Source of the DNA: Verrucomicrobiota bacterium
GTDB taxonomy: Bacteria > Verrucomicrobiota > Verrucomicrobiia > Limisphaerales > CANJSG01
Direction of reading: 5' to 3'
DNA: 64,000 bases
Assembly: GCA_038209745.1 (NCBI GenBank)
Contig: JBBQXJ010000003.1
Span: forward strand, 1-64,000
In this document: piece by piece, positions 1 through 64,000 of the stretch
How the letters are laid out: the number at the start of each line of letters is the position of its first letter
How positions within the stretch are numbered: the first letter of the stretch is position 1
The notes under the pieces: generated by a model
The model's input: only the letters and a program-made list of their open reading frames with translations
What the model was told of the DNA's origin: nothing
Databases searched by the model: none
Translations under genes and position numbers: made by a program

Positions 1-50
1 GCCGAGGGGGCCAGCGGGATGGGATCCGGAGACTGGTGCCCGGCGCCGAC

Positions 51-86
51 AAGAAAGCCGCCGGCCCTTTGCGAGGGCCGGCGGCT
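51..86 (-). terminator. Rho-independent terminator of the ECF sigma/anti-sigma/DUF4252 operon
   Basis: 13-bp stem AGCCGCCGGCCCT/AGGGCCGGCGGCT with 5-nt loop, followed by TTCTT on the minus strand, about 40 nt after the stop at 124. Confidence 0.75.
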
Positions 87-123
87 GCGAGGTTGAGTCT
101 GGGCGAGGAGGTTGTTGTTTTCG

Positions 124-801
124 TTACTTTGCCTTGGCGGACTCCTTGGCTGCTGCTGGGTCCTCGGACGGCGGCGTCTTGTCGCTCTCTTTCTTCGAGC
201 CGGCCTGGGTGGGCGCGTTCGTCGCGTTCATCAACTTCTCCATGAATTGCGGCGGCAGGCCTTTGAACTGGCTGGCGATCTTGAGCAGCTTCCCGATGGA
301 GACCTTGCCGACGATGTTGCCGATGATGGCGTCGTCGCCGTCGTAGATGATGACGGCCACGCCGGCCATGCCGTCGCCGGAGGCGTCGCCGATGGCGTAG
401 ACGCCGACGCCGCCGTCGGGGACGTTGACGATGGCGGTCCATTTGTCGCGGAGGACGGCGCGCAGTTCGGCGACGCCCTTGGCGATCTCGTCATGGTGGT
501 CCTTGTTGTTCTCGATGATCATGAGGCGGATCAGCTTCACGTCCTTGACCAGGTCCTTGAAGTCGATGCCGGTACCGGCGAGGGGATCGTTGGTGCTGCC
601 GTCGAAGCCCGCGGCCACGTCCATGAGCAGGAAGCGGGGGAGGTTCACGTTGACGGACGGAGTAATCGTCTTGGTGTCGATGACCTTGTCGATCGGGAGA
701 TACGCTGGGCTCTTCTCCACATCGGACTGGGCAAGGGCGGCGAGCGGCAGGGCGACAAGGAGCGCCAGGAGGCGCCAGGAATGGAGGAGGTTTGTTTTCA
801 T
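124..801 (-). CDS. DUF4252 family exported protein
   Basis: Signal peptide (LLALLVALPLAALA); VNVNLPRFLL, VKLIRL and IIGNIVGKVSIGKL blocks typical of DUF4252; ATGA overlap with the upstream gene. Confidence 0.75.
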   Translation of the reverse strand: MKTNLLHSWRLLALLVALPLAALAQSDVEKSPAYLPIDKVIDTKTITPSVNVNLPRFLLMDVAAGFDGSTNDPLAGTGIDFKDLVKDVKLIRLMIIENNKDHHDEIAKGVAELRAVLRDKWTAIVNVPDGGVGVYAIGDASGDGMAGVAVIIYDGDDAIIGNIVGKVSIGKLLKIASQFKGLPPQFMEKLMNATNAPTQAGSKKESDKTPPSEDPAAAKESAKAK

Positions 802-1196
802 TGGGGATCAGTGAGTTTGTTCTTGGTCTGGATGAAGGTGTTGCGGAGCGGGAGGACGGCGTCCCGGAGAAGGATGGGTTCGCCGCGATCAACGGCGTGT
901 TGGAGGGCGTAGCCGAAGACGGCGAAGGTCAACCGGGCTTCTTCGAAGACGGCCAGTTGTTCCTGGTGGGTCAGGGTCGGCGCGTCGGCCAAGGGAGGCA
1001 GGGTCCGATCCGGCCGCAGGCTGATTCCGATGGTGATGGCGAGCACGACGAGCGCGATTGCGGCGGCGTTGAGCCATGAACGACGGGTCCGGTGTTCGGG
1101 GTCGGCGTCGATCCGGCTCTGGACATTTTGGAGCACGGTCGGCGGGCACTTGAGGCGCCGAAGCTCCACTTTCAGTTGTTTCAGCTCTTCGTCCAT
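798..1196 (-). CDS. Putative single-pass anti-sigma factor
   Basis: One TM helix (AAAIALVVLAITIGISL); directly downstream of and overlapping the ECF sigma gene. Confidence 0.65.
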   Translation of the reverse strand: MDEELKQLKVELRRLKCPPTVLQNVQSRIDADPEHRTRRSWLNAAAIALVVLAITIGISLRPDRTLPPLADAPTLTHQEQLAVFEEARLTFAVFGYALQHAVDRGEPILLRDAVLPLRNTFIQTKNKLTDPQ

Positions 1197-1708
1197 GTGG
1201 GGTCCTCGGTGAGAAGTTGCTGGAGACGGGCGCGGGCGCGGGAGAGGTAGACCTTCACGGTGTTGAGCGGGAGGCCGAGCGTCTCGGCGATGTCCCGGTA
1301 GCGGAGGTCGTGGAGTTCATAGAGCACGAAGACGCTGCGCAGCGTTTCGGGGAGGCGCTGGATGGCGGTGTTCAGGCGGCCGGTGTGGAACGCGGAGTCG
1401 GCCTGCTGGACGGGATCCGCGACCGAGTCGTCGGGCACGGCTTCCAGAGTGTCGTCGGCCACGCTGACGGGGGAGTAGCGGGCATTGCGGCGGCGGATCT
1501 GGTCGAGGCAGAGATTGCGGGTGGTGCGGAAGAGCCAGGGCCGGGCGTGGAGAACCGGGACGTCCGCGATGTTCTTCCAGAGCCGGAAGAGCGCTTCTTG
1601 AGCGGCGTCTTCCGCATCGGCGCCGTTGCCGAGAATCGACCGCGCATAGCGGTAGATCTCGTCGCGGTGGCGATGGCACAGAAGCTTGAATTCCAGCTCT
1701 CGAATCAT
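1181..1708 (-). CDS. ECF RNA polymerase sigma-70 factor
   Basis: Region 2 DAEDAAQEALFRLW...WLFRTTRNLCLD; region 4 LRYRDIAETLGLPLNTVKVYLSRAR; start taken at ATG 1708. Confidence 0.93.
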   Translation of the reverse strand: MIRELEFKLLCHRHRDEIYRYARSILGNGADAEDAAQEALFRLWKNIADVPVLHARPWLFRTTRNLCLDQIRRRNARYSPVSVADDTLEAVPDDSVADPVQQADSAFHTGRLNTAIQRLPETLRSVFVLYELHDLRYRDIAETLGLPLNTVKVYLSRARARLQQLLTEDPTWTKS

Positions 1709-1720
1709 TCGTTCTGCCCA

Positions 1721-1750
1721 GACAACGAGGTCGGGTAGCCGATTGTTACA
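1721..1750 (-). promoter_or_regulatory. Putative autoregulatory ECF promoter (TGTAAC-N17-CGTT)
   Basis: Minus strand reads TGTAAC aatcggctacccgacct CGTTGTC just upstream of the sigma ATG, matching the AAC/CGT ECF promoter pattern. Confidence 0.5.
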
Positions 1751-1814
1751 AGGGAGACGACTTTTTTTGGGGGAAAGCGGCGGTTCCGAGGGGGTGCAGG
1801 AGCGTTCAGAACCG

Positions 1815-1830
1815 TGGCACGTGCCCTGCA
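1815..1830 (+). promoter_or_regulatory. Putative sigma-54 (-24/-12) promoter of prepilin triplet 1
   Basis: TGGCACGTGCCCTGCA: GG-N10-GC spacing, one mismatch to TGGCACG-N4-TTGCA. Confidence 0.6.
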
Positions 1831-1894
1831 TCGTTCTTAAAGTTGCAAAAGCTCCCGTCCGATGGACTGGGAGCGGTTGGTTTCGTGCAGTTCA

Positions 1895-2449
1895 ATGATC
1901 ATTCGACTACATATTCGTGATGGGAAACCCCCTTTGAACCGGGGTTCGGAGGCGTTTTCACTGATCGAGGTGGTCATCGCCCTGGCGGTGTCGGCCATCT
2001 CCATTCTCGGAATCGTCGAGGGCTACGTCTTCACCGCGAAACGAGCCGAATGGTCGGCCTACAATCTCGCGGCGCAGTCGTTGGCGGTGCAGCGGCTGGA
2101 GCAGGCCCGGGCGGCCAAGTGGGACAGGCTGGCCACTCCCACGGTCGACGAACTGGTTTCGGCCAATTTCCCGACAGTGGTCAACATCCTCGACATCCCG
2201 GTGACGGCGAACGGGGACGCGAGCGGCTTGGCGGCTCAATTCCCCGCTACCCTGGCGGCGGCGGCGGCCCTGACGGCCTATGCCCGGACCAACGACATTA
2301 CTTTTGTCTACGCCACGAACTACACCTCCATCTGGAGCGTGAGCGCGAACCCGCCTCTCAAGGCCGTCCAGGTGGACTGCGTCTGGGGCTTCCTCAGCCG
2401 TGGCCTGTTCACGAACACGGTCATCACCTACCGGGCCCCCGACCAATGA
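1895..2449 (+). CDS. Prepilin-type N-terminal cleavage/methylation protein (PilV-like), triplet 1
   Basis: A|FSLIEVVIALAV class III signal with E5; alternative start 1862; paralog of 49982..50440. Confidence 0.85.
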   Translation: MIIRLHIRDGKPPLNRGSEAFSLIEVVIALAVSAISILGIVEGYVFTAKRAEWSAYNLAAQSLAVQRLEQARAAKWDRLATPTVDELVSANFPTVVNILDIPVTANGDASGLAAQFPATLAAAAALTAYARTNDITFVYATNYTSIWSVSANPPLKAVQVDCVWGFLSRGLFTNTVITYRAPDQ

Positions 2450-3066
2450 ACATTTCACCGCGACAGGCCCCGCTACAGGGAAGCATCCGTGGCATGGCCG
2501 CGTTCACGCTGCCGGAGTTCATGGTGACGATGGTGATCTTCATATTCGTCATCGGCGGGGTCATCGCCAGCCACATCTATGGGCTGAAGATGTTCCAGTT
2601 GGCGCGTTCGAAGCTCGGGGCGAGCGACGAGGCGCGCCGCGCGGTGGGGATGCTGACGGAGGAGATCCGCACGGCCAAGACCATCAAGATCGGCACGGGC
2701 GGTCTTGGGTCCTTCGTCGGGATCGGAACGGGCTCGGCCCAGAGGGGGAACGCGATCCAGATCTATCCGACCTCTGCGACGAACGCGTTCATACGCTACT
2801 TCTGGGATGGATCGGATCGTCGGTTGAAGCGGACGACCAACGGCCTGAACTACGCCAGCGTGGTGGCCAACGCGGTCAGCAACACCGTGGTCTTCGCGGC
2901 CGAGGACCACCTTGGAAACACTCTCACCAACAACCAGAACAACCGGGTGATCGGTCTGACTCTGCAGTTCTACCAGCTCCAGTATCCCGCCGTGGCGATC
3001 GGGTCCGGCGGACTCTACGACTTCTACCAACTGCGCACCCGGATCACCCGGCGATCCCTCGAATGA
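2446..3066 (+). CDS. Prepilin-type protein (PilW/PulJ-like), triplet 1
   Basis: A|FTLPEFMVTMVIF signal; ATGA overlap with the preceding gene; paralog of 50437..51063. Confidence 0.85.
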   Translation: MNISPRQAPLQGSIRGMAAFTLPEFMVTMVIFIFVIGGVIASHIYGLKMFQLARSKLGASDEARRAVGMLTEEIRTAKTIKIGTGGLGSFVGIGTGSAQRGNAIQIYPTSATNAFIRYFWDGSDRRLKRTTNGLNYASVVANAVSNTVVFAAEDHLGNTLTNNQNNRVIGLTLQFYQLQYPAVAIGSGGLYDFYQLRTRITRRSLE

Positions 3067-3067
3067 C

Positions 3068-4819
3068 ATGAAGACCCATCTGCAACCTTTCTCCGGTCTC
3101 CGGAGGAAATCCGGCTACGCGCTCGTCCTGGTCGTGGGCTTCGCCGCGATCAGCCTGGTCACGCTGGCCGGACTGATGAGCTGGTCCAACACGAACACCC
3201 GGCTCATCGAACGCAACAACCAGTTTTTCTCCTCGCAGTTGGCGGCGGAGGCGGCGACGGAAAAAGTGTTGTCGCAGGTCGCGTCGGACTTCCAGGCCGG
3301 CGGCGAGGCGGCGGTGTATGCGAACCTGGCGAACTACCGGCTCCTGGTGCCGACCCCGGCCGAGACGACGGCCTGGGACGACTACGAATTCAACAACGCG
3401 GCCGGCGCCGTGGCCCGCACCTACGTGGCCCGGGGATATGCCAACGTCTACACCAATCTCGCGTCCCAGTATTCGGGGCTCCGGGGCATGGCCTCGACCT
3501 ACCGGGTGATCTCGAACGCCCGCAACACGTCCGCTTCCGCCAACTTTGGAGCCATCGCCCAGGAGGTGCAGGTGGCCACGGTGCCGGTCTACCAGTTTGC
3601 CATTTTCTACAATCTCAACATGGAGATCCAGCCGGGCGCCAACATGGCGGTCAACGGCCGGGTCCACTCCAACGCCGGCATCTACGTCGATCCGGGGGCG
3701 ACGCTCACCTTTAACAGCGATGTGACCGCCGTCGGCCAGATCAACAGCGGCAAGGCTCCGGGCGACAGCCGCAGCGCGTCCTCCGGCACGGAGGTCTACA
3801 AGGGATCGAAGGACGCGAAGGTCGCCGCCTTGACCCTTCCGATCGGGACCAACAACACCGCCGCCGCCGTCCGGGCGATCATCGAGGTGCCGCCCGCATC
3901 GGAGAGCCTGACTTCCGCCATGGGCCAGCAGCGGCTCTACAACAAGGCCGACATCGTCATCAACGTCACCAACAACGCCATCACCATCACCTCGGGTCCC
4001 AATGCGGCGTCTCCTCTGACGAAGATCACGACGAACACCACGATCATCAACAACTTGGTGAAGACCAACGCCTCCTTCGTCGACAATCGCGAGCTCAAGA
4101 TCGCCCGGCCCGTCGACGTCAGTGTCAGCTCCCTCACGAACGTCATCAACCTGATCAACTCGAATCCGAGCCTGCGCACCAGCGCCGCCGGTGCGGGCTA
4201 CGTGGTCTACGTGAACGACACCCGTACGCTGCCCATCGGCCAGTTGAACGCGGTGCGCGTACAAAACGGGGCGATTCTGCCCGCGGGCGGTCTCACCGTC
4301 GCCACCTTCCGGCCGATGTATGTGCAGGGCCACTTCAACGCCCCCACCACCACCGAGCAGGGCACCACGAACACGCTCAATACGAAGCCCGCTTCCCTCG
4401 TGGGTGACGCCATCACAGTCCTCTCCCAAAACTGGACCGACCTCACCAGCATCCTGGTTCTTCCCATCGCCGGCGATACCACGGTCAACGCGGCGTTCCT
4501 CGCCGGCATCGTCGAGACGCCCACCTACCTCAGCTACAGCGGCGGAGTGGAGAACTATCCCCGTTTCCTTGAGAACTGGAGCGGCAAGAACATGACCTAC
4601 AACGGCTCGATGGTCGTCATGTTCTCCAGCAAATACGCCACCGGGAAATGGCTCTACGGCGGCAACATCTATACCGCGCCGAACCGGAACTGGGCCTTCG
4701 ACCTGAACTTCCTCGATCCCACCAGGCTTCCTCCCGCCACGCCCCAGGTCCGCACGCTCATCCGGGGTTCGTGGCAGATCCTCGCGGCGGGCACGACGAA
4801 CATGCCCGTCACCCTCTGA
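3068..4819 (+). CDS. Large PilX/GspK-like pilin-associated protein, triplet 1
   Basis: G|YALVLVVGF hydrophobic N-terminus lacking E5, AAEAATE helix, then a ~500-aa beta-rich Thr/Asn-rich body; paralog of 51068..52828. Confidence 0.75.
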   Translation: MKTHLQPFSGLRRKSGYALVLVVGFAAISLVTLAGLMSWSNTNTRLIERNNQFFSSQLAAEAATEKVLSQVASDFQAGGEAAVYANLANYRLLVPTPAETTAWDDYEFNNAAGAVARTYVARGYANVYTNLASQYSGLRGMASTYRVISNARNTSASANFGAIAQEVQVATVPVYQFAIFYNLNMEIQPGANMAVNGRVHSNAGIYVDPGATLTFNSDVTAVGQINSGKAPGDSRSASSGTEVYKGSKDAKVAALTLPIGTNNTAAAVRAIIEVPPASESLTSAMGQQRLYNKADIVINVTNNAITITSGPNAASPLTKITTNTTIINNLVKTNASFVDNRELKIARPVDVSVSSLTNVINLINSNPSLRTSAAGAGYVVYVNDTRTLPIGQLNAVRVQNGAILPAGGLTVATFRPMYVQGHFNAPTTTEQGTTNTLNTKPASLVGDAITVLSQNWTDLTSILVLPIAGDTTVNAAFLAGIVETPTYLSYSGGVENYPRFLENWSGKNMTYNGSMVVMFSSKYATGKWLYGGNIYTAPNRNWAFDLNFLDPTRLPPATPQVRTLIRGSWQILAAGTTNMPVTL

Positions 4820-4846
4820 TCCGCATTCTTGCGGCCGTGGCTTCGG

Positions 4847-6559
4847 TCAATAACCCGCCGCCATTCCGTCTTTGCGCGATTCGCTCGCGCCGATCCACAC
4901 GCGGTTCGTCGGATCCCACTTGATCGCCTGGTAGCCGCCAAAGGCGGCAATGCTCGTGGCGGAGATCCGGTGGCCGAGCTTGTGGAGATCCCGGATGGAT
5001 TCGGCCGGAAAACCCGCCTCAAGATTCACGGTTCCTCCGTCGGTCATTTCCTCGCCCGTGGGTTCGCTGGAACCGGTGTGGTAGATGCGCGGTGCGTCGC
5101 CGGCTTCCTGGAGGTTCATCCCGAAGTCGATATGGTTGATCAACACCTGCACGTGGCCTTGGGGCTGCATGTCGCCCCCCATCACTCCGAAGGCCATGTA
5201 GGGCTCGCCGGCCTTGGTCACGAAGCCGGGAATGATCGTGTGGAACGGGCGCTTGTGCGGGCCGTAGCTGTTGGGCCGGCCGGGCTTGAGATCGAAGCAT
5301 TCACCGCGGTCCTGGAGGCCGAACCCCAGGCCGGGAGGCACCATGCCGCTGCCCATGCCGCGGTAGTTGCTCTGGATGAACGACACCATCATGCCGCCCG
5401 CATCGGCGACACAGAGATAGACAGTGTCGCTGGTCCGCAACGCGGGAACGCCGGAGTCATACCGGCGGGCGGCGTGGTCCGGTTGGATGAGCGCGCGGCG
5501 TTTGGCGGCGTAGCCTTTCGAGTTCAGTTCGGCGATCGGCGTCCTGTAGAAATCAGGATCGGCGTAGAGCCGGGCGCGGTCCTCGAAGGCCAGCTTCTTC
5601 GCTTCGATGAAGGCGTGCATCGCCGCGGTGCTGCCGAAGCCCAGGCCCTTGAGATCATAGCCCTCGAGGATGTTCAGCATTTGCAGCACGGAAAGGCCCT
5701 GCCCATTCGGTGGCAGTTCCCAGACCTCGTAGCCGCGATACGTCGTGGAGATCGGCTCGACCCATTCCGAGCGATGGTCCGCGAAGTCGCGTTCGCCGAG
5801 GTAGCCGCCTTGCGCCTTGATGAAGGCCGAGACCGTCCGGGCAATGTCGCCCCGATAGAAGGCGACGCGTCCGCCGGTGGAAATCTTCTCCAAGGTGTCG
5901 CCGAGCGCCGGATTGCGGAACATCTCGCCCTTCGCGGGCGGGTGGCCGTTCGGCGCCCAGAGATCCGTCACGTTCGGATACGCGGCGAGGATTCGGACAT
6001 TGCGGGCCCAACCCTCGGCGATCACCTCGGTGAGCGGGAAGCCGTCGCGCGCATAGCGGATGGCCGGGGCGAGATTCGTCGCCATCGGCACGCGGCCAAA
6101 CCGGGCGTGCAGCGTGAACCAGCCATCGACGCAGCCGGGGACGGTCACCGGGAGCGGGCCGAAGCTGGGGATGTTCGTCAGGCCGCGTTTTTGAAGTTCG
6201 GCCAACGTCAGATCATAGGGGGAACGCCCGCTGGCGTTCAGGCCATGGAGCTTCTTCGTCGCGGGATCCCAGACGAGGGCGAACAGGTCGCCGCCCACGC
6301 CGGCCCCGGTCGGTTCCATCAGACCCAGGCAGGCGTCGGCCGCGATGGCGGCGTCCACCGCCGAACCGCCGGCCTGGAGGACGTCCAGCGCGGCTTGGGT
6401 GGCGAGCGGCTGGCTGGTGCAGACCATCGCGTGCGGCGCGAGGGTCTCCGAACGCGTGCTGAAACCGTGGCCGGTCGGTCGCAGGGCCGCCATGGAGGAG
6501 AAGGCCGCCGAAGCGGTGGCGAGGAAGGTCGCCTTTCTGAGCAAGGGGAGCAGTCGCAT
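4847..6559 (-). CDS. ggt: Gamma-glutamyltransferase
   Basis: GGSAVDAAIA, GVGGDLF, autocleavage DTVY, SFIQSNY, RPFHTIIP, GVMGGDMQPQG and SESRKDG motifs; signal peptide. Confidence 0.93.
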   Translation of the reverse strand: MRLLPLLRKATFLATASAAFSSMAALRPTGHGFSTRSETLAPHAMVCTSQPLATQAALDVLQAGGSAVDAAIAADACLGLMEPTGAGVGGDLFALVWDPATKKLHGLNASGRSPYDLTLAELQKRGLTNIPSFGPLPVTVPGCVDGWFTLHARFGRVPMATNLAPAIRYARDGFPLTEVIAEGWARNVRILAAYPNVTDLWAPNGHPPAKGEMFRNPALGDTLEKISTGGRVAFYRGDIARTVSAFIKAQGGYLGERDFADHRSEWVEPISTTYRGYEVWELPPNGQGLSVLQMLNILEGYDLKGLGFGSTAAMHAFIEAKKLAFEDRARLYADPDFYRTPIAELNSKGYAAKRRALIQPDHAARRYDSGVPALRTSDTVYLCVADAGGMMVSFIQSNYRGMGSGMVPPGLGFGLQDRGECFDLKPGRPNSYGPHKRPFHTIIPGFVTKAGEPYMAFGVMGGDMQPQGHVQVLINHIDFGMNLQEAGDAPRIYHTGSSEPTGEEMTDGGTVNLEAGFPAESIRDLHKLGHRISATSIAAFGGYQAIKWDPTNRVWIGASESRKDGMAAGY

Positions 6560-6602
6560 GAGCCTGTCTTTCCAGGGAACCGGCCGGACGCCCGTTGCGC
6601 CG

Positions 6603-8102
6603 TCAGTTCGATTTCGTCTCTGCTGGGCCGGTCATCGGCTTCAGCGTCAGCGGATCGCGCAGCGGCACTTCTGTGACCGGGCCAAAGCTTTTGAGCGTGA
6701 CGTCGTGGGTCGGGTGCCCTTTCTCGATGTCTTCCTTCTGGCCGACGATCACGACGACGAGATGGTTCGTGGAGAGCCACTTCTCGGCGACGCGTTGGAC
6801 GTCGGCGCGGGTCACGGCGTTGAGCCGGTCGCGGTAGGTCTTCCAGAAGTCCGGCTCCTTCGCGTAGCGGCCGGTGAATTCGTCCTGGGCAAAGGTTCCG
6901 GCGACGGCGCCCTTCGTCGCGAACATGCGCGGGAACACCTCGGTGAAGTATTTCTTGGTGGTGTCGATCTCCTCCTCGTCGACCGGCTTCTGGCGGATCT
7001 TCTCCACCTCCTGCTCCACGATCGACATGGCGTAGGCCACGGTCGGGGACTTGGACTGGAAGCTGGTGCTGATGGGTTCCGGATAATAGACGCCGCCGGG
7101 CACGCTGGAGCGGACCGAGTAGGCCAGGCCCTCGTCGGAGCGGATGCGGTTGACGAGGCGCGAGGTGAAGCCGCCGCCGCCGAGGATGTAGTTCATCACC
7201 CGCATGGCCACGAAGTCCGGGTCGTCGCGCTTCATCCCGGGGATCATCATGGTGACGCGGCCCTGGTTGACGTCCTTGTTCACCAGATAGACGCCCGGTG
7301 CGGCCATCGTGGGATCGGCCAGCACCGGCGGCGGGGCTTCGCCCTGGAACGGCCAGTCGGCGAAGAGCTTCTCCAGCTTGGCCACCATGGCGTCGCGGTC
7401 GAAGTCGCCGTTGACCGCCACGACAAAGTTTTGCGGGGCGAACCAGCGGCGGTGGAACGCCTGCAGGTCCTCCTTGGTGATCCCTTCGATCGACGCCTGG
7501 GTCGGGAGACGGTTGGCCCAGAAATTTTCACCGTAGGCCAGGTAGGAGGTCTCGCGGGCTTCGATGCCGGCGGACTCGTCGTTCCGCTGCTTCATCGCCT
7601 GCAAAGTCTGCTGCTTGTAGAGGGTGATCTTGTCTTCCTGGAAGCGCGGCTGGGTGAGGGCGTCGCGCAGGATGCCGAGCCCTTCGTCGAGATCCTTGGA
7701 CAGGAGGTTCATCGACACCGAACCCTGGTCGTCGCCGACGGAGCTGCCGAAGTTGGCGGCCAGGAAGGCGAGCTGTTCCTCGAGATCCTCCGCCGACTTC
7801 GAAGCGGTGCCGCCGCGGGCGATGAGATAGCCGGCCATGCCGGCGACGCCCTCTTTGCCTGCCGGCTCCAGGTATTGACCGGTGCGGATGGAGAGGTTGA
7901 TGGAAACCAACGGCAGCTCGTGGTCAGGCACGACGTAGGCGACCGGGCCGGACTTGAGCGCGACGCGGTAGTCCGCCGGGTTCGGCGGATTGTAGGTCAA
8001 CGGCGGGTAGACGAGCTTTTCCGGCCGGTCGGGAATGTCGGCGGCGTGGAGCGCGTGGGCGGCGGTCAGGGCGGCGAGTCCGAGGCGAAGAAGGGATTTC
8101 AT
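6603..8102 (-). CDS. M16 (pitrilysin) family peptidase, non-catalytic subunit
   Basis: Signal peptide; PDHELPLV and ILGGGGFTSRLVNRIRSDEGLAYSV blocks; no HxxEH. Confidence 0.88.
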   Translation of the reverse strand: MKSLLRLGLAALTAAHALHAADIPDRPEKLVYPPLTYNPPNPADYRVALKSGPVAYVVPDHELPLVSINLSIRTGQYLEPAGKEGVAGMAGYLIARGGTASKSAEDLEEQLAFLAANFGSSVGDDQGSVSMNLLSKDLDEGLGILRDALTQPRFQEDKITLYKQQTLQAMKQRNDESAGIEARETSYLAYGENFWANRLPTQASIEGITKEDLQAFHRRWFAPQNFVVAVNGDFDRDAMVAKLEKLFADWPFQGEAPPPVLADPTMAAPGVYLVNKDVNQGRVTMMIPGMKRDDPDFVAMRVMNYILGGGGFTSRLVNRIRSDEGLAYSVRSSVPGGVYYPEPISTSFQSKSPTVAYAMSIVEQEVEKIRQKPVDEEEIDTTKKYFTEVFPRMFATKGAVAGTFAQDEFTGRYAKEPDFWKTYRDRLNAVTRADVQRVAEKWLSTNHLVVVIVGQKEDIEKGHPTHDVTLKSFGPVTEVPLRDPLTLKPMTGPAETKSN

Positions 8103-8127
8103 GTCGGGGAAGATCTGGGCTGGGAGG

Positions 8128-9885
8128 TTACTTCTTCAGTTCGGCGATCCGGGCATCGAGCTTCTTCAGCATGATCGTGATGAAGGGCTTGCTTTTGTCG
8201 TTGGCGGCGCTGAGGCGTCCTGCGAAGTCGGCCTTTTGTTTCTCCAGCTGGGCGACATCGGTGACGCCGGAGATGAAGGCCATGAACTTGTGGACGACGG
8301 GCTTCTGCTCCGGAGAAAGACCGGTGAGGTCGGCGTCGGCGTCGGTGGTGGTGCCGGCTTTCCGGGTGTAGGTGGCCACGCTGCGGTTCTCCGCGGTCAG
8401 ATACTTCTTCGCCACGCGCACCACGTCTTCGGCGGTGACGGCCTGGAGCAGCGGGCCTTCGTCGTTGATTTCGCGCCAGGTGCCGGAGCCCTCGCTGAAC
8501 ATCAACTGGTAGAGGATGGGCATGTTGGCCGAGAGCTTGCGATATTGGGCGGCGGCGAACTGGTTCTTCACCTTCTGCAGTTCGAGGGCGGGCACGGGCT
8601 CGGTCTTGAGCTTTTCCAGCTCGGCATAGAGGCCCTTCTCCAGATCGTCGGGCTTGAAGCCGTCCGCGACCTCGCCGCCGGCATTGAAGAGGCCGGCCCA
8701 CTTCTGCGACTGCTGCTGGGCGTAGGCGGCGGTGGCGACCTTCGAGCCCAGGACCAGCCCCTTGTAGAAGCGGCCGGTGCGGCCGTTGAGCAACTGGGCC
8801 AACACGTCGAGCGCGTAGGAGTCCTTGTGGCGGAAGGGAACGCTGTGCCAGACGATGTCCACCTGCGGATTGGTCTCGGCTGCGGCGTCCATGCGCTTTG
8901 CGGCTTCCTGCTTCACCTCCAGGGTCACGACATCGGGCGCGGGCCTGTCGCCCTTGGGGATGCGACCGAGGTATTCCTCCGCCAAGGCCAGCGTCTTCGC
9001 CGGGTCGAAGTCGCCCACCAGGATGGCCGTGAGGTTCTGCGGCTGGTAATAGAGCGCGTAGAACTTGTCCGCGTCGCTTTTCGAGATCGAGGGGATGTCC
9101 GAGGGCCACCCGAGGACGGGCCAACTGTAGGGGTGGGACTCCCAGACCATGGAGTTGAACTCTTCGCCGAACTTGCCCAACGGCGTGGATTCGGTCCGCA
9201 TCCGCCGTTCCTCGAAGACCACGTCCCGCTCGGCGTAGAACTCGCGGAAGACCGGGTGCAGCAGCCGTTCAGATTCCATCCAGAACCACAGCTCCAGCTT
9301 GTTGGCCGGCACGGTGATGAAGTAGGCGGTAAGATCCTCCGTGGTGAAGGCGTTCATGCCCGAGCCGCCGGCCGCCGTGTAGATCTGGTCGAACTCGTTC
9401 TTCACCAGAACCGAGCGCTGGTCCTCGATCAGCTTCTTGAACTCCTTCTCCAGCTCCTTCCAGCGCGGGGTCATGTTCTCGTATTTCGAGGGGTCGTCGA
9501 TCTCGCCCCGACGATATTCCGCACGGACCTTGCGCTCCTCTTCCCGCATCTGGTCCCGGACGCGTTCCTGGTCGGCCATGATCTGTTGATCCTTGGCGTA
9601 GTCCTTGGTGCCGATGGTCGGGGTGCCCTTGAACATCATGTGCTCGAAGAGATGGGCGATGCCGGTGATGCCGGGCCGTTCGTTGGAGCTGCCCACATGC
9701 GCGACCCAGCCGCCGGCCACGTTCGGTTCCCCGTCGCGGTGGACGAGGAGCAGCTTCATGCCATTGGACAACACGTGCTCCTGCACGGGCAGTTCCTGGG
9801 CGGTCAGCAGGGTGGTGAAGAGAAGGCAGAGGAGCCCCGTCGCAACGCGCAGGGTCCGGAACGGAACGGAAAGGGGTCCAGTCAC
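8128..9885 (-). CDS. M16 family zinc peptidase, catalytic subunit
   Basis: GIAHLFEHMMFKG (HxxEH), NAFTTED and ERDVVFEERRMR; start estimated at GTG 9885 ahead of a signal peptide. Confidence 0.9.
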   Translation of the reverse strand: MTGPLSVPFRTLRVATGLLCLLFTTLLTAQELPVQEHVLSNGMKLLLVHRDGEPNVAGGWVAHVGSSNERPGITGIAHLFEHMMFKGTPTIGTKDYAKDQQIMADQERVRDQMREEERKVRAEYRRGEIDDPSKYENMTPRWKELEKEFKKLIEDQRSVLVKNEFDQIYTAAGGSGMNAFTTEDLTAYFITVPANKLELWFWMESERLLHPVFREFYAERDVVFEERRMRTESTPLGKFGEEFNSMVWESHPYSWPVLGWPSDIPSISKSDADKFYALYYQPQNLTAILVGDFDPAKTLALAEEYLGRIPKGDRPAPDVVTLEVKQEAAKRMDAAAETNPQVDIVWHSVPFRHKDSYALDVLAQLLNGRTGRFYKGLVLGSKVATAAYAQQQSQKWAGLFNAGGEVADGFKPDDLEKGLYAELEKLKTEPVPALELQKVKNQFAAAQYRKLSANMPILYQLMFSEGSGTWREINDEGPLLQAVTAEDVVRVAKKYLTAENRSVATYTRKAGTTTDADADLTGLSPEQKPVVHKFMAFISGVTDVAQLEKQKADFAGRLSAANDKSKPFITIMLKKLDARIAELKK

Positions 9886-10051
9886 GGGGAGGAAGTTGGC
9901 AGTCCGGCCCGGACCGTCAACCGGCAACCGTGAGTCTGTCCGGTCGCGGCAAGCAAGGAGGGCGGGGCGGCGGAGGGCTCTCGAACGCCCCCAGTTTCGG
10001 GCCTCGCCTTTCTGTCGCGATCTCGGAAAATCTCCCCAGATTTTCCGAGCC

Positions 10052-13000
10052 ATGCGCGTTTGTTTTTCATCCCCGTTTTTTCGACGAAGAGCCGTGCTCT
10101 CCCTGCTGCTCCCCGTCGCCCTGGCATTGTCCGGGTCCGTCGCGTCGGCGGCGACGGATTTCGCCAAGGAGATCGAGCCCATCCTGATCAAGCGCTGCTA
10201 CGAGTGCCACGGGCCCGACAAGCAGAAGGCCAATCTGCGGTTCGACTCCCGCGCCGCCGCGATGAAGCCCGCCAAGTCGGACCGGATCGCCGTGGTGCCC
10301 GGCAAGCCGGAGGACAGCGAGCTTCTCTTCCGCGTCACCTCGACCGATTCGGATGAGTTCATGCCGCCCAAGGGTGAACGGCTGGATCCGGGGCAGATCG
10401 CGGCGCTTCGCCGTTGGATCGCCGAGGGAGCGGTCTGGCCGGAAGTGGATGCCACGCGGCACTGGTCCTTTCTCGCGCCCGTCCGGTCCGAGCCGCCCCA
10501 GGTCAAGTCGGCCTCGACACCGGTCCACAACGCCATCGACCAATTTGTTCTGGCTCGTCTGGAAAAGGAGGGCATGACCCAGCAGCCCGAGGCGGACCGC
10601 GCCACTCTCATTCGCCGCGTGTCGCTTGATCTGACCGGACTGCCGCCTTCGTGGGCCGAGGTGGAGGCGTTCGAAAGAGACGCCTCACCCGATGCCTATG
10701 CCAAGCTCGTCGATCGACTCCTCGCATCTCCCCACTACGGCGAACACATGGCGCGCGGCTGGCTGGATCTCGCCCGCTACGCCGATTCCAACGGCTACCA
10801 GGTCGATCTCGCCCGCTCGGTCTGGCCCTATCGCGAATGGGTCATCAACGCGTTCAACCGGAACCAGCCCTTCGACCAGTTCACCATCGAGCAGCTCGCC
10901 GGCGATCTCCTCCCGAACCCGACCTTGGAGCAAAGGATCGCCACCGGCTTCAACCGCAACACCAAGGTCAACGACGAGGGCGGGGGCGATCCGGAGGAAT
11001 ACCGGGTCAAGGCGGTCAAGGATCGCGTCGCCACGCTGGGCTCGGCCTGGCTCGGACTCACGTTGAACTGTGCCGAGTGCCACACGCACAAATACGACCC
11101 GATCACCCATGAGGACTACTACCGCCTCTACGCCGTCTTCAACAACACGACCGATGCGGGCAACTATAGTCTCGGTCCGAACGTCCAGGTGCCGAAGCCC
11201 GATCTGAGCGAGACGGAAAACTACATCGGCGAGCGGCTGAAGCAGTCCAAACAGGATCTTGCCATGGCCGCCGTCCGGCTCGGGACGGAACAGAAAATGT
11301 GGGAGAACTCAGTCGCGAAACAGGGCGACGTCTGGCGCGTGCTGAACCTGACGAATGCCAATTCCACCGGTGGATCCAGCTTCACGAATCTGCCCGACGG
11401 CTCGTTGCTCGGGTTTGGTGTGAACCCGATCTACGACACCATCACGGTGGACGCGGGTACCGATCTCGCCGGAATCACCGCCGTCCTCCTGGAAGTGCTT
11501 CCCGATCCCAGCCTGCCGAAGAACGGCCCCGGTCGCTGGCGGGAGACGGGCAACTTCATCCTCGATGAATTCGGCATGAGCGCCACGCCGCTCAACGAGG
11601 CAGCGCGCCCCGCCAGCACCAACATCGTCTTCTCCGGCGCCACGGCGGACTGGGAGCAGGAATACTACCGCGCCGAACACGCCGTGGACCGGAATCCCAA
11701 GACCGGCTGGGCCATCGGCCCGAAGTTCGGCGAACGCCATTTCCTCGTCGCCCGTCTCAAACAGTCGGCGGGTTACCCGGGCGGCAGCCGGCTTTCGTTC
11801 CGCTTCGACCACTACCACGGCAACAGCCATTGCATCGGGCGCTTCCGCATCTCCGTCACCACGGAGAAGGATCCGGCCGCGCTGTGGCCCGTGTCCGAAG
11901 AAGTCCGGGACGCCCTCACGACAAACCGGGCGAAGCGCGCTCCGGAGCAGGTCGCATTGCTGGCCGAAGCCCATCGTTCCTCGTCCGAAACCGTCCGTTC
12001 GCTTGAGCGTGAAATCTACCGGCTGGAGCAGAAACAGAAGCGGATCGCCGCCCAGAATTTCACCACGCTCGTCATGCAGGAGCGGACCAATGCGGAACCG
12101 CGCGAATCCTATATCCAGATGCGCGGCGACTTCCTGACCAAGGGCAAGGACGTCACGCCCGGAGTTCCCGCTTTCTTGCCGCCGTTGCCCGGCAATGAAC
12201 CCGCCAACCGTCTCGCGCTCGCCCAGTGGCTGGTCGATCCCGCCAATCCGTTGACCGCCCGCGTCACGGTGAACCATTTCTGGGAACGCTGCTTCGGCAC
12301 CGGTCTGGTCAAGACCAGCGAGGACTTCGGCCGCCAGGGCGAAGCGCCGTCGCATCCCGGGCTGCTCGATTGGCTCGCGACCGAATTCATCCGCACCGGC
12401 TGGGACGTGAAAGCCATGCAGAAGCTGATCGTCCTGTCGGCCACTTATCGCCAGAGCGCCGTCACCGACGCGACCCGGCAGGAGAAGGACTTATACAATC
12501 GGCTTTTGTCACACGGCCCGCGCTTCCGCATGGATGCCGAAATGATCCGCGACCACGCGCTCGCGGTCAGCGGCCTGCTGAATCCCAAGGTCGGCGGCCC
12601 GAGCGTCTATCCCGTGCAGGTGCCGAATCTGTGGAAGGAGATCGGGTTCCTCCGGCCCGAGATCGGCATGGACGAATGGCCCGTCAGCGAGGGGCCTGAT
12701 CTGTATCGCCGCGCGGTCTACACCTTCTGGCGCCGCGTCTGCACCTACCCGACGTTCGCCACCTTCGACGCCCCCAGCCGCGAAGTCTGCGCCGCCCGCC
12801 GCCCGCGCACCAACACGCCATTGCAGGCGCTCGCCGGCCTGAACGAACCGACTTTGCTGGAAGCCGCCCGTGTCTTCGCCCAGCGCATCCTCACGGAAGG
12901 CGGCCGCACTGATGAAGAACGGATCGTCTTCGCCTTCCGAGCAAGCGTGGACCGCTCTCCCACTGACCTGGAGAAGGCCCGATTGCTCGCATTCGTGCGA

Positions 13001-13162
13001 CAGCAGCAAAGCGGCTTTGCCGGTGAACCCAAGTCGGCCGAGCAATTCATCGCCGTCGGTTCTGCCGACCGGCCCGCCAGTATCGACCAACGCCGGCTCG
13101 CCGCCTGGATGATGGTGGCGAACGTGTTGTTCAACCTGGATGAAACGCTGACGAAAGGGTGA
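10052..13162 (+). CDS. Planctomycete cytochrome c / DUF1549 / DUF1553 (PSD1) protein
   Basis: CYECH heme motif, HWSF, LIRRVSLDLTGLPP, WLDLARYADS, CAECHTHKYDP, NPLTARVTVN, TNTPLQAL; start ATG 10052. Confidence 0.93.
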   Translation: MRVCFSSPFFRRRAVLSLLLPVALALSGSVASAATDFAKEIEPILIKRCYECHGPDKQKANLRFDSRAAAMKPAKSDRIAVVPGKPEDSELLFRVTSTDSDEFMPPKGERLDPGQIAALRRWIAEGAVWPEVDATRHWSFLAPVRSEPPQVKSASTPVHNAIDQFVLARLEKEGMTQQPEADRATLIRRVSLDLTGLPPSWAEVEAFERDASPDAYAKLVDRLLASPHYGEHMARGWLDLARYADSNGYQVDLARSVWPYREWVINAFNRNQPFDQFTIEQLAGDLLPNPTLEQRIATGFNRNTKVNDEGGGDPEEYRVKAVKDRVATLGSAWLGLTLNCAECHTHKYDPITHEDYYRLYAVFNNTTDAGNYSLGPNVQVPKPDLSETENYIGERLKQSKQDLAMAAVRLGTEQKMWENSVAKQGDVWRVLNLTNANSTGGSSFTNLPDGSLLGFGVNPIYDTITVDAGTDLAGITAVLLEVLPDPSLPKNGPGRWRETGNFILDEFGMSATPLNEAARPASTNIVFSGATADWEQEYYRAEHAVDRNPKTGWAIGPKFGERHFLVARLKQSAGYPGGSRLSFRFDHYHGNSHCIGRFRISVTTEKDPAALWPVSEEVRDALTTNRAKRAPEQVALLAEAHRSSSETVRSLEREIYRLEQKQKRIAAQNFTTLVMQERTNAEPRESYIQMRGDFLTKGKDVTPGVPAFLPPLPGNEPANRLALAQWLVDPANPLTARVTVNHFWERCFGTGLVKTSEDFGRQGEAPSHPGLLDWLATEFIRTGWDVKAMQKLIVLSATYRQSAVTDATRQEKDLYNRLLSHGPRFRMDAEMIRDHALAVSGLLNPKVGGPSVYPVQVPNLWKEIGFLRPEIGMDEWPVSEGPDLYRRAVYTFWRRVCTYPTFATFDAPSREVCAARRPRTNTPLQALAGLNEPTLLEAARVFAQRILTEGGRTDEERIVFAFRASVDRSPTDLEKARLLAFVRQQQSGFAGEPKSAEQFIAVGSADRPASIDQRRLAAWMMVANVLFNLDETLTKG

Positions 13163-13173
13163 AAAACAGAGTG

Positions 13174-13201
13174 TTCAGTTGTCAGTGATCAGAATTCAGT
13201 C
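13174..13201 (+). repeat. Heptamer array (nTCAGnn x4) upstream of the four-helix-bundle gene
   Basis: TTCAGTT GTCAGTG ATCAGAA TTCAGTC, with TCAG every 7 nt. Confidence 0.75.
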
Positions 13202-13216
13202 TCCGTGGAGAACGCC

Positions 13217-13666
13217 ATGAATTCGACTACGCTTCCCTATGCAAAGAGCTTTCGCGAGCTGCTCGTCTATCAGAGGCAACGCCAGCTTTCGCGCGAGGTG
13301 TTCAAGGTCTCAAAGACGTTTCCGTCCGAAGAGCGCTTTTCGCTGACTGATCAGATCCGCCGTTCAGCCCGTTCCATAGGGGCACAGATCGCCGAGTCAT
13401 GGGCGAAACGCGCCTTCGAACGACACTTCGTTTCCAGGCTCAGCGATGCCGACGCTGGACAAATGGAAACACAGCACTGGTTGGAGACGGCCAAAGACGA
13501 CGGCTACCTTTCGGCACTGGACTACGCCCGAATGCTCGGACGCTGTGAAGAGATCGGCCGGATGCTGGGCAGTATGATGGAACGGTCCTCTTCATTTTGC
13601 CGCGGCGGCGTCCTGCCCGATGAATCCGCCCGTTACTATTGCGCAGAAGCACCCACGGGCGACTGA
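13217..13666 (+). CDS. Four helix bundle protein (23S rRNA IVS-protein / TIGR02436-like family)
   Basis: [62 protein letters not shown]; alternative start GTG 13205. Confidence 0.92.
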
Positions 13667-13688
13667 AGACTGAAGACTGTCTACCGAA
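13661..13688 (+). repeat. Heptamer array (GACTGAA-type x4), inverted relative to 13174..13201
   Basis: GACTGAA GACTGAA GACTGTC TACCGAA; GACTGAA is the reverse complement of TTCAGTC. Confidence 0.75.
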
Positions 13689-13704
13689 TACTTTTCACCC
13701 TGCC

Positions 13705-15150
13705 ATGCACTCCCTCCCTCCTCCGATTCTCGATTCCCTCCGCGCCACCACCCGTCGCCGGTTCCTCCAGCAGTGTGGCTCGGGCATGGGCGCGTTGGCG
13801 CTGGGGTCGCTGTTCAACGACAAGCTCTTCGCCGCCGGCAGCGCGGTGCCGATCATCGGGCAGCCGCATTTCGCGCCCAAGGCGAAGAACATCATCTATC
13901 TCTTCCAGTCCGGCGGGCCGTCGCATCTTGATCTCTTCGATCGCAAGCCGGAGCTTCAGAAGCGTGATGGCCAGCAAGTGCCCGAGGAGCTCGTGAAGAA
14001 CATCCGCCTCGCGCAGATCGGCAAGGAGGCCAAGCTCCTGGCTTCGCCCTACAAGTTCGCCCAATACGGCAAGTCCGGCGTCTGGCTCAGCGAACTGTTG
14101 CCGCATCTCCAGACCGTCGCGGACGACGTCTGCTTCGTGCAGGGCTTCTACTCCGAGGCCTTCAACCACGATCCAGCGACGATCTTTATGAACACCGGCG
14201 CGCAGCTTGCCGGTCGGCCCGCGATGGGTTCGTGGTTCAGCTACGGTCTCGGCAGCGAGAACAAGGACCTGCCCGCGTTCGTCGTGCTCATGACCGGCGT
14301 GGGCCAGCCGTTGACCAACGCGTCTTGGGGCAGCGGCTTTCTCCCGACCGTCCACCAGGGCGTGACCATGCGGTCGCAGGGCGATCCCGTGCTCTACGTC
14401 GGCAATCCGCACGGCATGGGCAGCGAGCGCCGCCGTCAATCGCTCGACGCCATCCGCGATCTCAACCAGATGCGCTACGACGTGTTGAAGGATCCCGAGA
14501 TCGAGACCCGCATCGCCTCCTACGAACTCGCCTACAAGATGCAGACGAGCGTGCCCGAGGTCATGGACATCTCGAAGGAGTCGCCCGCGACCCACGAGGC
14601 CTACGGCGCTTCGCCCGGCCGCGCTTCGTTCGCCAACAACTGCCTGCTCGCGCGCCGGCTCGTGGAGCGCGGCGTCCGCTTCGTGCAGCTCTACCATCGC
14701 GGCTGGGACCATCACGGCGGGCCCGACGGCAACCTGGTCTATGACTTGAAGAAGCGCTGCGCCGAAACGGATCAACCCGCCGTCGCGCTGATCAAGGATC
14801 TGAAGGAGCGCGGTCTGTTGGATGAGACGCTGGTGCTGTGGGGCGGGGAATTCGGTCGCACGCCAATGATGCAGGGCGCGCTCAAGCCGGATCAGATCGG
14901 GCGCGACCATCATCCGCACGGCTACACCGTCTGGATGGCCGGCGGCGGGATCAAGCCGGGCACGGTCTATGGCGGCACGGACGACTTCGGCTTCTACGCC
15001 GCCGAGAACAAGGTCCACGTCCACGATCTGCACGCGACCATTCTGCACCTCTTCGGCATCGACCACCTGAAGCTCACCCATCGCTTCCAGGGCCGCGACT
15101 TCCGTCTGACGGACGTTCACGGAGAAGTGGTGAAGGGGATCCTGGCCTGA
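13705..15150 (+). CDS. DUF1501 family (alkaline phosphatase/sulfatase-fold) Tat protein
   Basis: RRRFL Tat motif, [58 protein letters not shown]. Confidence 0.93.
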
Positions 15151-15207
15151 CCGATCTGAGCGGTCGTGGGATCGACGTTGGCCGTGGAACGATGGCCGGC
15201 TTTTGGG

Positions 15208-15543
15208 TCAGTTCGCCTTGCCGTAGTTCTTCACCAGATAGTCCACCACGGGATCGATCTTGTCGGCGGCCAAGGGTGCGCCGAACTTTTTCTGCATCTT
15301 GGTGACGGTGCCGGTCCATTGGGCCTTGGTCATCGGCGGCTGGCTGGAGATGTAGTCCACGGAGTGGCAGATCATGCAGTTGCCCGTGACGAGATCGGCT
15401 CCGGGGCCCGGTTTCAGCTTCGCGGTCTCGGCCGGCAGCTTCCATGAATCGATCGGGGCTTCTGCGCCCATGGCGAACCAGGCTCCGAAGGAAACGACGG
15501 CGACAGCAGCGGCCACGGCCGCGAGAGAGGTGATGGCTCGCAT
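15208..15543 (-). CDS. sorB: Monoheme cytochrome c, SorB-like
   Basis: Signal peptide, NCMICHSVDYI, WTGTVTKMQKKFGAP; directly downstream of the SorA-like gene. Confidence 0.8.
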   Translation of the reverse strand: MRAITSLAAVAAAVAVVSFGAWFAMGAEAPIDSWKLPAETAKLKPGPGADLVTGNCMICHSVDYISSQPPMTKAQWTGTVTKMQKKFGAPLAADKIDPVVDYLVKNYGKAN

Positions 15544-15546
15544 GGT

Positions 15547-16803
15547 TCAGGAAGCGTTGACGGTGACGGATTCGACGACGTTGCGCATGTAGCCCGACGG
15601 GTTCCACAGCGGCTCGAAGGGTTGCGATTGGCCGATGATGTTGGTGGCTTTGACCAGCAGGCGCTGTTCTCCGCTGGCCTTCGGTGTGAAGGGCGCCGTC
15701 CATTCGCGGAACGAATATTTGCCCAGATCCTTGCCCAGCTCCGCCGTGCTCCAGGTGCGACCGGCATCGGCGGAGAAGACCACGTCGCGGATGCCGTAGC
15801 CGCCATCGAAGGCGATGCCCCGAACGGTCAGCGATTGGCCGGTCTTCACCTTGGCCCCGTCCTCGAGGCTGGTGATGAAGGAGCGGACGTTGAAGCGGGT
15901 GATCGGCACCGTTTTGCCGGGAGCCGTCCCCGGCGGGACACAGGCGCCGGCGTTGTCGGGAATGCGGTAGGCGGGGTCCATCCAGAAGCCCTTGAACTGC
16001 GAATCCACCACCGTGATCTCGTTCAGGTGCTTGATCCAATAGGTGCCGTAGTGGCCTGGGACGACGAGCCGCAGCGGGAATCCGTTGAGCCAGGGCAGCG
16101 GTTCGCCGTTCATCTCGTAGGCCAGGAGGATGTCGGGATCGAGCGCGTGGTCGGTGTCGAGCGCCTTGATGAAGTCGGGGATCGTCGGCAGCGGACCCTT
16201 GTCCAGACCGTTGAAGACGACCTGCACGGCGTCCGCTTCCAGTCCCGCCTTGTTCAACACGTCGCGCAGCCGGACACCCGTCCAACGGGCGTTGCCCATG
16301 GCGCCGTTGCCGAGTTGGCCGCCGGGCACCCGGGGCTTGAAGAAGCCACGGCTGTTTCCGGAGCACTGGTTCACAGCGACGATCTCCACCGGCTCGAACT
16401 TCGCCTTCAGGTCGGCGACGGACAGCTCCAGCGGCGTCTTGACCTTGCCCTTCACGGTCACGCGGAACGCCTCGGGCGTGAGCAGCTCGGGTGCGGGCGG
16501 GGCGATGGAGAGATGGTAGCGGACGAAGTGGGCGTCGTTCGGCGTGAGAATGCCCTCGTTGAAGACGGAGAACGGCGTCTCCAGCTGGGGTGGGCGCGAC
16601 GTGAGGAGCAGCAGCGGCCGTTTTTGCGGATACTTCACGAGCCGCCGTTCGCCGTTCTCGAACGGCAGCGTGACCGACTCCTGGGCCAATGCGACGGCGC
16701 CGGGGAGCAGGGCGGCCGCCGTGGCCGCGCGCAGAAGAAAACTTCGTCGGTTCAAGCGGCCGTTCTGTTCAAGTCGATCCATGGTGGGCTTGGACGGAGT
16801 CAT
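15547..16803 (-). CDS. sorA: Molybdopterin sulfite:cytochrome c oxidoreductase subunit A (sulfite oxidase family)
   Basis: Tat RRSFL; RPPQLETP, FVRYH, QCSGNSRG (Mo-ligating Cys), NGFPLRLVVPG, WNPSGYMRN; start 16803 or 16782. Confidence 0.88.
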   Translation of the reverse strand: MTPSKPTMDRLEQNGRLNRRSFLLRAATAAALLPGAVALAQESVTLPFENGERRLVKYPQKRPLLLLTSRPPQLETPFSVFNEGILTPNDAHFVRYHLSIAPPAPELLTPEAFRVTVKGKVKTPLELSVADLKAKFEPVEIVAVNQCSGNSRGFFKPRVPGGQLGNGAMGNARWTGVRLRDVLNKAGLEADAVQVVFNGLDKGPLPTIPDFIKALDTDHALDPDILLAYEMNGEPLPWLNGFPLRLVVPGHYGTYWIKHLNEITVVDSQFKGFWMDPAYRIPDNAGACVPPGTAPGKTVPITRFNVRSFITSLEDGAKVKTGQSLTVRGIAFDGGYGIRDVVFSADAGRTWSTAELGKDLGKYSFREWTAPFTPKASGEQRLLVKATNIIGQSQPFEPLWNPSGYMRNVVESVTVNAS

Positions 16804-16985
16804 GGCTAGGAACATTGAGCTGAATTTGCAGTTTACGCCAGATTTCCCGCTGTCCGGCATGGTGGGTCGCACGCGTCAAACTCAACTTGGGCAGCGGGCA
16901 GGACTGCGCGCCGATGTTCCGAGGCCCCGGCTCCAATTTTCTCGCCATTTGTCGGTCGACTTCCAAAGTCTCGGGAGGGTTTCCC

Positions 16986-17711
16986 ATGCGTCTCCTCTAC
17001 GTCGCTGATCTCCACTACACGCTGAAGCAGTTCGACTGGCTGCTCGCCCGGGCGGGCGACTACGACGCGACGGTGATCGGCGGTGATCTGCTCGACCTTG
17101 CCTCTCCCTTGGACCAGGACGTCCAGATCGCGATCGTGGAGAAGTATTTCAACCTGCTAAGGAAGAAGGGCCGCCTCGTGGTCAGCTCGGGAAACCATGA
17201 CGGCGACAGCCGCAACGAAGCCGACGAATCAGTCGCCGACTGGCTACAGCACTGTCGAGCGGCGGGAGTGCATGTGGATGGGGACGGCTTCGATCTGGGG
17301 GGGTGGCGCGTCTCGGTCTGCCCTTGGTGGGACGGGGACCAGTCCCGTGTAGAGCTGGAGTCGTTCCTGGAAACCGAGGCGCAGAAGAAAAAGAGCCGTT
17401 GGCTCTGGGTGCACCATGCGCCTCCGGAAGGGGCGCGAACCTGCTGGACCGGTCGGAAATTCGTCGGTGACGAAATGCTGCGCGGATGGATCGAACGCTT
17501 CCGGCCGGACATTGTATTGAGCGGCCATATCCACAATTCCCCATTCTACGAAGCGGGTTCATGGATCGACCGCATCGCCGATACTTGGGTCTTCAATCCC
17601 GGCCGGCAGATCGGGCCTGAACCCACTACGATCACGCTCGATCTCGACGCGATGACGGCGGAGTGGAATTCACTGGAGAGCAGCTCAGTCCGCGACCTCA
17701 GGATCGCGTAG
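16986..17711 (+). CDS. Metallophosphoesterase (calcineurin-like)
   Basis: DLH, GDLLD, GNHD, HHAPP, GHIH and NPG motifs; start ATG 16986. Confidence 0.9.
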   Translation: MRLLYVADLHYTLKQFDWLLARAGDYDATVIGGDLLDLASPLDQDVQIAIVEKYFNLLRKKGRLVVSSGNHDGDSRNEADESVADWLQHCRAAGVHVDGDGFDLGGWRVSVCPWWDGDQSRVELESFLETEAQKKKSRWLWVHHAPPEGARTCWTGRKFVGDEMLRGWIERFRPDIVLSGHIHNSPFYEAGSWIDRIADTWVFNPGRQIGPEPTTITLDLDAMTAEWNSLESSSVRDLRIA

Positions 17712-18176
17712 TGTCGTGTCGCGTGGAGCGATGCGCTTCTTCGGCTGTCGGTGCATCAAGGTGTCGAGGACGCTGTCCACCATGCCCAAGTGGTCGTGCC
17801 CCTCGAACTGGTGCTTCACGTCCACGAGATACTTGTTCACCGCGTCGAGCCGTCGGGCCAGCAGCTCGCAGAGCTGGAGACAGGCGGGCGGGTTCTGTTC
17901 GAGAAAGACTCTCGGATTCTCCACCACGATGACCGTGGACGGCCGCGTGGTCCGGACGGACGCCGTATGGGGGATGTCCAGCAGGACGGAGAGATCGCCG
18001 AAGACCGCGCCGGGATCGGAACACCGGGCCACCTCCACGTCGTCCTTGATCACCTCGACCGCGCCCTCGACGAGGACGAACAACACCCGGTCCGCGCCGC
18101 CCTGGGACAACAACGTTTCACCCTCGGTCATGGACCGGGAGGGCTGCCCGTGGAGCGCTTCAAGAATCGCCGACAT
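17685..18176 (-). CDS. Stand-alone cyclic nucleotide-binding domain protein
   Basis: LLSQG, LFVLVEGAVEV, FGDLSVLLDIPHTASV cNMP-binding cassette; no HTH; start 18176 or 18224. Confidence 0.85.
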   Translation of the reverse strand: MSAILEALHGQPSRSMTEGETLLSQGGADRVLFVLVEGAVEVIKDDVEVARCSDPGAVFGDLSVLLDIPHTASVRTTRPSTVIVVENPRVFLEQNPPACLQLCELLARRLDAVNKYLVDVKHQFEGHDHLGMVDSVLDTLMHRQPKKRIAPRDTTLRDPEVAD

Positions 18177-18271
18177 CGCGAAAGAAGCGAACGTCAGTGG
18201 TTGCGGATTGGAAAGCAGATTCATGGCGCCGAGCCGATAGACCCGCCGAGTCGGGGATTGGGCCGGCCAAC

Positions 18272-18304
18272 AAAAAGGCGCCGCTTCGGTGGAAGCGGTG
18301 CCTT
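18272..18304 (-). terminator. Rho-independent terminator
   Basis: Stem AGGCGCCGCTTC/GAAGCGGTGCCT with an A-run on the plus strand (U-tract on minus), 15 nt after the stop at 18320. Confidence 0.75.
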
Positions 18305-18319
18305 GAGGAGCGTCTCAGC

Positions 18320-19588
18320 TCAGTTGAACTTGTTCTTCCGATAGGCGCCCATGGCGGGGGCGTCGGGGTTCACTTCGGGGCCGAAGTAGCGGAGGACGAC
18401 GAGGGGCTCGGTCTCGCTGGTGTTCTCGAAGGTGACGCCGGCTCGGGCGCCGTCTTCGGTGCAGAAGTATTCGTCCTCGGTCAGTTCGTGGAACCGGATC
18501 ATCTTCGGCGAATTGAGGGGCTGGCCGTTGATCTTGCCGAAGCCCTGCACGCAGATGAGGCCGTAGGCGCCGTTGTCCTTGATGGTGGCCTTCACGCCGG
18601 GTTCGACGGTGAGTTCCTTGGCGGTGAAGAGCTGTTCACCATCGACCTTGCCGTAGACGATCCAGCGGTCGACGAAGCCTTCGCTGCGGGTGTCGGCGAC
18701 GGGGACGGGTTCAAGATAGTGGTTGTCCTTGAAGTTCGGGTCGACGTTCTTGTCCCAGTCGAGCTGGTCGACGATGAAGTCGATGTCCTTGTGCTTCGCC
18801 TTGGGCATGTCCTTCACGAGGAGCGACCAGGGGACTTCCCGGCCTTCGACGAGGTTCTGATACATGCCGAAGACGTCGGAGCCCCACTGCGGCTCGTAGG
18901 TGCAGAGGGAGCCGGGCGCGTGGAGGAGGCAGGGATCGATGAGCCAACCGGTGCCGGGCTTGAGGCGGTAGGCCTTGGAGAGATCGAGGATGCCGTTGTC
19001 GCCCTTGTTCCAGTTCTCGATGCACTGGCGGACCTGCGCCTTGGTGGTGCCGGGCTCGAAGCCCATGAAGGTGTAGGGGAAGTTGTTGCCGACGTTGTTG
19101 TGCTGGGGCGGGAAGTAGTAGCTCTCGGGCTTGCCTTCCTGGCCGACGAGCTTGGCCTGCTTGGCCGACTGGTGCATGTGGTGGGGAATGGGCCCCATGT
19201 TGTCGAAGAACTTCGAGTAGACGGGCCACTTCTCATACTTCTTCCAGATCTTCTGGCCGACGAGCGTCGCGCCGCAGTCCTGGACCGCCTGAGCCAAGGT
19301 GAAGCGTTCCTTGCCCACGACGCAGTAGTTCAGTCCTTCGTCCCAGGCGCGGCCTTCATTGGCGGTGGGAGTGGTGGAGGCGAACCAGCGTTCATCGATG
19401 CCGCCGCGGTTCAGGCCATAGGCGTAGGTGTCGTCGGGATGGAGCTTGATGCGGAGACCGGGCTGGAGAAAGGAGCGGGGCACCCAGGCGGGGGCGAGGC
19501 GGAGCAGGCCGCCGGTGCGGGAGAGTTCGGCACCGACCTTGGCGGCGGTGTTCTTCTTGACGGTTTTGAGCTGGTTGACGGTGTTCAT
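18320..19588 (-). CDS. Conserved cupin-fold protein, phosphomannose-isomerase-like
   Basis: DERWFAS, SKFFD, PHHMH, GKPESYYF, LLHAPG and YEPQWGSD resemble PMI type I metal-binding motifs; strong codon bias. Confidence 0.6.
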   Translation of the reverse strand: MNTVNQLKTVKKNTAAKVGAELSRTGGLLRLAPAWVPRSFLQPGLRIKLHPDDTYAYGLNRGGIDERWFASTTPTANEGRAWDEGLNYCVVGKERFTLAQAVQDCGATLVGQKIWKKYEKWPVYSKFFDNMGPIPHHMHQSAKQAKLVGQEGKPESYYFPPQHNNVGNNFPYTFMGFEPGTTKAQVRQCIENWNKGDNGILDLSKAYRLKPGTGWLIDPCLLHAPGSLCTYEPQWGSDVFGMYQNLVEGREVPWSLLVKDMPKAKHKDIDFIVDQLDWDKNVDPNFKDNHYLEPVPVADTRSEGFVDRWIVYGKVDGEQLFTAKELTVEPGVKATIKDNGAYGLICVQGFGKINGQPLNSPKMIRFHELTEDEYFCTEDGARAGVTFENTSETEPLVVLRYFGPEVNPDAPAMGAYRKNKFN

Positions 19589-19716
19589 GCGGTCGGGTGT
19601 CGGAGTTCTGTTTCGCGTGAGATCGGAAGAGCCTAGGCGGAGGTTCGAAATGCGGGGAAGCAATTTTCAGGAAAGGGCCGGGGACATTTGGGTGTCTTGA
19701 CAGGATTCCCCGCTTC

Positions 19717-20442
19717 TCAGCTGCGCTTCTTGGCGGGGGTTATGGACTGGGCTTTTGCGGCGCGCAGTTTGACGAGGGCGGCTTCGGCGGCGGCGCTCTC
19801 CGCGAGCTTCTTGCTGCGGCCGTCGCCCCGGGCCAGTTCGGCGTCTTGGTGGCTGACGGAACATTCGAAGACGCGATCGTGGTCGGGGCCGGTGAACTGG
19901 ATCAAGGTGTAGACGGGCGGTCCGGAGGAATCCGACTGGAGCATTTCCTGGAGTTCACCCTTTGGATTCCCCTCGTCGGAATCGAATGACACCGCGTCGA
20001 GGATCTCGCTGAACTGCGCCTGTAGGAAACGCCGGGGCACCTCCAGCCCTCCGTCAAGATACATGGCGCCGAGCAGCGCCTCGTAGGCGTCGGCCAAGGC
20101 GGACTGTTTGGTGCGCCCTCCGGATCGTTCCTCGCTCGAGCTCATGACGAGGTACCGGCCGAGGTCCAGCTTCGTGGCCAGGTCGGCCAAGGTCCGGGAA
20201 TTGACCAGCTGCGCGCGGGCTTTGGTCAAGGGGCCTTCCATCACTCCGGGAAAGCGTTGGTAGAGTTCGTGGGTCAGGGTGAGCCCGAGCACGGAATCGC
20301 CGAGGAATTCGAGGCGCTGGTTGTGTTGCGTGGTGCCGCGACCGCTGTTGAGGCGGGAAGGATGGGTCATCGCGAGCCGGAGCAACGCCGGGTCGCGGAA
20401 TCCATGGCCGATGGCCGTCTGTAAGTTCGCCAGTTCTGACAC
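19717..20442 (-). CDS. rnc: Ribonuclease III
   Basis: HNQRLEFLGDSVL signature, ADAYEALLGAMYLDGG, C-terminal dsRBD (NPKGELQE...GPDH...SKKLAE); start estimated at GTG 20442. Confidence 0.95.
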   Translation of the reverse strand: MSELANLQTAIGHGFRDPALLRLAMTHPSRLNSGRGTTQHNQRLEFLGDSVLGLTLTHELYQRFPGVMEGPLTKARAQLVNSRTLADLATKLDLGRYLVMSSSEERSGGRTKQSALADAYEALLGAMYLDGGLEVPRRFLQAQFSEILDAVSFDSDEGNPKGELQEMLQSDSSGPPVYTLIQFTGPDHDRVFECSVSHQDAELARGDGRSKKLAESAAAEAALVKLRAAKAQSITPAKKRS

Positions 20443-20609
20443 GTCGACAGCGTGGAACAAAACCGGACGGCGAGGCAATCGCGGCAATGGTGCGTCCAAC
20501 GGAGTCCAGGATCGGGTCCGGGCGTCCGCCGAAAATGGGCGACGGTCCCCTCCAGCACTTGGGGCATCGGCGGTATTGAGTTTTTCGCGCCTCACCCCAG
20601 TTTTTCTCC

Positions 20610-21737
20610 ATGAAAAGGATGTTGGCCGTTCTCGCCCTCTTCGTCGTCGCCTGCCTCCACGCGGACGCCCTGACCAACGGCCTCCCCGACGGTCTTTACG
20701 CCGAGGTCACCATTCCCCGGGGCGTCGTCGTCGCCGAACTCCATTACAAACAGGTTCCGATGACCGTCGCCAACTTCGTCGGACTGGCCGAAGGCGTCCT
20801 TGGGCCGAAGAAGGGCGTGCCGTTTTTCGACGGGCTGACCTTTCACCGGGTGGTCGAGGACTTCGTGGCGCAGGGAGGGGATCCGACCGGCACCGGCGAT
20901 GGTGGCCCCGGCTACAGCTTTCCCGACGAGATCGTGCCCGGCCTGCGTCATGACCGCGCCGGCGTCGTGCAGATGGCCAACGACGGTCCTGACACCAACG
21001 GTTCCCAGTGGTGCTTCATGCTCCGCGAAGTGAACCGCCTGAACTATCTCCACAGCGTCTTCGGCCACGTCGTCCGCGGCTTGGAAGTCCTGCCCAGGAT
21101 CCAGCAGGGCGACACCATGCGGGTGAAGATCCTCCGCGTGGGCCCGGCTGCGGGAGCCTTTCGCGTCACGCAGGAATCTTTCGACGCCTTGAAGGCCAAG
21201 GCCGGAAAGTATGACGGACCGATGGAGCCCGGCTCCACGGCGCCGTTCGACGATCCCGACAAGATCCTGCCCACGGATTGGCCCCGGGCCCGCGCCTTCA
21301 ACTTCAAGCTGGCCAACTTCGAGCGCGTCACCGGTCGCCGCCTTTGCGCCCGGGTGCTGGCCAAGACTCCCGAGGAAACGGGCGGGTTCAGCCGCTATCT
21401 GCGCGGCGTTTCATCAAGGCTGGGCACGGACGAGAACGGAATCCTGGCGATCTATTGCGCCGACAAGGACGAGTGGCACCTCTGGTTGGGCGAGAACGAT
21501 CTCAAGGTGCTCGGCGGCGACAAACTGGACGTGGAAGGCGCGTCCAAGTCCGCCTTCATGCGCGAGGTCAAAGCTGCTTTCCTGGCCGAGGCCAAAGCCC
21601 ACACTGAGGCTGCGATCGCCTATGCCCTCAAGCATCTGCCCGAAGGGAAAACCCTCTCCGACGCGCAGAAGATCAAGCTCTCGGTCGACTCGGTTCTCGA
21701 CGGGCTGATCTTCAAATACGAGTCCCGGGCGAAGTAG
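20610..21737 (+). CDS. Exported cyclophilin-type peptidyl-prolyl isomerase with a C-terminal extension
   Basis: Signal peptide; PMTVANFVGLAEG, FHRVVEDFVAQGGDPTGTGDGGPGY, MANDGPDTNGSQW. Confidence 0.9.
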   Translation: MKRMLAVLALFVVACLHADALTNGLPDGLYAEVTIPRGVVVAELHYKQVPMTVANFVGLAEGVLGPKKGVPFFDGLTFHRVVEDFVAQGGDPTGTGDGGPGYSFPDEIVPGLRHDRAGVVQMANDGPDTNGSQWCFMLREVNRLNYLHSVFGHVVRGLEVLPRIQQGDTMRVKILRVGPAAGAFRVTQESFDALKAKAGKYDGPMEPGSTAPFDDPDKILPTDWPRARAFNFKLANFERVTGRRLCARVLAKTPEETGGFSRYLRGVSSRLGTDENGILAIYCADKDEWHLWLGENDLKVLGGDKLDVEGASKSAFMREVKAAFLAEAKAHTEAAIAYALKHLPEGKTLSDAQKIKLSVDSVLDGLIFKYESRAK

Positions 21738-21838
21738 GGGCGTGAGGTTTGGATCCGAGCCCGGTCCAACCTCCCACATTGCCATTCGTGGCGGAATGCG
21801 GCATCCACGGGGCGACGGTCCATTCTTGGAGGTGCATG

Positions 21839-23197
21839 ATGAACAAATGTCTGAAGCGGAGTCTGGGGGCGGGGGCTTTCCTGCTGTTGGCGATGGTCGT
21901 CGCCGCGGGGTGCTACGTGTTTTGGCCGAAGCAGAGCATTGCTTTGCCGAACGGCGATCGGGTGAAAGTCGAGGCGGTTACTTGGCGACCTGACAACCGG
22001 TTCCCCACGACCTCGGCGGCTCCGTTGATCGGCCTCCTCATCAAACTATTTGATCGTCTGAAAATGCCCGGTGTCCTCAACGATCCCTACCGGGACATCG
22101 GTGTCTACTATCCCGGGGTGATCTGGATGTCGGACGAGGGCGGGACGAACTTGGCCAGATTGGAGATCAGGCTGAGGCAGGGACTGGTCGAGAGTTCGCC
22201 GTTGCGGTCGGTCGCCTCGATCCCTTCGGTCCGCGCGGGCCGGACCGTGAGCGCTTTTGCCATGGAAACGGTGCCCCAGGACGGTAATCCGCTGATTGCG
22301 GAGGTCTATTGGAGGGAATCCAAAGGAGCGGCCGCCCAGCGGGTGGGCGTGATTTCGCTGGCTCCCATAGTCGGCTCGCGCTACGGGACCAATGTGCTTC
22401 TCGTCGCCGCCGTTCCGGCCACCAACGAGCCGAGGATGGTCGTAAAAGTTATGGACTTCCTGATCCCTGAAACGGTGCCGCCGACGAACGTGTTGGATCG
22501 CTCGATTCTCCGGATCCAGATCCACGAGAATTCGGCCGTTTCCGACCTTTCCACCAACTGGGAGGTCGCCTCCATCGAGATGGAAAACAAGTTCGGCGAC
22601 GTGGTCGTGCAGAATCTCGACAACCGAGGGTTCAAGGACGGGACGCTGCGAGTGGGGATGCGTCCTGTTTGGCTGGATGGGCAACCGTGGAAGCTCCGCA
22701 TCGGGCTGGTCCGGGACCGAGGATTTCCGAAGACCAACGAGATCCGATTGGGTCCCCTGTTCCCGTCGGGGCCTTCGCTTCAGCGTTCGAGGATCGTCAC
22801 CAATGTGTTTGGCCGGATCGTCACGGCCCGGCTGGAGACAGGGGCGCAGGAGGATCCGATTCCGATGGTGACGAACTGGCAGGCCTCGGTCTCCGTCAGG
22901 ATGTCGGGCAGTTTCAGGGACACGCCCCATCACCTGCGCTGGGTGGGGTTGACCGACCAGCGGGGCACAAACTACGGGTTCTCCACGTCAGCTTGGGGCG
23001 GGGAACTGTTTCGTTGGCGGCTGAACCGGGAATCCGATTTCACCGACGGCACGGTCACTTCGGCGGAAGCGGTTCTGAGCTGGGAACCGGTCGAGTTCGT
23101 GGAGGTGGTCACGGTGCCGAAGGGCACCACGAATTTTACCGATTGGCCGCAGTCCCCGAAGGAGACCAACCGGGTGGCCGATGCCGCGAGTCCATGA
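21839..23197 (+). CDS. Hypothetical membrane-anchored exported protein
   Basis: GGAGG RBS before ATG; N-terminal TM helix; long ORF filling the gap; no recognisable family. Confidence 0.65.
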   Translation: MNKCLKRSLGAGAFLLLAMVVAAGCYVFWPKQSIALPNGDRVKVEAVTWRPDNRFPTTSAAPLIGLLIKLFDRLKMPGVLNDPYRDIGVYYPGVIWMSDEGGTNLARLEIRLRQGLVESSPLRSVASIPSVRAGRTVSAFAMETVPQDGNPLIAEVYWRESKGAAAQRVGVISLAPIVGSRYGTNVLLVAAVPATNEPRMVVKVMDFLIPETVPPTNVLDRSILRIQIHENSAVSDLSTNWEVASIEMENKFGDVVVQNLDNRGFKDGTLRVGMRPVWLDGQPWKLRIGLVRDRGFPKTNEIRLGPLFPSGPSLQRSRIVTNVFGRIVTARLETGAQEDPIPMVTNWQASVSVRMSGSFRDTPHHLRWVGLTDQRGTNYGFSTSAWGGELFRWRLNRESDFTDGTVTSAEAVLSWEPVEFVEVVTVPKGTTNFTDWPQSPKETNRVADAASP

Positions 23198-23203
23198 AGC
23201 GGC

Positions 23204-24148
23204 TTACGGCAGACGCTGGCCCAGCGCCGTTTCGAGCAAGGTATACCATTCCTCGCGGGACAGGTTCACCTCGGTGGCCTTGACGGCGTCGCGGATGTTT
23301 TCGGGCTTCGAAGAGCCGATCACGGGCTGGATCTTGGCGGGGTGCTTGAGCAGCCAGGCGAGGGCGATGTTCTTGCGGCTCGAGTCGTGGCGGCGGGCGA
23401 TGCGCTCCAGTTCCTCGCGCACGCCGATCCGCTGCGCATGGCCGGGGGAGTTGATGTTGATGGGCAGTTCATCCACCAACCGGCCGCCGTTGAGCGGGCT
23501 CCAGGCCATCGGCGTGATCCGCTCCGAGAGGCACTGGTCGAGCGTGCCGTCCTGGAAGGCCGCCAACTGGAGGAGGCTGATCTCGACCTGGTTCGCCACC
23601 AGCGGCATCGGGCAGGCTTTTTGGAGCGCGGCCAGCTGCGAGGGGTTGAAGTTGCTCACCCCGAATTCGCGCGCCTTGCCCTGCGTCGTCAATTGGCTGA
23701 AGGCCGCCGCCACTTCCGCCGGATCGCAGAGCCAGTCGGGCCGGTGCAGCATGAAGAGGTCGAGCGATTCGAGGCCGAGCCGGCTGAGGGAGCCTTCGCA
23801 GGAAGAGACGATGTAGTCCTTGGAGAAATCGTATCGGTAGGGGGCGGCGCTGTCGGGATCCCCCTTCTTGCGGACGCCGCATTTGCTGGCGATGACGATG
23901 CCCGCGCGCATGCCGGAGACTTCCTTGAGCGTTTTGCCGAGAGCGATCTCCGCCGCACCGGCGCTGTAGACATCGGCCAGATCGAAGAGCGTGTAGCCGG
24001 CCTCGTGGGCCGCGACGAGGGCGGCGTGGGCGGCGGCGGCGCGCTCGGCCGTTACTTCCGCCGGACTGTTGACGCCGAGCAAGCGCCAGCAGCCGAAAGC
24101 GAGTCGGCTGGAGGTGAGCGAGGATTGCCCTAGGGGGATGGTCTGCAT
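23204..24148 (-). CDS. Aldo/keto reductase
   Basis: SRLAFGCW, FDLADVY, ASKCG, LDLFMLHRPD, GVSNF, NQVEIS, AWSPL. Confidence 0.93.
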   Translation of the reverse strand: MQTIPLGQSSLTSSRLAFGCWRLLGVNSPAEVTAERAAAAHAALVAAHEAGYTLFDLADVYSAGAAEIALGKTLKEVSGMRAGIVIASKCGVRKKGDPDSAAPYRYDFSKDYIVSSCEGSLSRLGLESLDLFMLHRPDWLCDPAEVAAAFSQLTTQGKAREFGVSNFNPSQLAALQKACPMPLVANQVEISLLQLAAFQDGTLDQCLSERITPMAWSPLNGGRLVDELPININSPGHAQRIGVREELERIARRHDSSRKNIALAWLLKHPAKIQPVIGSSKPENIRDAVKATEVNLSREEWYTLLETALGQRLP

Positions 24149-24360
24149 ATGGCTTGGGGAAGGAGACTAGGCAACGTCGGTCCTGGATCGCGACAGTTTT
24201 CGCCCGGAGCGGGACCGTCTTGTCTGGAGGCTGCAGATCCCTTGTCGCCCTGATTCGAAGGGCCTGGTGCGGAACAGGGACGCCCCCGGAGAGGCCGCTC
24301 CATCCGCGGGCTTGCCGGGCCCGATCATTTCGTTTACCCCTCATCCAACCAGCGCCGACC

Positions 24361-24876
24361 ATGGACATCATCTTCAACTGCCCCTTTTGCGATCAGGAAC
24401 TCGCCGCCGACACAACCGATGCCGGAACCAACATCGACTGCCCTTCCTGCAACAAGACGATCAAGATACCGCAGCCGGGCGACGAGGACGTCCGCACCTC
24501 GCCCACCCAGGAGGCGCCTCCCGCCAGCGGACCGTTGCCCTTGGTGCCTGTTTCACAGCCGCCCCGGCTCGAGAAGGAGTTCGTGGTGCCGCAGCGGGTG
24601 GCCGGGAGCACCTCGGAGTCGTTGATCGAAAAGTCCAAGCCGCCGCTCGAGGCCGCCGCCAAGGCCGCCGCTGGCACCTTGCGCGTCAAGACGATCAAGC
24701 ACGGCGACTGCATCGAGGTGGGCAAGGACAAGTTCGACGAGGTGATCTCCGAATTCCTCGGACACGTCGGTCTGGCCAATCTCGTGAGCGTCACCCCGGT
24801 GACCTATACCCACACCGACGCCACGGGCAGCCGGCTGATCGCCGATTTCGCGGTGGTGATCATCTACAAGGAATAG
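24361..24876 (+). CDS. Zinc-ribbon-containing hypothetical protein
   Basis: MDIIFNCPFC...IDCPSC N-terminal zinc ribbon, Pro-rich linker, small C-terminal domain. Confidence 0.75.
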   Translation: MDIIFNCPFCDQELAADTTDAGTNIDCPSCNKTIKIPQPGDEDVRTSPTQEAPPASGPLPLVPVSQPPRLEKEFVVPQRVAGSTSESLIEKSKPPLEAAAKAAAGTLRVKTIKHGDCIEVGKDKFDEVISEFLGHVGLANLVSVTPVTYTHTDATGSRLIADFAVVIIYKE

Positions 24877-24912
24877 GCCCGAAGCGGCGGAAGCCCACGG
24901 TGCGATTCTCCG

Positions 24913-25488
24913 TTAATTGGGCGTGGACCGGATGCGGAAGAAGACGTTAGTTCCAGCCGGCTTTCCGCAAAAGGTTTCGTTCGTGCCGGCGTTGAAGCGG
25001 TTGCTGTTCACCGTCAGCGCAAACCAGTTGGTCGTCGCCAGGTCGGTGTTGAACTCCGGCAGCACGCTCCACGTGTTGGTCCCGGTGGAACGAATGACCA
25101 ACTGGTCGCCCAGGTCGAGCGAGAGGATGCGGATCTGTGGCGGTTCCACCGGAGCCGCTTCGGTGGCGATCGTTCCGGTGAAATGGTGGATCGAACACTC
25201 GTAGGAGTAGTTCACCGGATCCATCGGCACCGTGAACGTGATGGTGCCGGACGAGATGTTGTTGTTCACCACGCCGGAGGCCGCGCCAAGAATCTGAAAC
25301 GGATGGTTCGATGAGGTGCCGACCTGGAACGTGTAGGTTCGGCCTCGGATCAGCGTCAGGGTCGGATTCGAGGCAAGACCGTTGATCGAGTAGGAGAATC
25401 CCGGGGAAGAAACCGTGAAGTCCGCCGCCATCGCACCCAGCGAAAACATGAAGCAGACATATCCTGACAAAACCCGTGACAAGATCAT
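24913..25488 (-). CDS. Exported cupredoxin-like protein with a C-terminal surface domain
   Basis: Signal peptide; NPTLTLIRGRTYTF, NHPF and YECSIH motifs; C-terminal NTDLATTNW...FFRI. Confidence 0.65.
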   Translation of the reverse strand: MILSRVLSGYVCFMFSLGAMAADFTVSSPGFSYSINGLASNPTLTLIRGRTYTFQVGTSSNHPFQILGAASGVVNNNISSGTITFTVPMDPVNYSYECSIHHFTGTIATEAAPVEPPQIRILSLDLGDQLVIRSTGTNTWSVLPEFNTDLATTNWFALTVNSNRFNAGTNETFCGKPAGTNVFFRIRSTPN

Positions 25489-25548
25489 TCCTGGATCTCA
25501 CGGACCCGCGCTCGGACCGTCAAGTCGGCAATGGGGCGGTGTGAGCGA

Positions 25549-26640
25549 TCAACACGACAGCACGAACGCGGATTCCGCCAACCGGTCACCGTTCACCATC
25601 AGCTCCACCCGGTGCCGGCCCGAATGATGTTTCCGTGTGCTAAAATCTTTGATTTGCTGACGTTTGGTCAATTCGAGGACCTCGCCCGGTGCCAATTCGG
25701 TTTCCTTCCACTTGAAGACTTTTTTGGAGCTGGCGCCTGATTGCTTCAGGTAGTGGATGGCATAGTCGATCACCAGCTTCTGAGGGTGGTTTGCCGTAGA
25801 TTTTAGTTTCAGTGCGAGAGCCAGCGTGCTTCCCAGACGGATTCGTTCCGGATCCACGGCAAACGTCTCCACGGCAACTTTCGCTTTGCGGCCGGCACCG
25901 ATCAAGCCGAGGGCGCGGCGATCGCCCTGCTTGATCAGGGTGCGAAGGGCGCGTTTGGCGATCCAAGCAGTGCGTTCCTCGCGGAGATCCCAATCCCCGA
26001 TGCGCTCCAGGACCCAGTCGGGATGATCCTTGGTGATATCGTTCAGATGGTTCGCGACCGACTTGCGGACGTAGAGGCTCGGGTCGGCGCGGAGGTTGTC
26101 GAGGATCGGAAGGACGGGCGACGGATCGACGATGAGTCCACGGAGCTTGAACGACCACGGCAGGCGCGGTCGGCAGCCCTCGCTGGCGAGCCGCCGGACG
26201 TGTTCATCCGGATCGCGGGACCAGGTTTTCATCACCGCCAAGGTCCGGTGCAGATCGAGCCGGAGAAATTCCCTGATCGCGAATTCGGACGATCCGAACG
26301 GCGTGAAGAACCTCAGCGCCTCCATCGATAGTTCGAAGTCGCCCAGCCCGTAGAGCCCGACGAAGTCCGGCAGCACCAGCGAAACGAAGCCGTGCTGAAA
26401 ACGGGGCGCCAGCTTCCGCAGGATCGCCAATGCCTCCGGGAACGATGCGGGCAGCGTCGCGCCCATGGCTTCCGACGTGCGCCGCAGGCGTTGGAGCAGG
26501 CTGCGTTCGGCCAACCCATCCAGCGTATGGGAGAGAAAGGGTTTCCGGTCGAAGCCCGGATGCAGCCCAGCCAGATCATCCGCGATCCGGCGATATCTGG
26601 TTTCGTCGAACCAGTCTTTGAGCTTCGGGGCGTCGGACAT
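25549..26640 (-). CDS. DNA alkylation repair protein (AlkC-like HEAT glycosylase)
   Basis: SSEFAIREFL, HVRRLASEGCRPRLPW, YVRKSVANHLNDITKDHPD, C-terminal Ig-like domain. Confidence 0.88.
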   Translation of the reverse strand: MSDAPKLKDWFDETRYRRIADDLAGLHPGFDRKPFLSHTLDGLAERSLLQRLRRTSEAMGATLPASFPEALAILRKLAPRFQHGFVSLVLPDFVGLYGLGDFELSMEALRFFTPFGSSEFAIREFLRLDLHRTLAVMKTWSRDPDEHVRRLASEGCRPRLPWSFKLRGLIVDPSPVLPILDNLRADPSLYVRKSVANHLNDITKDHPDWVLERIGDWDLREERTAWIAKRALRTLIKQGDRRALGLIGAGRKAKVAVETFAVDPERIRLGSTLALALKLKSTANHPQKLVIDYAIHYLKQSGASSKKVFKWKETELAPGEVLELTKRQQIKDFSTRKHHSGRHRVELMVNGDRLAESAFVLSC

Positions 26641-26922
26641 CGTGTTGCGCTTACCCGAGCCGTGCCGGCAATGCGAGCGTGGAGCTGGCTGGATCGGCGC
26701 ACCTCGAATCCGGTTTTGGGACGGGACGGGACGGGAGGCGATACCACGGGATTGTCTGGTCGAATGTGGCGGCTGATCGGAGCGGGTCGTGTGGGTTCCC
26801 GCAGCATGTTTACCGGCACCGGGGGAGCGGTTTATTTAAGACAGGAAATGATCGGCAGATGGCGCAGGACGGTGAGTGCTCCAATGCGGAGAGTGGAGGA
26901 TGTAGTCACTGGAAAAGGTTCT

Positions 26923-27417
26923 ATGATGACTCTGCGCCTCCTCTGGTCCGAAACACTCCGCACTTTCACCGTCACCGCTGTGTTCGCGGTCTACGGCATC
27001 GGTTCTGCCGGCTTGGCCGAAGACACGCCCAAGAAGGCGGGCGAGCCTTGGACCGCGCCGGGACGGGCGGCCCACAAGGAGAGCCCGGTCGCGGCCGACG
27101 CCAAGTCCCTCGCGGCGGGGAAGGAGCTCTACACGAGCGCCTGTTTCCCCTGCCATGGGACCACGGGGAAGGGAGACGGCCCCGCCGGCGCGTTTCTGGA
27201 GCGGGACGGCGCGCCGGTCCATCCGGGCAACCTGTCCGATCCCAAGATGTGGCAGCAGTCGGACGGATCCATCTTCTGGAAGATCAGCACGGGCAAGACT
27301 CCGATGCCTGCGTTCGAGGGGGCCTTCACCGAGGAGCAGCGTTGGCAGATCGTCGCCTACGTCCGCACGCTGGCCCCGAAGGAGGAGAAGGATTCGCAGC
27401 AACCCAAAAGCAAATGA
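26923..27417 (+). CDS. Periplasmic monoheme cytochrome c
   Basis: Signal peptide; CFPCHGTTGKGDG; distal Met in PMPAF; WQIVAYVRTL. Confidence 0.88.
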   Translation: MMTLRLLWSETLRTFTVTAVFAVYGIGSAGLAEDTPKKAGEPWTAPGRAAHKESPVAADAKSLAAGKELYTSACFPCHGTTGKGDGPAGAFLERDGAPVHPGNLSDPKMWQQSDGSIFWKISTGKTPMPAFEGAFTEEQRWQIVAYVRTLAPKEEKDSQQPKSK

Positions 27418-28757
27418 AGCCAATGAAATCCCGAAAAAGCATCGTAGCCGTCAGCCTTCTCGCCGCCGCCACGATGGGCATGGCGCAGGAGCAGGCGGAC
27501 AAGGAGGTCGTCACCATCCCGAAGGAGCAGTACCAGAAGCTGCTCGATGAACACCGGATGCTCGTCGAGGAGATGAAGGAGATGAAGGCCTTCAAGGCGA
27601 AGTTCGAAGAGTCGCGGGCCAAGGCCCTCACCCAACAGGCGGACACCGACCAGGCCCTCGACCAGTTGACCAAGGACACGCGGGACGCCAAGGCGCTGGC
27701 CAAGGAAGCGCTGCCGGGAACCTCCAAGCTCCTGCTGACCGGTTACGGGACTGCGGGCTTCAACTCGCAGGAGCGCGGCGGCGACCGGAAGTTCTACGCC
27801 ACGTTCAATCCCCTGCTGGTCTGGAAGCTGAGCGACAAGCTCCTATTCGAGGGCGAGTTCGAGGCTCAGCTGGAGGGTGGCGGCACCAGCCTCGCGTTGG
27901 AGATGGCGCAGCTTTCCTACGTCGCGAACGACTACGTGACCATCGGCGCCGGCAAGTTCCTGAATCCGATGAACTACTTCGTCGAACGCCAGCACATGGC
28001 GTGGGTCAACAAGCTGCCGGACAAGCCCCTCGCGGTCTATGACGGGCTGCTTCCGGAGACGCAGGTTGGAATGCAGGTCCGGGGCGGTGTGCCCGTCGGT
28101 TCGACGAAGTTCGGCTACGCCCTCTACGCGGCCAATGCCAGCGCCCTCAACGTCGACACCGGCACCTTTGCGCCCGAGGAGCTGGGCACCACGACGTTCG
28201 ACAACTTCGACAACGTGGGCCGGCACATCGCGGTCGGCGGCCGCATCGGGTTCCTCCCTTTTCCGGAGCTCGAGGTCGGCTACGGCTTCCAGTTCTCCGA
28301 CGTCGCTCCGCCGCAGAACGGCGACACCGTGAACGCCTTCCTGCAGTCCGTGGATCTGAGCTACGTCCGCGACTCCGCGACGCTCAAGGGCGTCGTCAAC
28401 TTCAAGGCCCAGTGGGCCTGGTCCCACATCGGCGGATTCGTCTACGATCCGGGTGCCGCGATCGGTGGACCCTTCGTCTTCGACAACAGCCGGAGCGGCG
28501 GCTACGTGCAGGTGGCCTATCGCCCGTCACGCGTGGAGGGCCCGGTCCTCAAGAACTTCGAACCGGTCTTCCGCTATGACATGCTGAACCAGGCCAAGAC
28601 GCCGACCGGCGTCGATGAAACCCGCTACACCCTCGGGCTGAACTACTGGCTCGGCCCCATGAGCGTGGTCAAGGCCGCCTATGTGTTCGACCAACAGAAC
28701 GGCCCCAACGCCGATCGGCGCAACACCGTCGAGCTGCAGTTCGCCACCGGATTCTGA
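27414..28757 (+). CDS. Outer-membrane beta-barrel porin with an N-terminal coiled coil
   Basis: Signal peptide, ~75-aa coiled coil, alternating aromatic beta strands, terminal Phe (QFATGF); ATGA overlap with the cytochrome gene. Confidence 0.8.
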   Translation: MKPMKSRKSIVAVSLLAAATMGMAQEQADKEVVTIPKEQYQKLLDEHRMLVEEMKEMKAFKAKFEESRAKALTQQADTDQALDQLTKDTRDAKALAKEALPGTSKLLLTGYGTAGFNSQERGGDRKFYATFNPLLVWKLSDKLLFEGEFEAQLEGGGTSLALEMAQLSYVANDYVTIGAGKFLNPMNYFVERQHMAWVNKLPDKPLAVYDGLLPETQVGMQVRGGVPVGSTKFGYALYAANASALNVDTGTFAPEELGTTTFDNFDNVGRHIAVGGRIGFLPFPELEVGYGFQFSDVAPPQNGDTVNAFLQSVDLSYVRDSATLKGVVNFKAQWAWSHIGGFVYDPGAAIGGPFVFDNSRSGGYVQVAYRPSRVEGPVLKNFEPVFRYDMLNQAKTPTGVDETRYTLGLNYWLGPMSVVKAAYVFDQQNGPNADRRNTVELQFATGF

Positions 28758-28775
28758 CAAGCAAAGGACACTCCA

Positions 28776-29081
28776 ATGAACCGCAAAATCAAACTGTCCG
28801 CCGCCATCGCGGCTCTCGCCCTCGCCGGAGCCGGATCCATCTTGGTCGGTTGTTCCACTCCCGGTGGAAAGGGTGCCGCCGCCACTCCGAAGTCCGCCTT
28901 GGTGGAACGGGGCGGTGCCGAGCTCTGGGCCGAGAACTGTGGCCACTGCCACAATAGCCGCTCCCTCGATTCCCTCAGCGACGCCCAATGGGAGGTCGCG
29001 GCAATGCACATGAGGGTGCGGGCCAACCTCACCGCGCAGGAACACGACAAGATCCTCGCCTTCCTCAAGTCCGCCAACTGA
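28776..29081 (+). CDS. Small monoheme cytochrome c lipoprotein
   Basis: Lipobox ILVGC; NCGHCH; WEVAAMHMRVRANLT. Confidence 0.85.
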   Translation: MNRKIKLSAAIAALALAGAGSILVGCSTPGGKGAAATPKSALVERGGAELWAENCGHCHNSRSLDSLSDAQWEVAAMHMRVRANLTAQEHDKILAFLKSAN

Positions 29082-29107
29082 GGTCCGGGACCGCCGCCGT
29101 CCACCCC

Positions 29108-29164
29108 TGGGGTCGGCAACCGCAGGTTTCACCTGCGGCTATTCATGGTCAGCCTCTTCGAGGC
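29108..29164. repeat. REP-like double-hairpin element
   Basis: CCGCAGGT-TTC-ACCTGCGG (29120..29138) followed by GCCTC-TTC-GAGGC; may also act as a terminator. Confidence 0.45.
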
Positions 29165-29215
29165 CGACCGGTTCAGCGGCCCGACGAACAGCTCGATCAG
29201 GTCAGGTTCGGGCAT
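29129..29215 (-). pseudogene. Truncated remnant, probably of a nucleotidyltransferase (MNT-like) gene
   Basis: MPEPDLIELFVGPLNR starts overlapping the upstream small gene, then runs into the hairpin element and stops after 28 aa. Confidence 0.45.
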
Positions 29216-29405
29216 GGCTGAAGATGCGGCGCACTTCTCCCTGAACCATCTCTTGGGTCCAGTCCGGATGCTGGTGGGTGAGGAATGCCGCCTTGTGCTG
29301 CCGCATGGTCCAATACAGCCGGTGCGCCGCCTGCCAACGCCGCTCCGGCGTCATCCGCCGGAAAATGGCGAACTGTTCGGGGCTGGTTTGTTCGTCGGGC
29401 AGCAC
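29202..29405 (-). CDS. Small hypothetical protein of the type found upstream of nucleotidyltransferase genes
   Basis: 67 aa; FRRMTPERRW...HPDWTQEMVQGEVRRIF pattern. Confidence 0.65.
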   Translation of the reverse strand: MLPDEQTSPEQFAIFRRMTPERRWQAAHRLYWTMRQHKAAFLTHQHPDWTQEMVQGEVRRIFSHART

Positions 29406-29511
29406 GGGTGGAACTTGGTCAATCCGATCACGCCGGGCAAGTCCTTCGCCTCAAATGGAGAACCGGTTTAGGCGGAAGTTGGGGCTGCGCAGCGACGTAG
29501 CCCCCGCCGGG

Positions 29512-29535
29512 GTAGGGCGGACCTGCCGGTCCGCC
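29512..29535 (+). repeat. GTAG-type REP-like palindrome
   Basis: GTAG GGCGGACC TGCC GGTCCGCC, a perfect 8-bp stem just past the alaS stop. Confidence 0.6.
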
Positions 29536-29547
29536 TTTGCGGCCGCA

Positions 29548-32500
29548 TCAGATCAGTGTCCGCACCTTGGCCAGGGCTTCGTCGAGTTTGGCGGCGTCTT
29601 TGCCGCCGCCGCGGGCGTTGTCGGGTCGGCCGCCGCCTTTGCCACCGACGATCGGGGCGATGGTCTGGATGATCTTCCCGGCTTGGGCCTGCTTGGTGAA
29701 TTCCGGCGTCACGGCGGCCACGAGGGACACGGCTACATCCGAACCGCCGCCGAGGACGATCACGCCCTGGAACCGGCTCTTGAGCGCATCGACCACAGCT
29801 TGGAGGAAGTCGCCGTCGGTGTCGCCGAGGTTGTGCACGATGAGGGGCACGCCGTTCACGGTCTGGGCGCGGCCGAGCAGTTCGCTGGCCGCGTTCGAGG
29901 CGTTGCGGGCGATGGCGGTCTTGAGTTGGCGTTCCAGTTCCTTCTGCTGGGCGAGCAAGGCGTCGAGCTTCTTCTCCAATTCGCCGACGGGCGCGCCGAT
30001 CTTGCCGGCAACGGTGCGGATGAGTTCGAGGTCGTGCTTCGCGGAGGCGTAGGCGCTGAGGCCGGCGACGGCTTCGATGCGGCGGACGCCGGCGGCGACG
30101 GCCGCCTCGCTGACGATGCGGAAGAGGCCGATCTCGCCGGTGGAGCGGGTGTGGGTGCCGCCGCAAAGCTCCATCGAATACCCATCCAGCGCTTGCGCAC
30201 GGCCACCTATTTGAACCACTCGCACCACATCTCCATACTTGTCGCCGAAGAACTGCATCACCTTCGGATTTCCCTTCACCTCGGAATGCGGGACCTCGAA
30301 CCATGACACCGGCTCGTTCTCCAAAATCTTCTCGTTAACCTTCAGCTCAATTTCGGCGACCTGCGCGTGGCTGAGGGGCGCGCTGTTGAAGTCGAAGGTG
30401 AGCTTCTCGGGCGTGACGTTGGAACCCTTCTGCGAAACCTCGCGGCTGGCCACTTCGTGAAGTGCCCAGTGGAGCAGATGCGTGACGGTGTGGTGGCGCT
30501 GGATGGCGGCGCGGCGGGCGGCATCGAACTGGACCGTGACGTGGGAACCAACGGCCGGGGCATCGCCGCCTTCGATGAAGTGCAGGACGGTGTTGCCGGA
30601 CTTCTGGGTGTTGACGACGCGCCAAAGCTGGCCGGAACCGGAGAGCTCGCCGGTGTCGCCGACCTGGCCGCCCATCTCGGCGTAGCAGACGGAGTTGTTC
30701 AGCACGACGACGGTCTTGTCCTTGAGCTGGACGACTTCCTGGACGTCGGCGCCGGTGTGGGTGTGGTCGAAGCCGAGGAAGTGGGTGGGCGTCTTGGTCT
30801 CGATCTGGGAAAGCTCGATGACCTGCTTCTTCTGGGCGGCGCGGGCACGGGCGCGCTGTTCGTCCATCAACTTCTCGAAGCCTTCCTTGTCCACCGTCAG
30901 GCCGCGTTCGCGGGCCATCAACTCGGTGAGGTCGAATGGGAAGCCAAAGGTGTCGTAAAGCTCAAATGCTTCTTTGCCGTTTATCCGATTCAAGACCAGC
31001 GTTTGCGCTTGCTCTGAAAAGAGTCTCAACCGGGCCAAGTGCCCTAGGGCGGCAACATAATTCTTTGCTCTGGCCGACTGAAGCAGACCAACCGCTTCGT
31101 CCTGCAGAAAAATGTCCCCTTCAATGATTCTGTGCCTAGCGTCTCCGGAGCACGCACTTTGGAAAAACTTTTCCACCTCAGTTAATTGAGTTTCTGTGAA
31201 AGCTTTTCTAACTAAGTTGGCTTCCCATTCGACAGGCATCTTGTTGATCGATTCGATCGCCAGTTTAAAAACGCCGAAACCTTCAATTAGCTCTTCGAAT
31301 CGGCGAATTCCCTTATCCAACGTCTTGTTGAACGACTCTTCCTCCAGCTTGAGCACGTCTTTCACCTGCTGCTGCTTGGCGCGGATCTCGGGGAAGACGT
31401 CGCCCATCGTCCGGGCGAGCACGTCCACCAGCTTGTAGAAAAAGGGTTCGTGGAACCCGAGGGTGCGGCCGTAGCGGACGGCGCGGCGCAGGATGCGGCG
31501 GAGGACGTAGTTGCGGTCGGTGTTGCCGGGCTGGATGCCGTCGGCAATGGCGAAGCTGAGGGTGCGGATATGGTCGGCAATGACGCGGAAGGCAATGTCG
31601 AGCTGGACCTGTTCTTTGGTGGCCGTAGTCGTGGCACCGGCAGAGTCACTAGCCACATCGTCGCCGGGCAGGGTGCTGCCGTATTTCTTGCCGCTCATCT
31701 TCTCCAGCTCGTCGAAGATGGGACGGAAGATGTCGGTCTCGTAGTTGGAGATCTTGGCGTTCTGGAAGTCGGTCAGGCCCTTCGTTCCCTGGAGGATGCT
31801 GGTGACGCGCTCGAAGCCCATGCCGGTATCGACGTGCTGGGCGGGGAGCGGGCTGAAGGTGCCGTCGGGGTTGGCGTTGTATTGGATGAAGACGTTGTTC
31901 CAGATCTCGATGCAGCGGGCGTCGGAGCCGTTGACGAGGAGGGCGCCGGATTTCTGGGTGTCCAGATCGGTCTGCACGGGGCCGGGGCGGAGGTCGACGT
32001 GCACCTCGGTGCAAGGACCGCAGGGGCCGGTCTCGCCCATCATCCAGAAATTGTCCTTCTTGTTGCCGTTGACGATGTGGACGTCGGGATCGAGGCCGAC
32101 GGAGCGGAACTTCGCGGCCCAGAGATCCCAGGCCTCCTGGTCGCGGTCGGCGGGATCGTTCTTCGACTTGTCGGGCTGGTAGATGGTGGCGTAGAGGCGG
32201 TGCGGGGGAAATTTCCAGACTTCGACGACCAGTTCCCAGGCCCAGCCGATGGCCTCGGGCTTGAAGTAGTCGCCGAAGGACCAGTTGCCCAGCATCTCGA
32301 AGAAAGTGTGGTGGTAGGTGTCGAGGCCGACGTCGTCGAGGTCGTTGTGTTTGCCGCCGGCGCGGATGCACTTCTGGGTATCGGCGGCGCGACCCGGGGA
32401 ATAGGGGCAGGCCGTCTCGCCGAGGAAGATGGGGACGAACTGGTTCATGCCGGCGTTGGTGAACAGCAGGTTGGGGCTGTCCGGCAGGAGGGAGGAGCTG

Positions 32501-32571
32501 GGGACGATGGTGTGTTGCTTCGACTTGAAGAAGTCGAGGAACGACTGGCGGATCTGGGTGCTGGTCATCAT
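29548..32571 (-). CDS. alaS: Alanine--tRNA ligase carrying a ~90-aa internal insertion
   Basis: LLFTNAGMNQF, TQKCIRAGGKHND, TFFEMLGNWSFGDYFK, DTGMGFER, LYDTFGFP, HTVTHLLH, ELCGGTH, GGKGGGRP. Confidence 0.97.
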   Translation of the reverse strand: MMTSTQIRQSFLDFFKSKQHTIVPSSSLLPDSPNLLFTNAGMNQFVPIFLGETACPYSPGRAADTQKCIRAGGKHNDLDDVGLDTYHHTFFEMLGNWSFGDYFKPEAIGWAWELVVEVWKFPPHRLYATIYQPDKSKNDPADRDQEAWDLWAAKFRSVGLDPDVHIVNGNKKDNFWMMGETGPCGPCTEVHVDLRPGPVQTDLDTQKSGALLVNGSDARCIEIWNNVFIQYNANPDGTFSPLPAQHVDTGMGFERVTSILQGTKGLTDFQNAKISNYETDIFRPIFDELEKMSGKKYGSTLPGDDVASDSAGATTTATKEQVQLDIAFRVIADHIRTLSFAIADGIQPGNTDRNYVLRRILRRAVRYGRTLGFHEPFFYKLVDVLARTMGDVFPEIRAKQQQVKDVLKLEEESFNKTLDKGIRRFEELIEGFGVFKLAIESINKMPVEWEANLVRKAFTETQLTEVEKFFQSACSGDARHRIIEGDIFLQDEAVGLLQSARAKNYVAALGHLARLRLFSEQAQTLVLNRINGKEAFELYDTFGFPFDLTELMARERGLTVDKEGFEKLMDEQRARARAAQKKQVIELSQIETKTPTHFLGFDHTHTGADVQEVVQLKDKTVVVLNNSVCYAEMGGQVGDTGELSGSGQLWRVVNTQKSGNTVLHFIEGGDAPAVGSHVTVQFDAARRAAIQRHHTVTHLLHWALHEVASREVSQKGSNVTPEKLTFDFNSAPLSHAQVAEIELKVNEKILENEPVSWFEVPHSEVKGNPKVMQFFGDKYGDVVRVVQIGGRAQALDGYSMELCGGTHTRSTGEIGLFRIVSEAAVAAGVRRIEAVAGLSAYASAKHDLELIRTVAGKIGAPVGELEKKLDALLAQQKELERQLKTAIARNASNAASELLGRAQTVNGVPLIVHNLGDTDGDFLQAVVDALKSRFQGVIVLGGGSDVAVSLVAAVTPEFTKQAQAGKIIQTIAPIVGGKGGGRPDNARGGGKDAAKLDEALAKVRTLI

Positions 32572-32594
32572 GGAACTGGAAAGCGGGTTGTTGG

Positions 32595-32671
32595 CCGTAG
32601 CCGCCGGGGTCGGGAGGCGGTCCGGAAGGACGCTAAGCCCGAGGTCCGCCTCCCGACCCCGGCGGCTACGG
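32595..32671. repeat. REPIN-like inverted repeat (GTAG class) with 26-bp perfect arms
   Basis: CCGTAGCCGCCGGGGTCGGGAGGCGG (32595..32620) and its exact reverse complement (32646..32671). Confidence 0.85.
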
Positions 32672-32757
32672 AAACGGGAGATAGACGCTAGTCAGCCGGG
32701 AAATGGCAGGCGAGAGGGAAGTTGGCGCGCCGAGTTCAATCCTGATTTTCAGACTCT

Positions 32758-32796
32758 TAGACAAAATATAGACAAAACATAAACAAGAATTTGACT
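32758..32796 (+). promoter_or_regulatory. Putative CarH/LitR-type operator (11-bp direct repeats, TnnACA)
   Basis: TAGACA 32758, TAGACA 32769, TAAACA 32780 and TTGACT 32791, exactly 11-bp period, in an AT-rich island upstream of the fasciclin gene. Confidence 0.65.
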
Positions 32797-32887
32797 CTTC
32801 GATTTTGCCAACAATGTTCTGTCCCTAAGAAGCAGCGGATTATCCGGCTGCATCGGAACGAAAAACCTAACCCTCAGGAACTGCACT

Positions 32888-33370
32888 ATGAAAATGATTC
32901 GCACTCTCGGATTTGCCGCCCTCGCCGCTTTCGCCCTCGCCTCCGCTCCGTTCAAGGCCTCCGCCGCAGACATCGTGGCCGTGGCTTCGGCCAACGGAAG
33001 CTTCAAGACCCTCGTGGCCGCCGTGAAGGCCGCCGGGCTCGTCGAGACGCTCCAAGGCAAGGGACCGTTCACGGTCTTCGCCCCGACCGATGCCGCCTTT
33101 GCCAAGCTGCCCGCCGGCACGGTGGAATCGCTGCTGAAGCCGGAGAACAAAGAGAAGCTGGTCGCGATTCTCACCTACCACGTCGTGGCCGGGAAGGTAA
33201 TGGCTGCCGACGTGAAGAGCGGCATGGTCAAGACCGTGAACGGCAAGGAACTCGATGTGAAGGTTTCGGACGGTAAGGTGACGGTGGACGGCGCCAAAGT
33301 GACCATGGCCGACGTGGCCGCGAGCAACGGGGTGATCCACGTGATCGACACGGTCCTCATGCCCGAATAA
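32888..33370 (+). CDS. Fasciclin (FAS1) domain protein
   Basis: Signal peptide; [44 protein letters not shown]. Confidence 0.95.
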
Positions 33371-33387
33371 TTGATCGATCTCATCGA

Positions 33388-33422
33388 AGCCGGGAGGCAG
33401 GCGTCTGTCTCCCGGCTGTTTT
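33388..33422 (+). terminator. Rho-independent terminator after the fasciclin gene
   Basis: AGCCGGGAGGCAG/CTGTCTCCCGGCT stem followed by GTTTT. Confidence 0.75.
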
Positions 33423-33573
33423 GTTGTTGGATGCCGGGTCCGGATCAGAAGCCGATGATCCAGCAGGAGGCGGAGGACGGTGGCGGGTTTGACGAGATCT
33501 TGATCGCGAAATGGGGGCGGTGGCCTAGATGTGATGTTCCAAGGGGTTGTTCATGGGGAGGGGGAGTTCCCCG

Positions 33574-35394
33574 CTAGTGGGTTCCGCGGCGGCTTCGGGC
33601 ACGGCGGAGTTCCGCGAGGGCGTCGCTCGCGAGGGCATCGGCCGGGTTCAGTCGAAGCGCGGTTTCAAAGTGGGATTGCGCGCCGTCTAGATCGCCTTGT
33701 TCCGCCAGGATGAAGCCGAGGTTGCCGTGCGATTTTCCGTCGGTCGGATCGAGCTGGAGGGCGGTTTCGAATTCGGACCTGGCTTCGAGGCCGCGGTTCG
33801 TCTGCCGAAACACGAGCCCGAGAAAATAGTGGGCGCGGGCGTAGGCCGGCTGGGCTTCGATGGCGGCGCGGAACTGGCGCTCGGCTTCGTCCGGCTTTTT
33901 TTGACTCAAAAGGATGACACCGAGATCGACCCGCGCCTTGGCGTCGTCCGGGTTTTTGCGGAGGGCGTCTTCCTTCGACTCGCGAAAATGCACCGCGAAC
34001 TTGGTCTCGTAGGCGGTGGCGAGCCGCGGGAGATCGGCTCGGTTGAGAGGGACCAATTGGAACCAGAGCTCGGCCATCTCGTCGGTCGACTGCGGGCCGT
34101 AGGAGACGGGCTTCGGCGGGTGGTTGGGATTGCGGGGATTTTGGGTCGAGTTGTCGTAGGTGTAGCGCATCGACAGGACGGAACCCTTGGGCAGAAAGAC
34201 GGGCACCGCGTAGCGGTAGTCGCCTTGCCAGTTGAAGTCCCACTGCTTGATGAAGAGGAGCCACTTCTTCGAGCCGTCCGGCAGGGTGGCCCAGCCCTTC
34301 ATCTCCTTGGCCAAGTAGTGCGCGTGGGGCAGGACGGCGAGGACTTCGACGTCGGTCGGGAGCTCGAACCTGTCCTCGACCACGTAGTCGCGTTCACCGG
34401 CGGGGATGTCGAGACGGAGCGACGTGAGGGCGATCTTGAAGCAGGTGTTGGTCGGCGGTTCGTCCGTGAAATAGAGACCCACGCTCGGCTGCACCCGCTC
34501 GGGCTTGCCGCTTGGATTCAGGTGCATCTCCACGACGAGGTCGTCTCCAGGATTGAGCCGCCAGGGCAGTCCCGGCGGACCGAACGCCGGCAACCGCCCG
34601 GGCTGCCACCCGAGGAACTGGCCGTCGGGCATCGTGGCCTGGGAATCCATTCCGCCGAATCCGGGACCGGGCTCTTCGGCGTCGAGCCGCCGCGACTGGC
34701 CGTCCGAGTTCACCTTGACGAAGGCATGGTGGACGACACGCGGATTGCCCGGGCGCAGGGCGACACCCTTGACGAAGCGAGGGGTCGTGACGGTCGAAGG
34801 GACGACGAAGTTGCGATACACGTCGCGGCCTTCCGCCGGCAGTTCGTAGGGCTCGGCCATCGTCAGGACGAGATCGGGTTCGCCCAGATGCCAGTCGCTC
34901 GGCCATGTGGGCGCGGCGGGCAGATCGGAAGCGACGCCCTCGGCGGCGCCTTCGGAGATCCACTGCTGGATCTTGCCCAGATCGTCGGTGCTCAAGCGCC
35001 GTTCACCGACGAAGTTGCCGTAGCCGTGCTCGGGCAGCCAGGGCGGCATGTAGCGGTCGGCGGTGACGGTGGCGATGTCCTTGGCGTGTTTCTTGACCGC
35101 CGCGTAGTCGAGCAGCGGGAACGGTGCGGACTGGCCGGGGCGATGGCACTCCGCGCAGTTCCGGAAGACGATCGGCGCGATGTCCTTGTCGAAGGTGAGC
35201 TGCCCGACCGGGCGTGGAACGTAGACGGCGAACGGCGGCGTCTGCGGCCGCTGCATCCAGGCGTAGGCGACGGCGGCGCCCATGATGCCGAACCCGACCA
35301 ACCAGCGGACGAGGCGAGTTCCGGCGGTCTCCGGCTCCGGAGGCGGCATCAGATTCTTCGGGGCGGGCTTCGACTTGTTCGGCTTCTTCTTCAT
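33574..35394 (-). CDS. Membrane-anchored cytochrome c / copper type II monooxygenase-like / TPR fusion
   Basis: TM helix; CAECH plus MPPW; VVHHA, PHAHYL, WDFNWQ and DEMA (PHM/DBH-like Cu ligands); C-terminal TPRs; start ATG 35394. Confidence 0.82.
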   Translation of the reverse strand: MKKKPNKSKPAPKNLMPPPEPETAGTRLVRWLVGFGIMGAAVAYAWMQRPQTPPFAVYVPRPVGQLTFDKDIAPIVFRNCAECHRPGQSAPFPLLDYAAVKKHAKDIATVTADRYMPPWLPEHGYGNFVGERRLSTDDLGKIQQWISEGAAEGVASDLPAAPTWPSDWHLGEPDLVLTMAEPYELPAEGRDVYRNFVVPSTVTTPRFVKGVALRPGNPRVVHHAFVKVNSDGQSRRLDAEEPGPGFGGMDSQATMPDGQFLGWQPGRLPAFGPPGLPWRLNPGDDLVVEMHLNPSGKPERVQPSVGLYFTDEPPTNTCFKIALTSLRLDIPAGERDYVVEDRFELPTDVEVLAVLPHAHYLAKEMKGWATLPDGSKKWLLFIKQWDFNWQGDYRYAVPVFLPKGSVLSMRYTYDNSTQNPRNPNHPPKPVSYGPQSTDEMAELWFQLVPLNRADLPRLATAYETKFAVHFRESKEDALRKNPDDAKARVDLGVILLSQKKPDEAERQFRAAIEAQPAYARAHYFLGLVFRQTNRGLEARSEFETALQLDPTDGKSHGNLGFILAEQGDLDGAQSHFETALRLNPADALASDALAELRRARSRRGTH

Positions 35395-36008
35395 GGAACG
35401 AAAGTGATCGCGCAGCCGACGGCCCTGGCGGGCGCGTTGGTGACGGCGCGACCGGCCACGATGCAGTCCAGCACTTCGGCGAGGTCGCGCTGCGTGGGTT
35501 CGGTGCGTTTGACCCCGAACGCGGCGAAGCGGTCGTCGATGCGGCCGTGGTAGACCAACGCGTGGGCGGCGTTGAACACGGCGGCTTCCGGCGTGACCCG
35601 CGCTTGGGCGAGGCGCGCCAAGGCGGTCTTCGGATCGCGCAAAGCGGGGCCCGTGAGCTGGTAGTCCGCGAGTTGGCGGCGGATGTCCGCGATGGGCTCG
35701 TCCGGATCCGGATAGACCATCCAGAAGGCGATGCCCGTGCCGGAACACGTGTCGCGCAGGCGGCGGATCTCCGGCGCGTAGCTGTTGGAGACCGGGCAGT
35801 CGGTGCGGAGAAAGAAGAGAACCACCGGCTGGCCGGCAGCGAACGGATCTGCAGGCTTTCCGTCCAGATCGACCAGTCCGAGCGACGCGGGCTGGAGGGT
35901 GATCGCCGAGGCGTCCGTGGATGCGATGCCCGGTGCCGAAGGTTCGGGAGAACAACCCGGCTGCGTCATCAGTCCGGCAACGAGCACGAGCGGGCCCAGC
36001 CACGGCAT
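35391..36008 (-). CDS. Redoxin (AhpC/TSA-like) lipoprotein
   Basis: Lipobox-like QPGC; DCPVSNSY, TPEAAV, YHGRIDD, AVGCAI; ATGA overlap with the downstream gene. Confidence 0.85.
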   Translation of the reverse strand: MPWLGPLVLVAGLMTQPGCSPEPSAPGIASTDASAITLQPASLGLVDLDGKPADPFAAGQPVVLFFLRTDCPVSNSYAPEIRRLRDTCSGTGIAFWMVYPDPDEPIADIRRQLADYQLTGPALRDPKTALARLAQARVTPEAAVFNAAHALVYHGRIDDRFAAFGVKRTEPTQRDLAEVLDCIVAGRAVTNAPARAVGCAITFVP

Positions 36009-36226
36009 GAATCCGGGGCGAGGATCGGAGCAGATTGAACGGCGGGGCATGGTGTGGGCGTGTCGGGATTGATTTGTGCCGTTCGAAACCCGGGAAGTCT
36101 AGGGCCTGTCCACAGACTCTCCGTGGGCCGGGACGCCGGGCGGGGCTTGTTGGACAGGTTGGCGGCGGTTGACGCGGACCCAAACCACGTCAGTTTGTCC
36201 CTTCCCGTTTTCCGGGGTTGTTGTCG

Positions 36227-37468
36227 ATGAAGCCGTTTTCCGAACGTCCGCTGCTCCTGCTGCTCGCCGCCGTGCAGTTCACCCACATCATGGATTTCAT
36301 GATCCTGATGCCGCTGGGCCCTCAATTGATGCGCGATCTGAGCGTGTCGCCGGGGCAGTTCAGCAGCCTGGTCGCGGCCTACAGCATCACGGCGGGAATC
36401 GTTGGATTGCTGTTCGCGCCGTTCATCGACCGGTTTGATCGGCGGCCGTTGATCCTGATCGCGTATGCGGGGTTCGCCATGGGCACCCTGGCCTGTGCGT
36501 TGTCGACGACCTTCCACTCGCTGTTGATTGCGCGGGCGATTTGCGGCGGGTTCGGCGGCGTATCGGGGGCGCTCGTTTTGGCGATCGTCAGCGATCTGGT
36601 GCCACCGGAGCGTCGGGCAACGGGCATGGGGATCATCATGACGGCGTTCGCGATGGCGGCGGCGCTCGGGGTTCCGTTCGGGCTGTTTCTCGCGGGCCGG
36701 TTCGACTGGGAGGCGCCGTTCTTCATGACCGTGGGACTGGCGGTGGTGGTCTGGACCTTTCTGGCGCTGGGGCTGCCGTCGGTGAGGGGGCACATGGGCC
36801 AGGGCGGTGGGAGCCGGAAGTCGTTCGTGGAGCTGATCACGAACCCGAACGCCAACCGGGCGCTGCTCTTCATGGGCGCGCTGATCTTCGGCCACTTCGC
36901 CATCATTCCGCTGCTCTCGGCCTATCTCGTGGCCAACGTGGGTGTGCCGGAGAACCGCATCTTCCTCGTGTATCTCGTCGGAGGCGTGCTGACGGTCTTC
37001 ACGTCGCCGGTGGTGGGGCGGCTGGCGGATCGGGTGGGACATCGCCGGGTCTATGCGGTGCTGGTGAGCGTGGCGAGCCTGGTGACCTTGGCCATCAGCA
37101 ACTCCGGGCCCATGCCGCTGTGGGGCGTGCTGGCTTTGGCGGGGATGTTCTTCGTGTTCGCCAGCGGCCGGTTCGTGCCCGGGCAGGCGATCATGTCGCT
37201 GGCGGTGCAGCCTCGACAACGCGGCGCCTTCATGAGCCTGACCTCGTGCACGCGGGATCTCGGGGCGGGCATCACCACGGCGATGAGCGGTTGGATCGTG
37301 ACCACGGCGCCGGATGGACGACTGATCGGCTATCACTGGCTCGGCTGGCTGGCCGTCGGAGCGAACGTGGCGAGCCTTCTGGTGTTGCGTCGGGTGCGGG
37401 CGGTCGAAGGGGGGGGCGGTTCGTCGGCGAACACGATCGGCACGACCGAACAGCCGAACGCGGTTTGA
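36227..37468 (+). CDS. MFS transporter
   Basis: About 12 TM helices; DRFDRR and GRLADRVGHRR motif A. Confidence 0.92.
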   Translation: MKPFSERPLLLLLAAVQFTHIMDFMILMPLGPQLMRDLSVSPGQFSSLVAAYSITAGIVGLLFAPFIDRFDRRPLILIAYAGFAMGTLACALSTTFHSLLIARAICGGFGGVSGALVLAIVSDLVPPERRATGMGIIMTAFAMAAALGVPFGLFLAGRFDWEAPFFMTVGLAVVVWTFLALGLPSVRGHMGQGGGSRKSFVELITNPNANRALLFMGALIFGHFAIIPLLSAYLVANVGVPENRIFLVYLVGGVLTVFTSPVVGRLADRVGHRRVYAVLVSVASLVTLAISNSGPMPLWGVLALAGMFFVFASGRFVPGQAIMSLAVQPRQRGAFMSLTSCTRDLGAGITTAMSGWIVTTAPDGRLIGYHWLGWLAVGANVASLLVLRRVRAVEGGGGSSANTIGTTEQPNAV

Positions 37469-37511
37469 TCCGCTCCTTGACTTGGTTGGCGGTTCAGGAA
37501 ACGACAGGCGC

Positions 37512-38960
37512 GTGTCCCCGCTTCCGATCAACCTCTACGCGCAGTGGCGTGTCCGCAGTTCCCCCGCGACCGAGCTGCACGATCGGGTGGAGCGTCCGCC
37601 CGAAGAGTGGCTGCAACGGGTCTGGCACCATCAGCGGCTGAAGCGCGAGTCGCTCCGGTTGCTGGATGGGCGGCGTCTGCGGGTGCTGCATCCGGGATTT
37701 CGCAGTCTGGAGGGCGGGCCGGACTTTCGCGACGCGGTCATCCAGATCGAAGGCGAGGCGGCGTGCGCGGGAGACCTGGAAGTGGACGTGGACGCCGCGG
37801 GCTGGAAGCACCACGGGCACGACCGCAATCCGGCCTTCGCGAAGGTCGTTCTCCATGTCGTCTGGAACGCGCCGACGGAGGCCGCGCAGCCGTTGCCGAC
37901 GCTGGTGCTCTCTTCGGTGCTGGATGCGCCGTTGGGCGAGATCGTCGCGTGGACCGAGGGCGAGCCGGGTTGGGCGGACGAGTTTCTCGGTCGCTGCTGT
38001 TCGCCGTTGCAGGCGTTGGACACGGAGCGGTTGGGCGAATTGCTGCGACAGGCGGCCCAGGTGCGGTTGGAGCGGAAGGCGCAGAATTTCGCGCGGCGGG
38101 CCCGGGACGAGGGCTGGGAACAAGCGCTCTGGGAAGGGCTCTTCCGCGCGTTGGGCTACAAGCACAATGCTTGGCCGATGCAGCGCTTGGCGGAGCTGTT
38201 GCCGGGCCTGGCGGAGGCGGACCGGGCGGTGGCGTCGTTGCAGGCGCGGTTTTTGGGGCTGGCGGGATTGCTGCCGCATGAACTGCCGGCGAATTCGCTC
38301 AGGGAAGCACGGCCGTTTTGGGACACGTGGTGGCGCGAGCGGGATCGATGGCGCGAGAACGTCTTGCCGCCGGTGGTGTGGCGCATGCACGGGCTCCGGC
38401 CGGCGAACCAGCCGCAGCGGAGACTGGCCTTGGCGGCGCATTGGCTCGCGCGGCCGAAATTCGTCGCGGATCTCGAGGAATGGTTTCTCGGTTCAGGCAA
38501 ACCGTCGGCGTTGCTGCAGGTGCTCCAAGGGGGAGAAGACGATTTCTGGGAGCGGCACTGGACCCTACGGAGCGTGCGGATGGCGAAGCCGCAGCCGCTG
38601 CTGGGCGGAGCACGGGCCACGGATCTGGCGATCAACGTGGTCCTGCCGTGGTTCCGCGCGCGGGCGGAAGCGGGCGGCAACGCCGGCCTGGTGACTCGGG
38701 CGGACGCGCTTTTCCAACGATGGCCGGCGGGCGAGGACAACTCGAAGCTGAAGCAGGCGCGGGTGCGGCTGTTGGGCGGCGCGCGGCGCGACCTGAAGGC
38801 GACCGCCGCCTTGCAGCAGGGATTGCTCCAGATTCTACAGGACTTCTGCGGGCGGGCGGACGCGCTCTGTTCCGGATGCCGGTTCCCGGACCTGGTGCGG
38901 GGCCTCAGCCCGGGCCCCGGGCCAGCAGTTGCCGACGGGCGGACTGGAGGCGATGGATGA
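37512..38960 (+). CDS. DUF2851 family protein
   Basis: EEWLQRVW, HPG...GGPDF, GDLEVD, WKHHGH, VVLHVVW, RPANQPQRRL, C-terminal Cys cluster. Confidence 0.85.
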   Translation: MSPLPINLYAQWRVRSSPATELHDRVERPPEEWLQRVWHHQRLKRESLRLLDGRRLRVLHPGFRSLEGGPDFRDAVIQIEGEAACAGDLEVDVDAAGWKHHGHDRNPAFAKVVLHVVWNAPTEAAQPLPTLVLSSVLDAPLGEIVAWTEGEPGWADEFLGRCCSPLQALDTERLGELLRQAAQVRLERKAQNFARRARDEGWEQALWEGLFRALGYKHNAWPMQRLAELLPGLAEADRAVASLQARFLGLAGLLPHELPANSLREARPFWDTWWRERDRWRENVLPPVVWRMHGLRPANQPQRRLALAAHWLARPKFVADLEEWFLGSGKPSALLQVLQGGEDDFWERHWTLRSVRMAKPQPLLGGARATDLAINVVLPWFRARAEAGGNAGLVTRADALFQRWPAGEDNSKLKQARVRLLGGARRDLKATAALQQGLLQILQDFCGRADALCSGCRFPDLVRGLSPGPGPAVADGRTGGDG

Positions 38961-39384
38961 TGACGGTGCTCATGCGCAGGAGCAGTTCGTAGCCGAGGTC
39001 GTGGTTGACCTCGCACTCTTCGCGGAGGCGGGTTCCGTAGAAGAAGATCGCCTCGACCGGCTCGACGGCCCGGGCGTCGAAGTTCCAGTAGTAGGGAGGG
39101 AAGAGCCAGGACCAGCCGAGCACGTCGCCGGGGCCGATGGTCTGCAGGATCGTTTCGGGGCCGTCGACGTTCGACGAGGACAGGGTCACCTGGCCGGAGA
39201 GGATGAGATAGAAGCGGTTGGCGGGATCGCCTTCGCGGAAGATGGCTTCTCCGGTGCCGAACGAGGCCTTCATGGCGTAGGCGCCGAGCGTGTCGAGCAT
39301 CGCCGGCGACAGGTCCCGCAGAAGGGGGTGGGTGGCGATGGCCTTGCGGAGCTCGGATTCTCCGGCGGGTGGGGTCGAGTTCAT
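38905..39384 (-). CDS. Stand-alone cyclic nucleotide-binding domain protein
   Basis: IFREGDPANRFYLILSGQV, GPGDVLGWSWLFPPYYWNFDARA; no HTH; start ATG 39384. Confidence 0.88.
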   Translation of the reverse strand: MNSTPPAGESELRKAIATHPLLRDLSPAMLDTLGAYAMKASFGTGEAIFREGDPANRFYLILSGQVTLSSSNVDGPETILQTIGPGDVLGWSWLFPPYYWNFDARAVEPVEAIFFYGTRLREECEVNHDLGYELLLRMSTVIIHRLQSARRQLLARGPG

Positions 39385-39425
39385 GGTGTGGCTTGAGTTG
39401 AGTCTGTTCCGGAAGCAGGAGTCGT

Positions 39426-40316
39426 TCAGAAAACCTCGGCCTTCAAGTCCGAGATCCGTCGCACGGTCCGGGCGATGTCGGAGAGGACCTTGAGCGGTAG
39501 ATGGCCGATAGCGGGATTGTTCGTCGGCCGGGTAGCCGAATAGATCTGGACGGAGCGGATCTGGGCGCCGTGTTTGCGGAGGCTGCGAAGACGCTCGGCA
39601 TAGGCGGCGATCTCGTCCGGCGTCGGACCTTGGCCATGGAGACTCGCGAAGAGGCTTTGGATGGTCACTGGGCGCCGCCGCGCCAGGGTGAGGATGTTGC
39701 CGAGCGCGGCTTCCAGCGTGGTGGTCTCCGGGTGGTTGATCTGGTCCATGTAGGGCTGGGTGCCGGCGTCGAGCTTGACCCAGATCTCGTCGCGGGAGGT
39801 CAGCAGGGAGAGGCCGCGCTCCACCTCCGGGTGGTCGAGGCGGGAACCGTTCGTCACGAGCACCAGCTTGAAGAATCCCTCGGGTCGACAGGCCCGGACG
39901 TGGACGACGGTCTCGATCGCCTCGGCGAACCGTTCGGACAGGGTCGGTTCTCCGTCGCCGCTGATGGCGACGTGGCGGAGCTCCAGCAGACTGCCCGGCA
40001 GGCTGTCGTAGGGCGGGCGTCGGCCGAGCTCGCCGGTGTGGACCCGGGAGAGCATCGCGTTGAGCTCGGCGGCAAGCGTGGCGAGATCGAGCGGGTCGGT
40101 GTGCCGGGGATGGAGGCGGTCCACCTCGCAGTAGGCGCAGTCGAAGTTGCAGCGGGCGTCGGGCGTGAGATCCACGCCGACCGAGAGACCTCGGGCACGG
40201 GGCGAAACGACGGTGTAGACGAAGCGGTTCCGGAAGAAGTTCCGGAGGCAACCGCCGGACGTGCAGGGTCCGGCGAGAACCCGGGTGCCGGCCGGGGGCG
40301 GTGTCTCGATGGACAT
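39426..40316 (-). CDS. Radical SAM protein
   Basis: CNFDCAYC (CxxxCxxC), SGDGEPT, LVTNGS, WVKLDAG; start ATG 40316. Confidence 0.9.
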   Translation of the reverse strand: MSIETPPPAGTRVLAGPCTSGGCLRNFFRNRFVYTVVSPRARGLSVGVDLTPDARCNFDCAYCEVDRLHPRHTDPLDLATLAAELNAMLSRVHTGELGRRPPYDSLPGSLLELRHVAISGDGEPTLSERFAEAIETVVHVRACRPEGFFKLVLVTNGSRLDHPEVERGLSLLTSRDEIWVKLDAGTQPYMDQINHPETTTLEAALGNILTLARRRPVTIQSLFASLHGQGPTPDEIAAYAERLRSLRKHGAQIRSVQIYSATRPTNNPAIGHLPLKVLSDIARTVRRISDLKAEVF

Positions 40317-40330
40317 CGGGATCACAGGCG

Positions 40331-40885
40331 TCAGGCCTTCTTGACGGGCTTCTTGGGCTCGACGCTGCGAAGCACCAGCACGGGACAGGGCGCGTAGCGC
40401 ACGACATTCTCCGCCGTGCTGCCGAGGAGGACGTGTTTCAACCCGGTATAGCCGTGGGTGGAGATGACGATGAGGTCCGTCTTCTCCGCAGCGGCCACGT
40501 CCGCGATGACCCGCGAGGATCGTCCGGAGCGGACCATGTATTTGGCGGAGACTCCTTCGGCTTGGGAGGACTGGGCCATCTGTTCGAGCCGCTGTTCCGC
40601 GCCGGCCAGGAGGTCGCGTTCCAGCGCGGCCTGGTCGAAGACCGCGACGTCCGCATAGGCGTAGTTGATCTCGACGACGTGGAGCAGGATCACGGATCCG
40701 CCGGCCTGTTTCGCCAAGGCCGTGGCCTGGGCGACGGCCCGGGCGGAATTCTCCGAAAAATCGACGGGAACGAGGAAGCGGCGCATGGCCAGCGGGGGAG
40801 TGACTGCCTGGGCGAGGATCGGGGCGTCGGAACGGCCCTTTTCCATCGCTGCTTTGCCGCGTTTTTTGGAGGATTTCACATTCAT
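40331..40885 (-). CDS. Universal stress protein
   Basis: FLVPVDFSENS, LLHVVE, DLIVISTHGYTGLKHVLLGSTAENVVRYAPCPVLV. Confidence 0.93.
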   Translation of the reverse strand: MNVKSSKKRGKAAMEKGRSDAPILAQAVTPPLAMRRFLVPVDFSENSARAVAQATALAKQAGGSVILLHVVEINYAYADVAVFDQAALERDLLAGAEQRLEQMAQSSQAEGVSAKYMVRSGRSSRVIADVAAAEKTDLIVISTHGYTGLKHVLLGSTAENVVRYAPCPVLVLRSVEPKKPVKKA

Positions 40886-41063
40886 GGTTGGGTGGCCGCC
40901 GGGCGACCGGCGATCGGGGTTTGGAGTTGTCGCTGTTGCAATCGACACCCAAAGCGCCAGTCCGGCCACACCCTCGTTGCGGTTGATGCACCGGATTTGG
41001 CGTTCGACGTGGAATGCGGGGCAGTGGATCGGAGGCATTGAGTTCGCTTGGTTTCCCGACAGG

Positions 41064-41418
41064 ATGCAGCGCGTGACGAGGCGAAGGTGGATCATCGGAG
41101 GCCGGGTGGCGTTGCTCTGTCTGATCGGAGCCGTGGTTGGGACGTGGCTGTCGACGCGGGGGCCGGTGTTTCGAGGGAAGACCGAGAGCGAGTGGGTCGC
41201 CGAGATCCGCAACGGCAGCCAGGGACCGATCACTCCAGACACCGATCCGATCCGGGATCGGTTCGGCGAGATGGGGACCGAGGTCGTCCTGTTTCTGGGA
41301 AAGGCGCTGGTCCCAAGCGAACCAAGTCGTCCGGGTGCTGATGAACTTGCTTCATCCCTACACCGGTCCGAGCGAAGCGGCGGCGCAGAAGGCTTTGGAG
41401 AAGCTCGAGTCGGAGTAG
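41064..41418 (+). pseudogene. Internally deleted, frameshifted HEAT-repeat membrane protein gene
   Basis: One frame gives a TM helix plus PVFRGKTESEW...MGTEVVLFL; a second frame gives a HEAT-like end VVRVLMNLL...AAAQKALEKL*. Confidence 0.45.
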
Positions 41419-41503
41419 CGGCGGACGCCGGGTTGGGGATCTACAGGCTTTAGGCCCCGCAGGGCCGTCGCATCAAAAATGGCTTCGTCAGCGAGCCGTC
41501 GCC

Positions 41504-41803
41504 TTATCGCCCGTTGATCAGCGTCAGGAGTCCGGGGAAGTGCGCTTCCAGCTCTGCCGTGCGGATGGACGACAGGCACTTGGTGCCTTCCATGTTGGTG
41601 TCGATCAGGCCGGCGGCGCGCAGCACTTCGAAGTGGTGGGAAAGGGTGGCTTTGCTCACATCCAGCGTCACCTCGTTGCAGGCGAGCGGGCGCTCGGCCT
41701 GCAAGAGTTCCTGCACGATCGTGAGCCGGCCGGGATCGGACAACGCCTGCATGACCGTCGGCAGCGAGACGTCTTCCATCGCGGGATGGGAGTAGGTTTT
41801 CAA
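41504..41803 (-). CDS. ArsR/SmtB family transcriptional regulator
   Basis: MQALSDPGRLTIV, SKATLSHHFEVLRAAGLI, FPGLL. Confidence 0.9.
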   Translation of the reverse strand: MKTYSHPAMEDVSLPTVMQALSDPGRLTIVQELLQAERPLACNEVTLDVSKATLSHHFEVLRAAGLIDTNMEGTKCLSSIRTAELEAHFPGLLTLINGR

Positions 41804-41830
41804 GTCGCGGTCACGGTGTCATTGGATGTA

Positions 41831-41900
41831 TAGTTCGACAATGATCGAATTATGTTTTGACGCCGTTGCCGAGGTGCGTTAGTTCGATGTGTATCGAACA
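41831..41900. promoter_or_regulatory. Two TTCGA-N6-TCGAA operator palindromes
   Basis: TAGTTCGAcaatgaTCGAATTA (41831..41852) and GTTCGATgtgtATCGAAC (41882..41899) between the divergent ArsR and reductase genes. Confidence 0.7.
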
Positions 41901-41988
41901 AGAGCCGGGTCGGGTGAAGTTCGGTCCCCGGGGAATCCCGGGCAACTGGCCGCCGACCCGGTCGACGTCGAACACCACGTTTCACTTT

Positions 41989-43053
41989 ATGCCTACCCTC
42001 TTTGATCCCGTCCGTATCGGTGCCTGGAACTTGCCCAACCGCTTCGTCATGGCCCCGCTCACCCGCACCCGCGCCGGTGATGAACGCATTCCCAACGCGC
42101 TCATGGCCGAATACTACCGGCAGCGCGCTTCCGCCGGATTGATCCTCTCCGAGGCCACATCCGTGACGGCGATGGGCGTGGGCTATCCGAGGACGCCGGG
42201 CATCTGGTCGGAGGAGCAAGTGGCCGGTTGGAAGCTGGTAACCAGCGCGGTGCATCAAGCGGGCGGACGGATTCTTCTTCAGCTTTGGCACGTGGGCCGC
42301 ATGTCGGATCCGATCTACTTGAACGGCGCCTTGCCCGTCGCTCCGAGCGCCGTCGCGCCGAAGGGCCACGTCAGTCTCGTGCGGCCGGAGAAGTCATTCG
42401 TCACCCCGCGGGCGCTGGAGCGCTCGGAGATTCCCGGAGTCATCGCGGCCTATCGCAAGGGCGCCGAGAACGCCCAGCGCGCTGGATTTGACGGCGTAGA
42501 ACTGCACGGTGCCAATGGCTACCTCCTCGACCAGTTCCTCCAGGACAAGACCAATCTCCGCACGGACGACTACGGTGGCCCGATCGAGAACCGCGCCCGG
42601 CTGATGCTGGAAGCGGCCGACGCCGCGATCTCCGTTTGGGGCGCGGATCGAGTGGGGATGCACCTCGCGCCGCGCGGCGATGCGCACGACATGGGCGACT
42701 CGGATCCGGCTGCGACCTTCGGCTACGTGGCGAGAGAACTGGGCCGGCGCAAGCTCGCCTTCCTCTGTGCCCGCGAAGCACTCGGAGACAACCGTCTCGG
42801 ACCCGGGTTGAAAGCGGCGTTCGGCGGAGCCTACATCGCCAACGAGCGGTTCACGCAGGAGACGGCCAACCAGGTGATCGCCGCCGGTGAAGCGGACGCC
42901 GTGGCCTTCGGCATCCCGTTCATCGCGAACCCCGATCTGCCCGAGCGGTTCCGTCAGAACGCGCCGCTCAATGAACCCGACCGCACGACGTTCTATGCTC
43001 CGGACGCGAAGGGCTACACGGACTATCCGGCGCTGAGCCTGGTCAACGCGTGA
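41989..43053 (+). CDS. Alkene reductase (Old Yellow Enzyme / NemA family)
   Basis: [53 protein letters not shown]; start ATG 41989. Confidence 0.94.
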
Positions 43054-44075
43054 ATCCTCCGCGCTCCATGACGCTGTCCGTCCTTGATCTCGCCTCGGTC
43101 CGCGAAGGAGGAACGATCGGTGAAAGCTTCGAGCGGACGGTGGCCTTGGCGCGGCAGGTGGAGGCGCTCGGGTTTCGCCGATTCTGGCTGGCGGAACACC
43201 ACAACATGCCGGGCATCGCCAGCGCGGCGACGTCGGTCCTCATCGGCCACGTCGCCGGGGCGACCAAGACCCTGCGGGTCGGCTCCGGTGGCATCATGTT
43301 GCCGAACCACGCGCCATTGGTGGTGGCCGAACACTTCGGCACGCTGGAGGCGTTGTATCCGGGGCGGATCGATTTGGGACTGGGCCGTGCGCCGGGCTCG
43401 GATCCCCTGGCGGCGCACGCGCTGGGACGGAACGCGTCGGCGGGCGACCGGTTTCCGGAACAGGTCCAGCAGCTCCTCCGGTTCCTCGGTCCAGTGGAGG
43501 CCGGTCAGCGTGTCCAAGCGGTGCCCGGCGCCGGCTCGAACGTTCCGGTCTGGCTGCTCGGTTCCAGCACCTTCAGCGCGCATCTGGCCGGCACGCTGGG
43601 ATTGCCCTTCGCCTTTGCCGCGCAGTTCGCTCCCCGGTTTCTGCACGAGGCGCTCGACGTCTATCGCGAACAGTTCCGGCCGTCGGCTGCCTTGGACAAA
43701 CCCTATGCGATGGTCGGCCTGCCGGTGATCGCCGCGCCGACGGACGAGGAAGCGCACTACATGGCGACCTCCGCCTTTCAACGCGTGCTGCGGTTGCGCC
43801 GTGGCCAGCCCATCTACGTGCCGCCGCCCGTCGAGACGATGGACGGTTTGTGGAACGAAATGGAGCGGGCCATGGTGGAAGAACACTTCGGCGCCGCGAT
43901 CATCGGTGGACCGGAAACGGTCGGGATCCGACTGAAGGCCCTCCAGAAGGAAACCGGTGCCGATGAACTGATGCTGCACTCCGAGTTTTACCGGCACGAA
44001 GACCGGTTGCGTTCCTACGGGATCGTGGCGGACCTTCTCCTGAAACAACCGGGCCCCACGCCCATCACTCCCTAG
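43050..44075 (+). CDS. LLM class flavin-dependent oxidoreductase (luciferase-like)
   Basis: [35 protein letters not shown]. Confidence 0.93.
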
Positions 44076-44082
44076 ACAGACC

Positions 44083-45114
44083 ATGGAATACAGACAACTG
44101 GGCGGATCCGGCTTGAAGGTGCCGGTCCTGACATACGGCACCGGCACGTTCGGCGGCGGCAACGAGTTCTTCAAAGCCTTCGGCACGAGCGGCGCCGCCG
44201 AAGCCACGCGGCTGGTGGACATCTGCCTCGAAGCGGGCGTCACGATGTTCGACAGTGCTGACGTGTATTCGGGGGGCATGGCGGAGGAAATCCTGGGCCA
44301 GGCCATCAAGGGCCGCCGCGACCACGTGCTCGTTTCCACCAAGGGCACTTTCCGAATGGGCGACGGGCCGAACGACGTCGGCTCCTCGCGGTTCCATATT
44401 GTCCGGGCAGTGGAGGCCAGCCTGCGCCGGCTCGGCACGGACCACGTCGATCTTTATCAGCTCCACGGCTTCGACGCGTTGACACCGGTTGAGGAGGTGT
44501 TGTCCGCGCTCAACGACCTCGTGCGCGCCGGCAAGATCCGCTATGTCGGCTGCTCGAACTTCTCCGGCTGGCATCTGATGAAGTCGCTCTCCGTCTCCGA
44601 GCGCTACGGCTGGTCGCGCTACGTCGCCCACCAGGCCTATTACTCGCTCGTCGGCCGCGACTACGAATGGGAGCTGATGCCGCTGGGGCTCGATCAGAAA
44701 GTCGGCGCCGTCGTCTGGAGCCCGCTCGGTTGGGCCCGGTTGACCGGCAAGATCCGCCGCAGCCAGCCCCTGCCGGAGACCAGCCGCTTGCACACCGCCG
44801 TCACCAAGGACGCCGGCCCGCCCGTGGATGAGGAATACCTTTACCGTGTGGTCGATGTGCTCGATGCCATCTCGGTCGAGACCGGCAAGACCGTGCCGCA
44901 GATCGCGCTGAACTGGGTGGTCGGTCGGCCCAGCGTGTCCACCGTCATTGTCGGTGCGCGCAATGAAACGCAGCTTCGCCAGAATCTCGGCGCCGTCGGT
45001 TGGAGCCTGACGCCCGAACAGGTGAAGCGCTTGGACGAAGCCAGTGCCACCAAGCTGCCGTATCCCTACTTCCATCAGCACGGCTTCGAGCGGAACCCAC
45101 CACCGGTCGCCTGA
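44083..45114 (+). CDS. Aldo/keto reductase
   Basis: LGGSGLKV, FDSADVYSGG, DLYQLH, GCSNFSGW, WSPLG. Confidence 0.94.
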   Translation: MEYRQLGGSGLKVPVLTYGTGTFGGGNEFFKAFGTSGAAEATRLVDICLEAGVTMFDSADVYSGGMAEEILGQAIKGRRDHVLVSTKGTFRMGDGPNDVGSSRFHIVRAVEASLRRLGTDHVDLYQLHGFDALTPVEEVLSALNDLVRAGKIRYVGCSNFSGWHLMKSLSVSERYGWSRYVAHQAYYSLVGRDYEWELMPLGLDQKVGAVVWSPLGWARLTGKIRRSQPLPETSRLHTAVTKDAGPPVDEEYLYRVVDVLDAISVETGKTVPQIALNWVVGRPSVSTVIVGARNETQLRQNLGAVGWSLTPEQVKRLDEASATKLPYPYFHQHGFERNPPPVA

Positions 45115-45119
45115 TCCAC

Positions 45120-45146
45120 CGCAGCCGCCGAGGTGACGAGGCGGAC
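45120..45146 (+). repeat. Single degenerate copy of the GTAGCCGCCG-type REP
   Basis: CGCAGCCGCCGAGGTGACGAGGCGGAC resembles arm 1 of 32595..32671. Confidence 0.5.
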
Positions 45147-45169
45147 TTGTCCGAAGACTCCATACTCCC

Positions 45170-45625
45170 ATGCCCAACACCACCTCTCCCGATCTGACCC
45201 AACGTCCGCCCCGCAGCATGCGCTGCCGCCTCGGCGGCTTCGCCATCCTCCCGCGGATCCTCGACAAATGCCGCGCCACCATCGCCGGCAAACACGGCGC
45301 CTATCGCTACAATGGTTCCATGGACCAGTATTTCTTCCGCTTCACCGGCATCGATGCCGAGGCGCTGAAGACCGAGGTCGCCACCGGCAAGGGCGACGGC
45401 GACATCCTCGACTGGATCCAGGCCAACGCGAAGACGCCGCGCGCGCCGTGGGAGATCCAGCAATGGAGCGACTACCACGACCGACGCACGCCCGACAGCG
45501 ACAACGAGACGCTGCTCGAATTCGCGGAGATGGTGGCCAAGTTCAGCAAGACCCGCGAAGACATCCGCACCTGGGCCGATCTGCTGGACCTGGACGACCA
45601 TTGCACGTTTGGCGGACTGGCGTGA
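45170..45625 (+). CDS. DUF5069 family protein
   Basis: DLTQRPPRS, LPRILDKCRA, DQYFFRFTGID, WADLLDLDD. Confidence 0.85.
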   Translation: MPNTTSPDLTQRPPRSMRCRLGGFAILPRILDKCRATIAGKHGAYRYNGSMDQYFFRFTGIDAEALKTEVATGKGDGDILDWIQANAKTPRAPWEIQQWSDYHDRRTPDSDNETLLEFAEMVAKFSKTREDIRTWADLLDLDDHCTFGGLA

Positions 45626-45713
45626 CCAGGTCCGGCGACCGCAGGGGACGTGCGCGTTCCTCCCCCGTTTTTGGGTGATGACGGTGGCGGCTTCCGGCTC
45701 CAATTTGTGCTAA

Positions 45714-46598
45714 ATGAACCGCCGCCGCTTCCTCCAATCCACCGCCTTGGCCGCCTTGGCCGTATCGACCGGACGCGGCTTTGCCGCCGAGTCTCCCGCC
45801 GGGATCCGCAAGGCGATCATGTATGCGACCGTCGGCGTGAAGGGGTCCGTGCTGGAGAAGCTCCAGATGGTGAAAGCCTCCGGCTATGAAGGCGTGGAGC
45901 TGATGGGCGGGATGGACCGCAACGAATGCGTTGCGGCCCTGAAGGCGACCGGGCTCGGGGCTGCCAGCGTCTGCTGCCACACGCACTGGGCCAAGCCGTT
46001 GTCCTCGGCGAATCCCGAGGACCGAAAGGTCGGCATCGAGGGGCTCAAGTCCACGCTGGTGGACGCCAAGACCTACGGGGCGGGATCGGTGTTGTTCGTG
46101 CCCGGCGTGGCCCGCGACGGCGTGTCCTACGAGCAGTGCTGGGATCGTTCCATCGCCGGGATCAAGGAGGCGATTCCCGTGGCGGAAGAGACCGGCGTGG
46201 TCATCGCCATCGAGAATGTTTGGAACGATTTCATCACCGACCAGAAGGAAGCGGTCCGCTACCTCGACGCCATCCACCATCCGCTGGTGAAATGGCATTT
46301 CGACGTGGGCAACATCATCCGCTATGGCGATCCGCTCGACTGGATCCACGCGCTGGGACCGCGCATTTCCCGCGTCCACATCAAAGAATACAGCCGCGAT
46401 CTGGCCCTGAAGAACGGCGACGTCTGGAAGGGGTTCAACGCGAAGCTCCTGGAAGGCGCGAACAACTGGCCCGGCATCGTCAAAGCGCTCCGCGAATCCG
46501 GATTCTCGTCCTGGGCGATCACGGAGCAGGGCGGCGGCGGTTCGCCGGAAGGGCTGAAAGACCTGGTCGACCGCTTGGACAAGATCCTGGCCGGCTGA
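45714..46598 (+). CDS. Tat-exported sugar phosphate isomerase/epimerase (xylose-isomerase-like TIM barrel)
   Basis: MNRRRFL, IAIENVWN, HFDVGN, VHIKEY. Confidence 0.9.
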   Translation: MNRRRFLQSTALAALAVSTGRGFAAESPAGIRKAIMYATVGVKGSVLEKLQMVKASGYEGVELMGGMDRNECVAALKATGLGAASVCCHTHWAKPLSSANPEDRKVGIEGLKSTLVDAKTYGAGSVLFVPGVARDGVSYEQCWDRSIAGIKEAIPVAEETGVVIAIENVWNDFITDQKEAVRYLDAIHHPLVKWHFDVGNIIRYGDPLDWIHALGPRISRVHIKEYSRDLALKNGDVWKGFNAKLLEGANNWPGIVKALRESGFSSWAITEQGGGGSPEGLKDLVDRLDKILAG

Positions 46599-46618
46599 GG
46601 CGGAACGATGCAGAAGGT

Positions 46619-46777
46619 CGGAGCGCGGACGGTCACGTCCGCGAGGCCAGCTCGGTTCCTTGACGCAGATGGAAGATACGATCCGGCCATCCCAGTCCGG
46701 TGCGGTGTCACGGCAATCCATAATCGGGCCGCTCCGCCTTTGAGCGCGGCCTCGCGGACGTGACCGTCCTCGCTCCG
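46619..46777. repeat. REPIN-like inverted repeat (GGAG class) with 30-bp arms
   Basis: CGGAGCGCGGACGGTCACGTCCGCGAGGCC (46619..46648) matches the reverse complement of 46748..46777 with one mismatch; each arm holds an internal CGGAC...GTCC palindrome. Confidence 0.8.
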
Positions 46778-46822
46778 CCGCAGTTGCCAACGCAATTCCC
46801 GCTGTCCTACTGTCTCCGGAAC

Positions 46823-48487
46823 ATGAAACGCAGCCTGTTGTTGGCTCTCCTCTTGTCCGGTGTCGCGGTCCGCGCTGAAGGCCCGGACGATCTCTATCTG
46901 GAATCGTTCAGTCTGATCGAGCAGGCGGCGACGATCGGCAAGTCCGGCCAGTCCAAGAACGCGATCGAGCTCCTCAAACAGGCCGATACCCGTCTCCGCA
47001 AGATCCAGGCGTCCTACCCTTCGTGGAACGCCGGAATGGTGAAGTTCCGCCTCGGCGATGTGGCGCAGCGAATTGCGAATCTGGACGGAACGGCGGCTGA
47101 TGCCCCGGGCACGGTCGCTTCCAAACCGACCTCCGAGGCGATGGCGGCCGGCCAAGAGGAACAGATCCGGGTCCTTCGCAGCCAGGTCGAGTCCCTCACG
47201 GCCAAGCTCAAGGAGGCACTGGAAATGCAGTCCAGCGGTCTCACCGCGGCGGAACGGTCCCGCCTCGAAGTCAAGGTGGCGAACCAGCAGCGCGAGCTCG
47301 ACGTGATGAAGGCGGCTCTGGCGCAGGAGAAGGAGAAAGCCGCCCAAGCCGTCGTTCCCGCAGTCGACGCGGAAGCGGTCGTCAAAGCCAAGGCCTTGGC
47401 CAAGGAGAACGAGGCGCTCACCCAAAAGGTCAAGCAACAGGCCCAGGAGCTGGTCAATTCGTCCCGGGCCGGTGCCGATGAGCGCGACAAGCTGCAAAAG
47501 GCCCTCGCCGCCGCCCAGGCCGTCGTCCCCGCGGTCGACGCGGAAGCGGTCGCCAAGGTCAAGGCCTTGGCCAACGAGAACGAGGCGCTGACCCAGAAGG
47601 TCAAGCAACAGGCCCAGGAACTGGTCAGTTCTTCGCGGGCCGGTGCCGATGAGCGCGACAAGCTGCAAAAGGCTCTCGCCGCCGCCCAGACCGGACCCGC
47701 CGTGGTTCCGCCCCCGGCAACCGCCGTTGCCTCGGCGCCGTCAGCCGAGGAGAAGATCAAAGTCGCCGAACTCCAGGCTCGCCTCGCTGCGTTGGAAGCC
47801 ACGGCCGTTCCCTACACGGCCGAGGAGCGCGCTCTGTTCAAGGCGCCGCCTACCCGAATCGTGCTGTTGGCGGAGACGAATTCCACCCCCGTCAAGCGCT
47901 CCGTCAAACGTGTGCCGCCCGGGGCCGGGGCGCTCGTGGCCGAAGCCGATCGGGCCTTCGACGCCCGCAACTATGTCGTGGCGCAGCAGAAATTCTCCGA
48001 GGCTCTCAAGCAGGAGGACGACAATGTGTATCTCCTTTCGAAACTCGCCTCGGCCCAGTTCGAGCAGGGGAAGGTGTCCGATGCGGAGAAGAATCTGGAG
48101 CACGCCCTGCGCGTCGATCCCGCCGATCCGGCGAGCCTCACCCTGATGGGTGTCGTCCGGTTCCAGCAGGAGCGCTACTCCGAGGCCCTGACCTTTCTCA
48201 GCCGGTCGGCGCAGCTCGATCCGAACAATGCCGACACCCAGAACTACCTCGGGATCACGCTGAGCCAGGAAGGCCAGCGGGCCGCCGCCGAAGCCGCCCT
48301 GCGCAAGTCCGTCCAGTTGGCCCCCGACAATGCCGGGGCCCACCACAATCTGGCCATCATCTATGCCACGCAGAAGCCGCCGTTCATCGAATTGGCGTGG
48401 TTCCACTACCGCAAGGCCGTCGCGCTCGGCCATCCCAAGAATCCCGGTCTGGAGGAGATCTTGAGCAAGGCGGCGGCGGACAAGTGA
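46823..48487 (+). CDS. Exported coiled-coil / TPR protein
   Basis: Signal peptide, long coiled coil with an internal duplication, C-terminal TPRs; start ATG 46823. Confidence 0.85.
   Translation: MKRSLLLALLLSGVAVRAEGPDDLYLESFSLIEQAATIGKSGQSKNAIELLKQADTRLRKIQASYPSWNAGMVKFRLGDVAQRIANLDGTAADAPGTVASKPTSEAMAAGQEEQIRVLRSQVESLTAKLKEALEMQSSGLTAAERSRLEVKVANQQRELDVMKAALAQEKEKAAQAVVPAVDAEAVVKAKALAKENEALTQKVKQQAQELVNSSRAGADERDKLQKALAAAQAVVPAVDAEAVAKVKALANENEALTQKVKQQAQELVSSSRAGADERDKLQKALAAAQTGPAVVPPPATAVASAPSAEEKIKVAELQARLAALEATAVPYTAEERALFKAPPTRIVLLAETNSTPVKRSVKRVPPGAGALVAEADRAFDARNYVVAQQKFSEALKQEDDNVYLLSKLASAQFEQGKVSDAEKNLEHALRVDPADPASLTLMGVVRFQQERYSEALTFLSRSAQLDPNNADTQNYLGITLSQEGQRAAAEAALRKSVQLAPDNAGAHHNLAIIYATQKPPFIELAWFHYRKAVALGHPKNPGLEEILSKAAADK
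47339..47689 (+). repeat. In-frame 171-bp (57-aa) tandem duplication
   Basis: AAQAVVPAVDAEAV...RDKLQKALA occurs twice (starts 47339 and 47510). Confidence 0.95.
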
Positions 48488-48903
48488 GGCAGGAGCTGCA
48501 CGAAATCCGGTTGCGGACGCGGGGGCGCGGGTTCACCGACTTCACGGCCCAGATCCGGGAGCTTCTGGCGCGATCCGGGTTGAAGACCGGTTTGGCGACG
48601 CTGCATCTCCAGCACACCTCCGCGTCTCTTCTCATCCAGGAGAACGCCGACCCCGATGTCCGTGCCGATTTCGAGCGTTTCTTCGCCCGGTTGGTGCCCG
48701 ATGGCGACCGCCTCTTTTCCCACACCCTGGAAGGTCCGGACGACATGGCCGCGCATATCCGGACGGCGTTGACGACGGTCAATTTGTCGATCCCGTTCGA
48801 CGACGGGCGACTGGTCCTCGGAACATGGCAGGGGATCTATCTCTGGGAACACCGGCTTGATCCTCATGCCCGGCAGATCGCGCTGCATTTTTTGGGCGAG
48901 TAG
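48484..48903 (+). CDS. yjbQ: Secondary thiamine-phosphate synthase YjbQ (UPF0047)
   Basis: HTSASLLIQENADPDV, EGPDDMAAHIR, LGTWQGIYLWEHR; GTGA overlap. Confidence 0.92.
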   Translation: MRQELHEIRLRTRGRGFTDFTAQIRELLARSGLKTGLATLHLQHTSASLLIQENADPDVRADFERFFARLVPDGDRLFSHTLEGPDDMAAHIRTALTTVNLSIPFDDGRLVLGTWQGIYLWEHRLDPHARQIALHFLGE

Positions 48904-48917
48904 TTTGGCGGCGGCCG

Positions 48918-49592
48918 TCAAGGCCTGTGCGTGGCTCGCTTGCGCGCGCGCCGCGTCTCGGCAGCAATAATCCCAGCCAGCAGAACGCCGGCGAAGGCAA
49001 ACGTGGCTGGCTCGGGAACCGGTGCTGCTTCCCCCTTGTAGTGGAAGCTGCCCGATTCGCCGGCGAAGAAGACGCCCGAAATCAGGTCTTGGTTCATGTG
49101 GCGCAAGGTGCCCAAGAAGTCTTCGACCGTGAGGGTGCCGCTTCCGGCGAGGGTGATGTCGAACCCCAGGGCTTCGCCGCGGGTCAATCGATGGGCTCCG
49201 GCATCTTTGTTGGAAGTGGCGAAATCCAAGCTGAAGGAGAATGGGGGGTTGCCTCCGCCCAGATTGCTGGAGGGGGTTTTGAGCGTGGGAGTATCGAAGG
49301 CTCCGGTCTTGGTCGGAGAGCCGACGATCAGGTGGTTGGCGGCGCCGTCGAAGTTGAAGGCCCAAGTCCGGACATAGTCTCCGGACTTCAAATTGAGCGC
49401 TTCGAGCTGGAAATGGACGCTTTTGCTGGTGGGCCCGTGGTCCGACAGGGTGGCTCGCAGGAAGGGACCGGTCCCGGGATAGACATCCCCGCCGCTCTCG
49501 AACGTGCGGCTGTAGTCCAGAGTGACGACGGTCGCTTGGGAGAGCATCGAACCGGCCGCCAAGAAGGGAATTGCCCAGAACAAAGGATTCAT
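48918..49592 (-). CDS. PEP-CTERM sorting domain protein
   Basis: Signal peptide; C-terminal VPEPAT, TM helix and basic tail RRARKR; start 49592 or 49610. Confidence 0.88.
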   Translation of the reverse strand: MNPLFWAIPFLAAGSMLSQATVVTLDYSRTFESGGDVYPGTGPFLRATLSDHGPTSKSVHFQLEALNLKSGDYVRTWAFNFDGAANHLIVGSPTKTGAFDTPTLKTPSSNLGGGNPPFSFSLDFATSNKDAGAHRLTRGEALGFDITLAGSGTLTVEDFLGTLRHMNQDLISGVFFAGESGSFHYKGEAAPVPEPATFAFAGVLLAGIIAAETRRARKRATHRP

Positions 49593-49981
49593 TGGCGGGG
49601 AGATGGACATCGGCCGTCTGCTGCGGATTTGCGTCGCCGCCCCGTGGCTGGTCGCCCGAGCGGATTTGGATGGGGTTTGGAGCGGTGCATTTGTTGTTCT
49701 GGATTCAAGGGACGACAGGCTTGGCCGGCTCCTTGAGCAGTTTTCGATTCTTTCTCATCCTTGAATCCCACTCCTTCGCTCTGGCTCGCTTGAGCGGTCT
49801 CGAATCGAGGCCAAAGTGTCTTGAAGTTAGAGATTCTGGCGTGCCGGCGGATCTACACGCCATTCGGGCAGCTGTTTGGGAGGGTCGTGTCGCAGACTCG
49901 CTAGGGAATGGAGACTGCTTGCGCCTAAGGAGGCAAACAGCGGCCGCCGATAGTTTCGAGCGGCTTTGATGCCTTCTGACC

Positions 49982-50440
49982 GTGCTGACGAAATGCCATC
50001 CAATACGAACGAGCGCCCAGACCCGTGCCGGCTTCTCGCTGGTCGAGGTGGCGATGTCGCTCATGATCGTCGGGATCGTCATGATCGGAATGGTGGATGG
50101 CTACCGGACGTCTTCTCGGCGCGCGGAGTGGTCGGCCTATTCGCTCGCGGCCCAGGCGATGGCGCTCCAACAGATCGAGCAGGTCCGTGCGGCCAAGTGG
50201 GACACGATGGCCGATCCTGTGGTGGACGAGACGGTGAACGTCCCGACCGTGAGTTCGGCGATCCTCGACATGCCGATCTCCGGAACGAACGCGGTCATGG
50301 TGACCAACTATGTGGCCATCAGCAGCATCTCGGTCGGCAGCGGCATCACCTTCAAACAGATCCGGGTCGACACGGTTTGGCCATGGTTCGGCAAGTACTT
50401 CACCAACACGCTGGCCACGTTCCGGGCTCCCGACCGATGA
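49982..50440 (+). CDS. Prepilin-type protein (PilV-like), triplet 2
   Basis: G|FSLVEVAMSLMI; shares RAEWSAY.LAAQ, RAAKWD and FTNT...RAPD with 1895..2449. Confidence 0.85.
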   Translation: MLTKCHPIRTSAQTRAGFSLVEVAMSLMIVGIVMIGMVDGYRTSSRRAEWSAYSLAAQAMALQQIEQVRAAKWDTMADPVVDETVNVPTVSSAILDMPISGTNAVMVTNYVAISSISVGSGITFKQIRVDTVWPWFGKYFTNTLATFRAPDR

Positions 50441-51063
50441 GGATCTTGGTCTCCAATTCTTGGCCGACTGCGGGGCGGAGGCGTCCTGGCAAACGGGCGA
50501 CCACCTTGATCGAGGTGATGATGACGATGGGGATCTTCAGTCTCGTGACCGTGGGCTTCGTCCAGTTCCATTTGCTGGGCCTGACCCAGGATCAACTGGT
50601 GCAGAGCAAGCTCGGGGCGAGCGACCAGTCGCGGGCGGCGCTGTCCCGGATGACCAGCGAGATCCGATCGGCGAAGATTCTTCGGGTGGGCAACGGCGAC
50701 GCGGCCGGTTTCATCCCGGTGGGCTACGGGACGAACCAGCAGGGCACGGCGCTCCAGATCTGTTTCAGCACCGATACCAATTCCTACGTCCGCTACTTTT
50801 TCGACACCAATGCGGGAGAGTTGCGGCGCCTGCGGACAGGAACCGCCGGGACGACCCTCGTGGCGCAGTATCTGACGAACAGCATGTTTTTCAGGGCGGA
50901 GGACTATCTCGGCAACGTGGAGATCGACGGGGCCCACAGCTACACCATCCGGGTCCTGCTCCAGTTCTATCAATACAAGTATCCCCTCACCACGGTGGGT
51001 CCGGGGAACTACTACGACTACTACAAGCTGGAGTTCAAGGCGACGCGTCGCGCGCACGATTGA
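50437..51063 (+). CDS. Prepilin-type protein (PilW-like), triplet 2
   Basis: A|TTLIEVMMTMGIF; shares SKLGASD, EIR.AK, AED.LGN and LQFYQ..YP with 2446..3066; ATGA overlap. Confidence 0.85.
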   Translation: MRILVSNSWPTAGRRRPGKRATTLIEVMMTMGIFSLVTVGFVQFHLLGLTQDQLVQSKLGASDQSRAALSRMTSEIRSAKILRVGNGDAAGFIPVGYGTNQQGTALQICFSTDTNSYVRYFFDTNAGELRRLRTGTAGTTLVAQYLTNSMFFRAEDYLGNVEIDGAHSYTIRVLLQFYQYKYPLTTVGPGNYYDYYKLEFKATRRAHD

Positions 51064-51067
51064 GAGC

Positions 51068-52828
51068 ATGAAAACGACTTTGAACGTAAAGGGAATAGCG
51101 GGCCGCCGGGGAGAGCGGGGCTACGTCATGGTGGTGGTGGTCTTCATGGCGGCCCTCAGCCTGATGGTCATGGCCGCCACGCTCAGCCGGACCGGCGCCA
51201 CTTCGCGGCTCAACTCCCGCAACAATTCCTACCTCGAATGCCTTTCCGCCTCGGAGGCGGGCACGGAGCGGATCGTGGCCCGGATGATCAGCGACTACCG
51301 GAACGGCGGCGATGCCCTCGTGACCGCCAATCTGGGACAATACCGGACCAATGTGCCCTCGGCCTCGGACAGTCCCTATTGGTCAAGCTTCGTCTTCTCG
51401 GACGCGATGGGAAACCTCGGCCGCACCTACGTGCAGGTCACCTCCAACTACAGCTACGTCCAGCTGGAATCCCAGTATGCCGGGCTCGGAGGATTCGCCA
51501 CGGGCTACCGGGTGATCTCGAACGCCCGGCCCGCCTCGGGACAGACCAGCGTGGTCAACGCGGTCCAGCAGGACCTGCAACTGGCGACGATCCCGGTCTT
51601 CCAGTTCGCGATCTTTTACAGCGGCCTCCTTGAATTCACTTGGGCCGCGCCGTTCACCGTTCGCGGCCGGACCCATTCCAACGGAAGCATCTATACCGGA
51701 TCTTCGCAGAATCTTACCTTCGAGGACTACGTGACCTCTTCCGGAACCATCCAGAAGAAGGCTTGGGCCGGCTACAGTCTCGGCGCGATGTCCGGGGGCA
51801 TCGGCTATGGCGGGGGCAGCAGCACCAACGTGCCTTCCCTCACCCTGCCGATCGGGACGAACAACACGTCCTCCGCCGTCCGGGAGATCCTCAACATCCC
51901 GCCTTCCGGCGAGAGCCCGACCTCGGCCATGGGGAAGGAGCGATACTACAACAAGGCCAATATGATCCTGTTGGTGAGCAATTCGACCGTGCAGTTGATG
52001 CTCCAGAGCAACTATACCGCGACCATCACGCTGCAGTGGACCAACAGCCTGTCGGCCTTCGTGAACACCAACGTCAGTTTCTACGACGCACGCGAAGGAC
52101 AGACCGTTCTCGCGACCGAGATCGACGCAGGGAAGTTGACCAAATGGCTGGCTACGAATGCGGCGGTCAGTTCGGTTGCTACCGCTCCGATCATCCTTTA
52201 TGTGGCGGACAATCGGTCCGCGGCCTCCAAGCTGGAGTCCATTCGCCTGGTCAACGGGACGACTCTGCCGACCTCCGGTTTCACGCTCGCGACCCCCAAT
52301 CCTCTCTATGTTTTGGGCCACTACAACGTGACCAACAGCAGCCATTTGGGCACCACCAACACGTCGTCGAGCGTCCCGGCCTCGTTGGCCTCGGATGCGC
52401 TGACCATCCTGTCGAGCAACTGGGCCGATTCGAAGAGCGCCTATTCGCTCGGCAGCCGCAACAAGGCCGTCGACACCACCGTGAACGCCGCGGTTCTCAC
52501 CGGCATCGTGCCCAGCGGGGGAGCCGATGGCTCTTCGCCGTTCAGCGGCGGGGTCATGAATGTTCCCCGCCTTCTGGAGGACTGGGGCAACGGCTCGAAG
52601 CATCTCACCTTGAACACCTCGCTCGTGAACCTCTTCAACAGCGCCCGGGCGCTAGGGGCCTGGGACACTCCGGGTGTCTTCTACTACGCGCCTTCGCGCG
52701 ACTTCAGCTTCGACCTGAACTTCAAGAATCCGAGCCGCCTGCCTCCGGGCACGCCGCAGCTTGGCACGTTCATCCGGGGTCGCTGGTATAACGCCCCCGC
52801 CGGAGTCACCAACTATGCCGGCCTTTGA
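51068..52828 (+). CDS. Large PilX/GspK-like pilin-associated protein, triplet 2
   Basis: G|YVMVVVVF lacking E5; shares YRVISNAR, QFAIFY, LTLPIGTNNT, YNKA, GGV.N.PR.LE.W and LPP.TPQ with 3068..4819. Confidence 0.75.
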   Translation: MKTTLNVKGIAGRRGERGYVMVVVVFMAALSLMVMAATLSRTGATSRLNSRNNSYLECLSASEAGTERIVARMISDYRNGGDALVTANLGQYRTNVPSASDSPYWSSFVFSDAMGNLGRTYVQVTSNYSYVQLESQYAGLGGFATGYRVISNARPASGQTSVVNAVQQDLQLATIPVFQFAIFYSGLLEFTWAAPFTVRGRTHSNGSIYTGSSQNLTFEDYVTSSGTIQKKAWAGYSLGAMSGGIGYGGGSSTNVPSLTLPIGTNNTSSAVREILNIPPSGESPTSAMGKERYYNKANMILLVSNSTVQLMLQSNYTATITLQWTNSLSAFVNTNVSFYDAREGQTVLATEIDAGKLTKWLATNAAVSSVATAPIILYVADNRSAASKLESIRLVNGTTLPTSGFTLATPNPLYVLGHYNVTNSSHLGTTNTSSSVPASLASDALTILSSNWADSKSAYSLGSRNKAVDTTVNAAVLTGIVPSGGADGSSPFSGGVMNVPRLLEDWGNGSKHLTLNTSLVNLFNSARALGAWDTPGVFYYAPSRDFSFDLNFKNPSRLPPGTPQLGTFIRGRWYNAPAGVTNYAGL

Positions 52829-52829
52829 G

Positions 52830-53459
52830 ATGATTCTGTCTCTCGGTCGAAGGATCTTTGCCGGGATCGGGGTTTCTTTGGTTCTTCTCGCCGCCGCCGG
52901 ACCCGCCTTTGGGCAGAAGGTGGTGGATCCGACGTTTCGGCTCTCCAGCCGGGTGGAAGCGCTGGAAGGGATGGGGGTTCGGCAGCGGGCGTTTGTCGCC
53001 TGCGGAACGAACGAGTTCTGCGTTCTTTTGCCGCGAGGCTACAATGGGACTCTGGAAGGCGCTCAATCGCTGGTCTTGTCCGGGCCGGACAATCTCACGT
53101 TCGTGTCGATTGCGCGGGTGGCCGTCGACTCGGTGGCGGGCAAGGAACTGGACACCGGCAAGTGCCTTGCCGCCTTGATGGCCGACTATCCCGGGGCGAC
53201 GATCCTTGAGGAGATGACGCTCGGGGCGGGCAATCGTGTTGGCCCGGCGTTCGACCTCGTCTGGGTCGCGCCCACCAAGATGGTCAGTCGGATCCGCGTG
53301 GCCTACGTTCCCGGACCGGTTGGCGTCCTGCGGTTCACTCTCTCCACGACCGCCGAACGTTTTGCCTCGGTCCGGTTCGATCTCAACAGCGTGATGTCGA
53401 CCCTGGTTGCTGGTCCGAAAGGCGGGCTAGAGGTGCCGCGACTGTCGAATCTTTTCTGA
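52830..53459 (+). CDS. Hypothetical exported protein
   Basis: Signal peptide ending PAFG|Q; starts 1 nt after the PilX-like stop. Confidence 0.65.
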   Translation: MILSLGRRIFAGIGVSLVLLAAAGPAFGQKVVDPTFRLSSRVEALEGMGVRQRAFVACGTNEFCVLLPRGYNGTLEGAQSLVLSGPDNLTFVSIARVAVDSVAGKELDTGKCLAALMADYPGATILEEMTLGAGNRVGPAFDLVWVAPTKMVSRIRVAYVPGPVGVLRFTLSTTAERFASVRFDLNSVMSTLVAGPKGGLEVPRLSNLF

Positions 53460-53540
53460 TCGAAGGTCCGTTGAGAGAATAGCGCCCGAGAGCCTTCTGT
53501 CCTCTTGGAATCCTCCCGTCACGCGGCTAGGTTCAAGGCC

Positions 53541-54938
53541 ATGCCTGAGAAGTCTGTCAGCCAGGTGCCGCGCGCCCTTCGGGAACAATACGAAAAAGGG
53601 TTGGCCGCGTTTCAGCGGAACAACTTCGACTACGCCCTCCAGTTGTTGAACGCCGTTCTGGACCAGGAGCCTGGTTTTCTCGACGCCCGCCAGACTCTCC
53701 GGGCCACCCAGTTCAAGAAACCCAAGGAAAAAGCCGGTTTCTTCAAGAAGCTCGTCGGGTCCGCCACCTCTTCGCCGGCTTTGGCCAAGGGCCAGATCCA
53801 GCTCCGCTCCAACCCCAAGGAAGCGCTCTCCACCGCCGAAAGCGTCCTCAACGTCGACGCGGGGAACGCCGCCGCCCACAAGATCGTCGCCGACGCCGCT
53901 CTCCAGCTCGATCTTCCCAAGACCGCCACGCTTTCATTGGAGATCGTGGTGAAAGCCGATCCCGCCGACCGGAAATCCGTTCGAGCCCTCGCTGATCTCT
54001 ACTTCAAGCAGGACCAGCTCCAGAAGGCGCAGGATCTTTATGCCCGGTTGATCGAAGCCAGCCCGCTCGATCCCGAGCTCCAGCAGACGCTCAAGAACCT
54101 GCACGCCCGCCGGATGCTTTTGGAGAAGGGCTACGGCGCCATCGAGTCCGGCCGGTCCTCCTACCGCGACCTGCTTCGCGACGAAGCCGGGTCGATCGCG
54201 CTGGAGCAGGCCAATCGCCAAGTGAAGGATACGGGCGTGGTCGACCGCCTGATTCTGGAATACGAGGCGAAGCTCGAAGCGGAGCCCGACAACCGCAATC
54301 TCATCCGGAACATCGCCGACCTCCTCGTGCAGAAGAAGGAGTTCGACCGCGCTTTGGAGTTTTACGAGCGGATCCTGGCGGTGGAAGGCACGCGGGACCC
54401 GACCTTGGAGAAGTCCCTGACCGACTTGAAACGCCGCCGACTGGACCACTTGGCCTCCCAGCTCGATCCAGCCGCCGCCGACCACGAGGAGGCCAGGACC
54501 CGCCTGCACCAGGAGCGCGACGACCTGGTCCTCGCCGAGTGCCAGGCGCGGGTCCAACGGTTTCCCTCGGATCTACAGATCCGGTTCGAACTGGGCGAAC
54601 TCCTCTTCAAAGCCGGCCGGCACGCCGAGGCCATCCAGGAGTTCCAGCGGTCGCAGAACAATCCCCAGAAGCGCATCCCCTCGATGAACTTCCTGGGCCA
54701 GTGCTTCGCCGTCCGGAGGATGAACGACCTCGCGGTCCGCACCTTCCAGAATGCGCTGAAAGAAAAGCCGGTCCTCGACGACGAGAAGAAAGAGCTCCTC
54801 TACCACCTCGGCTGTGCGATGGAGAAGATGGGCCAGGCCGAAGGGGCGATGGACCAGTTCAAGCAGATCTACGAAGTGGACATCGGCTATCGCGACGTCG
54901 CGGCCAAGGTGGATGCCTTCTACGCGGCCCAAGGGTGA
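53541..54938 (+). CDS. Tetratricopeptide repeat protein
   Basis: Multiple TPR motifs (RFELGELLFKAGRHAEAIQEFQ; YHLGCAMEKMG), C-terminal YEVDIGYRDV. Confidence 0.85.
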   Translation: MPEKSVSQVPRALREQYEKGLAAFQRNNFDYALQLLNAVLDQEPGFLDARQTLRATQFKKPKEKAGFFKKLVGSATSSPALAKGQIQLRSNPKEALSTAESVLNVDAGNAAAHKIVADAALQLDLPKTATLSLEIVVKADPADRKSVRALADLYFKQDQLQKAQDLYARLIEASPLDPELQQTLKNLHARRMLLEKGYGAIESGRSSYRDLLRDEAGSIALEQANRQVKDTGVVDRLILEYEAKLEAEPDNRNLIRNIADLLVQKKEFDRALEFYERILAVEGTRDPTLEKSLTDLKRRRLDHLASQLDPAAADHEEARTRLHQERDDLVLAECQARVQRFPSDLQIRFELGELLFKAGRHAEAIQEFQRSQNNPQKRIPSMNFLGQCFAVRRMNDLAVRTFQNALKEKPVLDDEKKELLYHLGCAMEKMGQAEGAMDQFKQIYEVDIGYRDVAAKVDAFYAAQG

Positions 54939-54961
54939 CGTCCGCAAAACGTTCTCCGCGC

Positions 54962-55972
54962 CTACCCGTCACTCGCGGGAACGCCGTCTCGGAACCAATG
55001 CACGGCCTCCCTCAGCGCTTCCCGGGGTGGCGTCTGCGGCAGTCCCAGCTCCCGGATGGCCTTCGCCGGATTGAACCACATTTTGTCCGCCGCCATCCGG
55101 ACTCCGGCCAGCGGTGCTCTTGGAGGATGCCCGGTCAGCTTGGCCAAGCCCTCGCTCGCGAAGGCGGCGCCAAAGGCGCACCACAGCGGCAGCCGGATCT
55201 TCGGGGCGGGGAGCCCGCTCAGTTCCTCCAGATGCTGCATCATCTGGCGCAGCGTCCAGTTCCCGTCCGCATTGCCCAGAATGTAGCGTTCGCCGATCCG
55301 GCCCCGTTCCGCCGCCAGGACATGGCCTTCGGCCACGTCACGGACTGAAACCCAGTTCAGGCCCGTATCCACATAGGCCGGTAGGCGGCGCCGGAGGAAA
55401 TCGCGGAGGATCAGTCCCGTCGGTGTCGGCTTCAGGTCCCAGGCGCCGACCGGGGCCGTCGGGTTGACGATGATGACGGGCGCGCCCTGCGCCGCCATGG
55501 TCGCGGCCACCTGTTCCGCCCGCCACTTCGAGAGCTTGTAGGGATTGGTCATCTCCGCCTCCTTGGCGATGCAGCCCTCGTCGGCCGGTGAGATCGCCGC
55601 ATTGGCGAGGCCGATACATCCTGCGGTGCTCGTGTGGATGATTCGGGAACAACCTGCCTCGGTCGCCGCCGCCAACACCCGGCGGGTGCCCTCGACATTG
55701 GTGGCGAACATCGGTCCGTAGTCCGGGAGCCACAGATGGTAGCTGGCGGCCAAATGGAAGCACCAGTCGACGCCTTCCAAGGCAGCTCGCAGGCCCGATG
55801 GATCCGTGAGGTAGTCCGATTCGATCCGGCGAACTTCGCATCCGGCTAGCGCGCTTCGATCTGTGCCCGGTCGCAGCAGGGCCGTCACGTGGTGTCCGCG
55901 GGTTCGGAGCGCGCGGACCACATGTGCCCCGATGAAACCGGACGCGCCGGTGACCAGACAACGTGCGGCCAT
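54962..55972 (-). CDS. hpnA: NAD-dependent epimerase/dehydratase, hopanoid-associated HpnA-like
   Basis: TGASGFIG, HLAASYHLW, YKLSK, VNPTAPVGAWDLKPTPTG, PAYVDTGLN. Confidence 0.82.
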   Translation of the reverse strand: MAARCLVTGASGFIGAHVVRALRTRGHHVTALLRPGTDRSALAGCEVRRIESDYLTDPSGLRAALEGVDWCFHLAASYHLWLPDYGPMFATNVEGTRRVLAAATEAGCSRIIHTSTAGCIGLANAAISPADEGCIAKEAEMTNPYKLSKWRAEQVAATMAAQGAPVIIVNPTAPVGAWDLKPTPTGLILRDFLRRRLPAYVDTGLNWVSVRDVAEGHVLAAERGRIGERYILGNADGNWTLRQMMQHLEELSGLPAPKIRLPLWCAFGAAFASEGLAKLTGHPPRAPLAGVRMAADKMWFNPAKAIRELGLPQTPPREALREAVHWFRDGVPASDG

Positions 55973-56198
55973 TGGGCGGGCTGATTAGTCGAGCAGCCCG
56001 CAGCCGGAAAGCCATTTCTGTCGCGGTCTCGAAGCGCCCGTCTCTCCTGCGGTCGGAATGTTCGAAGTCTGTTCCTGTCCGGCCGTTGCGCAGACCGGAG
56101 GAAACCCGAGAACGGAGAGGGGTGAGCGTCGCGGCGGTGCGCTTCGAAGAATGGGGTTGGACACGGGCGATCTTCAGGCAACTATAAGTTTCATTCTT

Positions 56199-56618
56199 AT
56201 GCCCAAGAAACCTACATCCCGCCGCCGCCTGACCCGCAAGCAGCAGCGTGATATCGACATCGAGATCGGCTTCCTGGAGGGACTCGTCCGGCGCGATCCC
56301 GAATACGTGGAGGCCTTGGAGATTCTCGGTGACGGCTACACCAAGCGCGGGCGCTTCGAAGAGGGGCTTGGCATCGACCAACAGCTCGTCGCCCTGCGTC
56401 CGACCGATTCCGGGATGTGCTTCAATCTCGCCTGCAGCCTCTCCCTGACCAAGCGACTGGACGAAGCCCTGAACGCCCTGCGCCAGGCGATCCAGTTTGG
56501 CTACAGGGACTTCGAATGGCTTCTGAAGGATCCGGACCTCCGCCGTGTCCGCGAGGACGAGCGGTTCGCGGTCATCCTCGCATTGATCGAAGGTGAACTT
56601 TCGCAGCAGGGCTCCTAG
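56199..56618 (+). CDS. Small TPR protein
   Basis: LGDGYTKRGRFEEGL, FNLACSLS, GYRDFEWLLKDPDL; start ATG 56199. Confidence 0.8.
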   Translation: MPKKPTSRRRLTRKQQRDIDIEIGFLEGLVRRDPEYVEALEILGDGYTKRGRFEEGLGIDQQLVALRPTDSGMCFNLACSLSLTKRLDEALNALRQAIQFGYRDFEWLLKDPDLRRVREDERFAVILALIEGELSQQGS

Positions 56619-56627
56619 CCTGCGCGC

Positions 56628-57755
56628 ATGATCGTCCAGCATGGCGGCCAGTCCCGCCACTACCGCACCGTTACGTTCGACACGGAGGCGAACGAGCTCT
56701 GCCTGATCGAGCAGCGCCTCCTCCCGCACGAGTTCGTCCTCGTCCGCACCCGCACCTTCCGCGAAACCGCCGCCGCCATCCGCGACATGGTGGTGCGCGG
56801 CGCCGGCGCCATCGGTGCGACCGCCGCTTACGGATTGGCCCAGGGCGCGCTCGCCTTTCGGGGGAAGGATCCGGGGCGTTTCGCCGACCACATGGAGAAG
56901 GTTTTCCAAGCCTTGAAGGACGCCCGTCCCACCGCCGTGGATCCGGTGAATGCCATGCTCGATGTCCGACGGGCGATGCTCCCCGGCGAGACCGTCGTCG
57001 AACAGCAGGCCTTGGCCGTCGCCGCCGCCGAGGGCTTTGCCAACGAAGACGTGGATCATTGCCGCGCCATCGGGAAACACGGAGCGAAGCTGATCCGCAA
57101 CGGCATGAACGTGCTCACGCATTGCAACGCCGGTTGGCTTGCTTTCGTGGACTATGGCAGCGCCACGGCTCCGATGTATGCGGCCCAGGAAAAGGGGCGG
57201 TCCTTCCACGTTTTTTGCGATGAAACCCGCCCCCGCAGCCAAGGCGCGACCCTCACCGCCTGGGAGTTGGCCCAGCAGGGCGTTCCGCACCACATCATCG
57301 CGGACAACGCCGCCGGCCATTTCATGCAGCGCGGCGAGATCGACCTCGTCATCGTCGGCAGCGACCGCACTCTCGGCCGCACGGGCGAAGTGGCCAACAA
57401 GATCGGCACCTACACCAAGGCTGTTTTGGCCCACCGGCACGGGATCCCGTTCTACGTCGCCATCCCGCTTTCGACCCTCGATTGGAGCCTTCGTCGCGGT
57501 TCGGACATCCCCATAGAAGAACGGCACGAGAGCGAAGTGCTCGGGGCCTGGGGCGTTGTGGCAAAACCCAATGCCGGGAGCCGCAGTCTGACGGGAGGAG
57601 AACGCGCCTACGTGCGGGTCGCCAACCCCGGCAGTCCGGGGCGCAATCCGGCCTTCGATGTCACGCCGGCCGAGCTGGTTACCGGCATCATCACTCCGGT
57701 GGGAATCTTCAAGCCCGGCGAATTGTGGACCAATCGGGCCCGCTTGGGGCGATGA
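56628..57755 (+). CDS. mtnA: S-methyl-5-thioribose-1-phosphate isomerase
   Basis: MVVRGAGAIG, RPTAV, LTHCNAG, DETRP, ANKIGTY, NPAFDVTP. Confidence 0.93.
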   Translation: MIVQHGGQSRHYRTVTFDTEANELCLIEQRLLPHEFVLVRTRTFRETAAAIRDMVVRGAGAIGATAAYGLAQGALAFRGKDPGRFADHMEKVFQALKDARPTAVDPVNAMLDVRRAMLPGETVVEQQALAVAAAEGFANEDVDHCRAIGKHGAKLIRNGMNVLTHCNAGWLAFVDYGSATAPMYAAQEKGRSFHVFCDETRPRSQGATLTAWELAQQGVPHHIIADNAAGHFMQRGEIDLVIVGSDRTLGRTGEVANKIGTYTKAVLAHRHGIPFYVAIPLSTLDWSLRRGSDIPIEERHESEVLGAWGVVAKPNAGSRSLTGGERAYVRVANPGSPGRNPAFDVTPAELVTGIITPVGIFKPGELWTNRARLGR

Positions 57756-57880
57756 ATCCGGCCCATTCTCGCTGAACAACGTCCCGGAAACCTTCGTCTG
57801 ACACGGGTTGGATGACGGGCGTTGAAAGTCCCGGTTCGATCCGTTTTGTTGCTCGAAGCATCCAGAAGACTGCAAAAAGC

Positions 57881-57904
57881 CAATTGCACGTATACGTATG
57901 ATTG
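57881..57904. promoter_or_regulatory. Palindromic putative operator upstream of the MacAB-type operon
   Basis: CAAT-TGC-ACGTATACGT-ATG-ATTG dyad in an AT-rich patch about 20 nt before the start. Confidence 0.5.
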
Positions 57905-57925
57905 CCTAGGTTGCGCCATATTCGC

Positions 57926-59152
57926 ATGAGTAAACTGATAACAAGTCTGGTGGTGGCCGGCGTCCTGGCGGGCAGCGGCTTTGTTGCCTGGAAAAAGTGG
58001 GGCGGTGCCGCGATGCCAGCCCAAACCGCGGGTCGGATGCCCTCCACCGCCGTGGCGGAGAAGCGCGACATCAGCTTCGCCATCAATGTCGCCGGCGACA
58101 TTGGTCCGGCCGACCAGGTGTCCGTGCGGCCGGAGGTCAACGGCAAGATCGACAAGCTGCCGGTGGACATCGGCGACCCGGTCAAGAAGGGCGAGTTGCT
58201 TTTCAGCCTCGACGACAAGGATCTCCAGATCGGGCGCCAGCAGCAAAACGCGCAGATCGACGGCTCGAAACTGTCGCTCAAGGGCGCACAGGTAGTGCAG
58301 GACCAGGCCGAAAGGAACTTCGCCCGCTCGAAGCAGCTGTTCGGAGAACGGCTGGTCTCCCAGGAAGTCTTCGACGATTCCAAGACCACGCTGGACAGGG
58401 CCAAGAACGACGTTGCTTTGGCGGGAAACAGTTTGCTGCGCTCCGAGAAGGAACTCGCGCTGGTCGACGAGCGCCTGACCAAGACCAGGATCTTTGCTCC
58501 CTTCGACTGCACCATCCTGACCAGGCCGGTCTCGGTCGGGCAGGCGGTTTCGGGCTCCGGCGGTTTCAACAGCGGCACCGAAGTGCTGACCATCGCGAAC
58601 CTGACCGACCTCGTGATCAACGCCCACGTCAACCAAGTGGACGTCACCCGGCTTTTCGTGAACCAGGACGTCGACATCCAGATCGACTCGGTGCCCGGCC
58701 TGAAGCTCAAGGGGCTGGTGGACCGCATCGCCCCGCAGGCGACGATCAAGAACCAGATCAAGGGCTTCGCCTGCCGCATTTCCCTGAAGTCGGTGGACCC
58801 GCGCGTCCGGCCCGGCATGACGGCCAATATTTCCATACCCGTATCCTCGGCCGCCAATGTCGTCACCGTGCCGCTTTCCGCTGTGTTCACCGAGCAGGAC
58901 GGACGCTTCGTCTACGTGAAGCGTGCCGACGGAATGTTCGAGAAACGCCCGGTCCGCATCGGCGTCTCCGACTTTTTCAGGGCGGAAGTGCAGGAGGGAC
59001 TGACCGGTGGAGAAGACGTCTCGCTGGAGCCTCCCGGAGCCCGTGCCGTTGAAGCGGCCGGAGCCGGTGGCAAAGGAAAGACGGCCGGCAAGAACGCAGC
59101 GGGAGCCCGCACCAGCCTGGGCGTCGCCACGGTCCGTTCCGCCAAAGGTTGA
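57926..59152 (+). CDS. Efflux periplasmic adaptor subunit (MacA/HlyD family)
   Basis: N-terminal anchor; VRPEVNGKI, GDPVKKGELL, IFAPFD, RPGMTAN; start ATG 57926. Confidence 0.9.
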   Translation: MSKLITSLVVAGVLAGSGFVAWKKWGGAAMPAQTAGRMPSTAVAEKRDISFAINVAGDIGPADQVSVRPEVNGKIDKLPVDIGDPVKKGELLFSLDDKDLQIGRQQQNAQIDGSKLSLKGAQVVQDQAERNFARSKQLFGERLVSQEVFDDSKTTLDRAKNDVALAGNSLLRSEKELALVDERLTKTRIFAPFDCTILTRPVSVGQAVSGSGGFNSGTEVLTIANLTDLVINAHVNQVDVTRLFVNQDVDIQIDSVPGLKLKGLVDRIAPQATIKNQIKGFACRISLKSVDPRVRPGMTANISIPVSSAANVVTVPLSAVFTEQDGRFVYVKRADGMFEKRPVRIGVSDFFRAEVQEGLTGGEDVSLEPPGARAVEAAGAGGKGKTAGKNAAGARTSLGVATVRSAKG

Positions 59153-59158
59153 AGCGCC

Positions 59159-59869
<711 letters not shown>

Positions 59870-59884
59870 GGGCCTGATTTTAGC

Positions 59885-61240
59885 ATGGACCTTTGGATGG
59901 CCATTTCAGTCGGGTTGAAGGAGATCTGGGCGCACAAGTTCCGCTCACTTCTCACGATGCTCGGCATCATCCTCGGGGTCGCCAGCCTCGTGGCCATGTC
60001 CGCGCTGGTGCGGGGCATGGAGAACGGCATGAAGGAAGCCTTCGTGGCCATCGGCGGGCTCGAGCGCATCCAGGTCGTCCAGAACGACCAGCTCCCGCCC
60101 TCCCAGATGCATCTGGCGGACCAGGCCGTGGGCAACACCATGAACGACGTGACGGCCATCAGGGCGAACGTCCCCTACGTGAACCTGATCGTCCCGGAGA
60201 TCCGATTGCGCGGCATCAACGCGCGGAAGGGCGGCAAGTCCATGTTCACATGGATGGTGCTCGGCACCACGCCCGAGTATTTGGAGATCAGCCAACATCA
60301 CGTCGCGCAGGGACGGATGTTCAACGAGATCGACAACGAGATGGCGCGCAGCGTCTGCGTCATCGGGACCTTGGTGCGGGACGAACTGTTCGGGACCCCC
60401 GAGGAAACGGGCCATCCCTACGATCCAGTCGGCGAAGTCATCTATCTCAACCGCCAGCCGTTCACCGTGGTCGGCATGTTCGACCACTACGAAAGCGCCC
60501 AGGAGAAGAAGCAGCGCGAATACTTCGAGCTCCATCCGGAGGAGAAGCCGAAGGGCTCCGGCCGCGGACGGCGTCCGCGCGGGACCAGCTTTGTCTTCCA
60601 CATGAAGAACATGACGATCCTCATGCCCTTGAACACGGCCATGATGAACTTCAGGTCCGCGACGGGCACGAACAGCCTCCCGGACTACACGCTCAGCACC
60701 ATCAACCTCCGGATCGACCGTTTCGAATCCCTCGAACCCGCGCTCGGCCAGATCAGGAACGTGCTCATGTCCGTCCACAAGGGCATCGAGGACTTCGGCT
60801 TCATGACCCAGGAGGACTGGGCCGAGCGGATCAAGGTCAACATCCAGAACTCCCGTGTGAGCGGCGGCCTCATCGCCGCGATCAGCCTTTTGGTCGGCGG
60901 CATCGGCATCATGAACATCATGCTGGCCAGCATCACGGAACGCGTCCGCGAGGTCGGCCTGCGCAAGGCCGTCGGCGCGACCGGTCCCGACATCTTCGTC
61001 CAGATCCTCGTGGAAAGCGTGGTCATCGCCATCCTCGGCGGCCTGGCCGGGTTGGTCGCTTCGATGGGACTGGTCGAAGTGTTGAAGCTCGTTTCCCCGA
61101 CGGACAATTCGCCGGAAATCACCGTGACCGCGTTGGCGATCGGTTTTGCCGCGAGCGTCGCTGTCGGGATTCTGGCGGGGCTTTATCCGGCGGTGAAGGC
61201 CAGCCGACTGGAACCCATGCAGGCCCTGCGCTACGAGTAG
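59885..61240 (+). CDS. ABC transporter permease (MacB/FtsX type) 1
   Basis: RSLLTMLGIILGV, LLVGGIGIMNIMLASITERVREVGLRKAVGA, ALRYE. Confidence 0.93.
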   Translation: MDLWMAISVGLKEIWAHKFRSLLTMLGIILGVASLVAMSALVRGMENGMKEAFVAIGGLERIQVVQNDQLPPSQMHLADQAVGNTMNDVTAIRANVPYVNLIVPEIRLRGINARKGGKSMFTWMVLGTTPEYLEISQHHVAQGRMFNEIDNEMARSVCVIGTLVRDELFGTPEETGHPYDPVGEVIYLNRQPFTVVGMFDHYESAQEKKQREYFELHPEEKPKGSGRGRRPRGTSFVFHMKNMTILMPLNTAMMNFRSATGTNSLPDYTLSTINLRIDRFESLEPALGQIRNVLMSVHKGIEDFGFMTQEDWAERIKVNIQNSRVSGGLIAAISLLVGGIGIMNIMLASITERVREVGLRKAVGATGPDIFVQILVESVVIAILGGLAGLVASMGLVEVLKLVSPTDNSPEITVTALAIGFAASVAVGILAGLYPAVKASRLEPMQALRYE

Positions 61241-61246
61241 AAGACG

Positions 61247-62608
61247 ATGCTCCTGTTCAACGCCATGATGGTCGGTCTGAAGGAGATCTGGGCGAACCGG
61301 TTCCGCTCCATGCTCACCATGCTCGGCATCATTCTCGGCGTCAGCAGCCTGGTGGCCATGTCCGCCGTGGTGAAGGGCATGGAGAACGCCATGAAGGAGT
61401 CGCTCATCGCCATGGGCGGTCTCGACAAGGTGACCTCCGACGAGCAGGAGGTTCCGGTTGAACAGCAGCACCTCGCCGATCAAGCGGTGAAGCGCTCCAT
61501 CCGCGACGTCATGGCCCTCAAGAACACGGCGGGCATGCTCAAGCTGGTTTCGCCGGAGATGGAGCTGAATCGCGCCATCATCACCCGCGGCGAGAAGTCC
61601 GCCCGTCCCTCGGAACTCGTCGGAGTCTGGCCCGCCGTGCTGGACATGAACCTGCACACGCTGCAATACGGCCGCTTCTTCACCGACCTCGACGAGGAAC
61701 TCGCCAACCCGGTGATCGTCATCGGCACCGGCATCCGCGACGAGCTGTTCGGGTCTCCTGAAGACACCGGCAAGACGATCGTGCCCATCGGCGAGGTCGT
61801 CCAGGTCAACGACCAGTCCTTCACCATCGTGGGGATGTTCGAGCACTACGAGGGCGAGGAAGACCGGAAGATGCGCTTGGAGATGGAGCGTCGGGCCAAG
61901 GAGACCAAGGTGGCTGGCGCCGTGGAGCGGCGGCGTGGTTGGGGCAGCAAGCGCTGGAGCCCGTTTTACCGGAAGAACATGACCGCCTACATCCCGCTCA
62001 ACACGATGTGGCTGCGGTTCCGCTCCGCCAATGGTAACGACAGCGTGCCCGATCCTTCGCTGACCGCGCTGGACGTCAAGGTGCGCGACCTGACCCGGAT
62101 CGACGAATCTCTCCAACAGGCCAAAAACGTGATGATGATCACGCACAACGGCGTGGAGAACTTCAGCTTCAACACGCAGGAAGGGAACATCGAGGAGATC
62201 GACACCAACATCCGCAACGCCCGCCGCTCCGGTGGACTCATCGCCGGCATCGCGCTTCTGGTCGGTGGCATCGGCATCATGAACATCATGCTGGCGAGCA
62301 TCACCGAGCGCATCCGCGAGATCGGCATCCGCAAGGCGATCGGCGCCGGCACCGCCGCCATCTTCCTCCAGATCCTGGTGGAGAGCGTGGTCATCTCCGT
62401 GTTCGGCGGAGTCCTCGGGGTCTTCTGCTCCTACGGCTTTGTTGATCTTCTCAGTTGGCTCACTCCCAGCCAGACGACGCCGGAAGTGACGATCGGTTCA
62501 TTGATCATGGCCTTCTGCTTCAGTGTCGGGGTGGGCATCATCGCCGGGATCACGCCCGCCATCAAAGCCGCCCGGCTCCATCCCATCCAGGCGTTGCGGT
62601 TCGATTGA
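61247..62608 (+). CDS. ABC transporter permease (MacB/FtsX type) 2
   Basis: RSMLTMLGIILGV, GGIGIMNIMLASITERIREIGIRKAIGA, ALRFD; tandem paralog of permease 1. Confidence 0.93.
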   Translation: MLLFNAMMVGLKEIWANRFRSMLTMLGIILGVSSLVAMSAVVKGMENAMKESLIAMGGLDKVTSDEQEVPVEQQHLADQAVKRSIRDVMALKNTAGMLKLVSPEMELNRAIITRGEKSARPSELVGVWPAVLDMNLHTLQYGRFFTDLDEELANPVIVIGTGIRDELFGSPEDTGKTIVPIGEVVQVNDQSFTIVGMFEHYEGEEDRKMRLEMERRAKETKVAGAVERRRGWGSKRWSPFYRKNMTAYIPLNTMWLRFRSANGNDSVPDPSLTALDVKVRDLTRIDESLQQAKNVMMITHNGVENFSFNTQEGNIEEIDTNIRNARRSGGLIAGIALLVGGIGIMNIMLASITERIREIGIRKAIGAGTAAIFLQILVESVVISVFGGVLGVFCSYGFVDLLSWLTPSQTTPEVTIGSLIMAFCFSVGVGIIAGITPAIKAARLHPIQALRFD

Positions 62609-62736
62609 CGCGCTTCGGCGGAACGGGGCGTTCCCAATTTTCACCGCGGTAGGCAACCCGGGTCGGTGTCTTTGGCCGGCGACTCGTGCGGTCTTTTGTG
62701 ACTCAACCCCGGGTCCCATGGAGCCGCCCCGCTTTT

Positions 62737-63240
62737 GTGCGTCCCGCTCGTTTCCTCTCCTCCCTCGCCGTCGTGGGCTTGATCGCCATGACTTCCTGCC
62801 GGGCCTCCGCGACTGCGGACGATCACGGCAAAGCCGTTGCCGCAGCGGCCGCCAAGGCGTGGGCTCGGATGTTTGAGATTCTCGCGCGAATCCTTCCGCC
62901 GACCTTTCCCGACCGTGATCGCGACATGACGAAGTTCGGGGCGGAGGGCGCCGACACGACCGATTGCACCAAGGCCCTTGCCGACGCCATCGCGGCCTGC
63001 CATCGAGTGGGAGGTTGGTGGTGCCACAGGCGTCTCCGATCCCAGGAAGTATCTGCCCGTCGTCTTAACGCGCATCGAGTGCAGGGAAGTGACGAACCGC
63101 TCGCCCCTGATCGACGCCTTCGAGCCGGAGAACGTCGCCAATGGCCCCTTCGAAGTTTCAGTCAAGAAACCCGGCGACGTGGTCACGAACGCCGCCCGCA
63201 TCCGCCTGTTCGGCAACACCGGTTTCAACGCCGGACAGTG
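62737..63240 (+). pseudogene. Degraded glycoside hydrolase family 28 (polygalacturonase) gene
   Basis: One frame: ILARILPPTFPDRD..TKFGA...DCTKALADAIAACHRVGG; second frame: DPRKYLPVVLTRIE...SPLIDAFEPENVA; catalytic core absent. Confidence 0.7.
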
Positions 63241-63489
63241 GATTCCGCAGAGACATCTTTCGTTGTTCAAGCTCGGGAGCCGCTCGCCAAACGTCGGTGG
63301 TGGGACTCGATCGGCATTTCGATTTCATCATGGGGCTTTTCTTCGGGTTTCCTGTTGCCTCAAGCGTGGGTCGATGGTCGGCTTTGGTCGTTCCAGGAGG
63401 AGACCGCGTCAACCGCTCGCAACAGATCGGGAGGACGGGGGACTCTCGGTCGGTCGTTCACACCCGGCTCTCCCTTGGACGTTGTAACA

Positions 63490-63876
63490 ATGAATCGTTT
63501 ATCGAGGCAGGAGCACGGCAATCGCACCGTCTTTGGGGTTTTCAGCGCCATGGCGTTTGCCATCGCCGGGGCGATCTTGAACTTCGGCGGCCATGGACCG
63601 TTCAAGGCCTCGGAATGGACGATGGTCTTCGTGCCCGTTCTGCCGTTGCTGGCCTTTGGCTGCTCCCATCTGGCGCGGTATCGCGGCTATTCCAGCGGCG
63701 TCTCCTATGGCTTGATCTTCCTGGTGATCGCGGGTGCGGCGTTGGCCACCCCGATCTTGTCGGCCTCCACCTTCGGAGTCGTCGTCATTGCCGCTTCGGC
63801 TGTTCCGCCGTTGATCCTCATGACGCTCAACGTCCGTCCCGGCAATTTCCGCAGCGGCCGGGAAAACAAGAAGTAG
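63490..63876 (+). CDS. Hypothetical 4-TM membrane protein
   Basis: 128 aa with four hydrophobic segments and a LARYRGY loop; start ATG 63490. Confidence 0.65.
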   Translation: MNRLSRQEHGNRTVFGVFSAMAFAIAGAILNFGGHGPFKASEWTMVFVPVLPLLAFGCSHLARYRGYSSGVSYGLIFLVIAGAALATPILSASTFGVVVIAASAVPPLILMTLNVRPGNFRSGRENKK

Positions 63877-64000
63877 GTTTTCCTTTCCATTTCCAGCTGA
63901 TCGCAATTCGTTGTTCGGCGTTGATTCAGAATCGTCCCCCACGCCGCGCCACCCGCCTGCTTTGGGGTGCTGAAATTCATAGGTGACCTTGGACAGGATC

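Follow-up and report, generated by a model that had tools for sequence, protein, structure and literature searches.

A gene cassette resembling rRNA intervening sequences, bracketed by inverted heptamer arrays, in a DUF1553–DUF1501 operon of a Verrucomicrobiota bacterium

In a stretch of 64,000 nt of DNA from a Verrucomicrobiota bacterium (hereafter the window), a small gene for an S23p/Avd-like four-helix-bundle protein lies between a DUF1553 gene and a DUF1501 gene and is bracketed by inverted arrays of 7-nt units. We consider it probable (roughly 0.6) that this is a selfish gene cassette of the intervening sequence (IVS) type, residing in an mRNA operon rather than in 23S rRNA. The unit consists of a clade-specific 7-nt array, a promoter-less S23p/Avd-like gene, and the array in inverted form. 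It lies precisely where one host gene has stopped and the following one has yet to start, is oriented as the host genes are, and recurs with PF05635 genes both within the order and in other phyla, in many unrelated operon junctions.

The original prediction had described an ORF lying between DUF1553 and DUF1501 with four heptamers on each side; this layout, together with the letters and coordinates of the heptamers, is as first described, and Pfam and NCBIfam agree on the genes. The features of the locus, and one host gene outside it, are as follows.

9605..13162, + strand: upstream host gene with PSCyt1, DUF1549, and DUF1553 domains (open frame and domain matches)
13160-13162, + strand: stop codon TGA of the DUF1553 gene; the last codons and the stop lie inside the outer stem
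13156..13209, + strand: left arm, purine/G-rich, with outer stem AGGGTGAA, four heptamers, and inner part CTCCGTGG
13174-13201, + strand: left heptamers TTCAGTT, GTCAGTG, ATCAGAA, and TTCAGTC (NNNCAGT / ATCAGTR family)
13207..13210, + strand: GGAG, 6 nt 5' of the ATG, a possible Shine-Dalgarno sequence for the cassette ORF, judging from the sequence
13217..13666, + strand: four-helix-bundle ORF of 149 aa (PF05635 / TIGR02436, S23p/Avd-like)
13652..13702, + strand: right arm, pyrimidine/C-rich, with heptamers and outer stem TTTTCACCC (13692-13700)
13661-13688, + strand: right heptamers GACTGAA, GACTGAA, GACTGTC, and TACCGAA
13705..15150, + strand: downstream host gene DUF1501 (domain match), with its ATG at 13705
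20011..20394, - strand: host gene with an RNase III domain, outside the cassette

The stop codon of the cassette ORF (TGA, 13664-13666) falls within the first heptamer of the right arm, and the ATG of DUF1501 follows 16 nt after the end of the right array and 3-4 nt after the end of the right arm. No promoter-like or terminator-like site was detected in the cassette interior, and Rfam gave no match at positions 12900-14000. A search for RNA runs containing this interval returned none.

The innermost pair of heptamers is exactly complementary, as had been predicted, but the predicted stem of ~30 bp was too short: complementary bases extend over 13156-13702, taking in the DUF1553 stop codon, with 41 pairs between the arms at 13156-13208 and 13653-13701, and GGGTGAAAA (13157-13165, stop codon included) pairs with TTTTCACCC. 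When the whole region is folded, its two ends pair with each other. The duplex of the arms has a calculated energy of -57.8 kcal/mol, whereas shuffling the right arm 300 times gave -21.9 ± 3.8 kcal/mol. On the gapped inverted-repeat measure the locus scores 31; dinucleotide shuffles score 17.5 ± 1.9, none of them equalling it (0/100), and all 90 controls of shifted geometry lie below it (control maximum, 26). The 7-nt periodicity is also marked: the lag-7 self-match is 0.50 in the left arm and 0.62 in the right arm, against 0.25 ± 0.07 in random 43-mers of the contig, of which 0.04% reach 0.58 or more. In an ungapped repeat search of 9 kb, the arms were absent from the 25 longest of 38 inverted pairs, because their bulges split them. 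RNAduplex did not discriminate over long windows (150 x 250 nt): cassettes, shuffles, and shifted controls all came out at approximately -100 kcal/mol. Inverted repeats of 16-33 nt commonly arise by chance in this G+C-rich DNA.

The protein, for which the queries started at position 13238, seven residues short of the ATG at 13217, matches Pfam PF05635 (23S_rRNA_IVP) with 101.5 bits (cut-off, 33.8; E = 3.6e-29) and NCBIfam TIGR02436 with 94.9 bits (cut-off, 24; E = 3.2e-27). The predicted model (pLDDT 89.6) has four helices, and its final ~22 residues are predicted to be disordered. Foldseek gave TM-scores (by target) of 0.93 to 2GSC, 0.89 to 2RLD, and 0.90 to 4DWL, a structure of bAvd (as is 8UBE), and the model also resembles ribonucleoprotein (RNP) structures of diversity-generating retroelements (DGRs). 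The bAvd and DivGenRetAVD profiles match weakly, those of NCBIfam below the cut-off, whereas the PHROGs family “Avd protein of DGR” matches at 4.2e-13. The suggested kinship to both the proteins of rRNA intervening sequences and Avd is thus upheld by Pfam, PHROGs, and the fold alike. Within the ORF, Pfam finds only PF05635 and bAvd, with no recognised nuclease, recombinase, or transposase domain, and PADLOC gave no match. A phage collection yielded one weak match, and plasmids yielded 39 records, mostly from Nostocales. The window protein is 44-61% identical to relatives in Chloroflexota, Bacteroidota, and Acidobacteriota, and just 16-31% identical to the paralogs in its own genome; the ORF is intact in the window and in about 100 relatives.

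Analogous flanks had been expected on related PF05635 genes, and the family-wide tests are positive both within the order and in other phyla. Within this order, 49 distinct PF05635 loci were scored: 44 lie above the 95th percentile of 90 controls of shifted geometry (median inverted-repeat score, 37 versus 19 in the controls), and 39 exceed all 100 shuffles. The 71 loci from other phyla (Chloroflexota, Verrucomicrobiota, Planctomycetota, Bacteroidota, Acidobacteriota, Desulfobacterota, and others) were set against 134 controls; 56 surpass the 95th percentile and 47 the control maximum. Candidates for cultured carriers are Haloferula strains (L134 and L135), an Algoriphagus strain (L112), and a Nostoc with a plasmid copy. 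It should be mentioned that the tested loci are mutually related, so that p-values overstate the support; the locus scan used the closer alignment A2, the diverse alignment A1 having no sufficiently conserved stretch. The best period is 7 in 48 of 54 left arms and in 49 of 54 right arms. Compared across sequences, the repeat family tracks the protein clade, a pattern of co-inheritance: repeat-class changes on the tree number 21, against 49.0 ± 2.6 in shuffles, and the C12-type clade, whose proteins are 52-58% identical, retains GATNCNG-type units in genomes that carry no GATNCNG-type arrays elsewhere. Of 95 loci, 43 have stops in all three frames in the left arm and 21 in the right arm, in no clear pattern, and Shine-Dalgarno-like 4-mers occur in the left arms at 2.9 versus 0.1 per 100 nt.

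For the paralogs in the same genome, the expectation of such flanks held in part: C3, C12, and C84 pass the gapped test, whereas the other two of the five scored, C95 and C51, do not. Beside these two, periodic complementary units can be seen by eye only. The genome contains 28 arrays of GATGCCG-type units, about eight of them with an inverted partner in the gapped search; under strict criteria, no paired arrays turned up. ORF-less hairpins and solitary arrays of these units are also present, and the orientation of the 28 arrays relative to long ORFs, taken without a gene caller in G+C-rich DNA, was 14 versus 17. All seven genomes of the genus have 27-68 GATGCCG-type matches, and an intact C12-type gene was found in G000 and G003 only. 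How abundant the arrays are is thus not tied to whether the cognate gene is there.

The window's protein clade was found in at least 20 different operon junctions, and one clade occupies the junctions E1beta–E2, kinase–response regulator, TrpF–TrpB, CysD–CysN, MlaE–MlaF, and MoxR–DUF58. With neighbours supported by Pfam, the order set has 35 co-directional against one opposite-only upstream gene and 39 against three downstream; in the cross-phylum set, the corresponding numbers are 30 against two and 31 against none. The recurrence of this packaged unit between gene pairs that are unrelated, and in many phyla, gives it the look of a mobile insert. Comparisons of orthologous junctions add to this picture: at one DUF1553–DUF1501 junction, G003 and G004 carry a cassette and G005 has an empty site, the flanks being 88-93% identical; at LutA–LutB, G000 and G003 carry one, G005 is again empty, and in G004 and G006 the site is decayed; and G000 is empty at HlyD–AcrB-type, DUF485–SSF, and NusB–PHP junctions that relatives have occupied. 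Read from aligned sequences, these patterns amount to gain, loss, and decay at orthologous junctions. The idea of a transposase-free insertion unit therefore gains support, from one clade and its heptamer family in many unrelated junctions and from congeners that are occupied, empty, or decayed. Within the order, cassette clades are tied to junction types (DUF1553–DUF1501, HlyD–AcrB-type, and DUF485–SSF), and this tie is also compatible with long vertical descent accompanied by losses.

The window's own junction is a different case. An empty counterpart, envisaged in the original prediction, was not found: the sole true ortholog (in G013) is occupied too, and the G002 contig stops short of the orthologous junction. 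Because the only ortholog found is also occupied, the window copy may be old and immobile. Contigs assembled from four DNA runs carry the cassette over positions 12700-14200, one of them covering the whole interval with 24 substitutions and no indels, and no empty allele was present among them in this interval. A single “joint” contig was rejected as an empty allele and assigned to a paralog, since its matching sides are 22 nt long and enclose 368 foreign letters.

The closest known relative of the cassette is the S23p-type IVS of 23S rRNA. In the parts of the Coxiella burnetii paper that concern its helix 45 IVS, a 28-bp stem of terminal inverted repeats carries the S23p ORF in its loop, tandem heptamers whose number varies between strains lie in the 5' arm, RNase III cuts midway along the stem to excise the element, and the ORF is reported as being in decay and likely not translated (PMC4990558). 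The parallel with intervening sequences drawn at the outset is strengthened by these passages, which give the same anatomy of inverted repeats and heptamers. Like S23p-type IVSs, as described there, the cassette is a unit of ~430-550 nt with a PF05635/S23p ORF in the loop and terminal inverted repeats as a long stem, and it is promoter-less and would be transcribed within the host transcript; like the Coxiella IVS, it has tandem heptamers in an arm and a purine-rich stretch 5' of the ORF. Unlike the 23S rRNA IVSs, it lies between DUF1553 and DUF1501 genes, not in an rRNA helix, and unlike the Coxiella IVS, its ORF is intact; RNase III excision, demonstrated for the rRNA element, is here presumed by analogy.

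Families of orphan heptamers form a second group for comparison: TAACTGA (PMC4679880), GGGAATC / GGGGA(C/T)T (PMC4692102), and STRR (PMC2670836). In the portions of these papers that describe them, they are tandem 7-nt intergenic units that often end just 5' of a start codon, often form convergent, hairpin-capable pairs, and are patchily distributed across phyla, all of which resembles the arrays seen here. They are described in these portions without an associated gene, whereas here the arrays bracket one gene family; term searches of PMC4679880 and PMC4692102 found neither “23S” nor “helix bundle”. Arms of the window's clade include ATCAGTT (for example, at L080), which corresponds to the reverse complement of TAACTGA. 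REP/REPIN sequences with their RAYT genes likewise comprise one gene flanked by inverted short repeats together with gene-less hairpins in intergenic DNA. The architecture is alike, but the cassette has no HUH/Y1 transposase domain, and its gene is not of the RAYT type because Pfam finds only the two families named above; moreover, its repeats are not single palindromes but 7-8-mers in tandem, and array numbers do not track gene presence. MITEs are small, intergenic elements with terminal inverted repeats and presence/absence polymorphism, and the cassette shares all these properties, but it differs in its conserved ORF and its fixed orientation relative to the host genes. A MITE or IS-type transposon was rejected, because no target-site duplication was seen by eye when occupied L042 and L048 were compared with empty L047, and no transposase domain is present.

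As for the mechanism, the operon transcript would include the cassette by co-transcription, and its arms would pair as a bulged duplex of ~41 bp, bringing the DUF1553 stop beside the DUF1501 start. RNase III would cut this duplex as in rRNA IVSs, and the cut would free the cassette RNA. Arguing by analogy, we give such cleavage and release slightly less than an even chance, with the host RNase III gene in the window as a candidate for the enzyme. That the heptamers are the recognition units of the cassette's own protein, which is probably pentameric, seems to us evenly balanced; Xcc0516 is reported to be a pentamer in the same Coxiella paper (PMC4990558), and the co-variation of repeat family and protein clade supports 7-nt recognition indirectly. 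Speaking against the looping-out or processing of the mRNA, arm mismatches show no sense-strand G·U bias at 39 loci (92 versus 112, p = 0.18), nor do isolated mismatches at 95 loci (71 versus 68, p = 0.87); it is seemingly the repeat motif that is under selection, and not exact RNA pairing.

This symmetric spectrum, devoid of sense-strand wobble bias, would also suit arms that serve the same cassette as DNA-level ends for insertion, excision, or maintenance, that is, as protein-binding or hairpin-forming sites in double- or single-stranded DNA, with the RNA duplex an unprocessed by-product. The heptamer core is kept across phyla at ~50% protein identity, which favours such ends because a pure pairing constraint would not demand it, and both the occurrence of occupied, empty, and decayed sites and the ORF-less hairpins and solitary arrays of GATGCCG-type units fit as well. 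Nevertheless, we regard this alternative as unlikely, based on the following observations: (i) the protein has no transposase, recombinase, or nuclease domain; (ii) target-site duplication is not seen; (iii) the orientation to the host genes is almost invariant, which suggests dependence on read-through, though a promoter-less DNA element would look alike; and (iv) the homologous rRNA elements undergo processing as RNA.

Another view is that the module is not selfish, the arrays being intercistronic control sites that act in translational coupling, mRNA stability, or protein binding before the next start, and the protein a regulator of the flanking genes. In favour of such a role, the right arm stops 3-4 nt short of the DUF1501 ATG and Shine-Dalgarno-like 4-mers abound in the left arms. 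Published accounts propose a translational role for orphan heptamer arrays just 5' of starts in Beggiatoaceae, Cyanobacteria, and Bacteroidetes, and suggest transcript stabilisation or translation coupling for the 7-bp STRR hairpins between hupS and hupL (PMC2670836). However, one cassette clade is found in functionally unrelated operons, orthologous junctions of close relatives manage without it, some copies decay, and four of the five strain differences within the window ORF are non-synonymous; a regulatory module is therefore quite improbable.

The Avd-like matches of profile, PHROGs, and fold could also mean that the locus is a remnant or part of a DGR, with the protein as its Avd accessory factor. 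Although the four-helix-bundle fold is common to both, the best structure and sequence matches are S23p proteins (2GSC and 2RLD), and DGR identity was rejected, as very improbable, because RVT_1 has no match anywhere in the genome (92% complete) and positions 9000-18000 hold no template/variable-type repeat (longest direct repeat, 37 nt at 70%). That an ordinary small gene is flanked by chance complementarity and periodicity in G+C-rich intergenic DNA has almost no probability left: the ungapped search does give many chance inverted pairs without ranking the arms, and 10 of the 49 order-level loci fail to exceed all shuffles, but the position-specific tests, shifted controls, and periodicity speak against it, as does recurrence at about 100 loci in several phyla.

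Returning to the IVS-type selfish cassette, our literature search, which covered few subscription journals, found no description of PF05635 cassettes in operons, and the cassette seems to be a little-known kind of mobile insert. A broader and more speculative reading, which we hold to be doubtful but worth stating, is that PF05635 proteins, together with the 7-nt arrays specific to their clades, form one pan-bacterial mobile class that colonises both rRNA hairpin loops and operon junctions. Orphan heptamers would then derive from cassettes, with the STRR, TAACTGA, and GGGAATC-type repeats being arms, solo arms, or ORF-less derivatives, and the four-helix-bundle pentamer would be a sequence-specific reader of heptamers. 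What the IVS-encoded S23p proteins do has been an open question since the 1990s, as has where the abundant heptamer repeats of several phyla come from; if the two belong to one element, both questions become testable by simple experiments. If true, there would be one more kind of insert, free of a transposase, that can live within operons and leave them unbroken, which matters for operon annotation and for reading small “hypothetical” genes that separate conserved pairs. The spread of genes between phyla is concerned too, given that relatives in other phyla are closer to the window protein than the paralogs of its own genome (44-61% versus 16-31%).

The layout of the window locus as originally described (DUF1553 stop, four 7-nt units, ORF, four inverted units, DUF1501 start) agrees with the sequence in letters and coordinates. 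The ORF and arrays stand, with two amendments: the ORF begins at ATG 13217, and the complementarity reaches further out than proposed, to an outer pair of short sequences:

13160-13162, plus strand: stop TGA of the long PSCyt1-DUF1549-DUF1553 frame (Pfam/NCBIfam)
13157-13165 and 13692-13700: outer complementary pair in the sequence, GGGTGAAAA (with the DUF1553 stop codon inside) and TTTTCACCC
13174-13201, plus strand: left 7-nt units TTCAGTT, GTCAGTG, ATCAGAA and TTCAGTC, read from the sequence
Six bases before ATG 13217, plus strand: GGAG, read from the sequence
ATG 13217 to stop TGA 13664-13666, plus strand: cassette ORF, 149 aa, PF05635 (23S_rRNA_IVP) 3.6e-29, TIGR02436 3.2e-27
13661-13688, plus strand: right inverted units GACTGAA, GACTGAA, GACTGTC and TACCGAA, read from the sequence
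ATG 13705, plus strand: start of the DUF1501 gene (Pfam/NCBIfam)

In the minimum-energy fold of 13150-13720 the two ends pair with each other, as a stem around the ORF would have it, and the arms alone form 41 pairs at -57.8 kcal/mol, compared with -21.9 +/- 3.8 kcal/mol in 300 shuffles. None of 100 dinucleotide shuffles or 90 shifted-geometry controls reaches the gapped inverted-repeat score of 31, and the lag-7 self-match of the two arms is 0.50 and 0.62 (0.25 +/- 0.07 in random 43-mers); the arms are absent from the ranking of an ungapped repeat finder because bulges split them. No promoter-like or terminator-like site was found inside the cassette, and Rfam gave no match there. The cassette is present without indels in sediment metagenomes (n=4), and four of the five substitutions within the ORF are residue-changing. 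In the upstream DUF1553 gene, 13 of the 24 differences from a contig of run X8 fall within 53 nt (12802-12854), mostly at third codon positions, and this cluster may be a small recombination tract.

The genome of the window (140 contigs, 92% complete) contains six PF05635 matches, every one between co-directional genes: DUF1553/DUF1501, ABC/ABC, beta-lactamase/MacB-type, LutA-type/LutB-type, E2/E3, and a further pair on contig C14. A check of the paralogs' flanks had been suggested, and by eye complementary flanks are seen at all six, with units that differ per copy (GGTTGTx, xAGTCxx, GATGCCG, and the 8-mer xxGGAGTx); in the gapped inverted-repeat test, from which the C14 copy was left out, three of the five scored copies pass (contigs C3, C12, and C84) and those on C95 and C51 fail. 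The C14 copy is a weak match between two genes (C14:56296-56514, minus strand; 45.9 bits) and is probably degenerate; a 17-nt inverted repeat there takes in the last codons and stop of the upstream gene. Tandem arrays of period 7 or 8 also occur genome-wide (183 merged arrays by TRF; for example, C13:5082-5230, C65:1233-1353, C33:46402-46563, and C36:382-452), one of them with 10 perfect GACTGAC units. GATGCCG-type arrays number 28, versus 0 in a shuffled genome, and about eight of the 28 have an inverted partner and no ORF.

Across the order, we compared 49 distinct loci drawn from 60 relatives and the window's own genome (five own-genome loci, 27 with full flanks, 15 further stronger matches, and two cassettes from paralogous junctions), after dropping L013 and L014 (short flanks) and L051 (a duplicate). 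The 49 loci have a median inverted-repeat score of 37, compared with 19 in controls; 44 of them lie above the control 95th percentile and 39 above all shuffles, and the Mann-Whitney p value of 4e-18 overstates the support because several of the loci are mutually orthologous. The best period of the left arm is 7 or 8 in 33/38, the arms are asymmetric between strands (left G 40%, A 28%; right C 41%, T 27%), and the right arm typically begins at the ORF stop (median offset 2 nt). A locus scan using an alignment of eleven relatives retrieved 585 relatives, of which the best 80 were kept; these share 41-67% identity with the window protein and come from Chloroflexota, Verrucomicrobiota, Planctomycetota, Bacteroidota, Acidobacteriota, Desulfobacterota, Lentisphaerae, and others. 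Among the best 80, 71 loci have full flanks, of which 56 score above the 95th percentile for 134 controls and 47 above the control maximum; the best period is 7 in 48/54 left and 49/54 right arms, and most loci share the unit family of the window locus, NNNCAGT (for example, ATCAGTG, ATCAGTA, and ATCAGTT). Inverted AGCAGGG-type arrays also flank plasmid-borne homologs in Nostoc and Leptolyngbya, which are annotated “four helix bundle protein”. Composite structures occur at L009 (G039:C1) and L024 (G005:C70), where the ORF-bearing cassette has as its immediate neighbour a complete hairpin of left array, short loop, and right array that lacks an ORF; the hairpin is upstream in L009 and downstream in L024. 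A Limisphaerales MAG (L122) has tandem cassettes, its second PF05635 gene being immediately upstream of the other, and at L084 and L052 the PF05635 frame continues open a long way upstream, apparently fused to the preceding frame.

Counting Pfam-supported neighbours only, the upstream neighbour in the order set is co-directional at 35 loci and opposite-only at one, and the downstream neighbour is co-directional at 39 and opposite at three; for the 36 best cross-phylum loci the counts are 30 versus 2 upstream and 31 versus 0 downstream. The recurrent junctions of cassette clades within the order are DUF1553/DUF1501, DUF1585-88-92/DUF1552, HlyD/AcrB-type, and DUF485/SSF. Across phyla, the window's clade occupies at least 20 unrelated gene pairs, among them E1beta/E2, histidine kinase/LuxR regulator, UDP-glucose dehydrogenase/methyltransferase, TrpF/TrpB, CysD/CysN, MlaE/MlaF, MoxR/DUF58, and PdxA/TruD. 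The cassette at L032 (G021:C78), whose arms are (GGCGAAT)n, is contained in a 1113-codon frame that is open across the whole locus and has Eco57I/N6_Mtase matches downstream; either the frame is open by chance or the cassette is inserted within a gene.

A search of relatives for an empty DUF1553/DUF1501 junction had been suggested. The window locus has its true ortholog in G013:C159, where the cassette is present, with flanks 75% and 87% identical, a protein 72% identical, and arms of the same repeat family that differ in sequence and unit number; the orthologous contig of relative G002 ends before the junction. It is at another DUF1553/DUF1501 junction, with flanks 88-93% identical, that relative G005 is empty and G003 and G004 carry a divergent PF05635 cassette. 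The window's genome is itself empty at the HlyD/AcrB-type junction (16-nt spacer; G002, G005, and G006 occupied), at DUF485/SSF (ATGA overlap; G005 and G006 occupied), and at NusB/PHP. At LutA/LutB, it carries a cassette (on C12), as does G003, and G005 is empty; in G004 the ORF core is swapped for a palindromic element, and G006 has a rearranged remnant (L163, C480), with a 109-aa membrane-like ORF and a duplicated 159-nt 5' piece of LutB that is joined to the last codons of a PF05635 gene. In G001:C163 (L162), an unrelated ORF of ~165 aa occupies the site. Small inserts of various types seem to gather in operon junctions. Exactly between the DUF1553 and DUF1501 genes at L041 (G003:C6) and L049 (G004:C214) there is a ~700-nt insert with an antitoxin-like ORF and a PIN/VapC-like ORF after a palindrome (names by eye). 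Another insert at DUF1553/DUF1501 junctions (L038, G004:C102; L039, G001:C25; L043, G001:C63) is palindromic and MITE-like, spans ~230 nt, and has the ends GGAAATTAGCC...GGCTAATTTCC; just before the DUF1501 ATG, L038, L039, and L050 carry a membrane-like ORF of 116 aa together with 8, 4, or 2 units of a (GCATCCG)n array.

On a FastTree phylogeny of 116 proteins (four proteins < 80 aa excluded), the four repeat classes, set by pattern, change 21 times, versus 49.0 +/- 2.6 with shuffled labels (minimum 40 in 300); this shows co-inheritance of repeat class and protein, not co-evolution, because relatedness alone could give the same pattern. In the clade of the C12-type protein, GATNCNG-type units are kept at 52-58% protein identity across four further families within the order; elsewhere in those genomes, such arrays number 0 or 1. 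Because neutral DNA would be randomised by then, this points to constraint on the 7-nt unit itself.

The cassette protein is predicted to fold as a four-helix bundle (pLDDT 89.6) that ends in a disordered tail; its nearest structural matches are Xcc0516 (2GSC) and BT_0352 (2RLD), followed by bAvd, the accessory protein of diversity-generating retroelements. Together with weaker bAvd matches in Pfam and NCBIfam, this bears out the suggested relatedness to Avd. The protein queries started at 13238 instead of ATG 13217 and so lacked seven N-terminal residues. As described in one report, the Coxiella IVS is 428 nt long and occupies helix 45 of 23S rRNA, with a 28-bp stem that is formed by terminal inverted repeats and cut at its middle by RNase III, the S23p ORF in the loop, and, after a purine-rich stretch, tandem GACAGAT heptamers of strain-variable number (PMC4990558). 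On that description the window cassette has the same anatomy, whereas its host would be mRNA, not rRNA. A literature search outside most subscription journals turned up no account of S23p/PF05635 cassettes at operon junctions. Two papers report orphan heptamer repeats, TAACTGA (PMC4679880) and GGGAATC / GGGGA(C/T)T (PMC4692102), in both cases with hairpin-forming pairs, sites close to start codons, and a distribution across phyla that is left unexplained; neither paper contains the terms “23S” or “helix bundle”.

In the favoured reading, the cassette would be co-transcribed with the operon and its two arms would pair in the transcript. Cleavage of the paired arms by RNase III, a gene for which lies in the window (20011-20394, minus strand), is a tentative further step, and the chances are even that the heptamers are read by the cassette's own protein. 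The main rival to RNA pairing and RNase III cleavage is a DNA-level role of the arms, which we regard as unlikely; in its favour, G·U-compatible and A·C-type arm mismatches are symmetric (92 versus 112 in one count, 71 versus 68 in another), which speaks against a pure RNA-stem constraint. A simple model in which the protein mobilises its arrays is disfavoured: GATGCCG-type matches number 27-68 in each of the seven genomes of the genus (reversed control pattern, 0) and are nearly missing from 34 genomes searched outside it (5, 1, and 1 in three), whereas an intact cognate C12-type gene was found in only two of the seven, with remnants in two more. A diversity-generating retroelement is very unlikely, since no reverse transcriptase match occurs in the genome (92% complete) and no repeat of the template/variable type at 9000-18000 of the window.

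The comparisons show that the cassette is a packaged unit, how widely it has spread, which way it is oriented, and that it turns over. With a probability of roughly 0.6, the cassette of the window is an IVS-type selfish cassette.

Follow-up and report, generated by a model that had tools for sequence, protein, structure and literature searches.

The alanyl-tRNA synthetase gene (alaS) of the genome analysed here (G000), which belongs to an uncultured verrucomicrobial bacterium, contains an in-frame stretch of low GC content, which raises the question of what this stretch encodes and how it came to lie inside an essential gene. The whole stretch of DNA that was analysed (the window) is 64 kb long, and the gene, its insert and the two conserved motifs beside the insert are located in it as follows:

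29548..32571, minus strand: alaS coding sequence, 1007 amino acids and stop, a class II alanyl-tRNA synthetase with editing and C-Ala/DHHA1 domains (ORF list, Pfam and Foldseek)
31309..31323, minus strand: TLDKG motif (residues 417-421), the left conserved arm and part of the backbone, the same in the X4 contigs of the other allele described below
30985..31308, minus strand: insert proper (P0002, residues 422-529), an orphan module with predicted helices at residues 400-443, 447-454, 460-473, 489-501 and 505-525
30943..30957, minus strand: Y539-D540-T541-F542-G543, equivalent to E. coli Tyr399-Asp400-...-Gly403 in an alignment to 3hxu residues 375-418

The encoded protein (P0001) belongs to the class IIc alanyl-tRNA synthetases (AlaRS). 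Three Pfam domains exceeded their curated cut-offs, namely PF01411 (catalytic/tRNA-recognition, 594 bits), PF07973 (editing-domain second additional domain, 59.6 bits) and PF02272 (C-terminal DHHA1/C-Ala, 45.3 bits), and a model of residues 1-600 matched AlaRS catalytic fragments in Foldseek (5knn_A, E 3.3e-27, TMt 0.83). According to PMC6055181, E. coli Tyr399, Asp400 and Gly403, together with Asn303, read or contact the G3:U70 pair of tRNA-Ala. These G3:U70-reading residues are retained in P0001 as Y539, D540, G543 and N350, all invariant in 33 sequences, as are T417, L418, D419 and G421 on the other side of the insert. Since the G3:U70-contact motif begins just 10 residues past the insert end, the insert may affect tRNA recognition.

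The original prediction, made from the sequence alone, placed 108 residues between TLDKG and INGKEAF, and this spacing was confirmed, with INGKEAF starting at residue 530; the equivalent aligned blocks of human AlaRS are 2 residues apart, and insert-free relatives have ~19-26 residues from TLDxG to LYD. The hand-counted GC content of about 47% was likewise correct (0.472 over 30961-31320, with flanks of 0.63-0.65), and the reading frame is intact as had been claimed. When the whole 64-kb window was scanned, all 361-nt windows with a GC content of 0.50 or less lay over the insert, which is the lowest-GC stretch of the window. GC at third codon positions (GC3) drops from ~0.87-0.97 to 0.43-0.60 over residues ~418-545. 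Of the long ORFs of the genome, 1,626 allowed a test for an internal drop between flanks of high GC3, and the dip in alaS, 0.51 over 80 codons, was the joint lowest among them. A search for promoter-like sites in or near the AT-rich stretch found 0 against 0.8 expected.

A comparison with near-identical alleles located the boundaries of this stretch. A protein from public metagenomes (P0004) was at least 99% identical to P0001 outside two loops, with few differences in residues 1-422 and 547-1007 and 100% identity over an unusual patch (residues 728-800); within this patch, residues 736-795 carry many substitutions absent from 37 relatives, yet all common to P0004. At the insert loop P0004 was wholly different from G000 and consisted of the canonical sequence with an in-frame RAYT (IS200-like) transposase cassette; the JGI name for such proteins is 'alanyl-tRNA synthetase/REP element-mobilizing transposase RayT'. 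The second loop in which P0004 differs, site A, holds 19 extra, REP-like residues. Contigs from two other metagenome runs (X3 and X4), derived from close relatives, were 97-99% identical to G000 in the flanks and switched allele at 30945/30946 and 31306/31307; these breakpoints are taken from short contigs of other populations, and P0004 was compared as protein. X4 record 24 matched 30600-30945 with 5 differences in 346 nt and then continued into the other allele, as did X3 record 19 after 30713-30945 (2 differences) and X4 record 27 after 31307-31569. Their overhangs encode AFAFRLYDEQ and IALFNDNAAS, the residues of the P0004 allele. Parts left uncovered in X3 and X4, and partly in X2, were left out as evidence of absence. 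The DNA encoding P0004 was not among the 76 loci compared, the best of which reached 84% identity. The segments that follow from these comparisons are:

30946..31306, minus strand: exchanged cassette, 361 bp, GC 0.474, residues ~423-542 (RRFEE...ELYDTF), bounded by the X3/X4 contig breakpoints
30187..30366, minus strand: second divergent patch, in the editing domain, residues 736-795, GC3 0.60-0.80
31603..31665, minus strand: site A loop, residues ~303-323, LPGDDVASDSAGATTTATKEQ, a second hotspot

The locus combines a near-identical backbone, a sharply bounded non-homologous segment and an alternative allele in related populations, the marks of a recombination mosaic. Because P0004 differs over this part of the protein at the loop only, and the X3 and X4 contigs switch exactly there, the sequence comparisons identify the 361-bp segment as a cassette exchanged by recombination. 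The original prediction, a foreign helical module that came to an exchangeable site together with short arms of alaS homology, agrees with P0004 and with the X3/X4 breakpoints, while the swap contradicts its idea of a hitch-hiking domain that is hard to lose. It had also stated that AT-rich codons reach into the conserved motifs on both sides. This was accurate on the right, where the AT-ending codons (INGKEAFELYDTF) lie within the exchanged segment, but not on the left, where TTG GAT AAG GGA is backbone, common to the other-allele contigs of relatives. The module probably came from a different alaS allele in which it was already present, and not from an unrelated gene; no donor was found, and the sole other copy (in genome G020) is 49% different.

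One inverted repeat was found at the insert, with arms 269 nt apart:

31217..31233, no strand: inner arm, 17 nt, perfect, inside the cassette, at codons VEWEAN
30931..30947, no strand: outer arm, at codons FGFPFD, straddling the right breakpoint

The swap does not explain this repeat, which is not conserved in G020. An origin of the stretch by inverted duplication of flanking alaS was rejected, as there was only a 15-17-nt exact match without collinear extension.

A low-GC block with sharp edges could also result from an assembly or binning chimera in which the sequence of a lower-GC organism was spliced into alaS. The genome is a draft of 140 contigs (92% complete, 2.6% contamination), and alaS k-mers are common to many related populations, which would favour such an error. 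Against it, an independently built 790-nt Logan contig from run X1 covers 30709-31498, and hence both junctions, with no differences, and 30977-31130 is present with one difference in run X2, which belongs to a different study. A homologous in-frame insert occupies the same site in G020, and both frame and helix register are preserved. We consider a chimera very improbable.

G020 is the sole other genome with a homologous module, which is of equal length and aligns without gaps at 51% identity. Between the two copies, pS was 0.88 and pN 0.36 over 108 codons, the synonymous sites being saturated, and 55 of the 108 insert residues were invariant and arranged in blocks; this pattern of substitution indicates that the module is under purifying selection. 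Its isoelectric point is 6.2 in G000 and 9.2 in G020, with no conserved net charge. An AlphaFold2 (AF2) model of residues 1-600 gave pLDDT values of 66-93 per 10-residue block across residues 421-530, with the host helix running on into the insert; two sequences underlie the high confidence at the insert, and this model predicted the catalytic core poorly. Folded alone, the insert had a mean pLDDT of 44.5 and an unchanged helical pattern. According to these models, the insert is probably an all-helical orphan module.

A foreign in-frame block in a conserved essential gene is also the typical setting of an intein, and an intein or an intron would be removed before the enzyme works. The absence of intein hallmarks claimed from the sequence alone was upheld. 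The insert starts with IRRF and ends with VLNR, followed by ING, so that it has no Cys, Ser or Thr as first residue, no His-Asn end and no +1 nucleophile; without splicing residues, the block probably stays part of the protein, which sets it apart from inteins. No Rfam family reached its gathering score, the two sub-threshold matches scoring 22.6 against 50 and 18.1 against 45 bits, and the conservation of amino acids across saturated synonymous change also speaks against an element removed as protein or RNA. Removal by splicing is therefore extremely unlikely.

Searches for further relatives of the insert were negative throughout. Pfam gave no family match at E <= 1, and the best E-value in PHROGs was 0.15. 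HMMER against 1.84 billion representatives returned a single match, P0003, an unrelated repetitive protein, and a word-indexed search with residues 425-528 returned 334 candidates, among which the query itself was the only true match. In 401 genomes of the order only G020 carried the module, besides a weak match inside a MutS gene of G380, and a pattern scan of species genomes gave one locus, 51% identical. None of 262 pattern matches in JGI metagenome contigs and none of 37 in viral contigs was confirmed, the ESM Atlas gave scores of 0.81 or less, all to short AlaRS fragments, and no second DNA or peptide copy was found in the genome. Phage and plasmid collections held no relative of the insert, and nothing marked it as phage- or plasmid-derived. 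Literature searches found no description of such an alaS cassette. The RNA runs contained at most 0.08 of the sampled words.

The check suggested in the original prediction, whether relatives bear unrelated inserts of differing length at this site, gave a positive result. Among 38 aligned relatives, 11 had 55-211 extra residues at the insert site, and BLASTP joined the inserts of these 11 into at most three groups. In a set of 118 related AlaRS, 100 carried an expansion or a RAYT cassette in this loop and 18 had the canonical loop, the expansions being mostly unrelated to one another. These alignments make the loop an insertion hotspot across the clade. The long helical inserts of G008, G009, G010 and G035 aligned at only 22-29% identity with many gaps, and remote homology between them was rejected. 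At site A, other relatives carry RAYT cassettes of 211-273 aa.

RAYT cassettes lie in exactly this loop in P0004, G004 and G005; in a comparison with Y1_Tnp (PF01797; cut-off 23 bits), G004 scored 30.3 bits and G008 28.8 bits. Their position would be expected if the G000 insert were the remnant of a decayed REP/RAYT cassette. However, the insert has no Pfam match, PF01797 included, no HUH or catalytic Tyr motif, no REP-like hairpins and no further copies, and BLASTP joined it to no RAYT insert. HUH domains belong to the alpha/beta fold class, whereas the insert is predicted to be all-helical. The insert also replaces the loop ends, while RAYT cassettes interrupt an intact canonical loop. The descent of the insert from such a cassette is highly unlikely. 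What the two share is the gene, the very same loop, the in-frame position and a presence that varies between close relatives. The G000 module differs in that it has no transposase domain, hairpin ends or other genome copy; unlike RAYT, it is not self-mobile, and homologous recombination in the host gene would have moved it.

The non-RAYT inserts resembled the G000 module in composition. GC3 was below that of the rest of the gene in all nine such inserts of at least 55 aa in one set and in all 16 of at least 45 aa in a second set, so that 25 of 25 were AT-richer than their own genes, whatever the GC3 of the host. The G020 insert has a GC3 of 0.52-0.56 within a gene of 0.86 and is thus as low as its G000 counterpart despite saturated synonymous sites. 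Both results would fit an old, vertically inherited, lineage-specific expansion whose low GC3 arose in place by escape from GC-biased gene conversion or from codon selection, as would the higher GC3 reported for recombining bacterial genes (PMC4450053). Vertical inheritance is opposed by P0004 and the X3 and X4 populations, which are near-identical elsewhere and lack the insert, and by the four congeners with other states at this site. In addition, just right of the insert G000 is nearer to G020 (nucleotide identity 0.78) than to its congeners (0.59-0.69). We judge this origin quite unlikely; in-place decay may explain why the family of cassettes is AT-rich, but not why G000 carries one.

The reading that we regard as probable, taken as a whole, is that of an allelic in-frame helical cassette that recombined into a hotspot loop and is kept as a passive extension. 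The low-GC stretch would be an allelic cassette of alaS encoding an orphan helical module of ~100 residues. Lying shortly before the G3:U70-reading YDTxG motif, this module would extend the helical hairpin of the tRNA-recognition domain. The cassette would have entered through homologous recombination inside alaS, the crossovers lying in the conserved flanks that code for TLDKGI and GFP(F/L)DLTEL, and would have displaced a canonical loop with an in-frame RAYT (IS200-like, HUH) cassette that the nearest known allele still keeps. The RAYT state would be the older one, since the RAYT cassette of P0004 is 79% identical over 235 residues to the same-site cassette of the congener G004 (backbones 86-95%), and we infer the direction of the swap from this. 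The module would be translated and presumably retained in the mature enzyme, most likely lengthening a solvent-exposed loop as a tolerated structural element with no catalytic role. Unrelated in-frame inserts would come and go at this loop, the non-RAYT ones consistently having a lower GC3 than the host gene.

The module could instead be functional and its turnover adaptive, with the loop serving as a variable surface or as an additional binding module beside the acceptor-stem reading head and kept polymorphic by selection. The original prediction had likewise suggested that the insert might be a variable surface facing phage or toxin factors. Candidate pressures are factors directed against AlaRS or against the charging of tRNA-Ala, and selection for the eviction of RAYT; such turnover is compatible with recombination as the route of entry. 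Two wholly different cassettes on near-identical backbones, many unrelated insert families at one loop, the purifying selection inside the G000/G020 family, the 10-residue distance to the Tyr/Asp/Gly of the G3:U70 contact and the removal of a transposase domain by the swap in G000 would all agree with it. On the other hand, there was no diversifying-selection signal between the two known copies (pN below pS), the different isoelectric points give no conserved charge that would point to RNA binding, and tRNA-Ala(GGC) keeps the canonical G3:U70 and A73. We know of no AlaRS-targeting factor. Adaptive turnover is, on balance, unlikely. More broadly, and also doubtful, the loop might be a true cassette locus of this verrucomicrobial clade, at which self-mobile RAYT cassettes and orphan AT-rich helical domains, unrelated to one another, circulate by recombination among co-existing strains and are kept polymorphic by selection, for example by a factor targeting AlaRS or tRNA-Ala charging or through transposase eviction, the AT-rich modules coming from a dedicated mobile pool or arising de novo. 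If this were true, the loop would be a nursery of new protein domains within an essential enzyme.

The recombined passive cassette shares features with several known systems. Interspecies recombination has produced mosaic essential genes in Streptococcus pneumoniae and Neisseria, where penicillin-binding protein genes carry, as alaS does, a divergent block with sharp limits between conserved flanks that contain the crossovers, the rest of the essential gene being near-identical. The alaS block differs in being a non-homologous module of another length, and no selective agent is known for it. Rickettsia palindromic elements, reportedly described by Ogata and co-workers in 2000, are said to be selfish repeats lying in frame in protein-coding genes, essential ones among them; in both cases housekeeping proteins tolerate additional in-frame peptides in their surface loops. 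The Rickettsia elements are short palindromes present in many copies, whereas the alaS module is 324 bp long, single-copy and non-palindromic. Aminoacyl-tRNA synthetases have idiosyncratic insertion domains that are stable features of large clades and, like the module, are lineage-restricted additions in a loop of the conserved core. In contrast, the alaS module varies between genomes whose remaining sequence is at least 99% identical, and its loop is home to many other, unrelated inserts.

Aminoacyl-tRNA synthetases are usually taken as stable vertical markers, and here one loop acts like a cassette site. Next to the alanine-identity residues, genomes with at least 99% identity in all other parts differ in bearing a transposase domain or an orphan domain unrelated to it, and most relatives carry other inserts. 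The locus offers a natural system for the birth and tolerance of new domains within essential enzymes, for the disposal of an embedded transposase by its host gene and for the question of why inserts stay AT-rich in GC-rich genomes. It also calls for caution, as the alaS genes of this clade differ greatly in length and local composition, and trees built from them will be mosaic.

The insert lies in the following setting.

29548..32571, minus strand: alaS, an ORF for a 1007-residue alanyl-tRNA synthetase (AlaRS), with 3/3 expected Pfam domains matched
30946..31306, minus strand: the putatively exchanged 361-bp cassette, in the loop termed site B
31603-31665, minus strand (alaS), residues ~303-323: site A, a further hotspot for inserts
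30187-30366, minus strand (alaS), residues 736-795: divergent editing-domain patch, GC3 0.60-0.80

The spacing of 108 residues and the GC content of ~47% in the original prediction were both recovered: 108 residues separate TLDKG (residues 417-421) from INGKEAF (from residue 530), and GC is 0.472 over 30961-31320 versus 0.63-0.65 in both flanks. The equivalent aligned blocks of human AlaRS are 2 residues apart, and the spacing from TLDxG to LYD in insert-free relatives is ~19-26 residues. When the whole 64-kb window was scanned, 361-nt windows with GC ≤0.50 occurred only over the alaS insert. Across the insert GC3 falls from ~0.9 to 0.43-0.60, and the dip (0.51 over 80 codons) was the joint lowest in the whole genome (G000) among the 1,626 long ORFs, out of a crude genome-wide ORF set, in which an internal dip between high-GC3 flanks was scorable. 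The low-GC insert is genuine and well beyond chance. The next-deepest dips, also over 80 codons with high-GC3 flanks, lie in plus-strand ORFs of contigs C22 (0.56; 581 aa, offset 54807) and C18 (0.59; 1119 aa, offset 29007) and might be further in-frame low-GC inserts. The intergenic DNA upstream of alaS (32650-32874) also has a cassette-like GC, 0.42-0.50.

An independently built contig from sequencing run X1 covered 30709-31498 with 0 differences; 0.90 of sampled words were present in this run, which may be the source sample. Run X2, from another study, contained 30977-31130 with 1 difference. Given these contigs and an in-frame homologue in a relative (G020), a chimeric assembly is unlikely.

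As first noted, the insert has no intein end residues, and an intein is highly improbable. No Rfam family reached threshold, no promoter-like site was found, and the genome holds no second copy as DNA or peptide. The insert was unmatched in Pfam and PHROG, and no relative was found in phage, plasmid and viral collections. A search of 1.84 billion representative proteins gave a single match, spurious and repetitive, and a 5.8-billion-protein index returned the query alone; none of 262 pattern matches in JGI metagenome contigs was confirmed, and the ESM Atlas gave no useful match. In a set of 401 genomes from this order, G000 among them, the module was carried besides G000 only by G020, a weak third match falling in MutS. 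Scanning every species genome with a pattern likewise recovered the G020 locus alone.

The G020 module occupies the same site, is of equal length and aligns without gaps at 51% identity, with conserved blocks. Since pS between the two is saturated over the 108 codons (0.88) while pN is not (0.36), the module peptide appears to be translated and constrained. The helical domain of the original prediction was borne out as predicted all-helical: in an AF2 model of residues 1-600 built with 33 sequences, a host helix extends into the insert and is followed by 4 more helices (pLDDT 66-93 per block). The model as a whole matched AlaRS catalytic fragments. The fragment folded alone reached a pLDDT of just 44.5, and therefore only the all-helical character is taken as supported by the modelling. 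In G020, alaS (G020:C147:73-3981, minus strand; 1303 aa) carries two cassettes together, the helical module at site B and, at site A, a 273-aa cassette of a REP-associated tyrosine transposase (RAYT; IS200-like, HUH) with duplicated REP-like ends.

The check proposed with the original prediction, a search for unrelated inserts of variable length at this same position, was positive. An alignment of alaS from 38 of 41 genomes (G002, G017 and G022, present as fragments only, were omitted) showed three sites of variable inserts, and site B held 55-211 extra residues in 11 of the 38.

Extra residues at site B within the genus
G000: 91 aa
G001, 59 aa, and G003, 56 aa: weakly alike
G004, 202 aa, and G005, 211 aa: RAYT cassettes, 51% alike

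The G004 and G005 cassettes are each nearer to site A cassettes of other genomes. Pfam Y1_Tnp scored above cut-off in G004 and G008 and below it in G005 and G020 (17.1 bits). Both wider surveys agreed with the alignment. Sixteen of 67 parsable metagenome loci (76 in total) had non-RAYT inserts of ≥45 aa and 5 had RAYT cassettes. The second survey yielded 118 parsable sequences from 120 related proteins, and just 18 had the canonical loop (≤27 aa); the loop measured 28-44 aa in 22, 45-99 aa in 44 and ≥100 aa in 22. RAYT cassettes were recognised by motif in 12 of the 118, although the pattern overlooked one or more other RAYT-like sequences. The G000-type module appeared in these surveys only in its own protein. 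The site B loop is an insertion hotspot. Site A holds in-frame 211-273-aa RAYT cassettes in five genomes (G020, G027, G029, G039, G040) and 46-52-aa REP-like segments in four (G005, G006, G023, G025). In G008 (C178:4000-8500) alaS is split at site A, within a RAYT cassette, into a 398-aa frame with the N-terminal 305 residues and a 1040-aa frame with the remainder, which may reflect either a frameshift error in sequencing or a gene that is genuinely split. The sole RAYT-like place in the G000 genome lies outside the window, at C11:4545-4859, embedded in frame in the central part of a ~1,400-aa ORF (C11:3258-8339, minus strand); its HUH and YIAENP motifs are intact, and by eye the ORF is sugar kinase-like in its N-terminal and nucleotidyltransferase-like in its C-terminal part.

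A protein-index search with the diverged AlaRS residues 728-800 found a public-metagenome AlaRS, P0004 (1166 residues), with 100% identity over these residues. Only a handful of positions differ over residues 1-422 and 547-1007, and the two proteins are distinguished at two loops: site A, where P0004 has 19 more residues of REP-like sequence, and site B, where P0004 has GIALFNDNAAS... followed by an entire RAYT/IS200-like transposase domain and ...ISGAFAFRLYDEQGFPL. In runs X3 and X4, contigs from close relatives, with flanks 97-99% identical to the window, depart from it exactly at 30945/30946 and 31306/31307, and their overhang translations (AFAFRLYDEQ and IALFNDNAAS) are those of the P0004 allele. 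Because the P0004 backbone is near-identical and these contigs switch to its allele at both junctions, a 361-bp segment appears to have been exchanged on an otherwise near-identical alaS by crossovers in conserved flanks, in keeping with the exchangeable cassette site proposed for this essential gene.

The P0004 cassette is 79% identical to that of G004 at the same loop (backbones 86-95%), so the RAYT state is probably the older in this lineage; the helical module would then have taken its place by exchange in the conserved alaS flanks. Directly right of the insert, at residues 530-546, nucleotide identity is 0.78 to G020 versus 0.59-0.69 to congeners, which fits a putative donor allele of G020 type. 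The editing-domain patch (pS 0.62-0.70 against congeners, ~0.2 elsewhere) has many substitutions unique among 37 relatives at otherwise invariant residues; as P0004 carries it at 100% identity, it is older than the site B swap. A soil-metagenome contig of X2 over 30886-30963 represents a third allele, with the window's exact ELYDTFGFPFD codons, AT-ending ones included, preceded by ...VGSIDGKFVF; the cassette right end is therefore paired with at least two different interiors. A 17-nt perfect inverted repeat has one arm straddling the right breakpoint (30931-30947, codons FGFPFD) and the other, 269 nt away, in the cassette interior (31217-31233, codons VEWEAN). By our own estimate, chance would produce ~2e-5 repeats of this kind in 900 nt; it is absent in G020, and the match has no collinear extension.

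GC3 of non-RAYT inserts was below that of the rest of the gene in 9/9 cases in the 38-genome alignment and in 16/16 metagenome loci (typically 0.33-0.69 versus 0.67-0.87), and that of RAYT cassettes only slightly below. The low-GC3 cassettes may originate from an AT-richer mobile pool, or GC-biased gene conversion or codon selection may bypass heterologous loops, a subject on which PMC4450053 bears. Since the G020 module is as AT-rich as that of G000, in an equally GC-rich host gene and despite saturated synonymous divergence, low GC3 is a long-lived trait of the cassette family and not merely a sign of recent arrival.

According to PMC6055181, Tyr399, Asp400 and Gly403 of E. coli AlaRS touch the G3:U70 pair; these align with Y539, D540 and G543 of G000, ten residues past the insert. 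The only tRNA-Ala gene found in G000 has G3:U70 and A73, and net charge is not conserved in the module. For these reasons its predicted role is most likely that of a tolerated structural extension, and a real function of the module, or a selected polymorphism, is improbable. No description of an orphan non-transposase alaS cassette, or of its swap with a RAYT, was found in the literature searched. We rate the alaS cassette as a case of a mosaic essential gene, or of a synthetase insertion module.
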